Virus record (IMG/VR): IMGVR_UViG_2703719354_000009
Span: 1-45,557 of that record
Reading direction: 5' to 3' (one strand)
Source: a virus
Lineage: Duplodnaviria > Heunggongvirae > Uroviricota > Caudoviricetes
Length of the DNA: 45,557 nt
Part shown: positions 1 to 45,557 of the stretch, piece by piece
Numbering within the stretch: the stretch's first letter is position 1
Layout: each line of letters opens with the position of its first letter
Made by a program: the position numbers and the translations under genes
Notes under the pieces: generated by a model
The model's database searches: none
Seen by the model: the letters and a program-made list of their open reading frames with translations, nothing else
Told to the model about the DNA's origin: nothing

Positions 1-289
1 TCCGCTATGTCCTTGACGTCATAGCCGACTGGCCGATAAACCGGGTCGGCGAACTGCTCCCCTGGCGCGTAGCACTGCCGACTGAATAACACATCCCCGT
101 CAATACGGTTCTTGCTGCACGCTTACTGCTAACAAGCGGCTGGCACGATTGCTGATTGCCTGGAAGCTGGAGCAGCAGCAACAGGAAAATAGCGCGGTGC
201 TGAAATCGCTGCGGCGAATGTTCCATCACCAGATTGAACGTGGCAACCCGAGACGGACATTTACAGGGATGGCTTTTATCGAAGGATAA
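1..289 (+). pseudogene. prfH: 3' end of a release-factor-homologue gene (prfH-like), partial, reading frame not continuous
   Basis: Frame ending at TAA 287-289 is open back to 86; a different frame at 3-86 reads RYVLDV..., resembling the SYVLD region of class I release factors. Position convergent with pepD and a 56-bp gap match the K-12 prfH-pepD arrangement as I recall it. Stops at 83-89 break any single frame. Confidence 0.35.
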
Positions 290-345
290 TGAAGGATGAA
301 ACTGCCGGAAGGCGATTAAACGCCATCCGGCAGCAAATCAAATAA

Positions 346-1803
346 TTACTTCGCCGGAATTTCTTTCAGCAGTTCAGTCAGCAGCGTCCAGTAATGACCT
401 ACGCTTTCGATGTGAACTTGCTCATCCGGAGAGTGTGGACCGGTGATAGTTGGCCCGATAGAAACCATGTCCATTTCCGGATACGGTTTTTTGAACAGAC
501 CACATTCCAGGCCCGCGTGGATAATCTGGATGTTCGGTGTTTTGTTGAACAGACGCTGATAGGTTTCACGTACCAGATGCATCACCGGAGAATTAGCGTC
601 CGGCTGCCAGCCAGGATATGCGCCTTTCGCTTCGGTTTTCGCGCCAGCTAGTTTACCCAGCGAATCCAGCATGCTCACCACGTAGTCTTTACCGCTGTCG
701 ATCAGTGAACGGATCAGGCAGTGAATTTCTACGTTATTGTCAGTCATGGTCACCACACCGACGTTCAGGGAGGTTTCGACCACACCTTTTGCCACGTCGG
801 AATTGCGGATCACACCGTTCGGGGTGGCGTTCAGCAGACGAATAAAGGTATCGCGAGATTTCGCAATCAGGGCAGCTTTATCGTTCGCTACAGAGTCCAG
901 CAACAAGGCCAGATTTTTCTCTTTCTCTGCCAGCTCGTTTTTCAGGATCTCCTGATAGGTATTCACCAGAGATTTCAGGACGTCGACTTTATCAGCTGCG
1001 ACAGCAATGGTCGCAAAGGCTTCACGCGGGATGGCGTTACGCAGTGTGCCGCCGTTGAAATCGATAAGGCGCAGATCCAGTTCTTCCGCATGACCCGCCA
1101 GGAAGCGCACCAGTAGTTTGTTGGCATTACCCAGGCCAACGTGGATTTCACCGCCGGAGTGACCGCCTTTCAGACCTTTTAAGGTTAACTTGAAGGTTTC
1201 AAAACCAGCTGGAACCGCTTCACGATCTAAATGCAGGTTGGAGGTGAAGTCGATACCCCCCGCACAACCCATGTAGATTTCACCTTCTTCTTCGGAGTCG
1301 GTGTTAATCAGAATATCAGCCTGCAACCAGTTGCTCTGTAAGCCGAACGCACCGTCCATACCGGCTTCTTCGGTCATGGTCAGCAGCACTTCCAGCGGGC
1401 CGTGAACCACGTTTTCGTCAGCCAGAACCGCCAGCGCAGACGCCATACCAATGCCGTTATCTGCACCCAGCGTGGTGCCGCGCGCTTTAACCCATTCGCC
1501 ATCAATATAAGGCTGGATAGGATCTTTCGTGAAGTCATGCACGGTGTCGTTATTTTTCTGCGGCACCATATCGAGGTGGGCCTGTAAGACGACCGGTTTA
1601 CGATTTTCCATACCTGCGGTAGCAGGTTTACGAATCAGGATATTACCTACCTGATCGCGTTCGACATGGAAACCTTTCTCTTTTGCCCAACCAACAATGT
1701 ATTCAGCGAGTTGCTCTTCATGATAGGACGGGTGAGGAATAGAACAGATTTTGGCAAAAATATCCCACAGCGGCTGTGGAGATAATTGAGACAGTTCAGA
1801 CAC
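346..1803 (-). CDS. pepD: Aminoacyl-histidine dipeptidase (cytosol nonspecific dipeptidase, peptidase M20 family)
   Basis: 485-aa ORF; N-terminus MSELSQLSPQPLWDIFAKICSIPHPSYHEEQL... recognised as PepD; flanked by gpt as in E. coli. Confidence 0.95.
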   Translation of the reverse strand: MSELSQLSPQPLWDIFAKICSIPHPSYHEEQLAEYIVGWAKEKGFHVERDQVGNILIRKPATAGMENRKPVVLQAHLDMVPQKNNDTVHDFTKDPIQPYIDGEWVKARGTTLGADNGIGMASALAVLADENVVHGPLEVLLTMTEEAGMDGAFGLQSNWLQADILINTDSEEEGEIYMGCAGGIDFTSNLHLDREAVPAGFETFKLTLKGLKGGHSGGEIHVGLGNANKLLVRFLAGHAEELDLRLIDFNGGTLRNAIPREAFATIAVAADKVDVLKSLVNTYQEILKNELAEKEKNLALLLDSVANDKAALIAKSRDTFIRLLNATPNGVIRNSDVAKGVVETSLNVGVVTMTDNNVEIHCLIRSLIDSGKDYVVSMLDSLGKLAGAKTEAKGAYPGWQPDANSPVMHLVRETYQRLFNKTPNIQIIHAGLECGLFKKPYPEMDMVSIGPTITGPHSPDEQVHIESVGHYWTLLTELLKEIPAK

Positions 1804-2063
1804 GTTAAGTCTCCTTGTCGATCACCCGCAAAACAGTATTGCAGGTCACAGGGTTAGCAGAAAATGTTGTCAACACAAGACAGGCTTGCGAGATATGTTT
1901 GAGAATACCACTTTATCCCGCGTCAGGGAGAGGCAGTGCGTAAAAAGACGCGGACTCATGTGAAATACTGGTTTTTAGTGCGCCAGATCTCTATAATCTC
2001 GCGCAACCTATTTTCCCCTCGAACACTTTTTAAGCCGTAGATAAACAGGCTGGGACACTTCAC

Positions 2064-2522
2064 ATGAGCGAAAAATACATCGTCACCTGGGACATGTTGC
2101 AGATCCATGCACGTAAACTCGCAAGCCGACTGATGCCTTCTGAACAATGGAAAGGCATTATTGCCGTAAGCCGTGGCGGTCTGGTACCGGGTGCGTTACT
2201 GGCGCGTGAACTGGGTATTCGTCATGTCGATACCGTTTGTATTTCCAGCTACGATCACGACAACCAGCGCGAGCTTAAAGTGCTGAAACGCGCAGAAGGC
2301 GATGGCGAAGGCTTCATCGTTATTGATGACCTGGTGGATACCGGTGGTACTGCTGTTGCGATTCGTGAAATGTATCCAAAAGCGCACTTTGTCACCATCT
2401 TCGCAAAACCGGCTGGTCGTCCGCTGGTTGATGACTATGTTGTTGATATCCCGCAAGATACTTGGATCGAACAGCCGTGGGATATGGGCGTCGTATTCGT
2501 CCCGCCAATCTCCGGTCGCTAA
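2064..2522 (+). CDS. gpt: Xanthine-guanine phosphoribosyltransferase
   Basis: 152-aa [26 protein letters not shown]... with PRPP-binding motif [11 protein letters not shown]; matches Gpt. Confidence 0.95.
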
Positions 2523-2613
2523 TCTTTTCAACGCCTGGCACTGCCGGGCGTTGTTCTTTTTAACTTCAGGCAGGTTACAATAGTTTCCAGTAAGTATTCT
2601 GGAGGCTGCATCC

Positions 2614-3858
2614 ATGACACAGGCAAACCTGAGCGAAACCCTGTTCAAACCCCGCTTTAAACATCCTGAAACCTCGACGCTAGTCCGCCGCTTTAATCAC
2701 GGCGCACAACCGCCTGTGCAGTCGGCTCTTGATGGTAAAACCATCCCTCACTGGTATCGCATGATTAACCGTCTGATGTGGATCTGGCGCGGTATTGACC
2801 CACGTGAAATCCTCGACGTCCAGGCACGTATTGTGATGAGCGATGCTGAACGTACCGACGATGATTTATACGATACTGTGATTGGCTACCGTGGTGGCAA
2901 CTGGATTTATGAGTGGGCCACCCAGGCGATGGTGTGGCAACAAAAAGCCTGTGCGGAAGAAGATCCGCAACTCAGTGGTCGACACTGGCTGCATGCGGCT
3001 ACGTTGTACAACATTGCCGCCTATCCTCATCTGAAAGGAGATGACCTGGCCGAGCAAGCGCAGGCTTTATCAAACCGCGCCTATGAAGAGGCCGCCCAGC
3101 GTCTGCCGGGCACGATGCGGCAGATGGAGTTTACCGTACCCGGCGGTGCGCCCATCACCGGCTTTTTGCATATGCCGAAAGGCGATGGCCCGTTCCCGAC
3201 AGTATTAATGTGTGGTGGTCTGGATGCGATGCAGACGGACTATTACAGCCTGTATGAACGTTATTTTGCGCCGCGCGGCATTGCGATGCTGACTATTGAT
3301 ATGCCATCGGTGGGCTTTTCTTCAAAATGGAAGCTCACCCAGGACTCCAGCCTGTTGCATCAGCACGTCTTAAAGGCGCTGCCTAACGTACCGTGGGTGG
3401 ATCACACTCGCGTCGCGGCCTTTGGTTTCCGTTTCGGCGCTAACGTTGCCGTGCGTCTGGCATATCTTGAATCGCCGCGTCTGAAAGCGGTTGCCTGTCT
3501 TGGTCCGGTAGTTCATACCCTGTTGAGTGATTTTAAGTGCCAGCAACAGGTGCCGGAAATGTATCTTGACGTTCTGGCGAGTCGTTTGGGGATGCATGAT
3601 GCTTCCGATGACGCGTTACGCGTGGAGCTGAATCGCTATTCATTAAAAGTGCAAGGATTGCTGGGGCGTCGCTGCCCAACGCCAATGTTATCAGGCTACT
3701 GGAAGAACGATCCGTTCAGCCCGGAAGAGGACTCACGCTTAATCACCTCATCATCTGCTGACGGTAAATTATTAGAGATCCCATTTAACCCGGTGTATCG
3801 GAATTTTGACAAAGGTCTTCAGGAAATCACCGGCTGGATCGAAAAACGCTTGTGTTAA
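2614..3858 (+). CDS. frsA: Esterase FrsA (alpha/beta hydrolase)
   Basis: 414-aa [24 protein letters not shown]...; conserved synteny gpt-frsA-crl. Confidence 0.9.
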
Positions 3859-4317
<459 letters not shown>

Positions 4318-4355
4318 GTGAAATGTGCCGGATGCATCACATCCGGCAATAATCA

Positions 4356-5411
4356 TTAAAACTGATAGGTCATGCCAACCGCGACAATATCATCATTATT
4401 AATATTCAATTTGTTATCGCTATCCAGTTGGTTGATTTTATAATCAACAAACGCTGACATATTTTTGTTGAAATAATATGTAGCCCCGACATCGATATAA
4501 TTGACCAGATCTTCATCACCGATACCTTCAATATCTTTCCCTTTCGATAAGACATAACCCAGCGATGGACGCAGACCAAAGTCAAACTGGTATTGAGCGA
4601 CCGCTTCAAAGTTCTGTGTCTTATTGGTAAAGCCGCCAGTTATTGGCGTCATTTTGCGTGTTTCAGAATAAAAAGTTGCCAGATAAATATTATTGGCATC
4701 GTATTTCAGACCTGTAGCCCATGCTTCTGCACGCTTGCCTGTGCCACGGCTTTGCAGGTTCTGCTCGTTGGTGCGATCTGAGTTGGTATAGGCCCCACTA
4801 ATGGCGAAATCGCTGCCGCCAAAGTCATATGTCAATGACGTGCCGAAGCCATCGCCGTTTTGCTTTTTAACGTCGCGGTTTTCGTTTTTCCCTTGATATT
4901 GCAGGGTTAAGTTCAGGCCATCGATAACGCCGAAGAAGTCGGTGTTCCGATACGTCGCCAGACCGCTGGCGCGTTTGGTCATAAAGTTGTCGGTCTGCGC
5001 CGAGGAATCGCCACCAAATTCCGGGAACATATCGGTCCAGGCTTCCACGTCATACAACGCGCCCAGGTTACGACCATAATCGAAAGAACCCAAATCTTTA
5101 TATTTCAACCCGGCAAAAGCGAGACGCGTTTTTTGCTGTGCGGTATCACTCTCCGCTTTATTTCCGGCAAACTCCGCTTCCCACCGACCATAACCAGTCA
5201 GTTGATCGTTAATTTGTGTTTCACCTTTAAAACCAAAACGGATATAACTCTGGTCGCCATCTTTACTGGCGTTATCACTCATATAATGCATGGCTTTAAC
5301 TTTGCCATAGACATCCAGTTTATTACCGTCTTTATTATATATTTCTGCAGCCTGTACAGATGCAGATGCCACAATGCCCATCACCACTAATGCCAGAGTG
5401 CTCTTTTTCAT
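4356..5411 (-). CDS. phoE: Outer membrane phosphoporin PhoE
   Basis: ORF with signal peptide [21 protein letters not shown] and C-terminal porin ending ...VAVGMTYQF. Start chosen at the second Met (MKKSTL) rather than the track's MKMKKS. Confidence 0.9.
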
Positions 5412-5698
5412 TTTCATTCCTGATTTTAATTAACGCGCGAATATTCAGCGGGAGAGCCCCGTTGAAAACAGGAAAGTTTTTAACCTGAGATTGTTAAAGA
5501 TATATTACAGATTAATAATATTCTTAAAATGTGGTAATTTATTAAATCTGTAATAAAAGCGTAAACAACTGCCGCTAGGCTTGCTGATCCCGCGCAACAA
5601 AACGCCATGCTTTGCTCGCAGATGGTTGGCAACCGACGACAGTCCTGCTAAAACGTTCGTTTGATATCATTTTTCCTAAAATTGAATGGCAGAGAATC

Positions 5699-6802
5699 AT
5701 GAGTGACAGCCAGACGCTGGTGGTAAAACTCGGCACCAGTGTGCTAACAGGCGGATCGCGCCGTCTGAACCGTGCCCATATCGTTGAACTTGTTCGCCAG
5801 TGCGCGCAGTTACATGCCGCCGGGCATCGGATTGTTATTGTGACGTCGGGCGCGATCGCCGCCGGACGTGAGCACCTGGGTTACCCGGAACTGCCAGCGA
5901 CTATCGCCTCGAAACAACTGCTGGCAGCGGTAGGGCAGAGTCGACTGATTCAACTGTGGGAACAGCTGTTTTCGATTTATGGCATTCACGTCGGGCAAAT
6001 GCTGCTGACCCGTGCTGATATGGAAGACCGTGAACGCTTCCTGAACGCCCGCGACACCCTGCGTGCGTTGCTCGATAACAATATCGTTCCGGTAATCAAT
6101 GAGAACGATGCTGTCGCTACGGCAGAGATTAAAGTCGGCGATAACGATAACCTTTCTGCGCTGGCGGCGATTCTGGCGGGTGCCGATAAACTGTTGCTGC
6201 TGACCGATCAAAAAGGTTTGTATACCGCTGACCCGCGCAGCAATCCGCAGGCAGAACTGATTAAAGATGTTTACGGCATTGATGACGCACTGCGCGCGAT
6301 TGCCGGTGACAGCGTTTCAGGCCTCGGAACTGGCGGCATGAGTACCAAATTGCAGGCTGCTGACGTGGCTTGCCGTGCGGGTATCGACACCATTATTGCC
6401 GCGGGCAGCAAGCCGGGCGTTATTGGTGATGTGATGGAAGGCATTTCCGTCGGTACGCTGTTCCATGCCCAGGCGACTCCGCTTGAAAACCGTAAACGCT
6501 GGATTTTCGGTGCGCCGCCGGCGGGTGAAATCACGGTAGATGAAGGGGCAACTGCCGCCATTCTTGAACGCGGCAGCTCCCTGTTGCCGAAAGGCATTAA
6601 AAGCGTGACTGGCAATTTCTCGCGTGGTGAAGTCATCCGCATTTGCAACCTCGAAGGTCGCGATATCGCCCACGGCGTCAGTCGTTACAACAGCGATGCA
6701 TTACGCCGTATTGCCGGGCACCACTCGCAAGAAATTGATGCAATACTGGGATATGAATACGGCCCGGTTGCCGTTCACCGTGATGACATGATTACCCGTT
6801 AA
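5699..6802 (+). CDS. proB: Glutamate 5-kinase
   Basis: Start at internal Met [19 protein letters not shown] (aa 30 of the track ORF); amino-acid kinase plus PUA domain; immediately followed by proA. Confidence 0.95.
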
Positions 6803-6813
6803 GGAGCAGGCTG

Positions 6814-8067
6814 ATGCTGGAACAAATGGGCATTGCCGCGAAGCAAGCCTCGTATAAATTAGCGCAACTCTCCAGCCGCGAAAAAAATCGCGTGCTGGAA
6901 AAAATCGCCGATGAACTGGAAGCACAAAGCGAAATCATCCTCAACGCTAACGCCCAGGATGTTGCTGACGCGCGTGCCAATGGCCTTGGCGAAGCGATGC
7001 TTGACCGTCTGGCACTGACGCCCGCACGGCTGAAAGGCATTGCCGATGATGTGCGCCAGGTGTGTAACCTCGCCGATCCGGTGGGGCAGGTAATCGATGG
7101 CAGCGTACTGGACAGCGGCCTGCGTCTTGAGCGTCGTCGCGTACCGCTGGGGGTTATTGGCGTGATTTATGAAGCGCGCCCGAACGTGACGGTTGATGTC
7201 GCTTCGCTGTGCCTGAAAACCGGTAATGCGGTGATCCTGCGCGGTGGCAAAGAAACGTGTCGCACTAACGCTGCAACGGTGGCGGTGATTCAGGACGCCC
7301 TGAAATCCTGCGGCTTACCGGCGGGTGCCGTGCAGGCGATTGATAATCCTGACCGTGCGCTGGTCAGTGAAATGCTGCGTATGGATAAATACATCGACAT
7401 GCTGATCCCGCGTGGTGGCGCTGGTTTGCATAAACTGTGCCGTGAACAGTCGACAATCCCGGTGATCACAGGTGGTATAGGCGTATGCCATATTTACGTT
7501 GATGAAAGTGTAGAGATCGCTGAAGCATTAAAAGTGATCGTCAACGCGAAAACTCAGCGTCCGAGCACATGTAATACGGTTGAAACGTTGCTGGTGAATA
7601 AAAACATCGCCGATAGCTTCCTGCCCGCATTAAGCAAACAAATGGCGGAAAGCGGCGTGACATTACACGCAGATGCAGCTGCACTGGCGCAGTTGCAGGC
7701 AGGCCCTGCGAAGGTGGTTGCTGTTAAAGCCGAAGAGTATGACGATGAGTTTCTGTCATTAGATTTGAACGTCAAAATCGTCAGCGATCTTGACGATGCC
7801 ATCGCCCATATTCGTGAACACGGCACACAACACTCCGATGCGATCCTGACCCGCGATATGCGCAACGCCCAGCGTTTTGTTAACGAAGTGGATTCGTCCG
7901 CTGTTTACGTTAACGCCTCTACGCGTTTTACCGACGGCGGCCAGTTTGGTCTGGGTGCGGAAGTGGCGGTAAGCACACAAAAACTCCACGCGCGTGGCCC
8001 AATGGGGCTGGAAGCACTGACCACTTACAAGTGGATCGGCATTGGTGATTACACCATTCGTGCGTAA
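6814..8067 (+). CDS. proA: Gamma-glutamyl phosphate reductase
   Basis: 417-aa [40 protein letters not shown]...; proBA operon arrangement. Confidence 0.95.
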
Positions 8068-8181
8068 ATAAAACCGGGTGATGCAAAAGTAGCCATTTGA
8101 TTCACAAGGCCATTGACGCATCGCCCGGTTAGTTTTAACCTTGTCCACCGTGATTCACGTTCGTGAACATGTCCTTTCAGG

Positions 8182-8257
8182 GCCGATATAGCTCAGTTGG
8201 TAGAGCAGCGCATTCGTAATGCGAAGGTCGTAGGTTCGACTCCTATTATCGGCACCA
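8182..8257 (+). tRNA. thrW: tRNA-Thr, anticodon CGU
   Basis: 76-nt sequence GCCGATATAGCTCAGTTGGTAGAGCAGCGCATTCGTAATGCG...GGCACCA with cloverleaf arms, anticodon loop CATTCGTAATG and 3' CCA; lies just downstream of proA. Confidence 0.9.
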
Positions 8258-8259
8258 TT
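8212..8259. repeat. attL core: 48-bp direct repeat covering the 3' part of tRNA-Thr
   Basis: Exact 48-bp identity (ATTCGTAATGCGAAGGTCGTAGGTTCGACTCCTATTATCGGCACCATT) with 45279-45326. Confidence 0.85.
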
Positions 8260-8271
8260 TAAATCAATAAG

Positions 8272-9435
8272 TTACACATCATTAGTACCTTCCTTATTTT
8301 TTGACTGGGACAAATTTGGGACCGATGGGTTCAGGATCGAGTCTATTTGCCGTGCGTGTTCGGTAAGGTGATTAGGTGCAAGGTGAGCATATCGACGAAC
8401 CATTTCGATAGACTCCCAGCCTCCCATTTCCTGTAACACTGACAACGGGACTCCGGCTTGAACCAGCCAACTTGCCCAGGTGTGTCTCAAGTCGTGAAAT
8501 CTGAAATCATCAATATCAGCCCGTCTCAGCGCCGCTTTCCAGGCTGTGTTTGCGTCATACCGCATCTTCCTTACTGTTGGCGCTTTCGTTCCGTCTGGTT
8601 TGGTACAGCTTTCCTTGTACACAAATACCCAACGGTGATGATTCCCGATTTGTTTTTTCAATACGCGACATGCAGTATCATTCAGCGCAACGCCAATTGC
8701 GCGGTTTGATTTACTCTCTTCCGGGTTTATCCATGCCACCCGGCGCTGCATATCTATTTGTTGCCATTCAAGGTTGATGATGTTCGAGCGCCTTAAACCT
8801 GTTGCCAGTGCAAATTCAACAACAGACTTTAATGGCTCCGGACATTCATCAATCAGCCTTTGTGCTTCATGGGGCTCCAGCCAGCGGATCCGTTTATTCT
8901 TTGGTTGAGGCACTTTAATAATTGGTGCCTTATCCAGCATTTTCCATTCACGCTCTGCGGCTCTTAGTAGGGCCTTTATAAATGAAAGATGCGTAGCCTT
9001 CGTTGCAACGGACGCTGGTTTTGGCGTGTATTCTGGAACAGGTTTCCCTTTTTTTCTGCATGCTTCTGCCCTGAGTCTCCAGTTTTCCTCATGACGCCGG
9101 TTCGTCATTTTCTGCATTGCTGAATAAATTTTTGATTCAGTAATGTCTCTTAGTTGCATTCCTGCGAAATGTTGAAGCCAGAATCCGATCCGGCTTTTGT
9201 CATCGTCCAGTGATTTTTTATGTGCTTTCTCTTCAAGCCACCTGACACACGCTTCCTCGAACGTTATATCAGGTATTTCACCAAGTTTGCTGACCCGCCA
9301 TGCTTCAGCCTTTAGCTTGTCATGGAGTTCTGTCGCCTGCCTTTTGTCCTTTGTTCCAAGAGACTGTTTAAATCTTTTACCGTTCGGCAATGTGAAACTG
9401 GCGTACCATATTTCACCTCTGCGGAAGAGTGACAT
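8272..9435 (-). CDS. int: Phage tyrosine integrase
   Basis: 387-aa ORF with N-terminus [34 protein letters not shown] and C-terminal catalytic region ...[39 protein letters not shown]; adjacent to attL. Confidence 0.9.
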
Positions 9436-9665
9436 TTTCTTTCCTCTGTTATGCCATCACCCGCGCTCACCTGGACAGTATGCAGCGGAGACTGAAGAGC
9501 CGCAATGCAGGCTTGTCGTGTTGTGAGGTAAGGAGATTTATTCTTAGTGGGATCTTTGCGTGTTGCCTGAAGACGCCCTGTGCGTATCCAGTTAATGGCA
9601 GTCGGTCTGGATATCTTGAGAAAATGACAGGCCTCATCGAGTGTGAGGCTGTATGGCTCCATTAT
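9312..9665 (-). CDS. xis: Excisionase, AlpA/Xis-like helix-turn-helix protein
   Basis: Start taken at internal Met [35 protein letters not shown] (HTH typical of AlpA-type excisionases). The ORF as read overlaps the int start by 124 bp in another frame, so the 3' boundary is uncertain. Confidence 0.55.
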
Positions 9666-9967
9666 TTCACCTCTTGCTGTGACATTGTTGAAAAATGGAT
9701 ACCAGCTCGTTGCTGCCAGACGATCCAACCGAGAGTCATATCCCATGCCATGTATTCGTTATCGCCGTTTTTTGCTCTCCGACGATCTACTAAGTCACCG
9801 AAACGCTTTTCCATGAATAATTCATAAGCTTCGCGTTCATCTGGTTCTACTTCCAGAGATAGGAGTGCGATTTCATAAGCACGGCGCTCAATATCGTCTC
9901 GCACGTCAAGGCTGTTGATACGCTCTTTAATTTCTTTAATCAGTTCTTTGTCGGTAAAAGTGGTCAT
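9662..9967 (-). CDS. Hypothetical phage early protein (YfdT-position homologue)
   Basis: 101-aa ORF, start codon overlaps the upstream stop; part of a co-directional early gene block. Confidence 0.5.
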   Translation of the reverse strand: MTTFTDKELIKEIKERINSLDVRDDIERRAYEIALLSLEVEPDEREAYELFMEKRFGDLVDRRRAKNGDNEYMAWDMTLGWIVWQQRAGIHFSTMSQQEVK

Positions 9968-10329
9968 TATGCTCCAGCCTCCGGTGCTTTTGGCATTACT
10001 GCCCAGTGAGTGATATTGACGTTTTCAAGGTCCCCGACCTGAAATGTCCACTGCCATTCTCCGGTTTCTTTTTGTCCCCAGGTGTACCAGAGAGAACGCC
10101 AGCCAATTAGCCAGCCTTCTCCGTTAGCATCGAATAACAAAACACTTTCATTTGCTGGTGGCAGTTCAGTTGACACTGGTATTACTTTGTTTTCCTGTGC
10201 TGCACATTTAGCTTCAAGCGCATCGAATTTACGCACCAGGTATTCAGCATCTGTTTCATTTACTTTCAGATCTCGCGGTACACATCTCCCACGAAGAAAC
10301 CCTTCCATTTCGAAAACATTCATGCGCAT
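9967..10329 (-). CDS. Hypothetical phage early protein (YfdS-position, DUF551-like)
   Basis: 120-aa Trp-rich ORF tightly packed in the operon. Confidence 0.5.
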   Translation of the reverse strand: MRMNVFEMEGFLRGRCVPRDLKVNETDAEYLVRKFDALEAKCAAQENKVIPVSTELPPANESVLLFDANGEGWLIGWRSLWYTWGQKETGEWQWTFQVGDLENVNITHWAVMPKAPEAGA

Positions 10330-10856
10330 TTGCGTAACTCCGATAACTCGTTAAAGCGTTCCATAAACATCCCGTAGGCATGGCCCGGTGCCAGTGGAAT
10401 CACGTTGAACATCTCTGTTGCCGGGATACCTTCCAGTACAGGCCAGAAAGAGCCATCATCAAGCCCGAGATCGCGGCGTTCGGTTGCCAGCATGATGAGA
10501 TCGGCATATTTCACGGGCGTACTCATAACTGGGGGTAACCCGTATTTCTCACGGATTACGGCGTCTATTTTTTCTTCCATTTGTTTATAGTCAGGAAGAA
10601 GGCGTTTCAGTGGTGCGGGAATGTCCTGGCAATACGCTTCTGTTGCATCATGCATTAACGCTTCAAAAGCAAATTCCTGCGGCACCAGCTGGCTGCAAAG
10701 AACCGCATGTTGGGCGACGCTGTAGAAGTGCGAAAGATGACCGGCAAAGCGACAGATATTTGAAAGGGAAACCGCGATATCGTTAATATCGATGTCGTCT
10801 TTATTTATCCTGTCATAATAAAAATGCTTCCCGGAAAAAGTTTTAATAAATGACAT
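10320..10856 (-). CDS. HD-domain phosphohydrolase (YfdR-like, putative 5'-deoxynucleotidase)
   Basis: His/Asp motifs (...AQHAVLCS... ALMHDATEAY...); start chosen at MSFIKTF, preceded by GGAG about 8 nt upstream. Confidence 0.6.
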   Translation of the reverse strand: MSFIKTFSGKHFYYDRINKDDIDINDIAVSLSNICRFAGHLSHFYSVAQHAVLCSQLVPQEFAFEALMHDATEAYCQDIPAPLKRLLPDYKQMEEKIDAVIREKYGLPPVMSTPVKYADLIMLATERRDLGLDDGSFWPVLEGIPATEMFNVIPLAPGHAYGMFMERFNELSELRKCA

Positions 10857-10983
10857 TTTGTTCTCCACGTATATGCGCTGCACCGCGCTGAATTCTGGTA
10901 AAAAGAATCCCTCACCATCCGGCGATTATTGAGTAAATTACGTTTCCATAAATGCCCCCGCAGGGGCATTTGCAGTAATGAAA

Positions 10984-11808
10984 TCAGGCGGTGAAAGTAC
11001 CAATAAAGGTTTCTACTTTGCTGTCCTTGAATTTCTCAACAAGCAGATCACGAAATTCGTTAGCCATTTCTTCCTGCACCGCCTCCAGCTGAATAATGCG
11101 CAGAACCAGTACAGGACGATCGCCAGTGATAATACTGAGGCGTAATTTAAACGGACGTTCTTTCAGACCTTCAAACGGAACGCATTTAAATTCAAATGCC
11201 ACTGGCATAATGTCTTTGGTCTTCGCTTCGACAGACTCCATCAGGGAGCGTTTGCCGCTGAAGTCATTATCTTCAAAATCAGCGGTCTGGTTTGCTTCAA
11301 TCGTGATTTTACGGACAGCCGCAGCCGCTTTTGTTGCCTGAATAGCGTCACCATTAGCATCAAAGCCCACAAGATAGTCTGCCCAGTCTTCAATCCATTC
11401 TGCTAGTGACTTCTGGGAGTTACGCTCGCCGTTAATAGACAACAGAGCAGAGAACGGTGCTGTCTTTTTCAGTTTGAGTGTGGCGGTGTTATCTGCGTGA
11501 CCTGGTTCATCAATAGTACCCAGGTTAAGCACACTGACGGCTCGCATATTATCGGCATCGATAAAGCAGCGGGTGCCTTCATCTGCAAGATCTTTAGAAT
11601 AACGGGTAAAGTCATCGATGCTGGCAGTGGAAAGCGCACCACGGAAACGGAAGCGATTTAAATTAAATTTTTCCAGATCATGAATGCGGAAATTCTCAGG
11701 CAATGCCACAGCATCGGCACCAATCTTACTGATAATTTCATTAACACCCTGAGCAGAAATAAGGGCATGGATTTGATTAATTGCGGTTGCGTCTAAGTTC
11801 TGAGACAT
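10984..11808 (-). CDS. DUF2303-family phage protein (YfdQ-like)
   Basis: 274-aa [25 protein letters not shown]...; length and sequence recalled as YfdQ-like from the K-12 CPS-53 prophage. Confidence 0.55.
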
Positions 11809-11873
11809 AATAAGTCCTCACTATATAAAGATATTCAGTGATGAGATAAATAATCGGTTAATTAAGAACGATA

Positions 11874-12236
11874 TTAATGACCTGCTGCGCGGAGTTTTCC
11901 GTCAGGTTCACCGGCAAGAGTCAGTAATTGTCCCTGGTCTTCCTGCAGAATAGTCAGGCGACCACCGCGATTGACATACATCGGCGTTTCGGTGGTGTCT
12001 TCTTCGGAAATTTTCCCGCGGTTAGTCGGGCGAACATATGAGAGTTTGTGTTTGATTTTCACACGGTTCTCATCAAATGGTTCGATTTCCAGGTTGAGTG
12101 AGACCTTACCTTTGGTTTTCGTGTTCATCACACCGGAAGCGACTTCACTGAGAACTGCGCCGATTTTGGTTTCAAATACGCCGCCGTCCAGCTCCCCAAT
12201 AAATGCCTGCACATCAGTACTGCGTTCGCTAGCCAT
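11874..12236 (-). CDS. Hypothetical phage protein (YfdP-position)
   Basis: Start chosen at internal Met MASERSTDVQAF (121 aa); the 5' extension of the track ORF runs into a GC-rich structured region and looks non-coding. Confidence 0.5.
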   Translation of the reverse strand: MASERSTDVQAFIGELDGGVFETKIGAVLSEVASGVMNTKTKGKVSLNLEIEPFDENRVKIKHKLSYVRPTNRGKISEEDTTETPMYVNRGGRLTILQEDQGQLLTLAGEPDGKLRAAGH

Positions 12237-12284
12237 TTTTCTGCTCCTAATCATATCGACCCTGCAAGGTCGGTTGGTTTCTCC

Positions 12285-12373
12285 ACAAAACAGAGAAGAA
12301 CACCTGCGGTGGCAGCCGCCCGGATGGATTGGGTTATGAGCCCGTCGTCCGGTGATGTTCTTCTCTGTTTTGT
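12285..12373. repeat. Perfect 18-bp inverted repeat (ACAAAACAGAGAAGAACA / TGTTCTTCTCTGTTTTGT) separated by a 53-nt GC-rich loop
   Basis: Arms at 12285-12302 and 12356-12373 are exact reverse complements. A second 10-bp inverted repeat GCGGTACCAG/CTGGTACCGC lies at 12381-12419. Confidence 0.8.
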
Positions 12374-12674
12374 AAAAAGAGCGGTACCAGCCGGAAGCAA
12401 GTGTACAAACTGGTACCGCGAGGACTACACACAGCATAAAGTTGTGGTGCCGGGTGCCTCCCGGTGCCTGGCGAAAGTTGCACACCAGGCGGGTGGGTAT
12501 CCACAGAAGGTCGACTGTCAGCCTCAACCTTAACCCGCGTGCGCTGAGCCGCATTCACCACAACGCTAAGGATTCTCTCTGGTTGAAAATACTTAGCTGT
12601 TATGTGCCTGTCTTTTCACCACTTCAGGCTCGGTGGTATCTTGGTGTTTTCATATAGCCAAGAAGGAAATAGTT

Positions 12675-12866
12675 ATGACCAAAGAAGAAAAAATTCTTTA
12701 TTTATTCCAACTATCGGTTAAGACTCACACTGCATATCAGACTGCTGCCATGACATCAGATAAAAATTACAGTACGTCAGAAAACCCGATAGACGACATA
12801 AGCAAGCTTTACGATAAGTTCGAAGCACTACTCGATAAAAAGTTTGCTGAGGCTGGGCTTGAGTGA
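12675..12866 (+). CDS. Small hypothetical protein (63 aa)
   Basis: ATG at 12675 preceded by AAGGA; AT-rich coding sequence MTKEEKILYLFQLSVKTH... Confidence 0.35.
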   Translation: MTKEEKILYLFQLSVKTHTAYQTAAMTSDKNYSTSENPIDDISKLYDKFEALLDKKFAEAGLE

Positions 12867-13004
12867 TTGTTGAATAATCGACAAAACCCAACTTAAATTT
12901 TCGTCAGTGGGCTCGATGCCATGTGCGGTGAGCTCACTTTTCAAAACTCCAAGCAATTCAGAGCTGATTTTCAATATATCTGCTTGATTTCTAACTATTC
13001 CCAC
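12828..13004 (-). CDS. Small hypothetical protein (58 aa), first gene downstream of the putative leftward promoter
   Basis: GTG start with strong upstream AAGGGAGG; converges on and overlaps the 3' end of the 12675-12866 ORF by 39 bp. Confidence 0.4.
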   Translation of the reverse strand: MGIVRNQADILKISSELLGVLKSELTAHGIEPTDENLSWVLSIIQQSLKPSLSKLFIE

Positions 13005-13195
13005 TTTTTCCTCCCTTGGTCTACGCGCGGTCATGTTTTACGCCCAAACGACTTCACAGTTATTGTTTAAAATCTGGACTTTCATTTCATACACCTGCTT
13101 TAACATGAGTGCCTAGTGGCACAACATGACTCAACGAATCATCCTGGACTTCATATGCCCCAGGCGGCTACTTCGTGGGCGTCCTGCCTGTTCGT

Positions 13196-13232
13196 TGTTT
13201 CGCTTGGGTACATTATGTATCTCAAAGGTACA
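13196..13232. promoter_or_regulatory. Two operator-like sites (OL-type), TGTTT-N7-GTACA and TGTAT-N7-GTACA
   Basis: Half-site pattern matches the perfect palindromes in the cI-cro intergenic region; located just downstream of cI where a leftward promoter is expected. Confidence 0.45.
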
Positions 13233-13242
13233 TTGTCAAGTA

Positions 13243-13266
13243 TAAAAAAACCTGCCGAAGCAGGTT
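13243..13266 (-). terminator. Rho-independent terminator downstream of the repressor gene
   Basis: On the minus strand: AACCTGC-TTCG-GCAGGTT hairpin followed by a T run. Confidence 0.6.
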
Positions 13267-13278
13267 CATAAACATTGA

Positions 13279-13953
13279 TTAGGCTTTGATTTTGTATCTT
13301 CTTGGTTTTCCTGAGAAAATCACTGTACCAATTATAGAGCAATTACCGTTGATCTTAATGTAAGGCTCAGGCCAGTTTGGGTTTAACGCTTTGAGATAAC
13401 GCTGTGTCCCATCTTCTATCAACCTTTTGAAGGTGGTTTCACCTGTATCGTGCATCAATGCAATAACGTCGTCACCGTGGCAGGCAGGTACTTCAGGATC
13501 GACAAAAATCATGTCTCCCGGGCGGTACTCATCAATCATTGAATCACCTATCACCCGCAAGATATAAGTCATTTCCCCACAGGGTACAGGGCAGGGATAC
13601 GTTTCTGCTGTGCTCAAATCAACCTCAGAATATCCAACTTCTTTCCATGCTCCGGCCTGTACCCATGATATGACAGGGACTAATGTGATTTGTTTATTAG
13701 TGATTGAAACATCAGGTTTTTTTGTGATGTTCGTTGTCTGGTGTTCTTGATCGAGCCATCCGACAGGCAGGTCGAAACATTTTTCGATGTGTCGTGCCAT
13801 GCTGTCACCGATATTTTTAGTAGCACCATCTCCCATAAACCTGCTGGTCTGGGTTGGCTCGCGATCAATCATAGTGGCAAAGGAAGAATTCCCGCCAACA
13901 CCATCTCTCAGTTTTCTGGCGTTAGACCGCCGGATGTCATGGATTGTTTTCAT
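13279..13953 (-). CDS. cI: CI-type phage repressor (HTH plus S24 LexA-like peptidase domain)
   Basis: 224 aa; C-terminal S24 signature ...VIGDSMIDEYRPGDMIFVD...FKRL...; divergent from a cro-like gene; no Shine-Dalgarno upstream of the ATG. Confidence 0.85.
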   Translation of the reverse strand: MKTIHDIRRSNARKLRDGVGGNSSFATMIDREPTQTSRFMGDGATKNIGDSMARHIEKCFDLPVGWLDQEHQTTNITKKPDVSITNKQITLVPVISWVQAGAWKEVGYSEVDLSTAETYPCPVPCGEMTYILRVIGDSMIDEYRPGDMIFVDPEVPACHGDDVIALMHDTGETTFKRLIEDGTQRYLKALNPNWPEPYIKINGNCSIIGTVIFSGKPRRYKIKA

Positions 13954-13968
13954 AACGAAATTAAAACC

Positions 13969-13989
13969 CTTGTACCGTTAAGGTACAAG
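13969..13989. promoter_or_regulatory. Operator palindrome CTTGTACC-GTTAA-GGTACAAG (OR-type)
   Basis: Perfect 8-bp inverted arms in the cI-cro intergenic region; core TGTAC-N7-GTACA. Confidence 0.55.
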
Positions 13990-14017
13990 TATCTTGAAGG
14001 TTCATTTCAATCATGTA

Positions 14018-14040
14018 ATATGTACACCGGAGGTACATAT
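14018..14040. promoter_or_regulatory. Operator palindrome ATATGTAC-ACCGGAG-GTACATAT (OR-type)
   Basis: Perfect 8-bp inverted arms; same TGTAC-N7-GTACA core; overlaps the cro ribosome-binding region. Confidence 0.55.
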
Positions 14041-14043
14041 TGT

Positions 14044-14244
14044 ATGAAAGCGTATTGGGACTCTTTAACCAAAGAACAGCAGGGCGAGTTGGCCGGAAAA
14101 GTTGGCTCAACACCTGGCTACTTACGGCTGGTTTTCAATGGCTATAAAAAAGCCAGTTTTGTGCTGGCTAAAAAACTTGAGCAATGCACGTCAGGTGCAA
14201 TTACGAAATCTGACTTAAGACCGGATATCTATCCGAAAGATTAG
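14044..14244 (+). CDS. cro: Cro/YdaS-like HTH regulator
   Basis: Start at MKAYWDSLTKEQQGELAGKVGSTPGYLRLVFNG... (66 aa) preceded by GGAGG; divergent from cI. Confidence 0.7.
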   Translation: MKAYWDSLTKEQQGELAGKVGSTPGYLRLVFNGYKKASFVLAKKLEQCTSGAITKSDLRPDIYPKD

Positions 14245-14275
14245 CAGAACACTTTCAATTTTTAACCACAGAACG

Positions 14276-14845
14276 ATGAGGCTAATTGTGGGTAAGCATC
14301 ACTGGAAAATAGAAAAACAGCCTGAGTGGTACGTGAAAGCTGTCAGAAAAACTATCGCTGCGTTGCCGGGTGGTTACGCTGAAGCGGCTGACTGGCTCGA
14401 TGTAACAGAAAACGCTTTATTCAACCGCCTTCGTGCAGATGGCGATCAGATTTTCCCGCTGGGATGGGCAATGGTTTTACAGCGTGCTGGTGGCACTCAC
14501 TTCATTGCTGATGCTGTGGCGCAGTCTGCAAATGGCGTCTTTGTGTCTCTTCCTGACGTCGAGGATGTGGACAACGCCGATATTAACCAGCGTCTGCTGG
14601 AAGTCATTGAACAGATCGGCAGTTATTCAAAACAGATTCGTTCAGCAATCGAAGACGGTGTAGTGGAACCGCATGAGAAGACAGCAATTAACGACGAGCT
14701 GTATCTCTCAATTTCGAAGCTGCAGGAGCATGCAGCACTTGTCTACAAAATTTTTTGCATTTCAGAAAGTAATGACGCCCGCGAGTGTGCAGCTCCGGGC
14801 GTCGTGGCGTCGATTGCTTCTGGTTGTGGAGAAACTAACGCATGA
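14276..14845 (+). CDS. Putative cII-position regulator (YdaT-like)
   Basis: 189-aa ORF immediately after cro; family assignment from weak sequence recollection only. Confidence 0.4.
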
Positions 14846-15020
14846 ACAGTTTAACAACACACTACCGTCGCTCGCAACTGATTGCGCTTCCTGTTCCGGG
14901 TGGAAAAGCGAAGGTGGAATATTGCTATGCAGTGAATGTACCAGGTGACAGGGAAATTGTAACCCACAGCTTTGCAGAGTGGGCTGTGGGTGATTTCAAC
15001 CGGCAGAAGGAGACAGTCCT

Positions 15021-15200
15021 TTGCGACAAGTTAACCGCTGGTTCAAAGATCACTACGGAGTGCCCGTCAGAGTCATTCGTTGGGAGCCGGAAACACAACG
15101 TGTTATCTACCTCCGCGAAGGCTATGAGCATGAGTGCTTCAGCCCGCTCGAACAGTTTCGTCGTAAATTCAGGGAAATAGAGGTCGGTCATGAGCACTAA
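15021..15200 (+). CDS. Candidate small protein (59 aa) with TTG start
   Basis: Strong GAAGGAGA 7 nt upstream of TTG; frame reads ...[58 protein letters not shown]; stop overlaps the start of the replication gene. Competes with the 112-aa ATG ORF at 14842-15180. Confidence 0.3.
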
Positions 15201-16131
15201 ATTAACCGGCTATGTATGGGATGGTTGCGCTGCATCAGGCATGAAATTATCCAGCGTGGCAATTATGGCCCGCCTGGCTGATTTCAGTAATGACGAAGGT
15301 GTGTGCTGGCCATCAATTGAAACCATTGCCCGTCAGATTGGCGCGGGGATGAGTACCGTCAGAACGGCTATCGCACGGCTGGAAGCAGAAGGCTGGTTAA
15401 CGCGTAAGGCGCGTCGCCAGGGTAACCGCAATGCGTCGAATGTTTATCAGCTTAACGTTGCGAAGCTTCAGGCAGCGGCATTTTCTCAACTGTCAGATTC
15501 TGACCCGTCAAAATCTGACGCATCAAAATCTGACCCGTCAAAATTTGATGCGTCGAAATCAGGCAAAAAAGCGGGTTTTCACCCGTCAGAATCTGGCGGG
15601 GATCCGTCAGTAAAATCAAAACATGATCCGTCAGATAAAAAACCTTCTCGTCCGGACGCTTCGCAACCGGACACGCAGACGGCTGAACAGGATTTTTTAA
15701 CTCGCCATCCTGATGCGGTTGTATTCAGCCCTAAAAAGCGCCAGTGGGGGACGCAGGATGATTTGACCTGCGCACAGTGGCTCTGGAAAAAAATCATCGC
15801 CCTGTACGAGCAGGCTGCCGAATGTGACGGCGAGGTGGTTCGTCCCAAAGAACCGAACTGGACAGCCTGGGCAAACGAAATTCGCCTGATGTGTGTGCAG
15901 GATGGTCGTACTCACAAACAAATCTGCGAGATGTACAGCCGCGTCAGCCGCGATCCGTTCTGGTGCCGTAACGTGCTCAGCCCGTCGAAGCTGCGGGAAA
16001 AATGGGATGAGCTTTCCCTGCGCTTATCGCCGTCCGTCAGCACGTACACAGAAAAACGCGAAGACCCGTACTTCAAAGCCAGTTACGACAATGTGGACTA
16101 CAGCCAGATCCCGGCAGGATTCAGGGGGTGA
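15190..16131 (+). CDS. Replication initiation protein (N-terminal HTH, O-like) containing in-frame iterons
   Basis: 313 aa; N-terminal HTH-like region ...WPSIETIARQIGAGMSTVRTAIARLEAEGWL; central tandem repeats encode SDPSK-type pentapeptides; position after the cro/cII-like genes. Confidence 0.65.
   Translation: MSTKLTGYVWDGCAASGMKLSSVAIMARLADFSNDEGVCWPSIETIARQIGAGMSTVRTAIARLEAEGWLTRKARRQGNRNASNVYQLNVAKLQAAAFSQLSDSDPSKSDASKSDPSKFDASKSGKKAGFHPSESGGDPSVKSKHDPSDKKPSRPDASQPDTQTAEQDFLTRHPDAVVFSPKKRQWGTQDDLTCAQWLWKKIIALYEQAAECDGEVVRPKEPNWTAWANEIRLMCVQDGRTHKQICEMYSRVSRDPFWCRNVLSPSKLREKWDELSLRLSPSVSTYTEKREDPYFKASYDNVDYSQIPAGFRG
15499..15558. repeat. Four tandem 15-bp iterons (TCTGACCCGTCAAAA and variants), candidate replication origin
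   Basis: Exact 15-bp periodicity at 15499, 15514, 15529, 15544, followed by looser CCGTCAG repeats to ~15640 and an A-rich stretch. Confidence 0.5.
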
Positions 16132-16622
16132 GCATGAGTCTTTTGAATGACGTTCAGAAATTCATTGAAGCCCATCCGGGCTGTACTTCCGGAGACATTG
16201 CGGATGCTTTTGCAGGTTACTCACGGCAGCGCGTTCTGCAGTCAGCAAGCAAGTTACGTCAGAGTGGGCGTGTGGCTCACCGTTGTGAAGGAGATACACA
16301 CAGACATTTCCCGCGCCTGACTGAGAGAGCGCAGGATCCGGAACCACAACCAGTTCGTGAAACCAGACCTGTGCGCAATTTCTATGTCGGCACTAACGAT
16401 CCACGGGTGATTTTGTGCCTGACCCGCCAGGCTGAAGAACTGGAGTCCAGGGGCTTATACCGTCGTGCTGCAACCGTGTGGATGGCGGCATTCCGTGAAA
16501 GCCACTCCCAGTCAGAACGAAACAATTTTCTGGCGCGCCGTGAGCGGTGCTTACGGAAAAGCAGCAAGCGCGCTGCATCGGGTGAAGAGTGGTATCTGTC
16601 AGGGAATTACGTGGGGGCTTAA
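16128..16622 (+). CDS. Hypothetical phage protein, possible regulator
   Basis: 164-aa Arg-rich ORF; start codon overlaps the upstream stop (ATGA). Confidence 0.4.
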   Translation: MSMSLLNDVQKFIEAHPGCTSGDIADAFAGYSRQRVLQSASKLRQSGRVAHRCEGDTHRHFPRLTERAQDPEPQPVRETRPVRNFYVGTNDPRVILCLTRQAEELESRGLYRRAATVWMAAFRESHSQSERNNFLARRERCLRKSSKRAASGEEWYLSGNYVGA

Positions 16623-17275
16623 TGAGTAATAAATATTGCCAGGCGCTGGTGGAACTGCGGAACAAACCAGCCCATGAACTGAAGGAAGTGGGCGATCAGT
16701 GGCGCACGCCGGACAACATTTTCTGTGGAATTAACACCCTGTTTGGCCCGTTTGTTCTGGATCTGTTTACTGACGGTGATAACGCCAAATGTGCCGCGTA
16801 TTACACGGCGGAAGATAACGCGCTGGCGCATGACTGGTCAGAACGTCTTGCGGAGCTTAAAGGTGCTGCCTTTGGTAATCCCCCATACAGCCGCGCCAGT
16901 CAGCATGAGGGGCAATACATCACCGGCATGCGTTACATCATGAAACATGCCAGTGCCATGCGTGATAAGGGCGGGCGCTATGTTTTCCTGATCAAAGCTG
17001 CCACCAGCGAAGTGTGGTGGCCGGAAGATGCGGACCATATTGCTTTTATTCGCGGGCGTATTGGTTTTGAACTGCCTGCCTGGTTTATCCCGAAGGATGA
17101 GAAGCAGGTGCCGACAGGCGCTTTCTTCGCTGGTGCTATTGCTGTTTTCGACAAGACCTGGAAGGGACCGGCAATCAGCTACATCGGGCGCGATGAACTT
17201 GAGGCATGTGGTGAAGCCTTTCTGGTGCAGGTTCGCCAGCAGGCGGAAAAACTGGTCAGGGAGATGGCGGCATGA
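16622..17275 (+). CDS. Phage DNA N6-adenine methyltransferase (Dam-like)
   Basis: Start at MSNKYCQALV (overlapping TAATG); contains the catalytic GNPPY motif. Confidence 0.8.
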   Translation: MSNKYCQALVELRNKPAHELKEVGDQWRTPDNIFCGINTLFGPFVLDLFTDGDNAKCAAYYTAEDNALAHDWSERLAELKGAAFGNPPYSRASQHEGQYITGMRYIMKHASAMRDKGGRYVFLIKAATSEVWWPEDADHIAFIRGRIGFELPAWFIPKDEKQVPTGAFFAGAIAVFDKTWKGPAISYIGRDELEACGEAFLVQVRQQAEKLVREMAA

Positions 17276-17598
17276 CGACGTTAACTCAATGCCAGCAGCA
17301 GGTGCTGGATATGCTGATTTCTTACCAGAAAGAGCGTGGCTTTCCGCCAACCAATCAGGAGGTGGCAACCATGCTGGGATACCGTTCAGTGAATGCAGCG
17401 GTAGAGCATCTTCGTGCACTGGAGAAAAAAGGCGTCATCACGATAAAGCGTGGCGTGGCCCGGGGGATAACGCTTCATACCGCGGTGAAGGACGACGACA
17501 GCGAGGCGGTCGGGATTATCCGCGCACTGCTTGCCGGTGAGGAAAACGCCAGGCTGCGTGCAGCCCACTGGTTACATGAGAGAGGCCTGAAAGTATGA
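17272..17598 (+). CDS. LexA N-terminal-domain-like DNA-binding protein
   Basis: 108 aa, MTTLTQCQQQVLDMLISYQKERGFPPTNQEVATMLGYRSVNAAVEHLRALEKKGVI resembles the LexA winged-helix domain without a peptidase domain. Confidence 0.6.
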   Translation: MTTLTQCQQQVLDMLISYQKERGFPPTNQEVATMLGYRSVNAAVEHLRALEKKGVITIKRGVARGITLHTAVKDDDSEAVGIIRALLAGEENARLRAAHWLHERGLKV

Positions 17599-17984
17599 AG
17601 CTGATCTTGCCTTTCCCGCCCAGCGTGAACACGTACTGGCGACACCCCAACAAAGGGGCGTTTGCTGGTAAGAGCCTGATAAGCGCGGCGGGGCGAAAAT
17701 TCCAGAGCGCGGCGTGTGCAGCAATAGTTGAGCAGTTACGTCGTCTGCCGAAACCAACGTCGGCACCTGCTTCAGTGGAGATCGTGTTGTTTCCTCCGGA
17801 TAACCGGATCCGCGATCTGGACAACTATAACAAGGCGCTGTTTGACGCCCTGACCCACGCGGGTGTGTGGGAAGACGACAGTCAGGTGAAAAGAATGCTG
17901 GTGGAGTGGGGACCGGTTATCCCGGAAGGGAAGGTCGAGATCACTATCAGTAAGTACGAGAAAACGGCGGGTGCAGCCGCCTGA
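17595..17984 (+). CDS. rusA: Holliday junction resolvase RusA
   Basis: 129 aa with the RusA signature ...RIRDLDNYNKALFDALTHAGVWEDDSQV. Confidence 0.85.
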   Translation: MKLILPFPPSVNTYWRHPNKGAFAGKSLISAAGRKFQSAACAAIVEQLRRLPKPTSAPASVEIVLFPPDNRIRDLDNYNKALFDALTHAGVWEDDSQVKRMLVEWGPVIPEGKVEITISKYEKTAGAAA

Positions 17985-18003
17985 TTAAGAGGAGAAACGA
18001 AGT

Positions 18004-18813
18004 ATGAATAATCTGATGGTCATTGATGGTATTGAAGTTCGTCGTGATGCTTATGGGCGTTACAGCCTGAACGATCTGCATCGCGCAGCAGTAGCATCTG
18101 GTGCAAATGCCAGAACCAAGGAGCCGGGAAAGTTTCTTTCCAGCCAACAAACTGTTGAGCTTGTTCATGAATTGACCAACACCCAGAATTTGGGTGTTGA
18201 CCCGGTGAGTGTGATTCATGGGGGAAATGAACGGGGAACGTATGTCTGCAAGGAACTGGTGTATGCCTATGCAATGTGGATCAGCCCGTCATTCCATCTG
18301 AAGGTGATCCGTACTTTCGATATGGTAACCAGCGCACCGGAAAAATTATCCGGACAGGCTGCTGACAAGATGCAGGCTGGCGTGATCCTGCTGGACTTTA
18401 TGCGCCGGGAGTTAAACCTGTCTAACTCTTCAGTGCTTGGTGCCTGTCAGAAACTCCAGGAGGCTGTTGGCTTACCGAATCTGGCACCGCGCTATGCCAT
18501 TGATGCTCCTGCTGACGCGCCTGATGGCTCAAGCCGCCCCACGCTGTCATTGAGTGCACTGCTGAAGCAGTATGGTATCCGCCTGACGGCTAATCAGGCA
18601 TATCACCAGATGGTGAAGCTGGGGATCGTCGAGCAGCGAGAACGGTACAGCCGTACCACGATTAACAACATCAAAAAATTCTGGTCGCTGACAGCGAAAG
18701 GCTGCATGTTCGGCAAGAATATCACCAGTCCCGCAAATCCGCGCGAGACGCAGCCGCACTTCTTCGAATCCCGATTCCCTGAGCTGTTAAAGCTGCTCGA
18801 TACCGTTCATTGA
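18004..18813 (+). CDS. KilA-N domain protein
   Basis: N-terminus MNNLMVIDGIEVRRDAYGRYSLNDLHRAAVASG matches the KilA-N/Bro-N pattern. Confidence 0.6.
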   Translation: MNNLMVIDGIEVRRDAYGRYSLNDLHRAAVASGANARTKEPGKFLSSQQTVELVHELTNTQNLGVDPVSVIHGGNERGTYVCKELVYAYAMWISPSFHLKVIRTFDMVTSAPEKLSGQAADKMQAGVILLDFMRRELNLSNSSVLGACQKLQEAVGLPNLAPRYAIDAPADAPDGSSRPTLSLSALLKQYGIRLTANQAYHQMVKLGIVEQRERYSRTTINNIKKFWSLTAKGCMFGKNITSPANPRETQPHFFESRFPELLKLLDTVH

Positions 18814-18814
18814 G

Positions 18815-19810
18815 GTGACCGTGAGAGCACTACTGACCCCTGAAATTGCCCCGCGTATGGGGATCGTATTGTTCAGACCAGGTTCAGAGCTGATGCCCCT
18901 GTTTATGCAGGGGCGTGTCCTGCTGGAGCCTGAGCCGGAACGTTATTCATCTTTCGCCAGTGGTGCCGTTCCGGCGGCATCACAACCGCTGGCGGATGAT
19001 CCTGCCGTTCAGGCCGTGTTCCGCAATGAGGCAGTGATCCGTCGTGCTGGTGGCGTGGAATGTCTTGAAAGCTGGTTACTTCGTGAAAAAGGCTGCCAGT
19101 GGCCTCATTCCGACTGGCACAGCGAGAACATGACCACAATGCGACACGCTCCGGGCGCAATCCGTCTGTGCTGGCACTGCGATAACCAGCTGCGCGATCA
19201 GTTCACGGAACGGCTGGAATCAATGGCAACGGATAACTGTGCCCGCTGGGTGTTGTCTGTTGTGCGTCGGGATCTCGGTTTTGATGACAGTCACGTTGTG
19301 ACAATGCCGGAACTGTGCTGGTGGCTGATTCGTAATGATCTGGCGGATGCCTTACCGGAAAGTGCAGCCCGTAAGGCACTGAGATTACCGAAGCCTGTTG
19401 TGCCGTCTGTTACCCGGGAAAGTGACCTTGTGCCTTCGGTTCCTGCCACCAGCATCATCCAGGATAAGGCGAAAAAGGTGCTGGCGCTGAAAGTGGATCC
19501 GGAGTCGCCGGAGTCTTTTATGTTACGCCCAAAACGTCGCCGCTGGGTTAATGAAAAGTACACGCGCTGGGTTAAGACACAGCCGTGTGCATGTTGTGGA
19601 AAGCCTGCTGATGATCCCCACCACTTGATAGGCCACGGTCAGGGTGGGATGGGTACAAAAGCGCATGACCTCTTTGTGTTGCCTTTGTGCAGAAAGCATC
19701 ACGACGAGCTGCATGCGGATACCGTGGCATTTGAAGAGAAGTATGGCTCCCAGCTGGAGCTGATATTTCGTTTTATCGATCGTGCGCTGGCAATTGGCGT
19801 GCTGGCCTGA
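18815..19810 (+). CDS. DUF968-family phage protein (YdfU-like)
   Basis: GTG start; C-terminal Cys/His-rich segment CACCGKPADDPHHLIGHGQGGMGTKAHDLFVLPLCRKHHDELH. Confidence 0.55.
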   Translation: MTVRALLTPEIAPRMGIVLFRPGSELMPLFMQGRVLLEPEPERYSSFASGAVPAASQPLADDPAVQAVFRNEAVIRRAGGVECLESWLLREKGCQWPHSDWHSENMTTMRHAPGAIRLCWHCDNQLRDQFTERLESMATDNCARWVLSVVRRDLGFDDSHVVTMPELCWWLIRNDLADALPESAARKALRLPKPVVPSVTRESDLVPSVPATSIIQDKAKKVLALKVDPESPESFMLRPKRRRWVNEKYTRWVKTQPCACCGKPADDPHHLIGHGQGGMGTKAHDLFVLPLCRKHHDELHADTVAFEEKYGSQLELIFRFIDRALAIGVLA

Positions 19811-19827
19811 TTTTGTGGAGAAAGTTG

Positions 19828-20175
19828 ATGCGTGATATGTATGAAGTGATGGATCGTTGGGGAGCTTGGGCTGCTTCAGACAATAGCGGAGTGGACTGGC
19901 AACCGGTAGCCGCTGGCTTCAAGGGGCTTTTACCTCATGGCAAAAAGTCCCGGATTCAGTGTGATGATGATGAGGGGCTCATGATCGATGGGTGCGTAGC
20001 TAGATTAAGAAAGTACAAACCAGAAGAGTATGAATTAGTTATAGCCCATTTTGTGGTAGGGATTTCATTGCGAGCCATTGCTAAGAAGAGAAAGTGTTCG
20101 GATGGGACTATCAGGAAAGAGTTGCAAACATCGCTTGGTTTCATTGAAGGCATTGTTTGCACTCTTGCCTGTTAA
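19828..20175 (+). CDS. Late-gene antitermination protein Q (QuuD-like)
   Basis: Start at MRDMYEVMDRWGAWAASDNSGVDWQPVAAGFKGL..., close to the recalled DLP12 QuuD N-terminus; GGAG upstream; precedes the lysis genes. Confidence 0.8.
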   Translation: MRDMYEVMDRWGAWAASDNSGVDWQPVAAGFKGLLPHGKKSRIQCDDDEGLMIDGCVARLRKYKPEEYELVIAHFVVGISLRAIAKKRKCSDGTIRKELQTSLGFIEGIVCTLAC

Positions 20176-20196
20176 CTATTCTTAACTGTCTTCTAG

Positions 20197-21081
20197 TTAT
20201 ATTGGGCGCTTTGAATTCGATTTAAAGCGTCTTCCACTTATCCCTGAAATCCAAATGTCTTCCTCAAGAAAGTCAAGAAGGGCTTTTATTTCTTTTTTTG
20301 ATGAAGGCATGACAATTTTCTCAACACCGCCAACTATTATGGTTTGTAAGGGGAAATTGACTTTAGCAGCTTCGGATTTAAACTTTGACATATTTTGGGG
20401 TGTTAGCATCCCAGTCTGATTTATTAGTGTTACTTTATTTCTTATCACTGTATCTGCAACGGATTTTAGATCAAAACCTTGGGGAGTAGAAAATACACTA
20501 AGTTGACTAAATGCATTAAGTTCTTGGTCAGTAGCAGCAGAAAAATAGGACGACATGTCAAAAATGCTTCTTAGATTAAAGAAACTCTTAAATCGTATTG
20601 TATCATTGATAATTATTGCAACTAGTTTATCATCAACATTAAAACCGATGCTATTAGCTTTACTAAAGGTAGTTTTGCTTGCAAAAAGCTTTCCAAAGAA
20701 TGATTTTGAGGTATCTAAGATTTGTTTTTTGTTGAAGGTTTGTAGCGCAATAATATTGGGGTTTGCTGGCGCGTCAACACCAACAAATAATGCTTTAATA
20801 TAACCAATATCAATTTGGCTGGGATCCCAGACAGGCACGGCGGTAGGCCTATTGACTGCGTCAATCAGGCGTGCAGAATCAGTAAAGTTTTGTATTTCAA
20901 AACACTCACTATGTTTTGGTGTATAACCGGCATAGAATGGTATCATATTGTTATGATGACTTTCAAAATATTGACGCTGTTGTTGGAAAATGGCCGTAAC
21001 AGAAGTACTTGCTGTTGCATCAAGTTCGACTCTAACAATTCTCGTTGCAATTGTATTATCTATTACTGCAAAAAGTGCCAT
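20197..21081 (-). CDS. Hypothetical 294-aa protein, downstream gene of an AT-rich two-gene cargo cassette (candidate defence/exclusion component)
   Basis: AAGGA about 8 nt upstream of the ATG; 5-bp gap to the upstream membrane-protein gene; AT-rich composition contrasts with the flanking phage genes; no motif I can assign. Confidence 0.6.
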   Translation of the reverse strand: MALFAVIDNTIATRIVRVELDATASTSVTAIFQQQRQYFESHHNNMIPFYAGYTPKHSECFEIQNFTDSARLIDAVNRPTAVPVWDPSQIDIGYIKALFVGVDAPANPNIIALQTFNKKQILDTSKSFFGKLFASKTTFSKANSIGFNVDDKLVAIIINDTIRFKSFFNLRSIFDMSSYFSAATDQELNAFSQLSVFSTPQGFDLKSVADTVIRNKVTLINQTGMLTPQNMSKFKSEAAKVNFPLQTIIVGGVEKIVMPSSKKEIKALLDFLEEDIWISGISGRRFKSNSKRPI

Positions 21082-21086
21082 GGTTA

Positions 21087-21608
21087 TTATCCTTTAACAT
21101 GTAGAAATGTGTAGTCTGTTAATTGAATAACTGTAAATTTGATATCTTTAATATCAGTAATGACTGATTTAGAAATCAATACAAAACCTACGCCGGTGTC
21201 ATCTTCAGCTTCGTAAAATTTATAACCGATAAGTGACAATACTGGGTTAAAGTTATAGTTCTCGGAAAAGCTGATGTAAAATAACAATGACAAATAAAAG
21301 AATAACGCATATGCTTTATTTTCAGCAATAGAGTCTGTTCCTAGGAGAGGGAATAAATAGCTTAAGAAATAATTAGTTACTTCTTTGTTAGCGGGAGAAA
21401 CTGAACTAATATTTTTTGTCAGAGGTTCAAGTTGTTTCTCAGCATATTGAATCAGGCCTATTGCTAATAACCAACTTGCTATGCCAACGCATAAGCTATA
21501 TTGCATCAGCCAAACCGTATCTTTTACATATCCAATAAAAAATAGAGTTGCGCAAACAGGTGCAATTGAGCTTGCTGTTAATAATAAGCGTGCTAATTTG
21601 TTCATCAT
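21087..21608 (-). CDS. Hypothetical 173-aa integral membrane protein, upstream gene of the cassette
   Basis: AAGGA 5 nt upstream of the ATG; three to four hydrophobic helices (LLLTASSIAPVCATLFFIGYV, YSLCVGIASWLLAIGLIQY, YALFFYLSLLFYISF) and a ~60-aa C-terminal soluble tail. Confidence 0.6.
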   Translation of the reverse strand: MMNKLARLLLTASSIAPVCATLFFIGYVKDTVWLMQYSLCVGIASWLLAIGLIQYAEKQLEPLTKNISSVSPANKEVTNYFLSYLFPLLGTDSIAENKAYALFFYLSLLFYISFSENYNFNPVLSLIGYKFYEAEDDTGVGFVLISKSVITDIKDIKFTVIQLTDYTFLHVKG

Positions 21609-21765
21609 GATATCCTTTGTACTGTTTATGCATACAGCACTTTACATCATGTACTCCAAAGTATCTATCTTGTGAAGAATCTTACACTAAATACTACAGA
21701 AAAAGTTAACGCGTACGCAAAAAGTATTATATCGTGTTAAGAGTGGTTACTTCGCCACACAGCTT

Positions 21766-21800
21766 AAACCCGCCATTGAGCGGGTTTTGTCGTTTTTGGG
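21766..21800 (+). terminator. Rho-independent terminator, candidate tR' upstream of the lysis genes
   Basis: AAACCCGC-CATTGA-GCGGGTTT hairpin followed by TGTCGTTTTT; about 140 bp upstream of the holin. Confidence 0.5.
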
Positions 21801-21938
21801 CCTAGGGATTCGTTGGGCCTGGTCTATCCCGCAGTTATCCATTGGCTCGGCTTCTTTGACGTTTCCGCTTCTGATTTGCGGTACATGATGTTCCCTCAAT
21901 TTGCACCTCCTGTATTGCGAGGTGAGAGATAACTACAA

Positions 21939-22265
21939 ATGCCTCATAACCCAAATACCTGGCTGGAGTTGGTCCAGAGCTGGTGGCGTGGAGACACACC
22001 GCTGGGCGCAGTGATTATGTCGATCGTTATGGCTGGCTTGCGCATTGCCTATTTTGGCGGTGGTGGTGGCTGGAAGCGAAAAACGCTCGAGATTTTGCTC
22101 TGTGGCGCTTTGACGCTGACCTTTGCATCCGCTCTTGAGTATGTCGGATGGCCTAAATCGCTTTCTGTTGCCATTGGTGGCGGTGTTGGGCTGATCGGTG
22201 TCGATGCTATTCGTGGGGCTGCAATGCGAGTAATCGGTAACAAATTTGGTAGCACGAAGGAGTAA
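21939..22265 (+). CDS. Holin
   Basis: 108-aa protein with three hydrophobic helices immediately upstream of a lambda R-type endolysin. Confidence 0.7.
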   Translation: MPHNPNTWLELVQSWWRGDTPLGAVIMSIVMAGLRIAYFGGGGGWKRKTLEILLCGALTLTFASALEYVGWPKSLSVAIGGGVGLIGVDAIRGAAMRVIGNKFGSTKE

Positions 22266-22268
22266 TTT

Positions 22269-22745
22269 ATGCAGGTACTAAATTCCCAGCGTAAAGCTTT
22301 CCTCGATATGGTGGCATGGTCAGAAGGAACGGATAACGGGCGACAACCGACACGTAACCACGGTTATGATGTTATTGTCGGTGGAGAACTCTTCACTGAT
22401 TACTCCGATCACCCTCGCAAACTTGTCACGCTAAACCCCAAACTCAAATCAACAGCGGCCGGACGTTACCAGCTTCTTTCCCGTTGGTGGGATGCTTACC
22501 GCAAGCAGTTAGGGCTGACAGACTTCTCTCCTAAAAGCCAGGATGCTGTTGCATTACAGCAGATTAAAGAGCGTGGCGCTTTACCGATGATTGATCGCGG
22601 CGATATTCGTCAGGCTATCGATCGTTGCAGCAATATCTGGGCGTCGTTACCTGGTGCAGGTTACGGTCAGTATGAACATAAAATCGGTGACCTGATTTCC
22701 CGTTTTAAAGAGGCTGGTGGGGTGGTAAATGAAGTTGAGCTATAA
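22269..22745 (+). CDS. R: Endolysin, lambda R-type lytic transglycosylase
   Basis: 158 aa; ...NSQRKAFLDMVAWSEGTDNGRQPTRNHGYDVIVGGELFTDYSDHPRKLVTLNPKLKSTAAGRYQLLSRWWDAYRKQLGL... is near-identical to lambda R as recalled. Confidence 0.9.
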   Translation: MQVLNSQRKAFLDMVAWSEGTDNGRQPTRNHGYDVIVGGELFTDYSDHPRKLVTLNPKLKSTAAGRYQLLSRWWDAYRKQLGLTDFSPKSQDAVALQQIKERGALPMIDRGDIRQAIDRCSNIWASLPGAGYGQYEHKIGDLISRFKEAGGVVNEVEL

Positions 22746-23121
22746 GCTGGCTATCTCTGCATTCTTCTTTACTGTCATCGGTTCTTTCATCTGGTCTGCC
22801 AACCACTACTACAGCAAATATCAGCACGAAAAGAAACGTGCTGATGAGGCTGTACGAAATGCTGAATCAGCAACAGCCATTACCAATAACGTCCTGCAAT
22901 CACTACAAATCGTCAATACAGTTCTGGAGGCTAACCAGCATGCAAAACAGCAGATCGCACTGGAGTCACAGAGAACCCAGGAAGATATCAAAGTGGCTGT
23001 TGAGAATGATGATTGCGCTTCACGTGCTGTGCCTGCTGCCGCTGCTGACCGGTTGCGGAAGTACGCGGACAGTTTACGTGCAGGTTCCAACGATGCCGTT
23101 ACCGGCGAACCTGCTCGCTGA
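22729..23121 (+). CDS. Rz: i-spanin (Rz-like)
   Basis: 130 aa with N-terminal transmembrane segment and coiled-coil-like body; overlaps the endolysin end. Confidence 0.7.
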   Translation: MKLSYKLAISAFFFTVIGSFIWSANHYYSKYQHEKKRADEAVRNAESATAITNNVLQSLQIVNTVLEANQHAKQQIALESQRTQEDIKVAVENDDCASRAVPAAAADRLRKYADSLRAGSNDAVTGEPAR

Positions 23122-23281
23122 AACTCCACAGCCAGTTATCCCCAATCCTCTGACTTATGGAGGTAGCCTAGATTTAAATGTCAGTTTATTGTCGGCATTA
23201 TGGCAGTGCAATTTGGATAAAGCGGGGATTAGAAAGATAGAGGCGAGCCGGTCAGGTAGAAGTGAATCAGGCTCAAAGTGA
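23006..23281 (+). CDS. Rz1: o-spanin (Rz1-like lipoprotein), overlapped arrangement
   Basis: Alternate frame within Rz; MMIALHVLCLLPLLTGCGS has a lipobox (LTGC) followed by a Pro-rich segment; extends 160 bp past the Rz stop. Confidence 0.6.
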   Translation: MMIALHVLCLLPLLTGCGSTRTVYVQVPTMPLPANLLAETPQPVIPNPLTYGGSLDLNVSLLSALWQCNLDKAGIRKIEASRSGRSESGSK

Positions 23282-23573
23282 AGCGGAAAAGCTCTTTGGC
23301 ATAAGGTGACGTAATAATAATTACAGTCAACTGACTTTTGGAACGAAACATGTTTAACCTCCTTAATTGGTGTTATTCGAGTGATGAAGGCATTCTGTCC
23401 TTCTGTAGTGTCCAGTAAATCAAACAGGAAACTTGTCCAACGTGTTGGACAAGCCTCTCCATTAGTGAGTTGTATTGATCACAACTCTACAAAGTATTCA
23501 TTACTGGGTAGATGAAAATAGTTTCACGATGAATGGAGGAGGCTATGTCGGTGGCTTCTTCATTGGAGTACAT

Positions 23574-23924
23574 ATGCCATCACGAATCCCAAAAGCCTGC
23601 CGTGTTCGTGGCTGCCGCCATACCACCACAGACCCGTCAGGCTACTGCGAAAGCCACAAAAGCGAAGGCTGGAAGCAATACAAGCCAGGCCAGTCCCGTC
23701 ATCAGCGCGGCTACGGTTCGAAATGGGATGCTATCCGTGAACGTGTACTGAAGCGTGACAAAGGCCTGTGTCAGTTATGTCTGCGTGCCGGTGTGGTGCG
23801 TGAGGCGAAAACCGTTGACCACATCATCCCTAAAGCACATGGCGGCACTGATGCCGACAGTAATCTGCAGAGTCTGTGCTGGCCGTGTCATAAGGCGAAG
23901 ACGGCCCGTGAACGGTTAAAGTGA
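23574..23924 (+). CDS. HNH endonuclease (terminase-associated)
   Basis: Start taken at the third Met (MPSRIPKACRVRGC...); HNH motif ...VDHIIPKAHGGTDADSNLQSLCWPCHKAK; upstream of the terminase genes. Confidence 0.75.
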   Translation: MPSRIPKACRVRGCRHTTTDPSGYCESHKSEGWKQYKPGQSRHQRGYGSKWDAIRERVLKRDKGLCQLCLRAGVVREAKTVDHIIPKAHGGTDADSNLQSLCWPCHKAKTARERLK

Positions 23925-24041
23925 TAATAATTCTCAACTGTCTGTGGGGGAGGGGCGGGTCAAATCCCTGTGACCTGACGTCTTCCGGACTGCCCGCCCC
24001 ATCGTTTTTTTATACCCGCGAAAAATGAAATTTAACCAGGA

Positions 24042-24545
24042 GTGCCGCATATGGCTGGAACGGCGGGGCGTTCCGGGCGTCGCCCCAAGCCAACGGCGCG
24101 CAAGGCGCTGGCCGGAAACCCCGGCAAGCGAGCCCTGAACAAAGATGAACCTGTTTTTACGCCCATCAAAGGTGTTGAGCCACCGGAGTGGTTCGCAGAA
24201 GAAGATCTCCCTCTCGCCACGATCATGTGGCAACTGACAACCAAAGAACTCTGCGGTCAGGGCCTGCTGTGCGTGACTGACCTGGCGGTACTTGAGCGGT
24301 GGTGCGTGGCCTATGAGTTCTGGCGACGTGCCGTGAAAAATATTGCCAGCCAGGGCAACACCATCACCGGTGCAATGGGCGGCAGGGTCAAAAACCCGGA
24401 GCTGACCGCCAAGAAAGAACAGGAGTCCGAGATGAGCAGCACGGGGGCAATGCTCGGACTCGACCCCAGCAGCCGCCAGCGTCTGATAGGCCTGGCGGGG
24501 CAGAAGAAAGCCACTAACCCGTTTCTGAAAATCATCGAATCATGA
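24042..24545 (+). CDS. Terminase small subunit (P27-type)
   Basis: 167 aa; position immediately before the large terminase; sequence recalled as P27-family small terminase. Confidence 0.7.
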
Positions 24546-26275
24546 GCCGGAAATCTTACCCCAACGTAAATGCTGCCAATCAGTATGCCCGTGATGTCGT
24601 GCGGGGAAAGATTGTGGCCTGCCAGTTTGTGATTCAGGCCTGCCAGCGCCATCTTGATGACCTGATGGCGGAAAAAAGTAAGTCGTTTCGTTACCGCTTC
24701 GACAAGGACCTGGCTGAACGGGCCGCCAAATTTATTCAACTGTTGCCGCACACCAAGGGTGAGTGGGCATTTAAGAGGATGCCCATCACGCTGGAGCCGT
24801 GGCAGCTCTTTGTGATCTGCTGCGCGTTTGGCTGGGTCAATAAAGGCTCCCGGCTGCGCCGCTTCCGTGAGGTGTATACCGAAATCCCCCGTAAGAACGG
24901 CAAATCGGCAATCTCTGCCGGTGTCGCCCTGTATTGTTTTGCCTGTGATAACGAGTTTGGCGCGGAAGTGTATTCCGGTGCCACGACAGAGAAACAGGCG
25001 TGGGAAGTCTTTCGCCCGGCGCGACTGATGTGTAAACGCACACCCATGCTGACGGAAGCGTTCGGGATTGAGGTTAACGCCTCAAACATGAACCGTCCGG
25101 AGGATGGCGCGCGGTTTGAACCGCTGATCGGTAACCCCGGTGATGGATCATCACCCCACTGTGCGGTGGTGGATGAATATCACGAGCACGCCACCGATGC
25201 GCTTTACACCACGATGCTTACCGGGATGGGGGCGCGACGTCAGCCACTGATGTGGGCCATTACTACTGCCGGGTACAACATTGAGGGGCCGTGCTACGAC
25301 AAACGGCGGGAAGTTATCGAGATGCTCAACGGTTCGGTACCCAACGATGAACTGTTCGGGATCATCTATACCGTTGACGAAGGTGACGACTGGACCAACC
25401 CACAGGTGCTGGAAAAAGCCAACCCGAATATCGGGGTGTCGGTTTACCGTGAGTTTTTGTTAAGTCAGCAACAGCGTGCGAAAAATAACGCCCGTCTGGC
25501 AAACGTCTTTAAAACAAAACACCTCAATATCTGGGTGTCGGCGCGTTCGGCGTATTTCAACCTGGTGAGCTGGCAGAGCTGCGAGGATAAATCACTGACT
25601 CTTGAGCAATTCGAGGGGCAGCCGTGCATTCTGGCCTTTGACCTGGCGCGTAAACTGGATATGAACAGCATGGCGCGACTTTATACCCGCGAGATTGACG
25701 GTAAAACGCATTACTACAGTGTGGCCCCGCGTTTCTGGGTACCGTATGACACGGTGTACAGCGTCGAGAAAAATGAAGATCGACGGACAGCCGAACGCTT
25801 TCAGAAATGGGTGGAAATGGGCGTTCTGACCGTTACCGATGGTGCGGAAGTGGATTATCGCTACATCCTCGAGGAGGCCAAAGCGGCGAACAAAATCAGC
25901 CCGGTCAGTGAGTCACCCATCGACCCCTTCGGGGCGACCGGGCTGTCACATGACCTTGCTGATGAAGACCTGAATCCCATCACTATCATTCAGAACTACA
26001 CCAACATGTCCGACCCGATGAAAGAGCTGGAAGCGGCAATTGAATCGGGGCGCTTTCATCATGATGGCAATCCCATCATGACCTGGTGTATCGGCAACGT
26101 GGTCGGCAAAACCATTCCGGGTAACGATGATGTGGTGAAGCCCGTCAAAGAGCAGGCGGAAAACAAAATCGATGGTGCAGTTGCGCTGATTATGGCGGTT
26201 GGCAGAGCCATGCTGTACGAGAAAGAAGACACGCTGTCTGACCACATTGAGTCCTATGGGATCCGCTCGCTTTAA
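24542..26275 (+). CDS. Terminase large subunit
   Basis: 577 aa; follows the small subunit with overlapping stop/start; Walker-type region and C-terminal nuclease-like region. Confidence 0.85.
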
Positions 26276-26286
26276 CTGAGGTAATT

Positions 26287-26469
26287 ATGATCATGCTGAT
26301 TCTCGCGCCTCTGGTGGGCGTGCTGGGGGCGCTTTTGCTGGCGTATGGTGCCTGGCTGATTTATCCCCCGGCGGGGTTTGTTGTTGCCGGGGCGTTGTGC
26401 CTGTTCTGGTCGTGGCTGGTGGCGCGATATCTCGACCGTACACAGATGTCTGTTGGTGGAGGTAAATAG
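26287..26469 (+). CDS. Small hydrophobic protein (60 aa)
   Basis: Two predicted membrane helices; lies between the terminase and portal genes. Confidence 0.4.
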
Positions 26470-27710
26470 TGTTCTTTTCGGGATTATTTCAACGAAAAAG
26501 TGACGCACCGGTGACCACGCCAGCAGAGCTGGCGGATGCTATCGGGCTGTCATACGACACCTATACCGGAAAGCAGATCAGCAGCCAGAGGGCCATGCGA
26601 CTGACGGCGGTTTTTTCCTGCGTCAGGGTGCTGGCGGAGTCGGTCGGGATGTTGCCCTGCAACCTGTATCACCTGAACGGCAGCCTGAAGCAGAGAGCCA
26701 CTGGCGAACGTCTGCATAAGCTGATCTCCACGCATCCCAATGGCTATATGACGCCGCAGGAGTTCTGGGAGCTGGTGGTCACCTGTCTGTGCCTGCGGGG
26801 AAACTTTTACGCCTACAAAGTGAAAGCATTTGGCGAAGTGGCTGAACTGCTGCCCGTCGATCCCGGCTGTGTGGTACCGAAGCTTAACAGTAGCTGGGAG
26901 CCGGTCTATCAGGTCACATTCCCGGATGGCTCCACGGATGTACTGAGCCAGGAGGATATCTGGCATGTGCGCACGCTGACGCTGGACGGACTGGTGGGGC
27001 TGAATCCCATCGCCTATGCCCGCGAGGCAATATCGCTGGCGGCAGCGACCGAAGAGCACGGGGCCAGACTGTTCAGCAATGGCGCGGTGACGTCGGGTGT
27101 GTTGCGTACAGAGCAGACGCTGTCAGATCAGGCTTATGAGCGCCTGAAGAAAGATTTTGAGGAGCGTCACACCGGGCTTGGCAATGCTCACCGCCCGATG
27201 ATCCTTGAGATGGGGCTGGACTGGAAGTCGATGGCGCTGAACGCCGAGGACAGCCAGTTCCTGGAAACCCGCAAGTTTCAGCTTGAAGAAATCTGTCGTC
27301 TGTTCCGGGTGCCGTTGCACATGGTGCAGAACACCGATCGCGCCACCTTCAACAATATCGAAGAGCTGGGGCTGGGATTTATCAACTATTCACTGGTGCC
27401 GTATCTGACCCGCATCGAACAGCGGATCAACACCGGACTGGTACGAAAAAGTAAGCAGGGCGTTTATTACGCCAAATTTAACGCCGGGGCGTTACTGCGC
27501 GGGGATATGAAGTCCCGTTTTGAAGCCTACGCCACCGGGATCAACTGGGGAATTTACTCTCCCAATGACTGCCGCGACCTGGAAGATATGAATCCGCGTC
27601 CCGGTGGTGATGTCTATCTCACACCGATGAACATGACCACGAAACCCTCCGATGGCAGTAAAGCCGGTAAGCAGAAGGATAACGCCAATGCAGACGAAAC
27701 AACGTCTTGA
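26469..27710 (+). CDS. Portal protein (HK97-type)
   Basis: 413 aa; gene order terminase-portal-protease-capsid. Confidence 0.8.
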   Translation: MFFSGLFQRKSDAPVTTPAELADAIGLSYDTYTGKQISSQRAMRLTAVFSCVRVLAESVGMLPCNLYHLNGSLKQRATGERLHKLISTHPNGYMTPQEFWELVVTCLCLRGNFYAYKVKAFGEVAELLPVDPGCVVPKLNSSWEPVYQVTFPDGSTDVLSQEDIWHVRTLTLDGLVGLNPIAYAREAISLAAATEEHGARLFSNGAVTSGVLRTEQTLSDQAYERLKKDFEERHTGLGNAHRPMILEMGLDWKSMALNAEDSQFLETRKFQLEEICRLFRVPLHMVQNTDRATFNNIEELGLGFINYSLVPYLTRIEQRINTGLVRKSKQGVYYAKFNAGALLRGDMKSRFEAYATGINWGIYSPNDCRDLEDMNPRPGGDVYLTPMNMTTKPSDGSKAGKQKDNANADETTS

Positions 27711-28338
27711 TGTACCGCTGAGTCTGAAATCTGTCAGTGACTCCGGTGAGTTTGAAGGGTATGGCTCCGTCTTTGGTGTAAAGGACAGCCACGATGATGT
27801 GGTGATGTCCGGGGCATTTGCTGCTTCCCTGCGGGCGTGGAGTGACAGAAAAGCGTTACCAGCGCTGCTCTGGCAGCACCGCATGGATGAGCCCATCGGT
27901 GTTTATACCGAAATGAAGGAAGACGATGTCGGGCTTTACGTCAGGGGGCGGTTGCTCATTGATGATGATCCCCTGGCAAAACGCGCACATGCACACATGA
28001 AGGCCGGTTCGTTAACCGGCCTTTCTATTGGGTACGTCCTGAAGGACTGGGAATACGACCGGACGAAAGAAGCCTTTCTGCTGAAAGAAATCGACCTCTG
28101 GGAAGTCAGTCTGGTGACGTTTCCGTCTAACGACGAGGCGCGGATCAGCGACGTCAAGAACGCGCTGGCCCGCGGGGAAATCCCCGAACAGAAAAAAATC
28201 GAAAGAGTCCTGCGTGATGTCGGACTCTCCCGTACCCAGGCCAAAGCATTCATGGCCGGGGGCTATGGCGCACTGTCCCTGCGCGACGCTGAGGATGTGG
28301 GCTCTGCACTGAATGCACTGAAAAATCTGAACTTCTAA
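27652..28338 (+). CDS. Prohead maturation protease (HK97-type)
   Basis: 228 aa; position between portal and major capsid genes; true start may be an internal Met. Confidence 0.75.
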   Translation: MAVKPVSRRITPMQTKQRLDVPLSLKSVSDSGEFEGYGSVFGVKDSHDDVVMSGAFAASLRAWSDRKALPALLWQHRMDEPIGVYTEMKEDDVGLYVRGRLLIDDDPLAKRAHAHMKAGSLTGLSIGYVLKDWEYDRTKEAFLLKEIDLWEVSLVTFPSNDEARISDVKNALARGEIPEQKKIERVLRDVGLSRTQAKAFMAGGYGALSLRDAEDVGSALNALKNLNF

Positions 28339-28352
28339 TCAGGAGAAATACG

Positions 28353-29558
28353 ATGGCGGTTGATATTAAAGATGTCGAACAGGTCGCGCAGGAGCTGCAG
28401 CAGAAGTTTGACGACTTCAAAGCAAAGAACGACAAGCGCGTGGATGCGATTGAGCAGGAAAAAGGCAAACTTGCCGGGCAGGTGGAAACCCTGAACGGGA
28501 AACTCAGCGAGCTGGAAAACCTCAAAAGCGATCTTGAAAAAGAGCTGCTTAGGCTGAAACGTCCGGCAGGTGGTGCGCAAAATAAACTGGCCACCGAGCA
28601 TAAAGAGGCGTTTGTGTGCTTCCTGCGTAAAGGCCGTGAAGACGGTCTGCGCGATCTGGAGCGTAAGGCATTGCAGGTGGGCACCGATGAAGACGGTGGC
28701 TACGCCGTGCCGGAAGCGCTGGATCGCAACATTCTCAACCTGCTGAAAGATGAAGTGGTGATGCGTCAGGAAGCCACGGTGATCACCGTTGGCGGTTCCG
28801 ACTACAAAAAACTGGTGAATCTGGGCGGCACGGCTTCCGGATGGGTTGGCGAGACTGACACGCGATCCCAGACTGCCACCTCCAGACTGGAGCTGATTGA
28901 ACCTCTCATGGGGGAAATCTACGGCAACCCGCAGGCTACCCAGAAAATGCTGGACGATGCCTTCTTCAACGTGGAGGCCTGGATCAACAGCGAGCTGGCA
29001 ACCGAATTTGCCGAACAGGAAGAAATTGCCTTTACCTCAGGCGATGGCACCAAGAAGCCGAAAGGGTTCCTGGCGTATGAATCCACTGATGAAACCGATA
29101 AGGTCCGGGCGTTCGGCAAACTTCAGCATATTGTATCCGGCGAAGCGACGGCGGTGACCGCAGACGCCATTATTAAACTGATTTACACGCTGCGTAAGGC
29201 ACACCGCACTGGCGCGAAGTTCATGATGAACAACAACAGCCTGTTTGCCATCCGTCTGCTTAAAGACAGCGAGGGTAACTATCTGTGGCGTCCGGGGCTG
29301 GAACTGGGGCAGCCGTCCTCTCTGGCGGGTTACGGTATCGCTGAAAACGAACAGATGCCGGATATCGCCGCTGATGCGAAAGCCATTGCATTTGGTAACT
29401 TCAAACGGGGTTACACCATCGTTGACCGTATCGGCACCCGCATTCTGCGTGACCCGTACACCAATAAACCGTTTGTCGGTTTTTATACCACCAAACGCAC
29501 CGGCGGCATGCTGGTCGATTCGCAGGCCATCAAACTGCTGAAAATTGCAGTGGCGTAA
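28353..29558 (+). CDS. Major capsid protein (HK97 fold)
   Basis: 401 aa with N-terminal coiled-coil delta domain (…LQQKFDDFKAKNDKRVDAIEQEKGKLAGQVETLNGKLSELENLK…). Confidence 0.85.
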   Translation: MAVDIKDVEQVAQELQQKFDDFKAKNDKRVDAIEQEKGKLAGQVETLNGKLSELENLKSDLEKELLRLKRPAGGAQNKLATEHKEAFVCFLRKGREDGLRDLERKALQVGTDEDGGYAVPEALDRNILNLLKDEVVMRQEATVITVGGSDYKKLVNLGGTASGWVGETDTRSQTATSRLELIEPLMGEIYGNPQATQKMLDDAFFNVEAWINSELATEFAEQEEIAFTSGDGTKKPKGFLAYESTDETDKVRAFGKLQHIVSGEATAVTADAIIKLIYTLRKAHRTGAKFMMNNNSLFAIRLLKDSEGNYLWRPGLELGQPSSLAGYGIAENEQMPDIAADAKAIAFGNFKRGYTIVDRIGTRILRDPYTNKPFVGFYTTKRTGGMLVDSQAIKLLKIAVA

Positions 29559-29606
29559 TCACTCAGGGGCGCGGAACCGCGCCCCTGTTCTGACGGGTGA
29601 AGAATC

Positions 29607-29807
29607 ATGATCCTGAAACAAGATCTGAAATGGTCACCGGACGGTATGCGTGTTGAGGTCATTCGGGCCGGTGAGTATGACGACGGGGCGCTTCCTGCCC
29701 GGGTGCAGGAGATTGCACTTCAGGCCGGGTTAGCAGAGCGCGGAACCAGTGCAAAAAGCAGTAAAGCGACAAAAGAGAAAAAAGCCACGACCAGTAAAGA
29801 GGGCTGA
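29607..29807 (+). CDS. Small hypothetical head-module protein (66 aa, Lys-rich C-terminus)
   Basis: ORF with overlapping-gene spacing to the next gene. Confidence 0.4.
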   Translation: MILKQDLKWSPDGMRVEVIRAGEYDDGALPARVQEIALQAGLAERGTSAKSSKATKEKKATTSKEG

Positions 29808-29809
29808 GT

Positions 29810-30133
29810 ATGCTTCTGACAATGGAAGAGATTAAAGCCCAACTCCGGCTGGATGAGGATTTCGATGCTGATGACCGCCATCTGCAACTGCTGGCCTGTG
29901 CGGCACAAAAGCGGACGGAAACGTATCTGAACCGGAAGCTCTATGCACCGGATGAAACCATTCCGGACAGCGATCCGGACGGGCTGCACCTGCCGGATGA
30001 TATTCGTCTGGGGATGCTGATGCTTATCAGCCATTTTTACGAAAACCGCTCGTCGGTTACGGAAGTGGAGAAACTCGACATGCCGCAGAGTTTTGGCTGG
30101 CTTGTCGGCCCGTACAGGTACTTTCCGCAATGA
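29810..30133 (+). CDS. Head-tail connector (gp6-like)
   Basis: 107 aa; position after the capsid gene; sequence recalled as the gp6-like connector family. Confidence 0.65.
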   Translation: MLLTMEEIKAQLRLDEDFDADDRHLQLLACAAQKRTETYLNRKLYAPDETIPDSDPDGLHLPDDIRLGMLMLISHFYENRSSVTEVEKLDMPQSFGWLVGPYRYFPQ

Positions 30134-30540
30134 AAATTCGTCAGGCGCAGACCAGCGCAACCTACATTCTGCCAGACCCCGGTGAACTGAATAAACGCGT
30201 CCTGATCCGCCAGCGGGTGGATATGCCCGCGGATAACTTTGGCGTGGAGCCTCAATACCCGGTTGCGTTCCGGGCATGGGCGAAGGTTATCCAGACCAGT
30301 GCCACCACCTGGCAGGAAACCGCGCAGATCGGAGACGCCATCACCCATTACATCACCATTCGTTACCGCCGGGGGATCACTGCTGATTATGAGGTGGTCT
30401 GTGATGACAGTGTGTACCGGGTGAAACGTCAGCGTGATCTGAACGGGGCGCGGCGCTTTCTGTTGCTGGAGTGTACAGAGCTGGGCGAATTTACGCAGAG
30501 TCACGGAGGCAGCAATGGCGACTCCCTTTTTGCACGTTGA
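30130..30540 (+). CDS. Head-tail adaptor / head closure protein
   Basis: 136 aa; overlapping stop/start with neighbours in the morphogenesis operon. Confidence 0.6.
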   Translation: MKIRQAQTSATYILPDPGELNKRVLIRQRVDMPADNFGVEPQYPVAFRAWAKVIQTSATTWQETAQIGDAITHYITIRYRRGITADYEVVCDDSVYRVKRQRDLNGARRFLLLECTELGEFTQSHGGSNGDSLFAR

Positions 30541-31021
30541 TGTTCAGCAGCCCACGGAGATGCGCTTTAACCGCGCCCGTGTCCGGCGGGCGTTTGTCAC
30601 GATTGGGCAGCGTCATATGCGTGATGCCCGTCGGCTGGTGATGCGCCGTGCGCGGTCGGCACCGGGTGAAAACCCCGGTTATCAGACCGGACGCCTGGCT
30701 CGTTCGATTGGTTATATGGTGCCGAGAGCCAGTAAAAAGCGAGCCGGTTTTATGACACGCATTGCCCCTAACCAGCGCAACGGGAGGGGGAACCGGATGA
30801 TCTCTGGTGACTTCTATCCGGCGTTTCTGTTTTTTGGTGTCCGGGGAGGAGCAAAACGTCGTCGTAGTCATCATCGTGGTGCATCCGGTGGCAGCGGCTG
30901 GCGACTGGCTCCACGTAATAACTTCATGGTGGAAACTCTTGAAAAGAACCGCAGCTGGACACGCTATTTTCTGGCGCGGGAATTGCGTAAATCACTGAAG
31001 CCGGAGCGACGACACAGATGA
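30515..31021 (+). CDS. Virion morphogenesis protein (HK97 gp10-like)
   Basis: 168-aa basic protein at the head-tail joining position. Confidence 0.5.
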   Translation: MATPFLHVDVQQPTEMRFNRARVRRAFVTIGQRHMRDARRLVMRRARSAPGENPGYQTGRLARSIGYMVPRASKKRAGFMTRIAPNQRNGRGNRMISGDFYPAFLFFGVRGGAKRRRSHHRGASGGSGWRLAPRNNFMVETLEKNRSWTRYFLARELRKSLKPERRHR

Positions 31022-31578
31022 AACTGACGCCTGTTATTGCTGCACTGCGTGCCCGCTGTCCGTATTTTGAAAACCGGGTTGCAGGCGCGGCCCAGTTCAA
31101 AAATCTGCCGGAGGTCGGAAAGCTGAAACTCCCGGCGGCATATGTTGTACCGGGTGATGATTCTCCGGGAGAAAACAAAAGCCAGACCGACTACTGGCAG
31201 GAGCTGAAAGAGGGTTTCTCCGTGGTTGTCATACTGAGTAACGGGCGTGATGAGCGCGGTCAGTTTGCCTCGTATGATGTGGTGGACGATGTCCGGCAGA
31301 TGCTCTTTAAGGCTCTGCTGGGCTGGAACCCGGAGGCGTGCGGTAACCCGATTACCTATGACGGCGGCACGCTGCTGGATCTGAATCGTCATGAGCTGAT
31401 TTATCAGTTCGATTTTTCGGTCATCAGCGAGCTGACTGAAGACGATACCCGCCAGCAGGATGATCTGAACAGTCTGGATGAACTGCAAACGCTGGCGATT
31501 GATGTTGATTATCTCGAGCCCGGTAACGGGCCTGACGGCGATATCGAACATCACACCGAAATAACCCTTCCTTCCTGA
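31018..31578 (+). CDS. Tail completion/terminator-like protein
   Basis: 186 aa; immediately precedes the sheath gene block. Confidence 0.45.
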   Translation: MKLTPVIAALRARCPYFENRVAGAAQFKNLPEVGKLKLPAAYVVPGDDSPGENKSQTDYWQELKEGFSVVVILSNGRDERGQFASYDVVDDVRQMLFKALLGWNPEACGNPITYDGGTLLDLNRHELIYQFDFSVISELTEDDTRQQDDLNSLDELQTLAIDVDYLEPGNGPDGDIEHHTEITLPS

Positions 31579-31586
31579 GGATCCTC

Positions 31587-31757
31587 ATGTTTGTCAAACC
31601 TGTTAAAGGGCGGTCAGTGCCTGACCCTGCCCGCGGCGACCTTTTGCCCGCCGAAGGGCGAAATGTTGACGAGAACAACTACTGGCTGCGCCGTGAAGCA
31701 GCGGGTGATATCCGGTGCGTGAATAAAAAGGTGAATACCGATGACGATAAGCTTTAA
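31587..31757 (+). CDS. Small DUF2635-like protein (56 aa)
   Basis: Below the ORF-track size cutoff; MFVKPVKGRSVPDPARGDLLPAEGRNVDENNYWLRREAAGDIR resembles the small protein found before sheath genes in Mu-like tail modules; overlaps the sheath start. Confidence 0.55.
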   Translation: MFVKPVKGRSVPDPARGDLLPAEGRNVDENNYWLRREAAGDIRCVNKKVNTDDDKL

Positions 31758-33237
31758 CACCATTCCGTCGAATACGCTGGTTCCGTTGTTTTATGCGGAA
31801 ATGGATAACCAGGCGGCGAATACTGCACAGGACAGCGGAGCATCGCTGCTGATTGGTCATGCCAATAACGGTGCAGAGATTGTTGCCAACAGTCTGGTAC
31901 TGATGCCGTCGGCAGACTATGCACGCCAGATTTGTGGTGCGGGAAGTCAGCTGGCGCGTATGGTCGAGGCTTATCGCCAGACTGACCCGTTTGGCGAGCT
32001 GTATGTGATTGCCGTTCCTGAATCCACAGGCGCGGCGGCAACAGTTACGCTGACGGTGACCGGGGCAGCAACCGAAACCGGCACGGTGAATGTTTATGTG
32101 GGACGTACCCGCGTGCAGGCACCGGTGACCAACGGCGATAACGTCGCGACGATTGCCAGCAGTATCAAAGATGCCATCAATGCCGTTCCGGCCCTGCCGT
32201 TTACGGCCTCATCTTCGGCTGGTGTGGTTACACTGACCGCTCGCCATAAGGGGCTTTGCGGGAATGAAATTCCTGTCAGCCTCAATTACTACGGCTTCGG
32301 TGGGGGCGAAGTGCTGCCAGCGGGCGTACAGATTGCCGTGGCGACGGGGACCGCCGGAACGGGCGCTCCGGTTCTCACCGGCGCGGTGGCTGCAATGGCG
32401 GATGAGCCGTTTGATTATATCGGTCTGCCGTTCAACGACACGGCCTCTGTTAACACGCTGGTGACCGAGATGAACGATACCAGCGGTCGCTGGAGCTATG
32501 CGCGTCAGCTGTATGGTCATGTGTATACGGCAAAGGCCGGCACACTGTCAGAACTGGTGAACGCAGGTGACCAGTTTAACCAGCAGCACATCACCCTGGC
32601 GGGGTACGAAAAAGAGACCCAGACGCCTGCCGACGAGCTGGCAGCCAGCCGTACCGCCCGCGCAGCGGTGTTTATCCGCAACGATCCGGCACGTCCCACG
32701 CAGACCGGTGAGATGGTGGGTATGCTGCCTGCGCCGAAGGGGAAACGGTTCACGATGACCGAACAACAGACCCTGCTGTCTCATGGCGTGGCAACGGCGT
32801 ATGTCGAAAGCGGGGTACTGCGCATTCAGCGTGATGTCACCACGTACAGGAAAAACGCTTACGGGGTTGCGGATAACAGCTACCTCGACAGTGAGACACT
32901 GCATACCAGCGCGTATGTACTGCGCAAACTGAAATCCGTCATTACCAGTAAGTACGGGCGTCACAAGCTTGCCAGTGACGGTACCCGCTTTGGTCCCGGT
33001 CAGGCGATTGTCACCCCGGCGGTGATCAAAGGGGAACTGCTGGCAACCTACCGTCAGCTTGAGCGTGCGGGGATCGTGGAAAACTACGAACTGTTTAAGC
33101 AGTACCTGGTTGTGGAGCGTGATGCCAGCGATCCGAACCGCCTGAACACGCTGTTCCCGCCTGACTATGTTAACCAGTTGCGTGTCTTTGCCGTGGTTAA
33201 CCAGTTCCGTCTTCAGTATTCAGAGGAGTCTGCATAA
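31741..33237 (+). CDS. Tail sheath protein
   Basis: 498 aa; followed by the tube gene; Mu-like tail module order. Confidence 0.8.
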   Translation: MTISFNTIPSNTLVPLFYAEMDNQAANTAQDSGASLLIGHANNGAEIVANSLVLMPSADYARQICGAGSQLARMVEAYRQTDPFGELYVIAVPESTGAAATVTLTVTGAATETGTVNVYVGRTRVQAPVTNGDNVATIASSIKDAINAVPALPFTASSSAGVVTLTARHKGLCGNEIPVSLNYYGFGGGEVLPAGVQIAVATGTAGTGAPVLTGAVAAMADEPFDYIGLPFNDTASVNTLVTEMNDTSGRWSYARQLYGHVYTAKAGTLSELVNAGDQFNQQHITLAGYEKETQTPADELAASRTARAAVFIRNDPARPTQTGEMVGMLPAPKGKRFTMTEQQTLLSHGVATAYVESGVLRIQRDVTTYRKNAYGVADNSYLDSETLHTSAYVLRKLKSVITSKYGRHKLASDGTRFGPGQAIVTPAVIKGELLATYRQLERAGIVENYELFKQYLVVERDASDPNRLNTLFPPDYVNQLRVFAVVNQFRLQYSEESA

Positions 33238-33593
33238 TGGCCCGTATCGGGGGAACCTGTTATTTCAAAATTGACGGTCAGCAGCTATCGCTGACCGGCG
33301 GCATTGAGGTGCCCATGAACAGGACGGTCAATGATGACATCATCGGCCTGGACGGTTCAGTGGACCGCAAGGAAACTCACCGTGCGCCCTATGTCAAAGG
33401 GACCTTCAAGGTGCCGAAGAATTTTCCGGTGAGCAAAATCACCTCGTCTGATGAGATGACCATCACTGCCGAGCTGGCGAACGGTCAGGTCTATGTACTG
33501 TCGTCTGCCTGGCTGCACGGCGAAGCGAACCATAATGCCGAAGAAGGCACGGTTGATCTTGAGTTCCACGGTGAAGAAGGGGATTACCAGTGA
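33237..33593 (+). CDS. Tail tube protein
   Basis: 118 aa immediately after the sheath gene. Confidence 0.75.
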   Translation: MARIGGTCYFKIDGQQLSLTGGIEVPMNRTVNDDIIGLDGSVDRKETHRAPYVKGTFKVPKNFPVSKITSSDEMTITAELANGQVYVLSSAWLHGEANHNAEEGTVDLEFHGEEGDYQ

Positions 33594-33913
33594 TTGAGCT
33601 TGTACTTAAAAAACCGATCATCGCCCACAAAGAAACACTGCATGTGCTGGAAATACGTGAGCCTACGTATGACGAGATTGAGGCGCTGGGGTTCCCTTTC
33701 TCTGTTTCACCTGATGGTGGTATGAAAATGGACAGTCAGGTAGCGCTGAAATATATCCCGCTTCTGGCCGGGATCCCGCGCTCGTCTGCAGCGCAGATGA
33801 CGAAGCTGGATATTTTCAAGGCAGGCATGATTGTAATGCGTTTTTTTACCGGCTTGGAGACGGAAGAGACCTCCGGAAGCGATTCTACAATGTCGCGTGG
33901 TTCTGGAAATTAA
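33590..33913 (+). CDS. Tail assembly chaperone
   Basis: 107 aa between the tube and tape-measure genes. Confidence 0.55.
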   Translation: MIELVLKKPIIAHKETLHVLEIREPTYDEIEALGFPFSVSPDGGMKMDSQVALKYIPLLAGIPRSSAAQMTKLDIFKAGMIVMRFFTGLETEETSGSDSTMSRGSGN

Positions 33914-33997
33914 ACCCCCTTGAACTTCGCCGGACGGCTATTTCCCACTTTGCTGATCTGGAGGCAGAGGCTGTCCGTATAAATGAGGAGATGAAGC

Positions 33998-35905
33998 ATG
34001 GCTGATAATTTTCAGCTGAAAGCCATCATCACCGCTGTTGACAGGCTGTCCGGCCCGCTTAAAGGTATGCAGCGTCAGCTTAAGGGATTTCAGAAAGAAG
34101 TCTCCAGCCTTGCTCTGGGCGCTGCCGGGGCGGGTACTGCAATAATGGGGGCACTGGCACTCCCTGTAAAATCAGCCATCACCCTTGAATCGAAGATGGC
34201 TGATGTCCGCAAAGTGGTGGACGGTCTGGATACGCCGGATGCGTTTAAGGCCATGACGGAGCAGGTACGCGCTTTGTCTACTGAGCTTCCCATGTCTGCA
34301 GACGGGATCGCGGAAATTGTGGCGGCTGGCGGTCAGGCCGGGATTGCACGTGATGAACTGATGCAGTTTGCCACTGATGCGGTGAAGATGGGCGTGGCCT
34401 TTGATACCACGGCTGAAGAGTCCGGGCAGATGATGGCCCAGTGGCGTACTGCGTTTAATATGACGCAGGATGAAGTGGCCGGGCTGGCTGACAAAATCAA
34501 CTACCTTGGTAATACCGGCCCGGCGAACGCGAAGAAAATCTCCGATATTGTTACGCGTATTGGTCCTTTAGGTGGTGTTGCAGGTGTGGCTTCCGGCGAA
34601 ATCGCGGCAATGGGGGCAACCATTGCCGGGATGGGCGTGGAGTCAGAAATTGCCGCCACAGGGATCAAGAACTTCATGATTTCCCTGACCGCGGGAAATT
34701 CTGCGACAAAATCGCAGAAACAGGCATTGCGTTTTCTGCGGATCAATCCGAAGAAATTAGCTGCTGATATGCAGAAAGATGCCCGGGGCACCATGCTGTC
34801 TGTACTGGATGCGATGGCTAAAGTGCCTAAAGAAAAACAGGCAGCTGTGCTGAATGCCCTGTTCGGGAAAGAGTCTCTGGGCGCGATAGCACCTCTGCTG
34901 ACTAACCTTGATTTGTTGCGTACCAACTTCAGGCGGGTTGCGGATTCCCAGCAGTATGGCAGTTCGATGCAGAAGGAATATGCTTCGAGGGCAGCGACGA
35001 CGGAAAACCAGCTTTTACTTCTGCAAAATCAACTTGATGCCATTTCTTCCACGCTGGGGGAAACGTTTCTTCCTGAGGTTAATGATGGTCTTGAAGCGGT
35101 AAAACCGCTCCTTGAGGAAGTGAGAACGTTTGTCCGTGAAAACCCGGAGCTCGTTAAGACCATTGCTAAAATCGGTCTGGCTTTACTGACAGTGGGGGCC
35201 GCTGCAGGCTCTTTGTCCAGAATCATGAAAATTCTCGGCGGTGTGATGAATATGACGCCTGCTAAGGGGCTGATTGCTCTTCTGGTTGGTGGCGCTTACC
35301 TCATTATTGATAATTGGGAAACCGTAGGCCCTGTCATAAAAAAAGTCTGGCACGTGGTGGATGAAACGGCGCAGGTGATGGGGGGATGGGAAACTGTTCT
35401 GAAAGCGATTGCCCTGTTTATGGCAACCAAATGGGTTGCTGACGTTACCAAATCCATTACCGCAGTGACCAGAGAGATGCGTACGCTGGGGAAGGTATCG
35501 GCAGAAACGGGATTGATGGGGAAAGGCCGCGGCTTTATCGGGAAGGCCGGGGTATATGGTTTTTTGGGAACCCTGATGTATGAGCCGGTTAAAGATACTC
35601 TGGAAAGTGTTGTTCCTGAAGATACGGTTAACTGGCTGGATAATAAAGGGCTGTTTCTGGCTTCAGACTGGACGCCTTTTTTTGATCGTAAAGAGTACGA
35701 GCAGTATCAGGCCAGCCTGAGCCAGTACAAACCCAATGTTCCGCTGTTGAATCCATCTTCTTCCATGACACAGCACAGCGAGCTGAAAGTCACGTTCGAG
35801 AATGCTCCGCCAGGTATGAAGATAATTGATGTACCGGGCAAAGCCGATCCCCTGATGAAAATCACGCACGATGTGGGGTATTCCCCTTTTCGTTTTCCAC
35901 GATAA
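33998..35905 (+). CDS. Tail tape measure protein
   Basis: 635 aa, Ala/Gly-rich with hydrophobic segments. Confidence 0.8.
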   Translation: MADNFQLKAIITAVDRLSGPLKGMQRQLKGFQKEVSSLALGAAGAGTAIMGALALPVKSAITLESKMADVRKVVDGLDTPDAFKAMTEQVRALSTELPMSADGIAEIVAAGGQAGIARDELMQFATDAVKMGVAFDTTAEESGQMMAQWRTAFNMTQDEVAGLADKINYLGNTGPANAKKISDIVTRIGPLGGVAGVASGEIAAMGATIAGMGVESEIAATGIKNFMISLTAGNSATKSQKQALRFLRINPKKLAADMQKDARGTMLSVLDAMAKVPKEKQAAVLNALFGKESLGAIAPLLTNLDLLRTNFRRVADSQQYGSSMQKEYASRAATTENQLLLLQNQLDAISSTLGETFLPEVNDGLEAVKPLLEEVRTFVRENPELVKTIAKIGLALLTVGAAAGSLSRIMKILGGVMNMTPAKGLIALLVGGAYLIIDNWETVGPVIKKVWHVVDETAQVMGGWETVLKAIALFMATKWVADVTKSITAVTREMRTLGKVSAETGLMGKGRGFIGKAGVYGFLGTLMYEPVKDTLESVVPEDTVNWLDNKGLFLASDWTPFFDRKEYEQYQASLSQYKPNVPLLNPSSSMTQHSELKVTFENAPPGMKIIDVPGKADPLMKITHDVGYSPFRFPR

Positions 35906-35929
35906 CGCAGTCCTTTTTGAGGTCAGTCT

Positions 35930-37306
35930 ATGGATTTATCCTCATTTCCCACCCGACCTTCATTACTTTCGTCGTCTTCAGGCTGGCGTGACAGACTTCA
36001 GGACGCGTCATTTCGCGGTGTGCCGTTTAAGGTTGAAGAAGAAAGTGCGGGAACCGGTCGCCGTGTGGAAACACATGAATACCCGAACCGCGACAAGCCC
36101 TATACCGAAGATCTGGGAAAAGTCACTTTCCGCCCGTCCATCACAGCTTATGTAGTGGGAGATGACTGCTTTGACCAGCGCGATCGCCTGATTGAAGCGC
36201 TGAATAAACCCGGTCCCGGCACGCTTGTCCACCCGACATACGGTGAGCTGAAAGTCTGTGTTGACGGGGAAGTTCGGGTCAGCACATCGAAAAGTGAAGG
36301 GCGTATTGTCCGCTTTGACCTGAAGTTTGTCGAAGCAGGAGAACTCTCTTACCCCACATCAGGTGCGGCGACGGCGCAGACGCTGATGTCATCCTGTTCT
36401 GCACTGGATGACTGCATCAGTGACAGCTTCAGCGGTTTCAGTATCGATGGTGTGGCGGATTTCGTGCAGAACGACGTTATCGGTAATGCCAGCACAATGC
36501 TTGGGTATGTTTCTGATGCGATGAAAGTGGTGGATTCTGCCGTATCGGATGCCGCCAGGCTGTTGCAGGGGGATATCTCGGTACTTCTGCCGCCGCCATC
36601 GTCAGGCAAAAATTTCGTTGAGCAGGTGCAGAAAATGTGGCGTACCGGGAAACGCCTTTATGGTAACGCCAGCGACCTGGTCACCATGATCAAAACGCTT
36701 TCCGGTGTCAGCCTCGGCAGCGATCTGCAACCGCGCGGCGTCTGGAAAACGGACAGTAAAACCACCGCCACGGCGACGCAGCAGCGTAACGTGGTTGCCA
36801 GCACCCTTCGTACGACCGCAATCAGCGAAGCGGCGTATGCCGTCACCCGATTGCCTGCGCCAACAACTTCCGCGGTGATGCAGAATTCCGCAGTGGGGCA
36901 GGCAACAACACCCGCGCAGAGCACTGGCTGGCCTTCCGTCACGCATCCGGCACTGAACAATGCACCGGCGGTGAAAAACACGGTTGACCTGCCGACGTGG
37001 GAAGAACTGACTGACATTCGCGACACACTGAATACGGCAATTGATAAGGAGTTGTCCCGTACAACCAGTGATGCGCTGTTTCTGGCGCTGCGCCGGGTGA
37101 AAGCAGATCTGAATGCGGATATCAACACGCGCCTTGAACAGTCTGCACGGATCATTCAGCGCACACCGGATGAGGTTTTACCCGCGCTGGTGCTGGCGGC
37201 GACCTGGTTTGATAACGCGGCGCGTGACGCGGACATTATCCGGCGTAATGCCATTACGCATCCCGGCTTTGTGCCGGTGATCCCTCTGAAGGTGCCAGTG
37301 CAATGA
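35930..37306 (+). CDS. DNA circularization-type tail protein (Mu gpN-like)
   Basis: 458 aa following the tape measure; true start may differ from the track ORF. Confidence 0.6.
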   Translation: MDLSSFPTRPSLLSSSSGWRDRLQDASFRGVPFKVEEESAGTGRRVETHEYPNRDKPYTEDLGKVTFRPSITAYVVGDDCFDQRDRLIEALNKPGPGTLVHPTYGELKVCVDGEVRVSTSKSEGRIVRFDLKFVEAGELSYPTSGAATAQTLMSSCSALDDCISDSFSGFSIDGVADFVQNDVIGNASTMLGYVSDAMKVVDSAVSDAARLLQGDISVLLPPPSSGKNFVEQVQKMWRTGKRLYGNASDLVTMIKTLSGVSLGSDLQPRGVWKTDSKTTATATQQRNVVASTLRTTAISEAAYAVTRLPAPTTSAVMQNSAVGQATTPAQSTGWPSVTHPALNNAPAVKNTVDLPTWEELTDIRDTLNTAIDKELSRTTSDALFLALRRVKADLNADINTRLEQSARIIQRTPDEVLPALVLAATWFDNAARDADIIRRNAITHPGFVPVIPLKVPVQ

Positions 37307-38382
37307 ACGACAATGTCACGCTACGGGTAAATGGCCGGGAGTGGAATGGCTGGACATCGGTGCGCATCGGTGCCGGTATTGAACGGCTGGCGCGGGATTT
37401 CAGTGTGGAGATCACTCGCCAGTGGCCGGGAGATGAGGGTATCACCACGCTTCAGCCGCGCATTAAAAACGGTTCAAAAGTGGAAGTGCTGATTGGTGAT
37501 GAGCTGGTGATCACCGGCTGGGTGGAGGCGACTCCCGTTCGTTACGATGCCCGTTCGGTCAGCACCGGTATTGCCGGACGTAGTCTGACGGCTGACCTGA
37601 TTGACTGTGCAGCCGAACCGACACAGTTTAACGGACGCTCGCTGGTGCAGATTGCGCAGGCGCTTGCTGCGCCTTTCGGCATTGAGGTGGTGAACAGCGG
37701 TGCGCCATCGGGTGTTATTCCTGATGTTCAGCCTGATCACGGTGAAACGGTGATTGAGGTAATCAACAAAATACTCGGTCAGCAGCAGGCGCTGGCTTAC
37801 GACGACCCGCACGGCAGGCTGGTGATTGGCGGTATTGGCTCAACGCGGGCACATACCGCGCTGGTACTTGGGGAAAACATCCTTTCCTGTGATACGGAGA
37901 AGAGTATCCGGGAGCGGTTTTCTGTTTACCAGGTGGCGGGGCAGCGTGCCGGAAACGACGATGATTTCGGTGAGGCCACCACCACCGCGCTGCGGGCCCG
38001 CACAGAGGACGCATTTATTGCCCGTTACCGTCCGATGTATATCAGGCAGACAGGGCAGGCTACGGGGGCAGGCTGTATTGCCCGTGCGGACTTTGAAGCC
38101 CGACAACGGGCGGCGCGGACGGATGAAACCACCTATGTGGTGCAGGGCTGGCGACAGGGTAACGGTACGCTGTGGCAGCCCAACCAGCGGGTGATTGTCT
38201 TCGATCCGGTCTGTGGTTTCGACAATACCGAACTGCTTGTCTCGGAAGTCACGTTTACTCAGGACCAGAACGGCACCCTGACGGAAATCCGTGTCGGCCC
38301 GCCTGATGCTTATCTGCCTGAACCCGAAGCTCCCGGCGCGCGGAAAAAGAAAAAAGCCAGAGTACAGGAGGACCCGTTCTGA
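37303..38382 (+). CDS. Baseplate hub protein (Mu gpP-like)
   Basis: 359 aa in the baseplate gene series. Confidence 0.6.
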   Translation: MNDNVTLRVNGREWNGWTSVRIGAGIERLARDFSVEITRQWPGDEGITTLQPRIKNGSKVEVLIGDELVITGWVEATPVRYDARSVSTGIAGRSLTADLIDCAAEPTQFNGRSLVQIAQALAAPFGIEVVNSGAPSGVIPDVQPDHGETVIEVINKILGQQQALAYDDPHGRLVIGGIGSTRAHTALVLGENILSCDTEKSIRERFSVYQVAGQRAGNDDDFGEATTTALRARTEDAFIARYRPMYIRQTGQATGAGCIARADFEARQRAARTDETTYVVQGWRQGNGTLWQPNQRVIVFDPVCGFDNTELLVSEVTFTQDQNGTLTEIRVGPPDAYLPEPEAPGARKKKKARVQEDPF

Positions 38383-38930
38383 TGAGAACGATTGAAGCCA
38401 TGCAGCGACAACTTCTCGGCCTGATTGGGCGGGCAGTGGTGAAAAGCATCAGTGCCGCCACGAAATGCCAGACCGTGGATGTGTCCCTGATTGCCGGTGA
38501 ACCCAAAGCCGGGGTTGAACATCTTGAACCCTATGGTTTTACCGCAAGGGCAAACAGCGGTGCGGAAGCGGTGGTGTTGTTTCCGGATGGCGACCGTTCT
38601 CATGCGGTGGTTGTTACGGTGTCGGACCGGCGCTACCGCCTGAAAGGGCTGCAGACGGGTGAGGTGGCTGTCTATGACGATCAGGGGCAGTCCGTGACGC
38701 TGACCCGGGAGGGGATCGTGGTGGACGGTGCAGGTAAAACGATCACGTTTCGCAATTCACCTAAAGCACGTTTTGAAATGGACCTGGAAGTGACCGGACA
38801 GGTGAAAGACCTGTGCGACTCCGGCGGCACCACCATGTCAGCGATGCGGCTTGCCTATAACGGGCATCGTCACAGAGAGAACGGGCAGGGCAGTAACACC
38901 GACAAACCTGATAAAGCGATGGAGGCATGA
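38382..38930 (+). CDS. Baseplate assembly protein V (spike)
   Basis: 182 aa; position and family resemblance to gpV/gp45. Confidence 0.65.
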   Translation: MRTIEAMQRQLLGLIGRAVVKSISAATKCQTVDVSLIAGEPKAGVEHLEPYGFTARANSGAEAVVLFPDGDRSHAVVVTVSDRRYRLKGLQTGEVAVYDDQGQSVTLTREGIVVDGAGKTITFRNSPKARFEMDLEVTGQVKDLCDSGGTTMSAMRLAYNGHRHRENGQGSNTDKPDKAMEA

Positions 38931-39355
38931 TGGAACTGTGGCTGACGGTGAACGGTAAACGCACCTGCGCCAGCGCACCGCTGGATCCGCTGACCCGCGC
39001 CGTGGTGATTTCCCTGTTTACCTGGCGGCGGGCGGAGCCTGATGACAACGCCGACGTCCCGATGGGATGGTGGGGGGATACCTGGCCTGCGGTACAGAAT
39101 GACCGTTACGGCTCCCGACTGTGGCTGCTTCAGCGCAGCAAACTGACCAATCAGCTGGTGCAGACGGTAAGGGGGTATATCCGCGAATGCCTGCAATGGA
39201 TGATTGATGACGGCGTGGTGTCCCGTATTGATCTGGATATCCGCCGTACCGGGATTAATGAACTGGGTAACAGTATCACTCTCTGGCGTCGTGACGGACC
39301 GGTAATGATTTCTTTTGATGATCTGTGGAGTGCGATAACGCATGGCGGACAGTGA
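38927..39355 (+). CDS. Baseplate protein (GP46/gpW-like)
   Basis: 142 aa between the V-like and J-like genes. Confidence 0.6.
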   Translation: MMELWLTVNGKRTCASAPLDPLTRAVVISLFTWRRAEPDDNADVPMGWWGDTWPAVQNDRYGSRLWLLQRSKLTNQLVQTVRGYIRECLQWMIDDGVVSRIDLDIRRTGINELGNSITLWRRDGPVMISFDDLWSAITHGGQ

Positions 39356-40400
39356 ATTTCAGCGCCCGACGCTGGCAGAAAATATCAGTATGCTCCGTAA
39401 CGATTTATTCGCCAGGCTGGACGTCAGCAACACGCTCCGGCGCATGGATGAAGACGTGCGGGCAAAGGTGTATGCGGCGGCGCTGCATACGGTCTACGGG
39501 TACATCGATTATCTGGCAATGAATATGCTGCCTGACCTGTGCGATGAGTCCTGGCTGGCGCGACATGCTGCGATGAAACGGTGTCCGCGCAAGGGGGCCA
39601 CGGCTGCCAGCGGGTATATGCGCTGGGAAGGTGTCAGCGATGGCCTGAAGGTGACCGCCGGGAGCGTGATTCAGCGCGATGACCTGGTTCAGTACACGGC
39701 AACTGCTGATGCAACCAGCTCCGGTGGTGTCCTGCGCGTGCCGATCACTTGCTCAAGTGCAGGCGCGGTCGGTAACGCTGACGACGGTACGGCATTAATC
39801 CTGGTCACGCCGGTGAATGGTCTGCCGTCTTCCGGTGTTGCAGATACCCTGACTGGCGGATTCGATACTGAAGATCTGGAAACGTGGCGCGCCCGCGTCA
39901 TTGAGCGGTATTACTGGACGCCGCAGGGCGGGGCTGACGGGGACTATGTCGTCTGGGCTAAAGAAGTGCCCGGCATTACCCGCGCATGGACATACCGTCA
40001 CTGGATGGGAACGGGAACTGTCGGTGTGATGATTGCCAGCAGTGACCTGATTAATCCCATTCCGGAAGAATCAACGGAAACGGCGGCAAGACAACATATC
40101 GAGCCACTGGCCCCGGTGGCAGGCTCTGATTTGTATGTGTTCAGGCCGGTGGCACATACGGTGGATTTTCATATCCGTGTGACGCCGGACACACCGGAAA
40201 TACGGGCTGCCATCACCGCGGAGTTGCGTTCGTTCCTGCTGCGTGATGGTTATCCGCAGGGAGAACTGAAGGTATCGCGTATCAGTGAGGCGATTTCCGG
40301 TGCGAACGGGGAATACAGCCATCAGTTGTTTGCACCGGCAGACAATATCTCCATTGCAAAAAATGAACTGGCGGTACTGGGGACGATTTCATGGACGTGA
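39342..40400 (+). CDS. Baseplate J-like protein
   Basis: 352 aa; baseplate wedge position. Confidence 0.7.
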
Positions 40401-40975
40401 CAAACGATGATTACATCCGTCTGTTGTCGGCACTGTTGCCCCCCGGTCCGGCGTGGTCAGCCAGCGATCCGGCGATTGCCGGTGCGGCACCGTCATTAAC
40501 CCGCGTTCATCAGCGTGCGGATGCCCTGATGCGGGAGCTGGATCCGCGCACCACCACTGAACTGATAAACCGCTGGGAGCGTCTGTGCGGCCTGCCGGAT
40601 GAATGTATTCCTACAGGGACACAGACCCTTCGCCAGCGTCAGCAACGGCTGGATGCGAAGATTAATCTGGCGGGCGGCATTAATGAGGATTTTTACCTTG
40701 CACAGCTTGCTGCCCTGGGCAGACCAGACGCCACCATCACGCGATACGATAAAAGCACGTTCACCTGCTCATCTGCCTGTACTGACGCGGTGAATGCGCC
40801 GGAATGGCGGTATTACTGGCAGGTCAACATGCCAGCCGCCACCAACACCACCTGGATGACATGTGGCGATCCCTGTGATTCCGCACTGCGTATCTGGGGC
40901 GACACCGTTGTCGAGTGTGTGCTTAACAAACTCTGCCCTTCGCATACCTACGTAATTTTTAAATATCCGGAGTAA
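40391..40975 (+). CDS. Tail protein, DUF2313 (YmfQ/Mu gp48-like)
   Basis: 194 aa immediately before the tail fibre gene. Confidence 0.6.
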
Positions 40976-40978
40976 TCC

Positions 40979-45557: not shown

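What the first reader, a model, noticed from the sequence alone, without database searches (positions are those of the whole stretch)
12237..12674. GC-rich structured non-coding region with a perfect 18-bp inverted repeat in the early-left operon leader
About 440 bp between the YfdP-like gene and the small plus-strand gene has no convincing ORF and is GC-rich. It contains an exact 18-bp inverted repeat with a 53-nt loop (12285-12373), a second exact 10-bp inverted repeat GCGGTACCAG/CTGGTACCGC (12381-12419) and a 5-bp hairpin just upstream of the gene start (12261-12276). None is followed by a U run, so they are not simple intrinsic terminators. Candidates are a structured ncRNA, an antitermination or processing site in the leftward transcript, or a protein-binding site.
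Basis: seen in the sequence. Interest (0 to 1): 0.5.

Follow-up and report, generated by a model that had tools for sequence, protein, structure and literature searches.

The report
DicF-type prophage small-RNA locus, tRNA-like hairpin
The "non-coding gap" upstream of yfdP is the leftward-transcribed small-RNA locus of an SfV-like prophage, built like the well-studied dicF locus of E. coli K-12. It has a structured STnc100-family RNA core, a DicF-like terminator hairpin, and a long stem capped by a look-alike of the initiator-tRNA anticodon arm that appears to be undescribed.

Summary
The inverted repeats are real. All of them belong to RNA made from the minus strand, in the sense of the early-left (pL) transcript.

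- **STnc100 match.** Bases 12372-12594 (-) match Rfam STnc100 (RF02076) at 48.5 bits against a gathering score of 47.
- **10-bp repeat.** It is the Rho-independent terminator of that RNA. It aligns with K-12 DicF.
- **18-bp repeat.** It is the closing stem, about 30 bp once U-run:GGAGA pairing is counted, of a three-way junction. The stem covaries across enterobacterial prophages: 23 pairs changed on both sides, against 14.9±1.8 in shuffles.
- **Apex of the junction.** It carries GGG-CUCAUAA-CCC, the initiator-tRNA anticodon stem-loop.
- **Klebsiella phages.** The same module sits at the end of tRNA arrays, with a short stem and an encoded CCA.
- **Comparison with Qin.** The layout (core, linker, terminator, long stem, first gene) matches the Qin dicF locus. 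There, published work assigns RNase E and RNase III processing, with an RNase III cut inside the equivalent long stem.

Most likely this is a processed-sRNA locus that doubles as an RNase III processing site of the early-left mRNA. Protein coding, put-like antitermination and a DNA-level role are not supported. The kind is known. The tRNA-like module appears to be undescribed, and its function is unknown.

The parts
13212..13239 (-). pL-like promoter (TTGACA-16-CATAAT) just downstream of the cI-like repressor gene and its terminator. Its spacer holds an operator-like palindrome, TGTACC..GATACA. It is the presumed source of the leftward transcript.
   Evidence: Promoter scan, 11 of 12 matches. 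The TGTAC-N-GTACA palindromes are shared with the cI-cro intergenic region. No other promoter-like site was found on the minus strand between here and 12594. Function is inferred, not shown.
12565..12597 (-). Hairpin on the 5' flank of the core (GCUAAGUAUUUUC / GAGAAUCCUUAGC).
   Evidence: Inverted repeat I3, 13 nt at 85% complementarity. It is present in the minimum-free-energy folds.
12372..12594 (-). Full-length match to Rfam RF02076 (STnc100, a prophage sRNA family related to PasD): structured core, linker and terminator.
   Evidence: cmscan: 48.5 bits against a gathering score of 47, E = 1.5e-7, model positions 1-206 of 206.
12441..12564 (-). Multi-branched core closed by a perfect 9-bp helix, GUUGUGGUG/CACCACAAC. 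It ends in the family's signature hairpin CCGGGAGGCACCCGG (12450-12464). In some related phages a tRNA-like structure with true D and T arms and the same closing helix takes this position.
   Evidence: Repeat I7, 9 of 9. Folds. The 19-mer CCGGGAGGCACCCGGCACC is shared by at least 70 sequence clusters in viral contigs. The tRNA-like replacements in L220, L203 and L214 score 43.9, 40 and 29.5 bits on the Rfam tRNA model.
12420..12440 (-). Single-stranded linker UUUAUGCUGUGUGUAGUCCUC. It is the candidate seed of a DicF-like sRNA and the likely place of RNase E cleavage.
   Evidence: The motif UGCUGUGUGUAGUCUUGGCGG is conserved across many genera at this position. It aligns with the 5' part of K-12 DicF. 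The cleavage is inferred from DicF (PMC5069750, PMC9438474).
12374..12419 (-). Rho-independent terminator: a perfect 10-bp GC-rich stem (12381-12390 / 12410-12419), a 19-nt loop and the tail UCUUUUU (12380-12374). It is homologous to the terminator hairpin of DicF.
   Evidence: Repeat I4. It forms the 3' terminator of the STnc100 alignment. It aligns with K-12 DicF and 20 relatives, with invariant GGCGG..CCGCC and UUUUU columns. Relatives hit Rfam DicF at 29-30 bits, E about 0.005. The simple terminator scan misses it because the loop is longer than 8 nt.
12280..12378 (-). Long closing stem with a three-way junction (here called the TL module). It is a probable RNase III substrate.
   Evidence: Folds. 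Covariation on 41 representatives: 83.9% of cells paired against about 44% when partners are slid. 23 pairs changed on both sides, against 14.9±1.8 in shuffles (0 of 500 shuffles reach it). 155 of 165 distinct copies of the pL-leader form are preceded by at least 5 U, and 158 of 165 are followed by GGAGA. The RNase III role is inferred from the equivalent stem in Qin (PMC5069750, PMC9438474).
12320..12352 (-). Arm 1: CCGGA CG AC GGG CUCAUAA CCC AA UC CA UCCGG. It resembles an anticodon arm, with the triplet CAU at 12338-12336. The 14 nt CGGGCUCAUAACCC are identical to E. coli initiator tRNA-fMet.
   Evidence: Sequence. The tRNA gene sequence was verified at 100% identity, four copies per genome, annotated tRNA-Met. 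The arm is invariant or compensated in the alignments. CAU is kept in 253 of 261 held copies, whereas position 37 is A (190) or U (62).
12306..12319 (-). Arm 2: the small hairpin GCGG-CUGCCA-CCGC. Its length and sequence vary between phages (14 to 39 nt).
   Evidence: Alignment A1. In helix 4, three of four pairs changed on both sides.
12257..12272 (-). Small hairpin CGACC-UUGCAG-GGUCG between the long stem and the yfdP ribosome-binding site. A hairpin of different sequence sits here in many relatives.
12234..12248 (-). yfdP Shine-Dalgarno sequence AGGAG (12248-12244) and start codon (12236-12234). yfdP is the first gene downstream of the RNA modules.
   Evidence: PHROG 204 match for YfdP.

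Best explanation
The region is the small-RNA and processing module of the prophage's repressor-controlled leftward operon. It is built like the dicF locus of the K-12 prophage Qin.

**Proposed sequence of events**
1. The leftward transcript, presumably from pL at 13239-13212, folds into three parts:
   - a multi-branched STnc100-family core;
   - a short single-stranded linker that could act as a seed;
   - a DicF-like terminator hairpin with a U tail.
2. Part of the transcription stops at the terminator. This gives an STnc100-type RNA of about 200 nt.
3. RNase E could trim that RNA in the AU-rich linker to a DicF-like sRNA of about 65 nt. This sRNA would bind Hfq.
4. Transcripts that read through also form the stem of about 30 bp that starts at the terminator's own U-run.
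5. RNase III would cut this stem. The cut would give the sRNA an alternative 3' end and separate it from the yfdP-yfdQ-yfdR...xis-int mRNA.

**Status of the steps**
- Shown here: the strand, the family match, the terminator, conservation and covariation of the long stem, and the shared architecture with Qin.
- Inferred by analogy with DicF: the promoter of origin, the RNase E and RNase III cuts, and Hfq binding.
- Unknown: the targets of the sRNA, and the role of the initiator-tRNA-like apex of the long stem.
For: - **Family match.** Rfam STnc100 hits the minus strand above the gathering score, over the full model length.
- **The family is real.** Its members are transcribed in EHEC, one is confirmed by Northern blot, and the related PasD RNAs were found bound to Hfq (PMC5331693; bioRxiv 10.64898/2026.05.13.724894).
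- **Terminator.** The tail UCUUUUU follows the 10-bp stem.
- **Homology to DicF.** The terminator module aligns with K-12 DicF. Relatives hit Rfam DicF weakly.
- **Position.** The element lies between the cI-like repressor and the early-left genes, in the sense orientation. This holds across phages of several immunity types.
- **No own promoter.** None was found next to the core. Many other STnc100 genes have one directly upstream.
- **Long stem.** It covaries, it is strand-specific with 99 G.U against 10 A.C, and 94% of copies abut a U-run.
- **Qin has the same order.** There the order is core, DicF, U-run, a 21-bp stem closing an STnc100-like core, then dicB.
- **Published DicF processing.**
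  - RNase E makes the 5' end of the 53-nt form.
  - RNase III makes the 190-nt form.
  - RNase III makes a 72-nt form whose 3' end falls about 19 nt past the terminator, inside that long stem.
  - Sources: PMC5069750, PMC9438474, bioRxiv 10.1101/2023.04.14.536235.
Against: - No expression or end-mapping data exist for this locus. Everything about processing is by analogy.
- The STnc100 score is only 1.5 bits above threshold.
- The window copy does not reach any reportable score against Rfam DicF (E ≤ 10).
- Its loop and seed differ from DicF, so the targets cannot be transferred. The ftsZ pairing test was uninformative.
- The long stem in Qin encloses a different apical domain, so RNase III susceptibility is inferred from stem length alone.
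- The strong conservation of the tRNA-like apex is not explained by a mere processing role.
Confidence: 0.6

Rival explanations
1. The modules act purely in cis as an attenuator and mRNA-processing leader. The terminator limits transcription into yfdP...int. The long stem and the downstream hairpin set the stability and translation of the early-left mRNA. No trans-acting sRNA matters. This reading overlaps the best explanation and differs only on whether the released RNA has targets.
For: - There is no promoter directly upstream of the core.
- The position in the leader is constant in the pL-leader subgroup.
- The long stem pairs with the U-run and the GGAGA, and 96% of copies keep GGAGA.
- A small hairpin just before the ribosome-binding site recurs with different sequences.
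Against: - The linker motif UGCUGUGUGUAGUCUUGGCGG is conserved across genera, as a seed would be.
- STnc100/PasD and DicF relatives are established trans-acting or Hfq-bound RNAs (papers cited above).
- Many family members are stand-alone genes with their own promoter and terminator.
Confidence: 0.2
2. The apex of the long stem is a functional mimic of the initiator-tRNA anticodon arm. It would act as a decoy or ligand for a host factor that recognises tRNA-fMet. Candidates are a VapC-type anticodon nuclease, MetRS, or the 30S P site with IF3. The long stem would only present it. In Klebsiella phages the same module would be released as a free tRNA-like RNA of 71 nt.
For: - 14 nt are identical to the tRNA-fMet anticodon stem-loop, including the three G-C pairs.
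- CAU is kept in 253 of 261 copies while the neighbouring position 37 varies.
- The apex is the most widely conserved piece across genera.
- The Klebsiella form sits in tRNA arrays with tRNA-like spacing, a 6-7-bp closing stem and an encoded (G/A)CCA.
- The arm lengths match the two coaxial stacks of a tRNA. This is my own reading.
Against: - No partner has been tested.
- The copies were collected with patterns that fix the bases flanking the loop, so invariance is partly by design.
- ARAGORN and the Rfam tRNA model do not call it.
- There is no D arm or T loop.
- Two literature searches found nothing on such a mimic. That is absence of evidence only.
Confidence: 0.15
3. The region encodes a protein. 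Candidates are an N-terminally extended YfdP, the 'frameshifted hypothetical protein' of PGAP with SfII_35, or the plus-strand ORF that matches PHROG 3651.
For: - The yfdP frame is open for 106 extra codons.
- PGAP annotates a pseudogene here, and SfII_35 is annotated.
- The plus-strand ORF hits PHROG 3651 at E = 8e-49.
Against: - There is no Pfam hit for any ORF.
- Variable sites among 31 close relatives fall 13:11:11 over the three codon positions, so there is no third-position excess.
- Arm 2 varies in length by non-multiples of 3: 14, 15, 16, 17, 35 and 39 nt.
- No frame stays open over the whole region in 109 of 110 relatives.
- The PHROG profile is 162 aa and only its second half is matched here. 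Its first half would lie antisense to yfdP.
- Substitutions preserve base pairs, including strand-specific G.U pairs.
Confidence: 0.03
4. The structured RNA is a put-like element (HK022 type) or a nut-like processive antiterminator. It would modify RNA polymerase so that it reads through the terminator into the early-left genes.
For: - No N-like gene is obvious between cI and the element.
- A terminator lies inside the operon.
- There is a loose boxA-like run, GCUCUUUUUACAA, at 12382-12370 (my reading).
Against: - There is no sequence similarity to the HK022 putL region.
- There is a single copy, about 610 nt from pL, and none downstream of pR.
- The same core occurs as stand-alone genes with their own promoter and terminator, and these yield discrete RNAs of about 190 nt (PMC5331693). 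That fits badly with an antiterminator.
- The 'boxA' is simply the terminator's U tail.
Confidence: 0.03
5. The repeats act at the DNA level, as a protein-binding or cruciform site, or as conserved 'linker' sequences at which lambdoid modules recombine.
For: Mosaic breakpoints in phage BLAST hits fall at module borders, near 12260, 12420 and 12640. The modules are shuffled between phages.
Against: - Wobble pairs are strand-asymmetric, 99 G.U against 10 A.C.
- Compensatory changes keep the pairing rather than the sequence.
- The element occurs in tRNA arrays as an RNA-like gene.
- Recombination at conserved RNA modules can be a by-product of their conservation.
Confidence: 0.05

Closest known systems
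dicF locus of the cryptic prophage Qin, E. coli K-12 (ydfABC-dicF-dicB operon; Rfam RF00039)
   Same: - It lies in the repressor-controlled leftward operon of a lambdoid prophage.
- The order is structured core, single-stranded linker, GGCGG..CCGCC terminator hairpin with a U tail, a long stem that starts at the U-run and closes a further structured domain, then the first downstream gene.
- The terminator module can be aligned.
   Different: - The window copy does not score against the DicF model.
- Its loop and seed differ.
- The domain enclosed by the long stem is a tRNA-like junction here and an STnc100-like core in Qin.
- The STnc100-like core lies upstream of the terminator here and downstream of it in Qin.
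- The downstream gene is yfdP, not dicB.
STnc100 / PasD prophage sRNA family (Rfam RF02076)
   Same: Full-length match above the gathering score. It shares the closing helix, the signature hairpin CCGGGAGGCACCCGG and a 3' terminator.
   Different: - The score is marginal.
- The internal hairpins differ from the consensus.
- This copy has no promoter of its own and is embedded in the pL operon, whereas many members are stand-alone genes in late regions.
- The function of the family is itself unknown.
RNase III hairpins in phage early transcripts (lambda N leader and sib, T7 R1-R5). This comparison rests on my own knowledge.
   Same: A long, nearly perfect stem of 25-30 bp lies inside an early polycistronic transcript, just upstream of a gene.
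   Different: No cleavage has been shown here. The stem is capped by a conserved three-way junction rather than a simple loop.
tRNA-like modules used as mimics or processing signals (bacterial YrlA Y-RNA, plant-virus tRNA-like structures, mascRNA, the thrS operator as an anticodon-arm mimic). This comparison rests on my own knowledge.
   Same: It has an anticodon-arm look-alike, arm lengths compatible with a tRNA shape, and in Klebsiella phages a place in a tRNA array with an encoded CCA.
   Different: It has no D arm or T loop. YrlA mimics the acceptor, T and D parts rather than the anticodon arm. The thrS operator mimics tRNA-Thr and binds its own synthetase. No partner is known here.
HK022 put RNA
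   Same: It is a structured RNA in the leader of the early-left operon of a lambdoid phage without an obvious N gene.
   Different: There is no sequence or structural similarity. There is a single copy, far from the promoter. The family also exists as self-terminating sRNA genes.

Membership tests
Rfam RF02076 STnc100 | Covariance-model score at or above the curated gathering score (47 bits), over the full model | tested here: met
   48.5 bits, E = 1.5e-7, model positions 1-206 of 206, minus strand 12594-12372. The margin is small.
Rfam RF02076 STnc100 | Closing helix ..UGGUGAAU.. / ..CACCA.. and the conserved hairpin CCGGGAGGCACCCGG next to the 3' strand | tested here: met
   GUUGUGGUGAAUG ... 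CACCGGGAGGCACCCGGCACCACAAC.
Rfam RF02076 STnc100 | Stand-alone gene with a sigma-70 promoter a few bases upstream of the closing helix (seen in many members) | tested here: not met
   No promoter-like site lies next to 12594. Many family members show TTGACA-17-TAAATT directly upstream. The window's subgroup (GAAUG type) lacks it and lies in pL leaders.
Rfam RF02076 STnc100 | Expression as a discrete RNA of about 160-210 nt; Hfq association (shown for PasD) | not testable with these tools
   Only literature on other copies is available (PMC5331693; bioRxiv 10.64898/2026.05.13.724894).
DicF (Rfam RF00039) | Covariance-model score at or above 48 bits | tested here: not met
   No DicF match at E ≤ 10 in 12000-12900. 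Relatives L214 and L203 reach 29-30 bits. K-12 DicF reaches 76.7 bits.
DicF (Rfam RF00039) | Terminator hairpin GGCGG...CCGCC with a U tail, preceded by a U/G-rich single strand | tested here: met
   Alignment A2 places the window's CGCGGUACCAG...CUGGUACCGC UCUUUUU in register with K-12 DicF and 20 relatives. The outermost G-C pair is lost in the window copy.
DicF (Rfam RF00039) | Location inside the repressor-controlled early-left-type operon, followed by a long stem (an RNase III site in Qin) | tested here: met
   The RNase III cleavage itself was not tested.
DicF (Rfam RF00039) | Complementarity of the 3' part to the ftsZ translation-initiation region | tested here: inconclusive
   Duplex energies were no better than shuffled controls, even for genuine DicF, so the test has no power. 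The loop motif CCGUGA of DicF is absent from the window copy.
tRNA | Cloverleaf with D arm, anticodon arm, T arm and acceptor stem, detectable by ARAGORN or the Rfam tRNA model | tested here: not met
   The only tRNA in the window is thrW at 8182-8257. Nothing was found at 12280-12378, even at E ≤ 10. The Klebsiella-type copies were not called either.
tRNA | Seven-base anticodon loop with U33 and a purine at position 37, on a stem (here the initiator signature GGG/CCC with CAU) | tested here: met
   GGG-CUCAUAA-CCC at 12343-12331. It is identical to E. coli tRNA-fMet over 14 nt. The stem has only 3 bp before an internal loop.
HK022 put antiterminator RNA | Two-stem RNA of about 70 nt, similar to putL/putR, immediately downstream of pL, with a second copy downstream of pR | tested here: not met
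   No similarity to the HK022 pL-nun region. Single copy. It lies about 610 nt from the predicted pL.
Intrinsic (Rho-independent) terminator | GC-rich hairpin followed at once by a U-rich tract on the transcribed strand | tested here: met
   A 10-bp perfect stem with 7 G-C pairs, followed by UCUUUUU on the minus strand. The consensus scan does not list it because its loop limit is 8 nt and this loop is 19 nt. Termination itself was not tested.

The most novel reading that the evidence does not exclude
The 'loop' of the 18-bp repeat is a previously undescribed, widely conserved phage RNA module: a D-arm-less mimic of the initiator-tRNA anticodon arm.

- **Two settings.** In enterobacterial temperate phages it is either embedded in the early-left leader on a long RNase III-type stem, or encoded as a free tRNA-like gene of 71 nt with a CCA end, at the end of the tRNA arrays of Klebsiella phages.
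- **Proposed action.** It would work in trans on the host translation-initiation or tRNA-surveillance machinery. One possibility is a decoy for nucleases that cleave tRNA-fMet. Another is a ligand of MetRS or of the 30S P site.
- **Broader idea.** The neighbouring 'cores' (STnc100-like, or tRNA-like with true D and T arms) would then be further interchangeable tRNA-derived modules of the same system.
Probability: 0.15. Interest if true: 0.75.

Novelty: new variant of a known kind. Interest (0 to 1): 0.5.

Why it matters
**What is ordinary**
- dicF-like sequences and STnc100/PasD RNAs are already known to be widespread in enterobacterial prophages.
- About half of 5,426 complete E. coli genomes match at least part of bases 12200-12700.

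**Practical value**
- Annotation pipelines currently place pseudogenes and 'hypothetical proteins' over these RNAs (PGAP, SfII_35, PHROG 3651).
- Rfam's STnc100 model and DicF turn out to be parts of one modular locus type, which links two bodies of literature.

**What is new**
- The long stem that follows the terminator carries a conserved, covarying look-alike of the initiator-tRNA anticodon arm.
- This look-alike also occurs as a tRNA-like gene in Klebsiella phage tRNA arrays.

**If the tRNA-like module has a function**
- It would add an RNA-level player to the current picture of phage tRNAs and tRNA-targeting host defences.
- It would also give a testable reason for the structured domains that flank DicF-type sRNAs.

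Tried and rejected
1. **HK022 put-like antitermination.** I fetched the HK022 immunity region and located nun, cI and putL. There was no similarity by BLAST at word size 7 and no Rfam hit. Rejected.
2. **A true tRNA or tmRNA at the repeat.** ARAGORN and the Rfam tRNA model are negative.
3. **Protein coding.** There are no Pfam hits. The PHROG hit on the plus-strand ORF is explained as an annotation artefact.
4. **ftsZ targeting by the DicF-like RNA.** RNAduplex gave no discrimination even for genuine DicF. Uninformative and dropped.
5. **Published RNase III data for this exact element in K-12.** CPS-53 has lost the region upstream of yfdP, so only the Qin analogue is informative. The RNase III mapping paper mentions DicF only in passing.
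6. **Literature on an initiator-tRNA mimic or VapC decoy in phages.** Nothing relevant was found.
7. **Matches to the apical motif outside Enterobacterales.** Most lack the hairpin context and look like chance matches. There are two exceptions, listed under things noticed in passing.
8. **Not run.** No covariance model of my own was built. No protein-homology or structure searches were run, because no ORF passed the coding tests.
Full report
**Setting**

The window is E. coli chromosome (frsA, crl, phoE, proBA, then tRNA-Thr thrW at 8182-8257). A lambdoid prophage of the SfV/ST64B type is integrated at thrW.

On the minus strand the prophage genes run int, xis, yfdT, yfdS, yfdR, yfdQ, yfdP (start codon at 12236). 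A LexA-family cI-like repressor lies at 13279-13953 (-) and cro at about 14040-14244 (+). An identical stretch occurs in strain KSC1031.

A strong promoter-like site, TTGACA-16-CATAAT, lies at 13239-13212 (-), just after the repressor gene's terminator. Its spacer carries a TGTAC..GTACA-type palindrome like those between cI and cro. I take this to be pL. That is an inference.

**Checking the observation**

- The 18-mer is far beyond chance. The longest perfect repeat in 300 dinucleotide shuffles was 12 nt.
- The whole region folds with z = -7.7 on the minus strand.
- The small hairpin is at 12257-12272, four bases from the stated position.
- The statement that no hairpin is followed by a U run is wrong for the strand that matters. 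On the minus strand the 10-bp hairpin is followed by UCUUUUUAC.
- GC content is only moderately raised: 51.8% against 45.7% in the neighbouring prophage DNA.

**Module 1: an STnc100-family RNA on the minus strand**

cmscan against Rfam gives one match in the region. It is RF02076 (STnc100) at 12594-12372 on the minus strand, at 48.5 bits (gathering score 47), covering the full model.

The alignment uses three features:
- the perfect 9-bp helix GUUGUGGUG/CACCACAAC as the closing helix;
- the hairpin CCGGGAGGCACCCGG as the conserved 3' element;

What is known about STnc100:
- It is a known prophage sRNA family.
- EDL933 has eleven copies, most of them transcribed and one confirmed by Northern blot (PMC5331693).
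- It was recently proposed to share ancestry with the Hfq-bound PasD RNAs (bioRxiv 10.64898/2026.05.13.724894).
- Its function is unknown.

A scan of viral contigs for the 19-mer CCGGGAGGCACCCGGCACC returned at least 120 loci. They fall into about 70 clusters at 90% identity.
- Many clusters have a consensus promoter a few bases upstream of GUGGUGAAUC and a terminator downstream. Those are stand-alone sRNA genes.
- The window's subgroup (GAAUG type) has no such promoter.
- In phages of several immunity types this subgroup lies between the repressor gene and the early-left genes, in the sense orientation.

**Module 2: a DicF-like terminator**

In relatives, the hairpin at the position of the 10-bp repeat hits Rfam DicF weakly (29-30 bits, E about 0.005). 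I fetched the K-12 Qin dicF locus.

An alignment of 22 such modules puts K-12 DicF in register with the window copy. The GGCGG...CCGCC stem ends and the U tail are shared.

The single-stranded stretch before the hairpin, UGCUGUGUGUAGUCUUGGCGG, is conserved across many genera. That is how a seed behaves.

The window copy itself does not score against the DicF model. Its loop lacks DicF's CCGUGA motif. I therefore call it DicF-like in architecture and ancestry, not a DicF orthologue. A test for pairing with ftsZ had no power.

**Module 3: the 18-bp repeat closes a conserved three-way junction**

*Conservation.* BLAST of 12238-12430 against phages showed that the most widely conserved piece is not the arms. 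It is the 53-nt 'loop', and it reaches Salmonella, Citrobacter and Klebsiella phages.

*Sequence.* On the minus strand the 'loop' reads:
- CCGGA-CG-AC-GGG-CUCAUAA-CCC-AA-UC-CA-UCCGG
- followed by GCGG-CUGCCA-CCGC.

The 14 nt CGGGCUCAUAACCC are identical to the anticodon stem-loop of E. coli initiator tRNA. I verified that gene sequence at 100% identity, four copies per genome, annotated tRNA-Met.

*Covariation.* Scans for GGGCTCATAAYCCAATCC gave at least 120 viral loci and 38 species genomes. On an alignment of 41 representatives, with the structure taken from the window copy:
- 83.9% of cells are paired, against about 44% when partners are slid;
- 23 of 39 pairs changed on both sides, against 14.9±1.8 in shuffles and 9-14 in the slid controls;
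- 0 of 500 shuffles reach any of the five measures.

*Strand.* Wobble pairs are strand-specific, 99 G.U against 10 A.C. The RNA is therefore the minus-strand transcript.

- The terminator's U-run pairs with a conserved GGAGA after the 3' arm, giving about 30 bp.
- Of 165 distinct copies of this form, 155 are directly preceded by at least 5 U.
- 158 of them are followed by GGAGA.

*Second context.* In Klebsiella phages the same two arms sit on a 6-7-bp stem that ends in (G/A)CCA.
- They lie six bases after the last tRNA of an array, between Q and the lysis genes.
- ARAGORN does not call this a tRNA.
- Rfam has no family for it.

*The CAU triplet.* Scans that exclude each base of the triplet in turn gave 4, 4 and 0 loci. 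A scan that excludes the A at position 37 gave 61 loci. Among held copies the loop is CUCAUAA in 190, CUCAUUA in 62 and something else in 9. This suggests constraint on CAU. The collections fix the flanking bases, so the test is biased.

**The architecture matches Qin**

In K-12 the interval between ydfC and dicB reads, in order:
1. a structured core closed by GUUGUGGC.../...GCUGCAAC;
2. a linker;
3. DicF with its terminator;
4. the U-run;
5. a 21-bp stem that closes an STnc100-like core (34.4 bits);
6. dicB.

The window has the same order, with the domains exchanged:
1. an STnc100-like core;
2. a linker;
3. the DicF-like terminator;
4. the U-run;
5. the long stem that closes the tRNA-like junction;
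6. yfdP.

In other relatives the first core is replaced by a tRNA-like structure. It has a genuine D arm and T arm and the same GUUGUGG/CCACAAC closing helix. It scores 43.9, 40 and 29.5 bits on the Rfam tRNA model, with 64-68 nt in place of the anticodon arm.

The structured domains thus behave as interchangeable modules around a constant terminator-plus-long-stem joint. Among 165 copies of this form, the upstream core is:
- STnc100-like in 73;
- tRNA-like with a T loop in 3;
- something else in 89.

**Mechanism**

For DicF the literature reports the following (PMC5069750; PMC9438474; bioRxiv 10.1101/2023.04.14.536235, which cites Faubladier et al. 1990):
- a 5' end made by RNase E;
- a 190-nt form whose 5' end is made by RNase III;
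- a 3' end made either by Rho-independent termination (53 nt) or by RNase III cleavage of the full-length RNA (72 nt).

Seventy-two nucleotides from the DicF 5' end falls at L240 position 2954. That is inside the 5' arm of the long stem seen.

By analogy I propose, for the window:
- termination at 12374-12380 gives the STnc100-type RNA;
- RNase E in the AU-rich linker releases a DicF-like sRNA of about 65 nt;
- RNase III cuts the 12280-12378 stem in read-through transcripts.

These three steps are inferred. The strand, family match, terminator, covariation and shared layout are shown.

**Rivals**

- *Protein coding.* An identical genome carries a PGAP 'frameshifted hypothetical protein' here. 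SfII_35 is annotated over it. The plus-strand ORF hits PHROG 3651. Against this:
  - no ORF has a Pfam hit;
  - variable sites among 31 close relatives split 13:11:11 over the codon positions;
  - arm 2 changes length by non-multiples of three;
  - no frame is open across the region in relatives.

  I regard these annotations as artefacts.
- *Put-like antitermination.* There is no similarity to HK022, and the idea fits badly with self-terminating family members.
- *A DNA-level role.* This is contradicted by the strand-asymmetric wobble pairs. Mosaic breakpoints do fall at module borders.
- *A purely cis-acting leader.* This remains possible and is compatible with the main model.

**What remains unexplained**

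A processing role alone does not account for the near-invariant apex that resembles initiator tRNA, or for its separate life as a tRNA-like gene in Klebsiella phages.

Possible readings are a decoy for nucleases that target tRNA-fMet, or a ligand of MetRS or of the 30S P site. These are my speculation from general knowledge. Two literature searches found nothing on such an element.

**Verdict**

Its exclusion of a terminator is wrong.

The locus belongs to a known kind (DicF/STnc100-type prophage sRNA loci). It carries one module that appears undescribed. Interest is moderate (0.5) and rests on that module.

Noticed in passing
L132 about 1975-2047 (-), L131, L136, L142, L143 and others (Klebsiella phages): A tRNA-like gene of 71 nt lies six bases after the last tRNA of a phage tRNA array, between Q and the lysis genes. 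Its sequence is GGCCUGA-[anticodon-arm look-alike with CAU]-[6-7-bp hairpin]-CAGGCC-(G/A)CCA. Neither the record annotations nor ARAGORN call it. It is homologous to the 'loop' of the window's 18-bp repeat.
   Followed up: partly
L220 1077-1203 (-), L203 1800-1925 (+), L214 4364-4488 (-): In related prophages the place of the window's STnc100-like core is taken by a tRNA-like structure. It has a canonical D arm, a T arm (GGGUUCGAAUCCC) and a GUUGUGG/CCACAAC acceptor-like helix. An insertion of 64-68 nt replaces the anticodon arm and itself contains a CAU-type loop (AUCAUAA or UUCAUAA). Rfam tRNA scores are 30-44 bits. ARAGORN is negative.
   Followed up: partly
L240 2933-3142 (K-12 Qin, between dicF and dicB): The dicF-dicB intergenic region of K-12 holds an STnc100-like core (34.4 bits, below the gathering score) closed by a 21-bp stem that begins at DicF's U tail. 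By position, the published 72-nt RNase III end of DicF falls inside this stem.
   Followed up: partly
window 12675-12866 (+) and 12828-13034 (-): Two small ORFs lie between pL and the RNA modules: 63 aa (PHROG 2605) and 68 aa (PHROG 15476). They sit on opposite strands and overlap by 39 bp at their 3' ends, so the leftward transcript runs antisense through the plus-strand gene. PGAP annotates only the plus-strand one.
   Followed up: no
window 12237-12554 (-): The yfdP reading frame stays open for 106 codons upstream of its start, across all three RNA modules. There is also an in-frame AUG six codons upstream of the annotated start (12254-12252). I judge this to be coincidental, from the codon-position test.
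   Followed up: partly
window 12309-12533 (+); L126 2457-2795 (SfII_35); L002 9052-9362 (PGAP pseudogene): Database 'proteins' are annotated over the RNA region: PHROG 3651, SfII_35 and a PGAP frameshifted hypothetical protein. These look like spurious ORF families seeded by conserved RNA sequence.
   Followed up: partly
window 13205-13245 and 13960-14040: Operator-like palindromes of the form TGTAC-N8/9-GTACA occur within the spacer of the pL-like promoter and twice between cI and cro.
   Followed up: partly
L009, L022, L041, L060, L082 (two copies about 484-492 nt apart); L013, L070 (three copies): STnc100-family cores often occur as two or three same-strand copies on one phage contig, several at a constant spacing of about 484 nt.
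   Followed up: no
L259 (Acidobacteriaceae MAG), near 2580-2597 (-); L272 (Gammaproteobacteria DTU037), near 3694-3711 (+): Outside Enterobacterales most matches to the apical motif look like chance. Two do not. An acidobacterial MAG has the same apex, ACGGGCUCAUAACCCAAUC, on a different 9-bp stem inside a GCGCGGGCUG/CAGCCCGCGC helix. A gammaproteobacterial MAG has what looks like an initiator tRNA without its T arm.
   Followed up: no
L349 7240-7620 (K-12 CPS-53, upstream of yfdP): K-12's own yfdP has lost the whole RNA leader. It is replaced by repeated GATTTTGACGGGTCA-type units next to the yfdO remnant, so K-12 data sets cannot inform on the tRNA-like module.
   Followed up: yes
window 8182-8257 and 8272-9435: tRNA-Thr (CGU), thrW, directly abuts the prophage integrase gene. 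This is the attachment site of the prophage.
   Followed up: no

Follow-up and report, generated by a model that had tools for sequence, protein, structure and literature searches.

A probable lambda-type lysis/lysogeny switch of the e14/SfV immunity group in an SfV-like prophage at a tRNA-Thr gene

Introduction

What kind of switch governs lysis and lysogeny in a prophage whose divergent repressor and cro genes are separated by two perfect palindromes, and is the immunity that it specifies a new one? The question was raised by a reading, made from the sequence alone, of the immunity region in a 45,557-bp stretch of viral DNA (IMGVR_UViG_2703719354_000009, referred to throughout as the window). 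This original prediction proposed that an operator family with the core TGTAC-N7-GTACA serves the region and that it defines a candidate immunity specificity for the prophage. The locus is very probably a lambda-type lysis/lysogeny switch that falls in the e14/SfV immunity group, and the prophage that carries it is SfV-like and sits at a tRNA-Thr gene. The lambda type is indicated by the divergent cI and cro genes, an S24-type repressor, multiple OR sites, an OL region lying over pL and a leaderless cI message, while the near-identical cI and cro genes and the identical operator region place it in the e14/SfV group. The proposed specificity is supported by conservation in homologues, but it is not new, being the long-known e14/SfV immunity type. 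That identity was missed at first, as was a degenerate third site in the right-hand operator (13988-14004).

The prophage and its immunity group

An integrase open reading frame (8272-9435, minus strand) comes immediately after a tRNA-Thr(CGT) gene at 8182-8257. The left arm (8212-13300), which runs from the tRNA-Thr gene through the integrase and xis genes to cI, is 98.9% identical to that of SfV and, together with the tRNA-Thr/integrase arrangement, this identifies the element as an SfV-like prophage at thrW. The immunity region is 93-99% identical to those of SfV, SfIV, cdtI, Stx2c phages, Ayreon and PhiR29; for SfV and SfIV the DNA identity is 95-98%, and the cI protein is 100% identical to that of SfIV. 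Matches to the segment from 13190 to 14250 were found in 1324 of the 5426 complete E. coli genomes, in which the genes are annotated as ymfK and ymfT. This immunity type, to which e14 of K-12 belongs, is very common among E. coli and Shigella prophages and occurs in about one in four complete E. coli genomes.

Compared with a K-12-type genome, 7 of the 1061 bases in this segment differ, the cI region is 99.3% identical to K-12 ymfK, and the 90 bp between cI and cro are 100% identical to the ymfK-ymfT spacer. From this match it follows that e14, with its genes ymfK, ymfT (croE) and ymfL, has the same operators, promoters and leaderless repressor start. The two elements otherwise differ, e14 being a 15-kb defective element whereas the prophage described here is full-length, and the sequence to the left of about 13160 is not the same.

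The e14/SfV immunity module is already known, its operator region having been flagged in GenBank in 2002 and its leaderless message published in 2014. In the SfV entry (U82619), a "putative operator region" at 26377-26445 corresponds to window positions 13970-14038, reaching from one palindrome to the other, although neither the individual sites nor OL and pRM are resolved in that feature. In SfV itself the left half of OR1 reads TGTAT, compared with TGTAC here, and the central bases also differ. A literature search found no published EMSA, footprint or ChIP for YmfK or YmfT and no mapped operator of SfV, e14, YmfK or CroE, so that the occupancy of the sites by cI and Cro is deduced from sequence. 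A paper on YdaT as a CII equivalent and a Reg-Seq preprint, which mentions a YmfT iModulon, contain nothing on these operators. What is added here are the coordinates of the individual sites, the third OR site, a pL −10 element formed where two operators meet, and the finding that the motif is conserved in several bacterial orders. Mehta, Casjens and Krishnaswamy reportedly predicted repressor and Cro binding sites for e14, by analogy with SfV, in BMC Microbiol in 2004.

Genes of the region

The cI and cro genes diverge from the 90-bp spacer, cI on the minus and cro on the plus strand (Table 1). The C-terminal domain of cI aligns to that of lambda cI, and the protein carries a LexA-type cleavage site, VQA-GAW (Ala100-Gly101), together with the catalytic pair in GDSM (Ser138) and TFKRL (Lys176), with the TFKRL lysine included in the lambda alignment. 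In its N-terminal HTH domain, the first 75 residues gave no match to Pfam HTH models, and one solved phage repressor chain is matched weakly (5d50_A, E = 5e-4). The Cro protein matches the Pfam families YdaS_toxin and HTH_3, both under their curated cut-offs, and the next gene is the orthologue of the one named ymfL in K-12-type genomes.

Table 1. Features of the immunity region, in window coordinates
Feature	Position	Strand	Details
OL promoter-distal operator	13196-13212		TGTTTCGCTTGGGTACA; cI-sense strand TGTACCCAAGCGAAACA; 2 mismatches to core
pL-type promoter	13212-13239	-	TTGACA (13239-13234), 16-nt spacer, CATAAT (13217-13212)
OL promoter-proximal operator	13216-13232		TGTATCTCAAAGGTACA; cI-sense strand TGTACCTTTGAGATACA; 1 mismatch to core
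Intrinsic terminator 3' of cI	13248-13267	-	8-pair stem, then T-run; annotated in SfV and Ayreon
cI repressor, YmfK orthologue, 224 aa	13279-13953	-	Pfam Peptidase_S24, 1.5e-26, residues 93-212
pRM-type promoter, leaderless cI mRNA	13960-13988	-	−10 TTTAAT (13965-13960), −35 TTGTAC (13988-13983)
OR3-like operator	13971-13987		TGTACCGTTAAGGTACA; exact core match
OR2-like degenerate operator	13988-14004		cI-sense strand TGAACCTTCAAGATACT
pR-type promoter, predicted	13994-14021	+	TTGAAG (13994-13999), 16-nt spacer, TAATAT (14016-14021)
OR1-like operator	14021-14037		TGTACACCGGAGGTACA; exact core match
cro, YmfT/CroE orthologue, 66 aa	14044-14244	+	YdaS-type HTH; GGAGG at 14029-14033
CII-like regulator, YmfL orthologue	14276-14845	+	Pfam Phage_CP76, 1.3e-13; first gene after cro

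The right-hand operators

Both palindromes were found where the original prediction had placed them. The one at 13969-13989, CTTGTACC-GTTAA-GGTACAAG, has perfect 8-nt arms, and the other, at 14018-14040, is a perfect inverted repeat, ATATGTAC-ACCGGAG-GTACATAT, around which an 87% symmetry can be followed over 15-nt arms (14011-14025 and 14033-14047). They contain the only two exact copies of TGTAC-N7-GTACA in the window, against 0.01 expected, and not one of 100 shuffles of the window reached at least two. When a single mismatch is allowed, the proximal left-hand site is the only further match window-wide, whereas the two-mismatch class is close to chance (19 seen, 13.4 expected), so that the distal left-hand site, which falls in this class, needs other support, from its position and from conservation in relatives.

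The window was scanned with a position matrix trained solely on the operator sites of Hafnia, Edwardsiella, Vibrio and Pseudomonas phages, with the lineage of the window left out. Among the 45,539 positions scanned, ranks 1 to 4 went to the four sites of the original prediction, and rank 5 to 13988-14004, with a score of 12.5 compared with 9.1 for the next best position in the window. Elsewhere in the prophage the scan gave scores of at most 9.1, which is the level of the background, and the 90-bp spacer was found to contain no other repeated motif. A weak operator-like sequence inside the cI coding region, ATTTCCCCACAGGGTACAG at 13572-13588, reached 9.05 (rank 7) and is indistinguishable from background.

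The fifth rank of 13988-14004, together with its matches in relatives, makes OR a three-part operator as in lambda, in which two sites are exact and one is degenerate. The sites overlap the −10 and −35 elements inferred for pR as well as the −35 of pRM. The best match to the consensus among them is OR3, which covers the −35 and spacer of pRM, and the weakest is OR2, which adjoins OR3 and contains the −35 of pR. On the other side, the last T of the pR −10 is the first T of OR1, and OR1 goes on to cover the expected pR start site and the Shine-Dalgarno sequence of cro. The predicted pR agrees with the consensus at 8 of 12 positions, which is under the threshold of the promoter scan, and is kept in relatives. 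An in-frame ATG within OR1 precedes the cro start by eight codons (14020-14043) and would add MYTGGTYC to the protein. This upstream codon is without a Shine-Dalgarno sequence, is missing in several relatives and is probably unused.

The leaderless repressor message

It had been proposed that cI, lacking a Shine-Dalgarno sequence, is translated from a leaderless transcript and that cro is preceded by GGAGG. Both proposals hold, with the cro ATG corrected to 14044. The cI ATG at 13953 is preceded by an in-frame TAA 30 nt upstream, with no alternative start codon, and the best anti-Shine-Dalgarno pairing within the 20 nt upstream of cI is −4.3 kcal/mol, compared with −10.8 kcal/mol for cro. In the differential RNA-seq map of K-12 start sites by Romero et al. 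(2014; PMC4681348), ymfK is among only five leaderless mRNAs, and Table S3 of that study lists a class I start site at 1202156, which is the gene start, with a leader length of 0. Since the window has the identical spacer, this start carries over to cI, whose message begins at 13953, the A of the ATG. Counted from this mapped start, OR3 extends from −34 to −18 of pRM, and OR2 is centred at −43.

The pRM hexamers were inferred from this start site, TTTAAT being separated from the ATG by 6 nt and TTGTAC lying 17 nt farther upstream; the −10 is without the usual A at its second position. Another candidate cI promoter, with a GATACT −10 between the sites, was rejected, as a usable −35 is missing and the mapped start of transcription makes it needless. 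Start sites for pR and pL are not listed in the K-12 dataset, as is expected of repressed promoters; the predicted positions are around 14027-14029 for pR and 13205 for pL. In the same dataset the repressor mRNAs of two other K-12 elements, racR of Rac and dicA of Qin, are leaderless as well and have YdaS-type Cro partners, but these repressors belong to other families, have other operators and have no S24 domain.

A usable Shine-Dalgarno sequence before cI is absent in all 29 relatives compared, where the pairing ranges from +1.5 to −5.1 kcal/mol. In most of them an nnnAAT hexamer precedes the ATG by 6-7 nt, and the gap reads 8-9 nt in three Salinicola/Halomonas regions (L031, L032 and L034).

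The left-hand operators and pL

The two imperfect copies downstream of cI, one with two mismatches and one with a single mismatch, are located as originally described, and the pL-type promoter that had been expected there is present and, in the promoter scan, agrees with the consensus in 11 of its 12 bases. It reads leftward, toward xis and int, and is overlapped by both OL sites. The proximal site fills the spacer and runs 2 nt into the −10, and the distal one extends from about −7 to +10, so that the −10 is built at the junction of the operators and its last T opens the distal one. The same order, terminator-TTGACA-A-operator-TAA-operator, recurs in Enterobacterales relatives, and a promoter is annotated in phage Ayreon (MF807953) at the equivalent of 13213-13240 on the minus strand.

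The proximal site has the top matrix score (23.3), a value partly inflated by homology of the region to some of the training sequences, while the distal site scores 14.7 (rank 4). Among the relatives, the proximal site is found at the same place inside the pL spacer in about 24 of 29 and is exact in most, whereas the distal form, TGTACC-N5-GAAACA, is kept in about half and missing in several.

Just to the left of OL there are mosaic joints, with similarity to e14 of K-12 beginning at about 13160 and to phage Ayreon at about 13190, which suggests that the exchangeable immunity module begins right at OL/pL. Farther along in the pL operon, a match to the sRNA family STnc100 in Rfam (12372-12594, minus strand) reaches 48.5 bits against a gathering score of 47, and it is overlapped by an implausible 226-aa open reading frame (11874-12554).

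Conservation of the sites among relatives

A tblastn search with the DNA-binding domain of cI found homologues in Hafnia phage yong2 (73% identity), Edwardsiella phage EPP-1 (62%), Vibrio phage p42 (55%) and Pseudomonas phages including LESphi3 (55-59%), as well as in H-19B (41%). TGTAC-N7-GTACA is present between cI and cro in all of these except H-19B, which has TATC-type repeats as operators and a recognition helix that reads SPSQLTQ, compared with EPTQTSR here, and which served as the negative control. Wherever the motif is present, so is a helix of the form EPTQ(T/V/I)SR. A scan of one genome per species yielded 27 true homologues of the DNA-binding domain from about 20 genera of Enterobacterales, Halomonadaceae and Pseudomonas, and all 27 have two sites, of which one starts 34-37 nt ahead of the cI ATG and the other lies 50-51 bp beyond the first. 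Homologous regions without the motif, named at the outset as the finding that would speak against the operator family, were not found among these 27 or among the Hafnia, Edwardsiella, Vibrio and Pseudomonas phages. The possibility that the cI homologues of Pseudomonas and Vibrio had undergone a C-terminal domain swap was rejected, as all retain S24.

Statistics taken over 29 distinct homologous regions from about 20 genera refine the operator to a two-fold symmetric 17-bp consensus, TGTACC-N5-GGTACA. OR3 has no mismatch in 24 regions and one in 5, and OR1 has none or one in 28. The half-sites carry 1.8-2.0 bits per position, compared with 0.2-0.7 bits at the centre of OR3, where 23 distinct pentamers occur; the centre of OR1 always reads CCTCC on the cI-sense strand. 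The offset from OR1 to OR3 is 50-51 bp in all 29 regions, and an equivalent of OR2 lies next to OR3 in every one, the offset being 17 bp for 22 of them and 16 bp for the other 7. The latter (L006, L007 and L031-L035, from Pseudomonas, Salinicola and Halomonas) have OR2 about 50 nt upstream of cI with a perfect TGTACC left half (TGTACCGTCAAGGTTCT), and in them OR2 and OR3 share one base where elsewhere they adjoin.

The cro gene is inherited along with cI in every lineage, its homologues being 31-83% identical, and conservation alone therefore cannot tell cI from Cro as the protein that reads the sites. It could be argued on this ground that the operators are real but bound mainly by Cro (YmfT), or by the CII-like YmfL, with cI recognising something else. 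This is very unlikely, as the sites track the recognition helix of cI, the spacer offers no other repeated motif, and stable lysogeny needs a maintenance repressor on the left-hand pL sites. To our knowledge, moreover, every characterised lambdoid switch has operators common to cI and Cro.

It is also highly unlikely that the two exact palindromes are the only functional sites and that the left-hand copies and OR2 are chance matches or plain promoter sequence. The chance frequency of two-mismatch matches and the loss of the distal OL site in some relatives do fit such a reading, as does OR2, whose invariant centre is the TTG of the pR −35 and which is thus under two constraints, its conservation being partly explained by the promoter. 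The TGWACC end of OR2, however, is invariant although it lies outside that hexamer, the proximal OL site keeps its exact form and its position within pL, and the three sites in question take ranks 1, 4 and 5 in the matrix scan, with a clear gap before rank 6.

That the palindromes form RNA or DNA hairpins, such as a terminator or attenuator upstream of cI, is barely credible: both are perfect inverted repeats, and the terminator scan reports an 8-pair stem at 13989-13969 (minus strand) followed by GGTTTTAATT, but the T-run is poor, complementarity is lost in the left-hand copies and in OR2 although each retains one good half-site, the measured cI mRNA starts downstream of this stem and so does not contain it, and the arms never covary in 29 lineages, being invariant at about 2 bits per position with no compensatory change, which points to base-specific recognition by a protein and not to pairing. 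An Rfam search of the immunity region matched no family.

A model of the switch and its relation to lambda

On the preferred reading, that of a lambda-type switch, dimers of the YmfK-type cI would bind the 17-bp operators and, in a lysogen, would shut off pR and pL by occupying OR1, OR2 and both OL sites. OR1 and OR2 are 33 bp apart (3.1 helical turns) and the OL sites 20 bp apart (1.9 turns), each pair on the same face of the helix, whereas OR2 and OR3, at 17 bp (1.6 turns), are on opposite faces. The repressor would be transcribed in the lysogen as a leaderless mRNA, with OR2 apparently placed to activate pRM, as in lambda, and filling of OR3 would block pRM and so limit the synthesis of cI. 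After DNA damage, RecA-stimulated self-cleavage at Ala100-Gly101 would be expected to derepress pR and pL. Cro probably uses the same sites as cI.

The likeness to lambda goes beyond the divergent genes and the self-cleaving S24 repressor, and extends to 17-bp symmetric operators, three of them at OR, to OL sites over pL and to an OR2 placed about 42-43 bp ahead of the start of a leaderless pRM transcript, with the −10 followed by 6 nt and the ATG. The promoter pRM of lambda has this same geometry. There are also differences. The DNA-binding domain is unrelated, and so is the operator sequence, which is of the TGTACC-N5-GGTACA family in place of the TATCACCGC type; there are two OL sites and not three, and the centre-to-centre spacings at OR are 33 and 17 bp compared with 24 and 23 bp. 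The rexAB genes of lambda are absent here, which leaves OL and OR separated by only about 0.75 kb. It is the site over pRM that comes closest to the consensus, whereas the lambda site so placed is the one with the weakest affinity for repressor, and the order in which the sites are filled may therefore differ. In addition, an N gene has not been recognised among phages of the SfV type (PMC3851460).

A broader proposition, which is offered tentatively and is on balance doubtful, has two parts. The first is that a single operator specificity (TGTACC read by an EPTQxSR helix) was retained even as the DNA-binding domain diverged to 55-60% identity among phages of Enterobacterales, Vibrio, Halomonadaceae and Pseudomonas. 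The second is that the switch geometry is unlike that of lambda, with the strongest-looking site over the repressor's own promoter and OR2 adjoining OR3 on the opposite helix face. If both were true, cross-immunity could exist between such phages of different genera, and tight negative autoregulation would take the place in this switch of the ordered site filling seen in lambda.

The site coordinates are of use in designing binding experiments, in predicting immunity to superinfection among phages of the SfV, Stx2c and cdtI types, and in annotation. In two relatives the deposited cI start departs from the ATG without a Shine-Dalgarno sequence that is common to the whole family. Judged against that conserved codon, the start in Hafnia phage yong2 (L003, 1501-2175) is 117 nt too late, so that the HTH is lost, and the one in Edwardsiella phage EPP-1 (L004, 1435-2169) is 66 nt too early, both probably gene-caller artefacts of leaderless starts.

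What the first reader, a model, noticed from the sequence alone, without database searches (positions are those of the whole stretch)
15499..15640. Tandem 15-bp iterons embedded in-frame in the replication initiator gene: likely phage origin
Four consecutive 15-bp units (TCTGACCCGTCAAAA, TCTGACGCATCAAAA, TCTGACCCGTCAAAA, TTTGATGCGTCGAAA) are followed by three looser CCGTCAG copies and an A-rich tract. They sit inside the O-like replication gene, where they encode an SDPSK-type repeat. Lambda ori iterons lie inside gene O in the same way, bound by O protein itself.
Basis: partly seen in the sequence, partly recalled or inferred. Interest (0 to 1): 0.45.

Follow-up and report, generated by a model that had tools for sequence, protein, structure and literature searches.

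The report
Phage replication origin inside initiator gene
The tandem 15-bp repeats are almost certainly the binding sites (iterons) of a prophage replication origin embedded in the gene of the initiator protein that binds them, the same layout as phage lambda's origin, so this is a well-supported but ordinary kind of feature.

Summary
Four 15-bp tandem units lie at 15499-15558, followed by three CCGTCAG copies and an A-rich tract, all in frame in a 313-aa replication initiator (15190-16131) of an SfII/SfIV-type lambdoid prophage. (1) Synonymous codons in the repeat are frozen across about 70 Enterobacterales species, while the N-terminal domain of the same genes drifts freely. (2) Genes sharing a 99-100% identical C-terminal domain but a different N-terminal winged-helix domain carry a different private repeat family at the same spot (three types seen). 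(3) A recognition-helix variant (R58I) carries repeats changed symmetrically in both half-sites. (4) The C-terminal domain is truly homologous to lambda O (E=7e-26), and the repeats sit where ori-lambda sits. The repeats encode a predicted disordered linker. The functional element runs from about 15490 to 15643: a copy-number-variable array, an ultra-conserved 62-bp block with a near-perfect palindrome and two invariant GATC sites, and the gene's least stable AT-rich stretch. Binding and origin activity are inferred, not shown. The N-terminal domain is not lambda-O family. No helicase loader is encoded; instead the initiator ends in the invariant C-terminal tail of host DnaT, which is the most novel lead.

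The parts
15190..16131 (+). Replication initiator gene (313 aa) in the 'O' slot of the lambdoid early-right operon, after cII-like (14276-14845) and a small ORF (14842-15180).
   Evidence: ORF list. Pfam HTH_36 at aa 23-70. PHROG 391 'replication initiation O-like', E=7.9e-136. 99.5% identical to SfII gene 41, 'O protein family'.
15190..15486 (+). Coding region of the N-terminal winged-helix DNA-binding domain (aa 1-99): recognition helix aa 54-67, beta-wing aa 70-88.
   Evidence: AlphaFold2 model with pLDDT about 80-89 over aa 11-70. Foldseek gives MarR-type wHTH folds. No homology to lambda O's N-terminus.
15490..15564 (.). Tandem iteron array: five 15-bp-period units, each a 13-bp (near-)palindrome GTCARA-W-TYTGAC (15492, 15507, 15522, 15537, 15552). 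The first is a perfect palindrome. Copy number is variable.
   Evidence: Copy number is 3-9 across species and 2-6 within E. coli-type phages. Frozen codons: TCT 85%, TCA 86%, AAA 99.6%.
15574..15635 (.). Ultra-conserved 62-bp origin core (GGTTTTsACCCGTCAGAATCTGGCGGGGATCCGTCAGTAAAwTCAAAACAAGATCCrTCAG).
   Evidence: Top-codon fraction is 0.93, against 0.53 in the N-terminal domain, across 67 species.
15583..15599 (.). Best-conserved dyad site CCGTCAGA-A-TCTGGCGG (7 of 8 symmetric). It carries the universal core YCAGA-W-TCTGR.
   Evidence: The equivalent site is a perfect palindrome in Trabulsiella, Cronobacter and Proteus relatives and is duplicated in Proteus.
15601..15610 (.). GATC-CGTCAG half-site. 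The GATC is invariant.
   Evidence: GATC present in 66 of 66 species. The pattern GATCCRTCAG occurs only twice in the window, both here.
15625..15634 (.). Second GATC-CGTCAG half-site.
   Evidence: GATC present in 58 of 66 species.
15609..15643 (.). A/T-rich, least stable stretch of the gene: candidate DNA-unwinding element, overlapping the last two half-sites.
   Evidence: The 30-mer at 15611-15640 has dG -34.1, against a regional mean of -41.6 (sd 3.3). The cross-species AT maximum (72%) is in bin 15613-15642.
15632..15668 (.). Mosaic junction zone: the boundary between the N-terminal-domain+iteron module and the exchangeable C-terminal modules.
   Evidence: phiNP similarity ends at gene nt 479 and mEp460_4F5 similarity starts at nt 443. 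Third-position conservation collapses after about 15640.
15703..16020 (+). Coding region of the lambda-O-type C-terminal domain (aa ~172-277).
   Evidence: BLASTP against lambda O gives E=7e-26. DNA local alignment of 15845-16005 against O nt 635-795 scores 60, against a maximum of 35 in 300 codon shuffles.
16102..16128 (+). C-terminal tail SQIPAGFRG, matching the invariant C-terminus of host DnaT (SQIPPGFRG).
   Evidence: Tail type partitions with the absence of a phage helicase loader.
16589..17275 (+). Phage Dam methylase gene in the same module. It may act on the two conserved origin GATC sites (association only).
   Evidence: Pfam Dam, E=5.8e-45. A Dam homologue lies downstream in 29 of 69 loci and is directly adjacent in 21.

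Best explanation
Window 15490-15643 is the replication origin of this SfII/SfIV-type lambdoid prophage, embedded in frame in its own initiator gene. The initiator's N-terminal winged-helix domain, probably as dimers, binds the dyad-symmetric sites (core YCAGA-W-TCTGR). These comprise a copy-number-variable tandem array of 15-bp units, a near-perfect palindrome, and two GATC-linked half-sites in a fixed 62-bp core. The resulting nucleoprotein complex destabilises the adjacent A/T-rich stretch (about 15609-15643), where the host replicative helicase is loaded. The peptide encoded by the origin is simply the disordered linker between the DNA-binding domain and a lambda-O-type C-terminal domain. 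Because no phage helicase loader is encoded, helicase recruitment is proposed to run through the C-terminal domain and tail, which copies the invariant C-terminal tail of the host primosomal protein DnaT. Shown here: the repeats, their DNA-level conservation, their co-variation with the DNA-binding domain, the homology to lambda O's C-terminal domain, the positional equivalence to ori-lambda, and the AT-rich minimum. Inferred: binding, dimer stoichiometry, unwinding site, origin firing, and the route of helicase recruitment.
For: (1) DNA-level constraint. In 324 units from 71 genes, Ser at position 1 is TCT in 211 of 247 cases, against 61 of 668 for Ser codons in the N-terminal domain of the same genes. 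Ser at position 4 is TCA in 279 of 324 against 79 of 668, and Lys is AAA in 239 of 240 against 217 of 363. The mean top-codon fraction is 0.93 in the block after the array and 0.53 in the N-terminal domain, with sharp limits at about 15574-15635. In Providencia the peptide changes from SDxSK to SVxSK while the DNA keeps TCAAAATCTG. (2) Specificity co-variation. Among 80 phage contigs with a 99-100% identical C-terminal domain, 75 have this N-terminus with these repeats and 4 have the mEp460-type N-terminus with GGTCAAARTG repeats; none are mixed (also 14-16, 54). SfV carries a third N-terminal type with a third dyad repeat, GTGCA-N5-TKCAC, five copies, at the same place. Trabulsiella and Cronobacter relatives with R58I in the predicted recognition helix have both half-sites changed symmetrically (TGAC-CC-GTCA to TGAA-CG-TTCA). 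(3) Lambda-like anatomy. The gene is in the O slot, and a P-family, DnaC-like or DnaB gene follows it in some relatives. The C-terminal domain is homologous to lambda O (E=7e-26), and the repeats align opposite the ori-lambda-encoded segment. The mosaic junction lies just 3' of the repeats, as do lambda's annotated hybrid junctions. Variable iteron number that adds residues to the initiator matches the lambda versus Stx phage case (PMC7466680). (4) The least stable and most AT-rich part of the gene abuts the sites and is conserved across species. (5) The sites occur nowhere else in the window, including the cI/cro promoter region. (6) The repeat-encoded residues 100-157 are predicted to be disordered (pLDDT 45-56), so little protein-level constraint is expected. 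MarR-type winged helices bind palindromes as dimers (family knowledge).
Against: There is no experimental evidence of binding or origin activity for this initiator type, and I found none in the searchable literature; the SfV genome paper could not be read. The AT-rich stretch is short and modest (about 35 bp, about 70% AT) compared with lambda's and is interrupted by a half-site. The 15-bp back-to-back spacing differs from the 20-24-bp spacing in lambda, SfV-type and mEp460-type arrays, and the binding register (13-mer or 10-mer palindrome) cannot be decided from sequence. In the R58I relatives the fixed-core half-sites keep GTCA while the tandem units change, so the core may be read differently or by another factor. 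The R58I co-variation may reflect a single evolutionary event. Extreme conservation of the 62-bp core could in part reflect recombinational spread rather than selection alone.
Confidence: 0.8

Rival explanations
1. The sites are bound by the initiator but serve regulation rather than initiation. Examples would be autoregulation by a transcriptional roadblock inside its own gene, or titration or handcuffing of initiator as with plasmid iterons. The true origin would lie elsewhere.
For: Co-variation and DNA-level conservation prove only a specific protein-DNA relationship, not origin firing. Variable copy number suits a titration role. Plasmid iterons are known to have such dual roles (family knowledge).
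Against: The positional equivalence to ori-lambda within a homologous C-terminal-domain gene. A conserved AT-rich low-stability stretch lies directly beside the sites. No second cluster of sites exists anywhere in the window that could be the 'real' origin. There are no sites at the promoters.
Confidence: 0.08
2. The repeat is only a low-complexity, slippage-prone peptide linker (SDxSK repeats) selected at the protein level, with no DNA function.
For: It encodes a predicted disordered Ser/Asp/Lys-rich linker. Copy number varies as expected for slippage.
Against: Synonymous sites are frozen, whereas a disordered linker should be the least constrained part of the gene. The radical peptide change Asp to Val occurs with the DNA preserved. 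A frameshifted gene call still shows the repeat (P0084). Unrelated N-terminal types have unrelated repeats with dyad symmetry at the same spot, encoding quite different peptides.
Confidence: 0.03
3. The conserved sequence acts as a single-stranded nucleic-acid structure. This could be an mRNA element affecting translation or stability of the initiator, or a DNA hairpin such as a primosome-assembly-site-like structure exposed after unwinding.
For: The segment 15485-15645 folds far better than shuffles (RNA -52 kcal/mol, z=-6.1; DNA z=-5.5). Frozen synonymous sites would also fit an RNA element. The DnaT-like tail hints at primosome involvement.
Against: Strong folding is an automatic consequence of an array of palindromic units. 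There is no Rfam family. The structure cannot be register-conserved when the unit number varies from 3 to 9. An RNA element does not explain why the repeat sequence switches with the DNA-binding-domain type, or why half-sites change symmetrically with a recognition-helix substitution.
Confidence: 0.05
4. The 62-bp core is conserved mainly as a recombination 'linker' at a module boundary, or is a binding site for a host factor, rather than as initiator sites.
For: The mosaic junction lies right at its 3' edge. The core keeps GTCA half-sites even where the tandem units have changed specificity. Two invariant GATC sites suggest Dam or SeqA involvement.
Against: The core contains the best palindromic copy of the same motif as the array. 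In Proteus that site is itself duplicated, like an iteron. There are no DnaA boxes or IHF consensus in 15480-15650. Selection for recombination alone is unlikely to freeze 60 bp across an order.
Confidence: 0.04

Closest known systems
ori-lambda inside gene O of phage lambda and Stx phages (O-some origin)
   Same: The origin is embedded in frame in the middle of the initiator gene, between the DNA-binding-domain and C-terminal-domain coding regions. It has multiple dyad-symmetric A-tract-containing sites followed by an A-rich low-stability tract. Site number varies between relatives and adds residues to the protein. The module junction lies just 3' of the origin. The C-terminal domain is homologous (E=7e-26).
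   Different: The N-terminal DNA-binding domain is HTH_36-type and is not detectably homologous to Pfam Phage_rep_O. The sites are unrelated in sequence. The array is back to back with a 15-bp period, where lambda has 18-bp sites at 20-24-bp spacing. The AT-rich tract is shorter. There is no P gene, and the C-terminal tail is DnaT-like where lambda O ends TDWIYGVDL.
Initiators of SfV (orf39) and mEp460-type phages: sister modules in the same lambdoid gene pool
   Same: The same gene slot, the same downstream genes (PerC-like, Dam, LexA-DBD, RusA), the same IPAGFRG tail, and a private dyad-repeat family immediately after the wHTH coding region.
   Different: They have different N-terminal domains and different repeats (GTCAAARTG-type at 23-24 bp; GTGCA-N5-TKCAC at 21-24 bp). 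SfV also has a different middle domain.
Iteron-type plasmid origins (winged-helix Rep proteins such as those of pPS10, F, R6K, RK2)
   Same: A winged-helix initiator binds directly repeated sites next to an AT-rich unwinding element. GATC sites in or near the origin occur in some of them, for example P1 oriR (family knowledge, not tested here).
   Different: Plasmid iterons are normally intergenic, non-palindromic, about 17-22 bp long and bound by Rep monomers. Here the sites are coding, dyad-symmetric and tightly packed. No sequence or fold match to plasmid Rep proteins was found.
E. coli DnaT (primosomal protein I)
   Same: The last 9 residues match 8 of 9 (SQIPAGFRG against SQIPPGFRG). Some relatives match about 14 of 20 residues of the invariant DnaT tail RD(I/V)N..SEPD..IPPGFRG.
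   Different: No similarity outside the tail. The Pfam DnaT domain is not detected. The 'primosomal protein' annotations in databases appear to rest on this tail or on transfer between records.

Membership tests
Lambda-type origin embedded in an O-type initiator gene | Multiple repeated initiator-binding sites located inside the initiator's own coding sequence, between the regions coding for the DNA-binding domain and the C-terminal domain | tested here: met
   The array and core at 15490-15635 lie between the wHTH coding region (to 15486) and the O-like C-terminal domain (from about 15703).
Lambda-type origin embedded in an O-type initiator gene | Each site has internal dyad symmetry with a central A-tract | tested here: met
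   GTCARA-W-TYTGAC 13-mers, one of them perfect (15492-15504); CCGTCAGA-A-TCTGGCGG at 15583-15599.
Lambda-type origin embedded in an O-type initiator gene | Site sequence is specific to, and exchanges together with, the initiator's N-terminal domain | tested here: met
   75 versus 4 contigs with no mixed cases; phiNP, mEp460_4F5 and SfV; symmetric half-site change with R58I.
Lambda-type origin embedded in an O-type initiator gene | AT-rich unwinding tract directly 3' of the sites | tested here: inconclusive
   The least stable 30-mer of the gene and the cross-species AT maximum (72%) are at 15611-15642. The tract is only about 35 bp and overlaps a half-site. Unwinding was not tested.
Lambda-type origin embedded in an O-type initiator gene | Specific binding by the initiator, and origin activity in cis | not testable with these tools
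   Requires EMSA or footprinting and a replication assay.
Lambda O protein family (Pfam PF04492 Phage_rep_O, N-terminal DNA-binding domain) | N-terminal domain matches the Phage_rep_O profile | tested here: not met
   Lambda O hits PF04492 at 5.7e-36, while the window protein has no hit at E<0.01 and instead matches HTH_36 at 4.3e-11. hhalign of the N-terminal profile against lambda O gives probability 0.4%.
Lambda O protein family (C-terminal domain) | C-terminal domain homologous to lambda O residues about 178-270 | tested here: met
   BLASTP E=7e-26; DNA alignment beyond all 300 shuffles.
Lambda O-P replication module | A cognate helicase loader (P) encoded immediately downstream | tested here: not met
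   The downstream genes are PerC-like, Dam, LexA-DBD and RusA. None of the 44 loci with this tail type has a loader within 3 kb. Relatives with other tails do have a P-like or DnaC-like gene.
DnaT / primosomal protein I (as annotated in several phage records) | DnaT fold (Pfam PF17948 DnaT DNA-binding domain) over most of the protein | tested here: not met
   No PF17948 hit. BLASTP against E. coli DnaT aligns only the last 9 residues. All DnaT orthologues carry PF17948.
Iteron plasmid Rep family | Rep_3/RepA-type tandem winged-helix initiator | tested here: not met
   No such Pfam, NCBIfam, PDB or fold match; only generic MarR-type wHTH matches.

The most novel reading that the evidence does not exclude
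This initiator belongs to a widespread class of loader-less lambdoid replication modules in which the phage protein carries a copy of the invariant C-terminal tail of the host restart protein DnaT (RD(I/V)N..S.PD..IPxGFRG). The tail would let the origin-bound initiator plug directly into the host primosome machinery (PriA/PriB or DnaB-DnaC), replacing a phage-encoded P, DnaC or DnaB. Tail type would then be a modular 'adaptor' that decides how the helicase is recruited. The phage data would also point to a function for a DnaT tail that the 2026 preprimosome paper's text does not explain.
Probability: 0.35. Interest if true: 0.7.

Novelty: new member of a known kind. Interest (0 to 1): 0.35.

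Why it matters
The finding pins down the likely replication origin and its specificity determinants for the SfII/SfIV/SfV-type serotype-converting and related lambdoid prophages, which are very common in E. coli, Shigella and other Enterobacterales and whose databases annotate no origin. That is useful for prophage annotation, for predicting replication incompatibility or cross-activation between co-resident prophages, and for building phage-derived replicons. It also gives a clean worked example of overlapping protein and DNA codes: a disordered linker whose codons are fixed by DNA-binding requirements. The architecture itself is textbook, so the main finding is confirmatory. The DnaT-tail observation, if it holds, would bear on an open question, namely how DnaB-DnaC is recruited in replication restart.

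Tried and rejected
(1) I suspected that the frozen core was homologous to the palindrome right of lambda's AT-rich tract (TCGTCAGAGAATTCTGGCG). Local alignment gave only a 12-mer match, at chance level, so I dropped the idea; the same run revealed the real C-terminal-domain homology. (2) Promoter and terminator scan: no sigma-70-like promoter, and terminator-like hits at chance level. The minus-strand hairpin at 15572-15585 is not conserved in the cross-species consensus. (3) Rfam: nothing at the site. (4) The single-strand folding z-scores are strong but follow automatically from palindromic repeats, so they were not used as evidence. (5) DnaA boxes and IHF consensus: none in 15480-15650. (6) GATC is not enriched overall in the region; only the two core sites stand out. 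(7) phmmer against the PDB and Foldseek of the N-terminal model gave only generic MarR-type winged helices. (8) NCBIfam gave no informative model. (9) Literature: no paper prints the repeat sequence, the SfIV paper is silent on the origin, and the SfV genome paper and the Weigel and Seitz review are not held. (10) The upstream CCGTCAG copies at 15330 and 15356 were considered as extra sites, but their codons are not conserved in other species. (11) The E. coli variant lacking the tandem units was considered as a refuter. I rejected it because the same deletion removes wing strand beta-2 and helix 90-99 of the DNA-binding domain.
Full report
WHAT IS THERE. The window is a prophage of the SfII/SfIV/Kati type. 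The 942-nt gene that holds the finding is 99.2-99.8% identical to genes of those phages, which annotate it variously as 'O protein family', 'replication protein' or 'primosomal protein'. The first ~8 kb of the window are host DNA ending at a tRNA-Thr. The finding lies in ORF 15190-16131 (+), 313 aa. This ORF follows cI-like (13279-13953, minus strand), cII-like (14276-14845) and a small ORF, and precedes a PerC-like gene, a Dam methylase, a LexA-DBD protein and RusA. Read from 15492, the array is five 13-bp near-palindromes GTCARA-W-TYTGAC separated by 2 bp, with a sixth copy at 15585. Five of the six matches to this 13-mer in the whole 45.6-kb window are here, and none is near the early promoters.

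IS THE DNA, NOT JUST THE PEPTIDE, UNDER SELECTION? A scan of one genome per species returned 77 loci across Enterobacterales that encode the same N-terminal domain at 48-100% identity, from Escherichia to Proteus, Providencia and Gilliamella. All intact genes have the repeat at the same place. In 324 repeat units from 71 genes:
- Ser at unit position 1 is TCT in 211 of 247 cases, whereas TCT makes up 61 of 668 Ser codons in the N-terminal domain of the same genes.
- Ser at unit position 4 is TCA in 279 of 324 cases, against 79 of 668.
- Lys is AAA in 239 of 240 cases, against 217 of 363.
- Asp is GAC in 202 of 250 cases, against 135 of 255.
In 62 conserved-residue columns of the N-terminal domain, the commonest synonymous codon accounts for 53% of sequences on average. 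In the block that follows the array (F-D/H-P-S-E-S-G-G-D-P-S-V-x-S-K-x-D-P-S) it accounts for 93%, and most columns are at 100%. An anchored nucleotide stack delimits this frozen block to window 15574-15635, and third-position conservation falls to 0.4-0.5 immediately after about 15640. In Providencia the peptide unit changes from SDxSK to SVxSK (Asp to Val), yet the DNA keeps TCA-AAA-TCT-G. An AlphaFold2 model places a winged helix in residues 1-99 (recognition helix 54-67, wing 70-88) and leaves residues 100-157, the repeat-encoded part, without secondary structure at pLDDT 45-56. A disordered linker should be the least constrained part of the protein, yet its codons are the most constrained in the gene.

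DOES THE REPEAT MATCH THE DNA-BINDING DOMAIN? Nature has run the swap experiment.
- Citrobacter phage phiNP shares the N-terminal domain and repeats (82% nt identity) but has a different C-terminal half. mEp460_4F5 shares the C-terminal half from gene nt 443 but has an unrelated N-terminus and, at the same position, an unrelated repeat (CATCGGGTCAAARTG-type, 4-5 copies, 23-24-bp spacing).
- Among 80 IMG/VR contigs whose C-terminal domain is 99-100% identical to the window's, 75 have the window's N-terminus with TCTGAC...GTCAAAA repeats and 4 have the mEp460-type N-terminus with its own repeats. There are no mixed combinations.
- SfV orf39 has a third HTH_36-type N-terminus and a third dyad-symmetric repeat (GTGCA-N5-TKCAC, five copies, 21-24-bp spacing) in the same place.
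- Within the window's own family, Trabulsiella and Cronobacter relatives have Ile in place of the otherwise invariant Arg58 of the predicted recognition helix, plus changes in the wing. Their units have changed symmetrically on both arms, from TGAC-CC-GTCA to TGAA-CG-TTCA and TTCAGA-A-TCTGRA.
Symmetric change of both half-sites together with a recognition-helix substitution is what dimeric protein recognition predicts. This may, however, be a single evolutionary event.

IS THE GENE REALLY O-LIKE? Partly, and in an informative way. Pfam's Phage_rep_O model, which covers only lambda O's N-terminal domain, hits lambda O (5.7e-36) but not this protein, which matches HTH_36 instead. A profile comparison of the N-terminal domain with lambda O gives a probability of 0.4%. 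The rest of the protein, however, is homologous to lambda O. BLASTP aligns aa 70-277 with O aa 78-270 at E=7e-26, most strongly over WAN(E/D)IRLM...FW..NVLSP.KLR.KW. The DNA alignment of 15845-16005 with O nt 635-795 scores 60, against a maximum of 35 in 300 codon shuffles. In that alignment the repeat-encoded residues lie opposite the residues of O that ori-lambda encodes; the annotated iterons are at O codons ~117-145, followed by the A-rich tract. Lambda's annotated hybrid junctions lie just right of its origin, as the mosaic junction does here. In relatives, the same N-terminal/repeat module lies directly upstream of a lambda-P-family loader (Lonsdalea, E=7e-62), an IstB/DnaC-like ATPase (Serratia), or DnaC-like plus DnaB genes (Proteus). 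The gene is therefore the initiator of a lambdoid replication module that has exchanged its DNA-binding domain and, with it, its iterons.

ANATOMY OF THE ORIGIN. The parts are:
(i) A tandem array at 15490-15564 whose unit number varies: 3-9 across species, and 2-6 (mostly 4) among E. coli-type phages. This recalls the four versus six iterons of lambda and Stx phages (PMC7466680).
(ii) The fixed core at 15574-15635. It holds the best copy of the universal motif YCAGA-W-TCTGR (CCGTCAGA-A-TCTGGCGG, 15583-15599). This site is a perfect palindrome in three diverged relatives and is duplicated in Proteus, where tandem units are few.
(iii) Two GATC-CGTCAG half-sites (15601, 15625) at 21- and 24-bp spacing. 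Their GATC is present in 66 of 66 and 58 of 66 species.
(iv) The least stable 30-mer of the gene, 15611-15640 (dG -34.1, against a regional mean of -41.6, sd 3.3). It coincides with the cross-species AT maximum of 72%.

MECHANISM (inferred). Initiator dimers occupy the dyad sites. The complex distorts the DNA and opens the adjacent A/T-rich stretch, and the host helicase is loaded there. The register of binding (13-mer or 10-mer palindrome), the role of the weaker tandem units (extra affinity or local concentration, as proposed for the extra Stx iterons), and the role of Dam methylation are open.

RIVALS. A pure peptide-linker explanation is contradicted by the codon data. A regulatory-only role for the sites cannot be excluded without experiments, but it is disfavoured by the lambda-equivalent position, the adjacent AT-rich minimum, and the absence of any other site cluster in the window. 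An RNA or single-strand structure would explain frozen codons and the strong folding (z about -6), but not the co-variation with the DNA-binding domain or the variable unit number. Host-factor sites (DnaA, IHF) are absent.

No intact homologue lacks the repeats. One E. coli chromosomal variant (P0164, locus L166) has lost all tandem units through a 10-bp microhomology (ATGCGTCGAA, window 15431 and 15547). The same deletion removes residues 84-123, including wing strand beta-2 and helix 90-99, so it is most likely a dead initiator in a resident prophage.

SIDE FINDING: HELICASE RECRUITMENT. The C-terminal part is itself modular. There are two unrelated middle domains (lambda-O-type, or Pfam Phg_2220_C) and at least three tail types, in all combinations. 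The window's tail...YSQIPAGFRG, matches the last nine residues of E. coli DnaT at 8 of 9 positions. Some relatives match about 14 of 20 residues of the tail: RERDINAISQPNDTIPPGFRG against DnaT KRDINAISQPDSQIPPGFRG. In DnaT, residues R161, D162, S167, D170, I173, P174, G176, F177, R178 and G179 are invariant across 16 genera. Tail type partitions perfectly with gene content. All 44 loci with the DnaT-like tail and all 21 with a long alternative tail lack any P-, DnaC- or DnaB-like gene within 3 kb, whereas all 4 loci with other tails have one, as does Proteus. The 2026 preprimosome structure paper states that how DnaT recruits DnaB/DnaC is unknown and reports docking of the DnaT C-terminal domain on PriA. 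Its text does not say what the extreme tail does (PMC13377028). A reasonable but untested reading is that the phage initiator mimics DnaT's tail to engage host primosome components in place of a phage loader.

NOVELTY AND VERDICT. The architecture is the classical lambdoid one, so a specialist would not be surprised. I found no description of this particular origin or its repeats in the searchable literature or in the phage records, although two likely sources could not be read. It is best classed as a new, computationally well-supported member of a known kind. Confidence that these are initiator-binding iterons of the phage origin is about 0.8. Interest is modest (0.35), and the DnaT-tail lead is the part worth pursuing.

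Noticed in passing
window 16102-16128 (last 9 codons of the initiator); loci L005-L080: The initiator ends in SQIPAGFRG, 8 of 9 identical to the invariant C-terminus of host DnaT. Across 69 related loci, this tail (44 loci) and a long alternative tail (21 loci) never co-occur with a phage helicase loader, while all 4 loci with other tails have a P-like or DnaC-like gene next door.
   Followed up: partly
window 15703-16020: The C-terminal domain is homologous to the C-terminal domain of lambda O (E=7e-26). Pfam has no model for this domain, so standard annotation misses the relationship.
   Followed up: yes
window 15601-15604 and 15625-15628; Dam gene 16589-17275: Two GATC sites inside the origin core are conserved in 66 of 66 and 58 of 66 species, each directly preceding a CGTCAG half-site. 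The phage encodes its own Dam methylase two genes downstream, and a Dam gene is adjacent to the initiator in 21 of 69 related loci. This suggests methylation control of the origin.
   Followed up: partly
L166 6001-6825 (E. coli chromosome AP027619.1); window 15431-15440 and 15547-15556: A natural deletion variant of the initiator (274 aa) has lost aa 84-123, including all tandem units, apparently by recombination between two ATGCGTCGAA copies. It keeps the 62-bp core.
   Followed up: partly
L070, L078 (E. coli chromosomes); proteins P0094-P0106: Many E. coli genomes carry a 138-aa fusion of the first ~79 residues of this initiator to a RusA domain (Pfam HTH_36 + RusA). These are presumably deletion remnants of this replication module in cryptic prophages that have lost the origin.
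   Followed up: no
L162 2020-2170 (SfV orf39) and L003 2835-2970 (mEp460_4F5): Two other initiator types in the same gene slot carry their own dyad repeats: GTGCA-N5-TKCAC x5 plus GAACCAGTCA x3 in SfV, and CATCGGGTCAAARTG x4-5 in mEp460_4F5. These are likely the unannotated origins of those phages.
   Followed up: partly
loci L018, L027, L033, L042, L044, L060-L069 (3' ends of the initiator genes): An alternative ~60-aa C-terminal extension (ERDAAYRRFI...PSELE...WNxIWKE...) replaces the DnaT-like tail in 21 loci. It has no Pfam match and also goes with the absence of a loader gene.
   Followed up: no
window 8182-8257 and 8272-9435: tRNA-Thr (anticodon CGT) is immediately followed by a 387-aa minus-strand ORF. 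Together with the host-like ORFs in 1-8 kb, this looks like the prophage attachment site. The ORF was not checked for integrase domains.
   Followed up: no
window 12372-12594 (-): An Rfam hit to the sRNA family STnc100 (48.5 bits, gathering score 47), overlapping the 5' part of minus-strand ORF 11874-12554 in the early-left region.
   Followed up: no
window 43592-43620: A perfect two-copy tandem of a 14-bp unit (TTCTGCACTGGCTA), the highest-scoring tandem repeat in the window after the iteron array.
   Followed up: no
window 16128-16622: The gene directly after the initiator, in the slot where lambda has P, encodes a 164-aa protein with a C-terminal PerC/ANR-type domain. It is conserved in this position in 18 of 69 related loci, and its role in a replication module is unclear.
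   Followed up: no

Follow-up and report, generated by a model that had tools for sequence, protein, structure and literature searches.

A Kiwa-type defence cassette in the Q-holin slot of an E. coli prophage family carries a predicted LexA operator upstream of kwaA

The opposite-strand gene pair between the antiterminator gene Q and the holin gene is very probably a Kiwa anti-phage defence operon, complete with both genes. It travels as cargo in a P27-like/lambdoid prophage that is integrated at tRNA-Thr. Among 5,426 complete E. coli genomes, 33 carry the cassette intact, at 99–100% nucleotide conservation; KSC1031 and TUM14664 are examples of natural lysogens. Tested Kiwa systems include those of ECOR8, ECOR12, ECOR49 and D9, and no ECOR strain is among the genome matches listed. 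Because RefSeq names the identical cassette in E. coli genomes Kiwa (its genes are labelled 'KwaA family protein' and 'Kiwa anti-phage protein KwaB-like domain-containing protein'), the Kiwa identity of these genes is already known and the defence call itself adds nothing new. Two observations are useful beyond that call: the Q-holin gap serves as a hotspot for cargo, and a predicted LexA operator is conserved upstream of kwaA.

The two genes are co-oriented in the order kwaA-kwaB, with 5 nt between the kwaA stop codon and the kwaB ATG (Table 1). Each has a ribosome-binding site, AAGGA at 21617..21613 for kwaA and AAAGGA at 21095..21090, within the final kwaA codons, for kwaB. An alternative in-frame kwaA start, the ATG at 21605 (172 aa), is better spaced from AAGGA and is the start in most KwaA homologues and in one PGAP call. 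GC content is 0.33 in kwaA, 0.36 in kwaB and 0.35 across 20176–21800, as against 0.51 in the remainder of the window (the whole 45.5-kb stretch of DNA that was analysed). In an alignment with a relative that carries different cargo (locus L002), similarity ends at the Q stop codon and resumes at 21706; variable DNA thus covers ~20176–21705, and shared phage backbone runs from 21706 on. The initial annotation had described an AT-rich, presumably separately acquired pair of ORFs of 173 and 294 aa, 5 bp apart and each preceded by an AAGGA site. Coordinates, lengths, gap, ribosome-binding sites and composition are all borne out, and separate acquisition gains support from the comparison of relatives described below.

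Table 1. Position of the Kiwa cassette, its predicted control elements and its neighbours in the window.
Feature	Coordinates	Strand	Details
Antiterminator Q gene	19813..20175	+	Pfam Phage_antitermQ, E=1.5e-45; PGAP 'antiterminator Q family protein'
Exchangeable cargo (Kiwa cassette with putative own promoter and operator)	20176..21705		From Q stop codon to shared backbone
kwaB	20197..21081	-	294-aa cytoplasmic partner; DUF4868/KwaB domain
kwaA	21087..21608	-	173-aa inner-membrane protein; four TM helices and cytoplasmic beta-domain
LexA (SOS) box, predicted, TGCTGTATGCATAAACAGTA	21620..21639	-	Core CTGT-N8-ACAG at 21637..21622
Putative kwaAB sigma-70 promoter	21639..21667	-	-35 TAGATA 21667..21662; 17-nt spacer; -10 TAAAGT 21644..21639
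Conserved backbone block	21706..21797	+	Ends in intrinsic terminator, hairpin 21766-21787 and T-run
Lambda-family holin gene, first gene of lysis cassette, right border of slot	21939..22265	+	Pfam Phage_holin_3_1, E=5.7e-25; PGAP

Profile searches identify both proteins. The PADLOC KwaA model PDLC00216 matches the 173-aa protein over its full length (E=1.9e-83, residues 1–172 of 173), the KwaB model PDLC00225 matches the 294-aa protein over its full length, and the latter also scores above the gathering cut-off of Pfam KwaB (PF16162). Pfam PF28043 'KwaA' is present in KwaA homologues. The NCBIfam KwaA equivalog NF041622 reaches only 46 bits against a cut-off of 100 (E=5.1e-12, residues 34–161), which shows homology but sets the protein in a subfamily other than the one from which that model was made; NCBIfam models gave no match to KwaB. 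Neither phmmer searches with each protein against PDB sequences nor profiles built from 35, 37 and 61 homologues found a Kiwa chain, and weak PDB sequence matches to VirB, CinA and prephenate dehydratase (E>0.2) were dismissed as chance. The link to the solved Kiwa structures therefore comes from structure comparison only.

The AF2 model of KwaA (pLDDT 76) has four transmembrane helices (2–28, 32–59, 76–96 and 98–114), so that the 'three to four' helices of the initial annotation resolve to four and the lower count falls away. A hairpin in the intracellular loop (63–72) and four C-terminal strands (130–136, 141–146, 157–162 and 167–170) together form a cytoplasmic beta-domain in the model; characterised KwaA likewise has four transmembrane helices and a cytoplasmic beta-barrel made from the intracellular loop and the C-terminus (PMC11785009). 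The top seven Foldseek matches to the KwaA model in the PDB are all KwaA (9mrg, 9mrx_A, 9mrr; E=2e-6 to 5e-5), with TM scores of 0.54–0.69 and 17–18% identity, and the next match has E=0.7. KwaB combines an N-terminal Rossmann-like (alpha/beta) domain with a C-terminal DUF4868/KwaB domain. A low-confidence loop in its model (122–143) lies approximately where the solved protein has its flexible DE loop (134–174), and the protein carries 32 K+R against 27 D+E. For both models, the only significant structural matches are solved KwaA and KwaB structures. The Kiwa-like layout that the initial annotation had noticed is thus confirmed by the profile and structure searches it had recommended and by RefSeq annotation. 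Its exclusion of a CBASS or Pycsar cyclase also stands, as PADLOC and Pfam returned no such match; toxin-antitoxin and enzyme readings likewise found no supporting family match.

The position, a classical moron site, and the small size and several membrane passes of one of the proteins could instead point to an envelope function, such as LPS or membrane modification or another form of lysogenic conversion, and the same prophage does carry an acyltransferase-3 moron elsewhere (42270–43319). We regard this as extremely unlikely for the present pair: it has no enzyme domains, its significant family and structure matches are to Kiwa alone, and the slot holds defence or candidate-defence cassettes in several of the relatives sampled.

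The flanking genes are Q and a holin, as initially annotated (Table 1). Q and kwaB are convergent, with 21 nt between their stop codons, and a scan of the minus strand over 19700–22300 found no terminator between them. At the other border, the backbone block is conserved in relatives regardless of cargo, and many genomes match its first 83 nt but not the holin portion of the query. The block is probably a Q-dependent late promoter/terminator module; no convincing late-promoter -35/-10 hexamers were found in 21706–21765. Because it lies downstream of the cargo, Kiwa falls outside the late operon.

Among six relatives sampled, the Q-holin slot holds five different cassettes, all on the opposite strand: a KAP NTPase (PDC-S20), PDC-M53, a TIR+caspase cassette and two unknown pairs. 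Known or candidate defence models match three of the five. The cassette with an NA37-like and a 404-aa protein and the one with a DUF4325/STAS-like protein and two unknowns matched no defence model, and this makes them cheap candidates for new defence systems. No empty Q-holin site was found, and no genome has the flanks closer than ~935 bp; the cargo borders were therefore set by comparison with different cargo. In this widespread E. coli prophage family, whose backbone occurs in roughly 490 E. coli genomes, the Q-holin gap behaves like a cargo/defence hotspot, and the initial proposal of an anti-phage module at the Q-S moron site is supported, the module being Kiwa. Literature searches for a Q-lysis defence hotspot returned P2/P4 hotspot papers only.

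Lambdoid phages are known to carry cargo between Q and the lysis genes, namely stx in Stx phages and nmpC in DLP12. The Kiwa cassette shares this inter-module position and, like nmpC, runs against the direction of the late operon. Whereas stx sits downstream of the late promoter and depends on Q, Kiwa sits upstream of the terminator-containing block with a putative promoter of its own, and its expression is therefore probably independent of Q.

Homologous cassettes, which the initial annotation had suggested looking for in the Q-S slot of related prophages, are indeed found there: this Kiwa clade adjoins Q in 66 of 79 loci, over a KwaB identity range of 45–100%. Prophages of Klebsiella and Proteus, as well as Klebsiella phage ST846-OXA48phi9.1, have it in the slot bounded by Q and the lysis genes. 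A scan of GTDB yielded only 4 loci.

A LexA-type palindrome, TGCTGTATGCATAAACAGTA, ends 11 nt upstream of the first kwaA ATG. Its CTGT-N8-ACAG core occurs once in the window, and TGCTGTATGCATAAACAGTA is also the window's best match to a LexA matrix made from E. coli sites, at an approximate 21.8 bits with the runner-up at 13.8. It fits the 20-bp operator pattern of the LexA regulon, TACTG(TA)5CAGTA overlapping or abutting a promoter, and suggests SOS-inducible expression. The -10-like TAAAGT of the putative kwaAB promoter directly abuts the box. Both promoter hexamers are weak (4/6 consensus matches each), and a consensus promoter scan did not report this promoter. In 41 aligned upstream regions, a TAnnnT element mostly ends 1 nt before CTGT, with a TGGATA-like element ~17 nt further upstream. 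A perfect TATAAT in the backbone (21731..21726, minus strand) was considered as a promoter for the cargo; it has no -35, and a Kiwa-specific promoter and operator fit better.

Of 42 distinct kwaA upstream regions, 41 have one strong LexA box, in 26 different sequences. The regions come from phylogenetically related loci, so that a binomial treatment overstates their independence. The 42nd region has a box with a 1-nt deletion. The box starts 28–42 nt before the kwaA start codon. Other cargo cassettes in the Q-holin slot lack a LexA box upstream; the box is therefore tied to Kiwa, and the idea that it is a property of the slot was rejected. The Pseudomonas Pf-phage Kiwa (33% identity) has no such box in the kwaA upstream stretch viewed (locus L087, 400–640).

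Whether host LexA is the protein that would bind has to be weighed against a gene in the prophage itself. The gene at 17272–17598 encodes a 108-aa protein with a LexA DNA-binding domain only (PF01726, E=2.9e-19; E. coli LexA DNA-binding domain 1LEA, E=6.5e-16) and no cleavage domain, and the palindrome might serve this or another binder, or have no regulatory effect. Yet the box is retained in Kiwa copies in a P4-like satellite and in genomic islands, and the stretches viewed of the satellite and Salmonella-island copies had none of the phage early-region, Q and lysis genes looked for. Its match to the host LexA consensus is also on a par with that of the matrix-source E. coli sites (20.8–28.2 bits for the boxes, 14.7–28.5 for those sites, on the same approximate scale). 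Moreover, in a box-anchored alignment the arms hold 1.77 bits of information per column, the spacer 0.96 and the flank 0.29; conserved arms with drifting spacer and flanks are the pattern that selection leaves on a palindrome bound by a dimer. We therefore consider it unlikely that the site is something other than a host LexA operator, and a role for the 108-aa protein is in any case compatible with LexA control, as both proteins could use the site.

On the reading that TGCTGTATGCATAAACAGTA is a LexA operator, kwaAB is likely transcribed from its own promoter, with the -10 abutting the operator, and its expression would be low in undamaged lysogens and rise in SOS. The prophage has a repressor-like gene (13279–13953) with a self-cleaving S24 peptidase domain, and SOS is likely the induction signal of this prophage and of its neighbours. 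With kwaAB raised by SOS and prophages induced by it, defence would peak when many temperate phages are released. We give an even chance to the broader proposal that a whole enterobacterial Kiwa clade, including the present prophage copy and those of Klebsiella/Proteus phages, P4-like satellites and islands, belongs directly to the LexA regulon; Kiwa, which has been described as a standing membrane sentinel, would then be raised by DNA damage together with prophage induction. If the operator is functional, kwaAB expression in this clade would depend on SOS, which would affect the design of protection assays because native-promoter clones could look weak in the absence of DNA damage. It would also bear on the timing of prophage-borne defence relative to induction. 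In the literature searched, no report linking Kiwa to LexA or SOS was found. A transcriptome survey reports that expression of defence systems tends to correlate negatively with recA (bioRxiv 10.64898/2025.12.14.694197), a trend that counts against SOS control of Kiwa.

How the proteins would act is most likely given by homology with the Kiwa of E. coli O55:H7, in which KwaB is a DNA-binding effector (PMC11785009). By this analogy, KwaA tetramers would sit in the inner membrane, with KwaB dimers docked onto their cytoplasmic beta-domains, and the KwaA-KwaB lattice would sense membrane distortion at phage attachment or during the action of a conjugation pilus. KwaB would then bind the incoming DNA through its DUF4868 domain, and this binding would stall both replication and late transcription while the cell survives. 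In characterised Kiwa, phage protection and lowered conjugation require both genes, and mutagenesis showed a need for residues at the KwaA-KwaB interface and in the DNA channel of KwaB (PMC11785009).

The cassette resembles the Kiwa of E. coli O55:H7 RM12579 (P0DW45/P0DW46; PDB 9mrg, 9mrr, 9mrx, 9o0i, 9mtn, 9nyu; Doron 2018; Zhang, Todeschini et al., PMC11785009) in its adjacent kwaA-kwaB genes, in a KwaA with four transmembrane helices and a cytoplasmic beta-domain, and in a KwaB with an N-terminal alpha/beta and a C-terminal DUF4868 domain. It differs in sequence, with 9–18% identity, too low for a reliable residue-level alignment, and no PDB chain reached by sequence or profile searches, and it differs in length, each protein being shorter (KwaA 173 and KwaB 294 aa, as against 177–195 and 298–315 modelled residues in the solved chains). 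Because of this low identity, the missing link to PDB chains and the sub-cut-off NF041622 score, the trigger, the phage range and the interface and DNA-contact residues may differ from those of the solved Kiwa. The same divergence and shorter length, together with the existence of three Kiwa clusters that differ in phage specificity (PMC11785009), could be taken to mean that this clade keeps the fold and works otherwise, for example by superinfection exclusion with another trigger or with an effector that does not bind DNA. We hold this to be quite improbable: gene order, the four helices with their beta-domain and the two-domain KwaB with DUF4868 are all kept, PADLOC and Pfam reveal no extra domain or catalytic motif, and each of the five Kiwa systems put to the test, drawn from different clusters, gave phage defence (PMC11785009). 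A defence mechanism like that of the O55:H7 system thus remains our preferred reading.

P4-like satellites have a defence hotspot in which Kiwa has also been found (Rousset et al. 2022, PMC9122126). The P4-satellite copy of E. coli APEC O18 (locus L086) belongs to the same clade of ~290-aa KwaB proteins (39% identity, E=2e-79) and has a LexA box in the same position upstream of kwaA. There the operon sits in a satellite (integrase, kwaB kwaA, ... psu, delta), whereas here it occupies the Q-lysis slot of a prophage. The SOS link proposed here would take the form of a classical LexA operator within a mobile Kiwa cassette.

Profile matches identify the minus-strand gene pair between the antiterminator Q and holin genes as kwaA and kwaB of the Kiwa anti-phage system. 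The small protein matches PADLOC-DB model PDLC00216 end to end (E=1.9e-83, residues 1-172 of 173), as its partner does PDLC00225 (E=2.3e-150, residues 1-294 against model 1-291 of 291); KwaB also matches the Pfam KwaB family PF16162 above the gathering score, and a precomputed Pfam PF28043 assignment, labelled 'KwaA', is found on close homologues of the small protein. The PADLOC and HMM searches that the initial annotation had proposed thus bear out the resemblance to Kiwa noticed there, as do structural matches of KwaA. Window KwaA scores 46 bits against the NCBIfam KwaA equivalog model, whose cut-off is 100, so it is homologous but belongs to another subfamily. In PHROGs, both proteins fall in families of unknown function. 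The cassette DNA occurs at >=99% identity in 33 of 5,426 complete E. coli genomes, and a distant variant in another 38; RefSeq names kwaA in those genomes 'KwaA family protein' or 'hypothetical protein' and kwaB 'Kiwa anti-phage protein KwaB-like domain-containing protein'. The Kiwa system in the window is already catalogued and hence known.

The ORF positions and strand, the 5-nt gap between the genes and the AAGGA ahead of each are all as initially annotated. kwaA begins with tandem ATGs, of which the second (21605) is better spaced from the ribosome-binding site and gives 172 aa; this start is the choice of most homologues and of one PGAP call. The low GC content ascribed to the cassette (0.33-0.36 in kwaA/kwaB vs 0.51 across the rest of the window) and its Q-to-holin placement, supported by Pfam matches on both neighbours, also hold. 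Q and kwaB are convergent, with their stop codons 21 nt apart. No terminator was found between these stop codons on either strand. Transcripts of kwaAB probably extend antisense into Q, as early-right transcripts probably do into kwaB; read-through in either direction could alter the timing of both.

Features of the window and Q-holin slots of related loci
Feature	Position	Strand	Details
kwaA	21608..21087	-	173 aa
kwaB	21081..20197	-	294 aa
Q-kwaB intergenic gap	20176-20196		
Antiterminator Q	19813-20175		neighbour of cassette; Pfam Phage_antitermQ E=1.5e-45
Lambda-family holin	21939-22265		neighbour of cassette; Pfam, E=5.7e-25
Variable DNA	~20176-21705		
Conserved block ending in intrinsic terminator	21706-21797	+	hairpin 21766-21787 + T-run
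Putative LexA box	21639..21620	-	upstream of kwaA
-10-like element	21644..21639		TAAAGT
-35-like element	21667..21662		TAGATA
tRNA-Thr(CGU)	8182-8257	+	
STnc100 sRNA family match	12372-12594	-	early-left region; Rfam 48.5 bits, gathering score 47
LexA DNA-binding-domain-only protein	17272-17598	+	108 aa; PF01726 E=2.9e-19; 1LEA (E. coli LexA DBD) E=6.5e-16, residues 2-70
Second variable slot	~23080-23574		
Acyltransferase-3 family protein	42270-43319	-	349 aa; PF01757 E=2.2e-30
Q-holin slots of relatives			L002 3518-6182; L004 2551-4734; L005 2842-4734; L006 3078-4735; L007 2070-4734; L008 3078-4736; L009 3023-4733

A putative LexA (SOS) operator lies upstream of kwaA. When the 200-nt stretches preceding kwaA in five unrelated contexts were aligned, all five showed a CTGT-N8-ACAG palindrome just ahead of the ribosome-binding site. 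In a survey widened to 64 viral contigs, 4 genomes and other loci, which gave 42 distinct upstream regions, exactly one box was present in 41, with its start 28-42 nt ahead of the kwaA start codon; in the remaining region the same box has lost 1 nt. The 26 different box sequences have the consensus TACTGTATATATAAACAGTA, which is the LexA consensus of E. coli, TACTG(TA)5CAGTA. Per column, the arms carry 1.77 bits of information, the spacer 0.96 and the 60 nt upstream 0.29; at the background rate of these loci, 0.055 boxes would be expected per upstream region, a statistic that ignores relatedness. Scored with an approximate LexA matrix built from ~19 E. coli sites, the boxes reach 20.8-28.2 bits and the matrix-building sites 14.7-28.5; the window box scores 21.8, against 13.8 for the second-best site in the 45.5 kb. 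CTGT-N8-ACAG occurs once in the window, at the kwaA box. In most loci a single base separates a -10-like TAnnnT from CTGT, with a TGGATA-like -35 at 17 nt upstream, an arrangement typical of LexA-repressed promoters.

Besides the window, the box is seen in homologous loci L003 and L011-L086, comprising prophages, P4-like satellites and one genomic island. It is kept with Kiwa in P4 satellite copies (APEC O18, KwaB 39% identity) and in the Salmonella island copy, is absent upstream of other cassettes in the same slot, and was not seen in the stretch examined upstream of Pseudomonas Pf-phage Kiwa. To judge from these sequences, this Kiwa clade is probably LexA-repressed and SOS-induced. Neither the paper on the characterised O55:H7 Kiwa (PMC11785009) nor that on the P4 hotspot (PMC9122126) mentions LexA or SOS, and a literature search for Kiwa together with LexA found nothing relevant. 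The window also encodes a protein made up of a LexA DNA-binding domain only, which could be a non-cleavable LexA mimic on SOS boxes, the Kiwa operator included. Its gene lies in the early-right operon between Dam methylase and RusA, and the protein is without an S24 cleavage domain; in Kiwa-free relatives, a LexA-family gene is annotated at the matching position.

As the initial annotation had suggested, we checked the slot in related prophages. The same Kiwa clade lies between Q and lysis genes in Klebsiella phage ST846-OXA48phi9.1 (KwaB 47.5% identity), Klebsiella prophages (76%) and Proteus prophages (52%). A convergent Q is found <=400 nt from the kwaB stop in 66/79 clade loci, not dereplicated (KwaB identity 45-100%); the exceptions include the Salmonella genomic island and P4-like satellites. 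The slot cassettes of six sampled relatives are on the opposite strand and differ from Kiwa: PDC-M53A/B; a ThsB-like TIR protein with a caspase-family protein; a KAP-family NTPase (two genomes; PDC-S20 match, E=2e-177); an NA37/YejK-like 391-aa protein with a 404-aa protein (two genomes); and a 363-aa protein with a DUF4325 STAS-like and a 142-aa protein. These other opposite-strand cassettes make the slot a defence hotspot, and no E. coli genome was found with Q and the holin region less than ~935 bp apart. The NA37/YejK-like pair and the DUF4325-containing trio gave no PADLOC match and are candidate new systems; with the conserved putative LexA operator, these two unclassified cassettes are worth follow-up.

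Comparison with a relative bearing other cargo delimited the variable DNA; the adjoining conserved block is common to relatives whatever their cargo, and many E. coli genomes without a match to the query's holin part share its first 83 nt. The block is probably a Q-dependent late promoter/terminator module belonging with this Q type; no promoter was located within it. On this reading Kiwa lies between Q and the late module, is encoded on the opposite strand and forms no part of the late operon. The window as a whole represents a prophage inserted next to tRNA-Thr(CGU), the likely attachment site; its early region is lambdoid, its small terminase P27-type, its head genes HK97-type and its tail contractile. 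A tRNA-Thr gene adjoining proA directly precedes the prophage integrase in TUM14664, a near-identical strain. The second variable slot, between the Rz/Rz1 lysis genes and an HNH endonuclease, differs from that of TUM14664, where a GrlR-family gene is present; in other relatives it contains DUF6236 or unannotated genes, some of them on the opposite strand. The acyltransferase-3 protein, encoded on the opposite strand downstream of the tail-fibre region, resembles a lysogenic-conversion moron of the O-antigen acetylase type.

Neither single sequences nor homologue profiles of the two Kiwa proteins reached any PDB chain; structure comparison links them to solved Kiwa where these sequence searches did not. 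The KwaA model (pLDDT 76) shows four TM helices, at the upper end of the three to four initially predicted, together with a beta-hairpin in its intracellular loop and four strands at the C-terminus. Its top seven Foldseek matches are all KwaA (9mrg, 9mrx_A, 9mrr; TM up to 0.69), and the first non-KwaA match follows at E=0.7. An exhaustive profile search shows the clade to be large: it found 1,035 representative clusters of the ~290-aa KwaB type, 752 of them at E<=1e-10. The window cassette most likely works like the O55:H7 system, by homology with which KwaA tetramers and KwaB dimers would build a membrane-embedded lattice triggered at phage attachment or conjugation sites; the KwaB DUF4868 would bind entering DNA and block both its replication and late transcription in a non-abortive manner, and KwaB would be inhibited by lambda Gam (PMC11785009). 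The window proteins are 9-18% identical to the solved Kiwa proteins and represent a clade that has diverged deeply within the same system.
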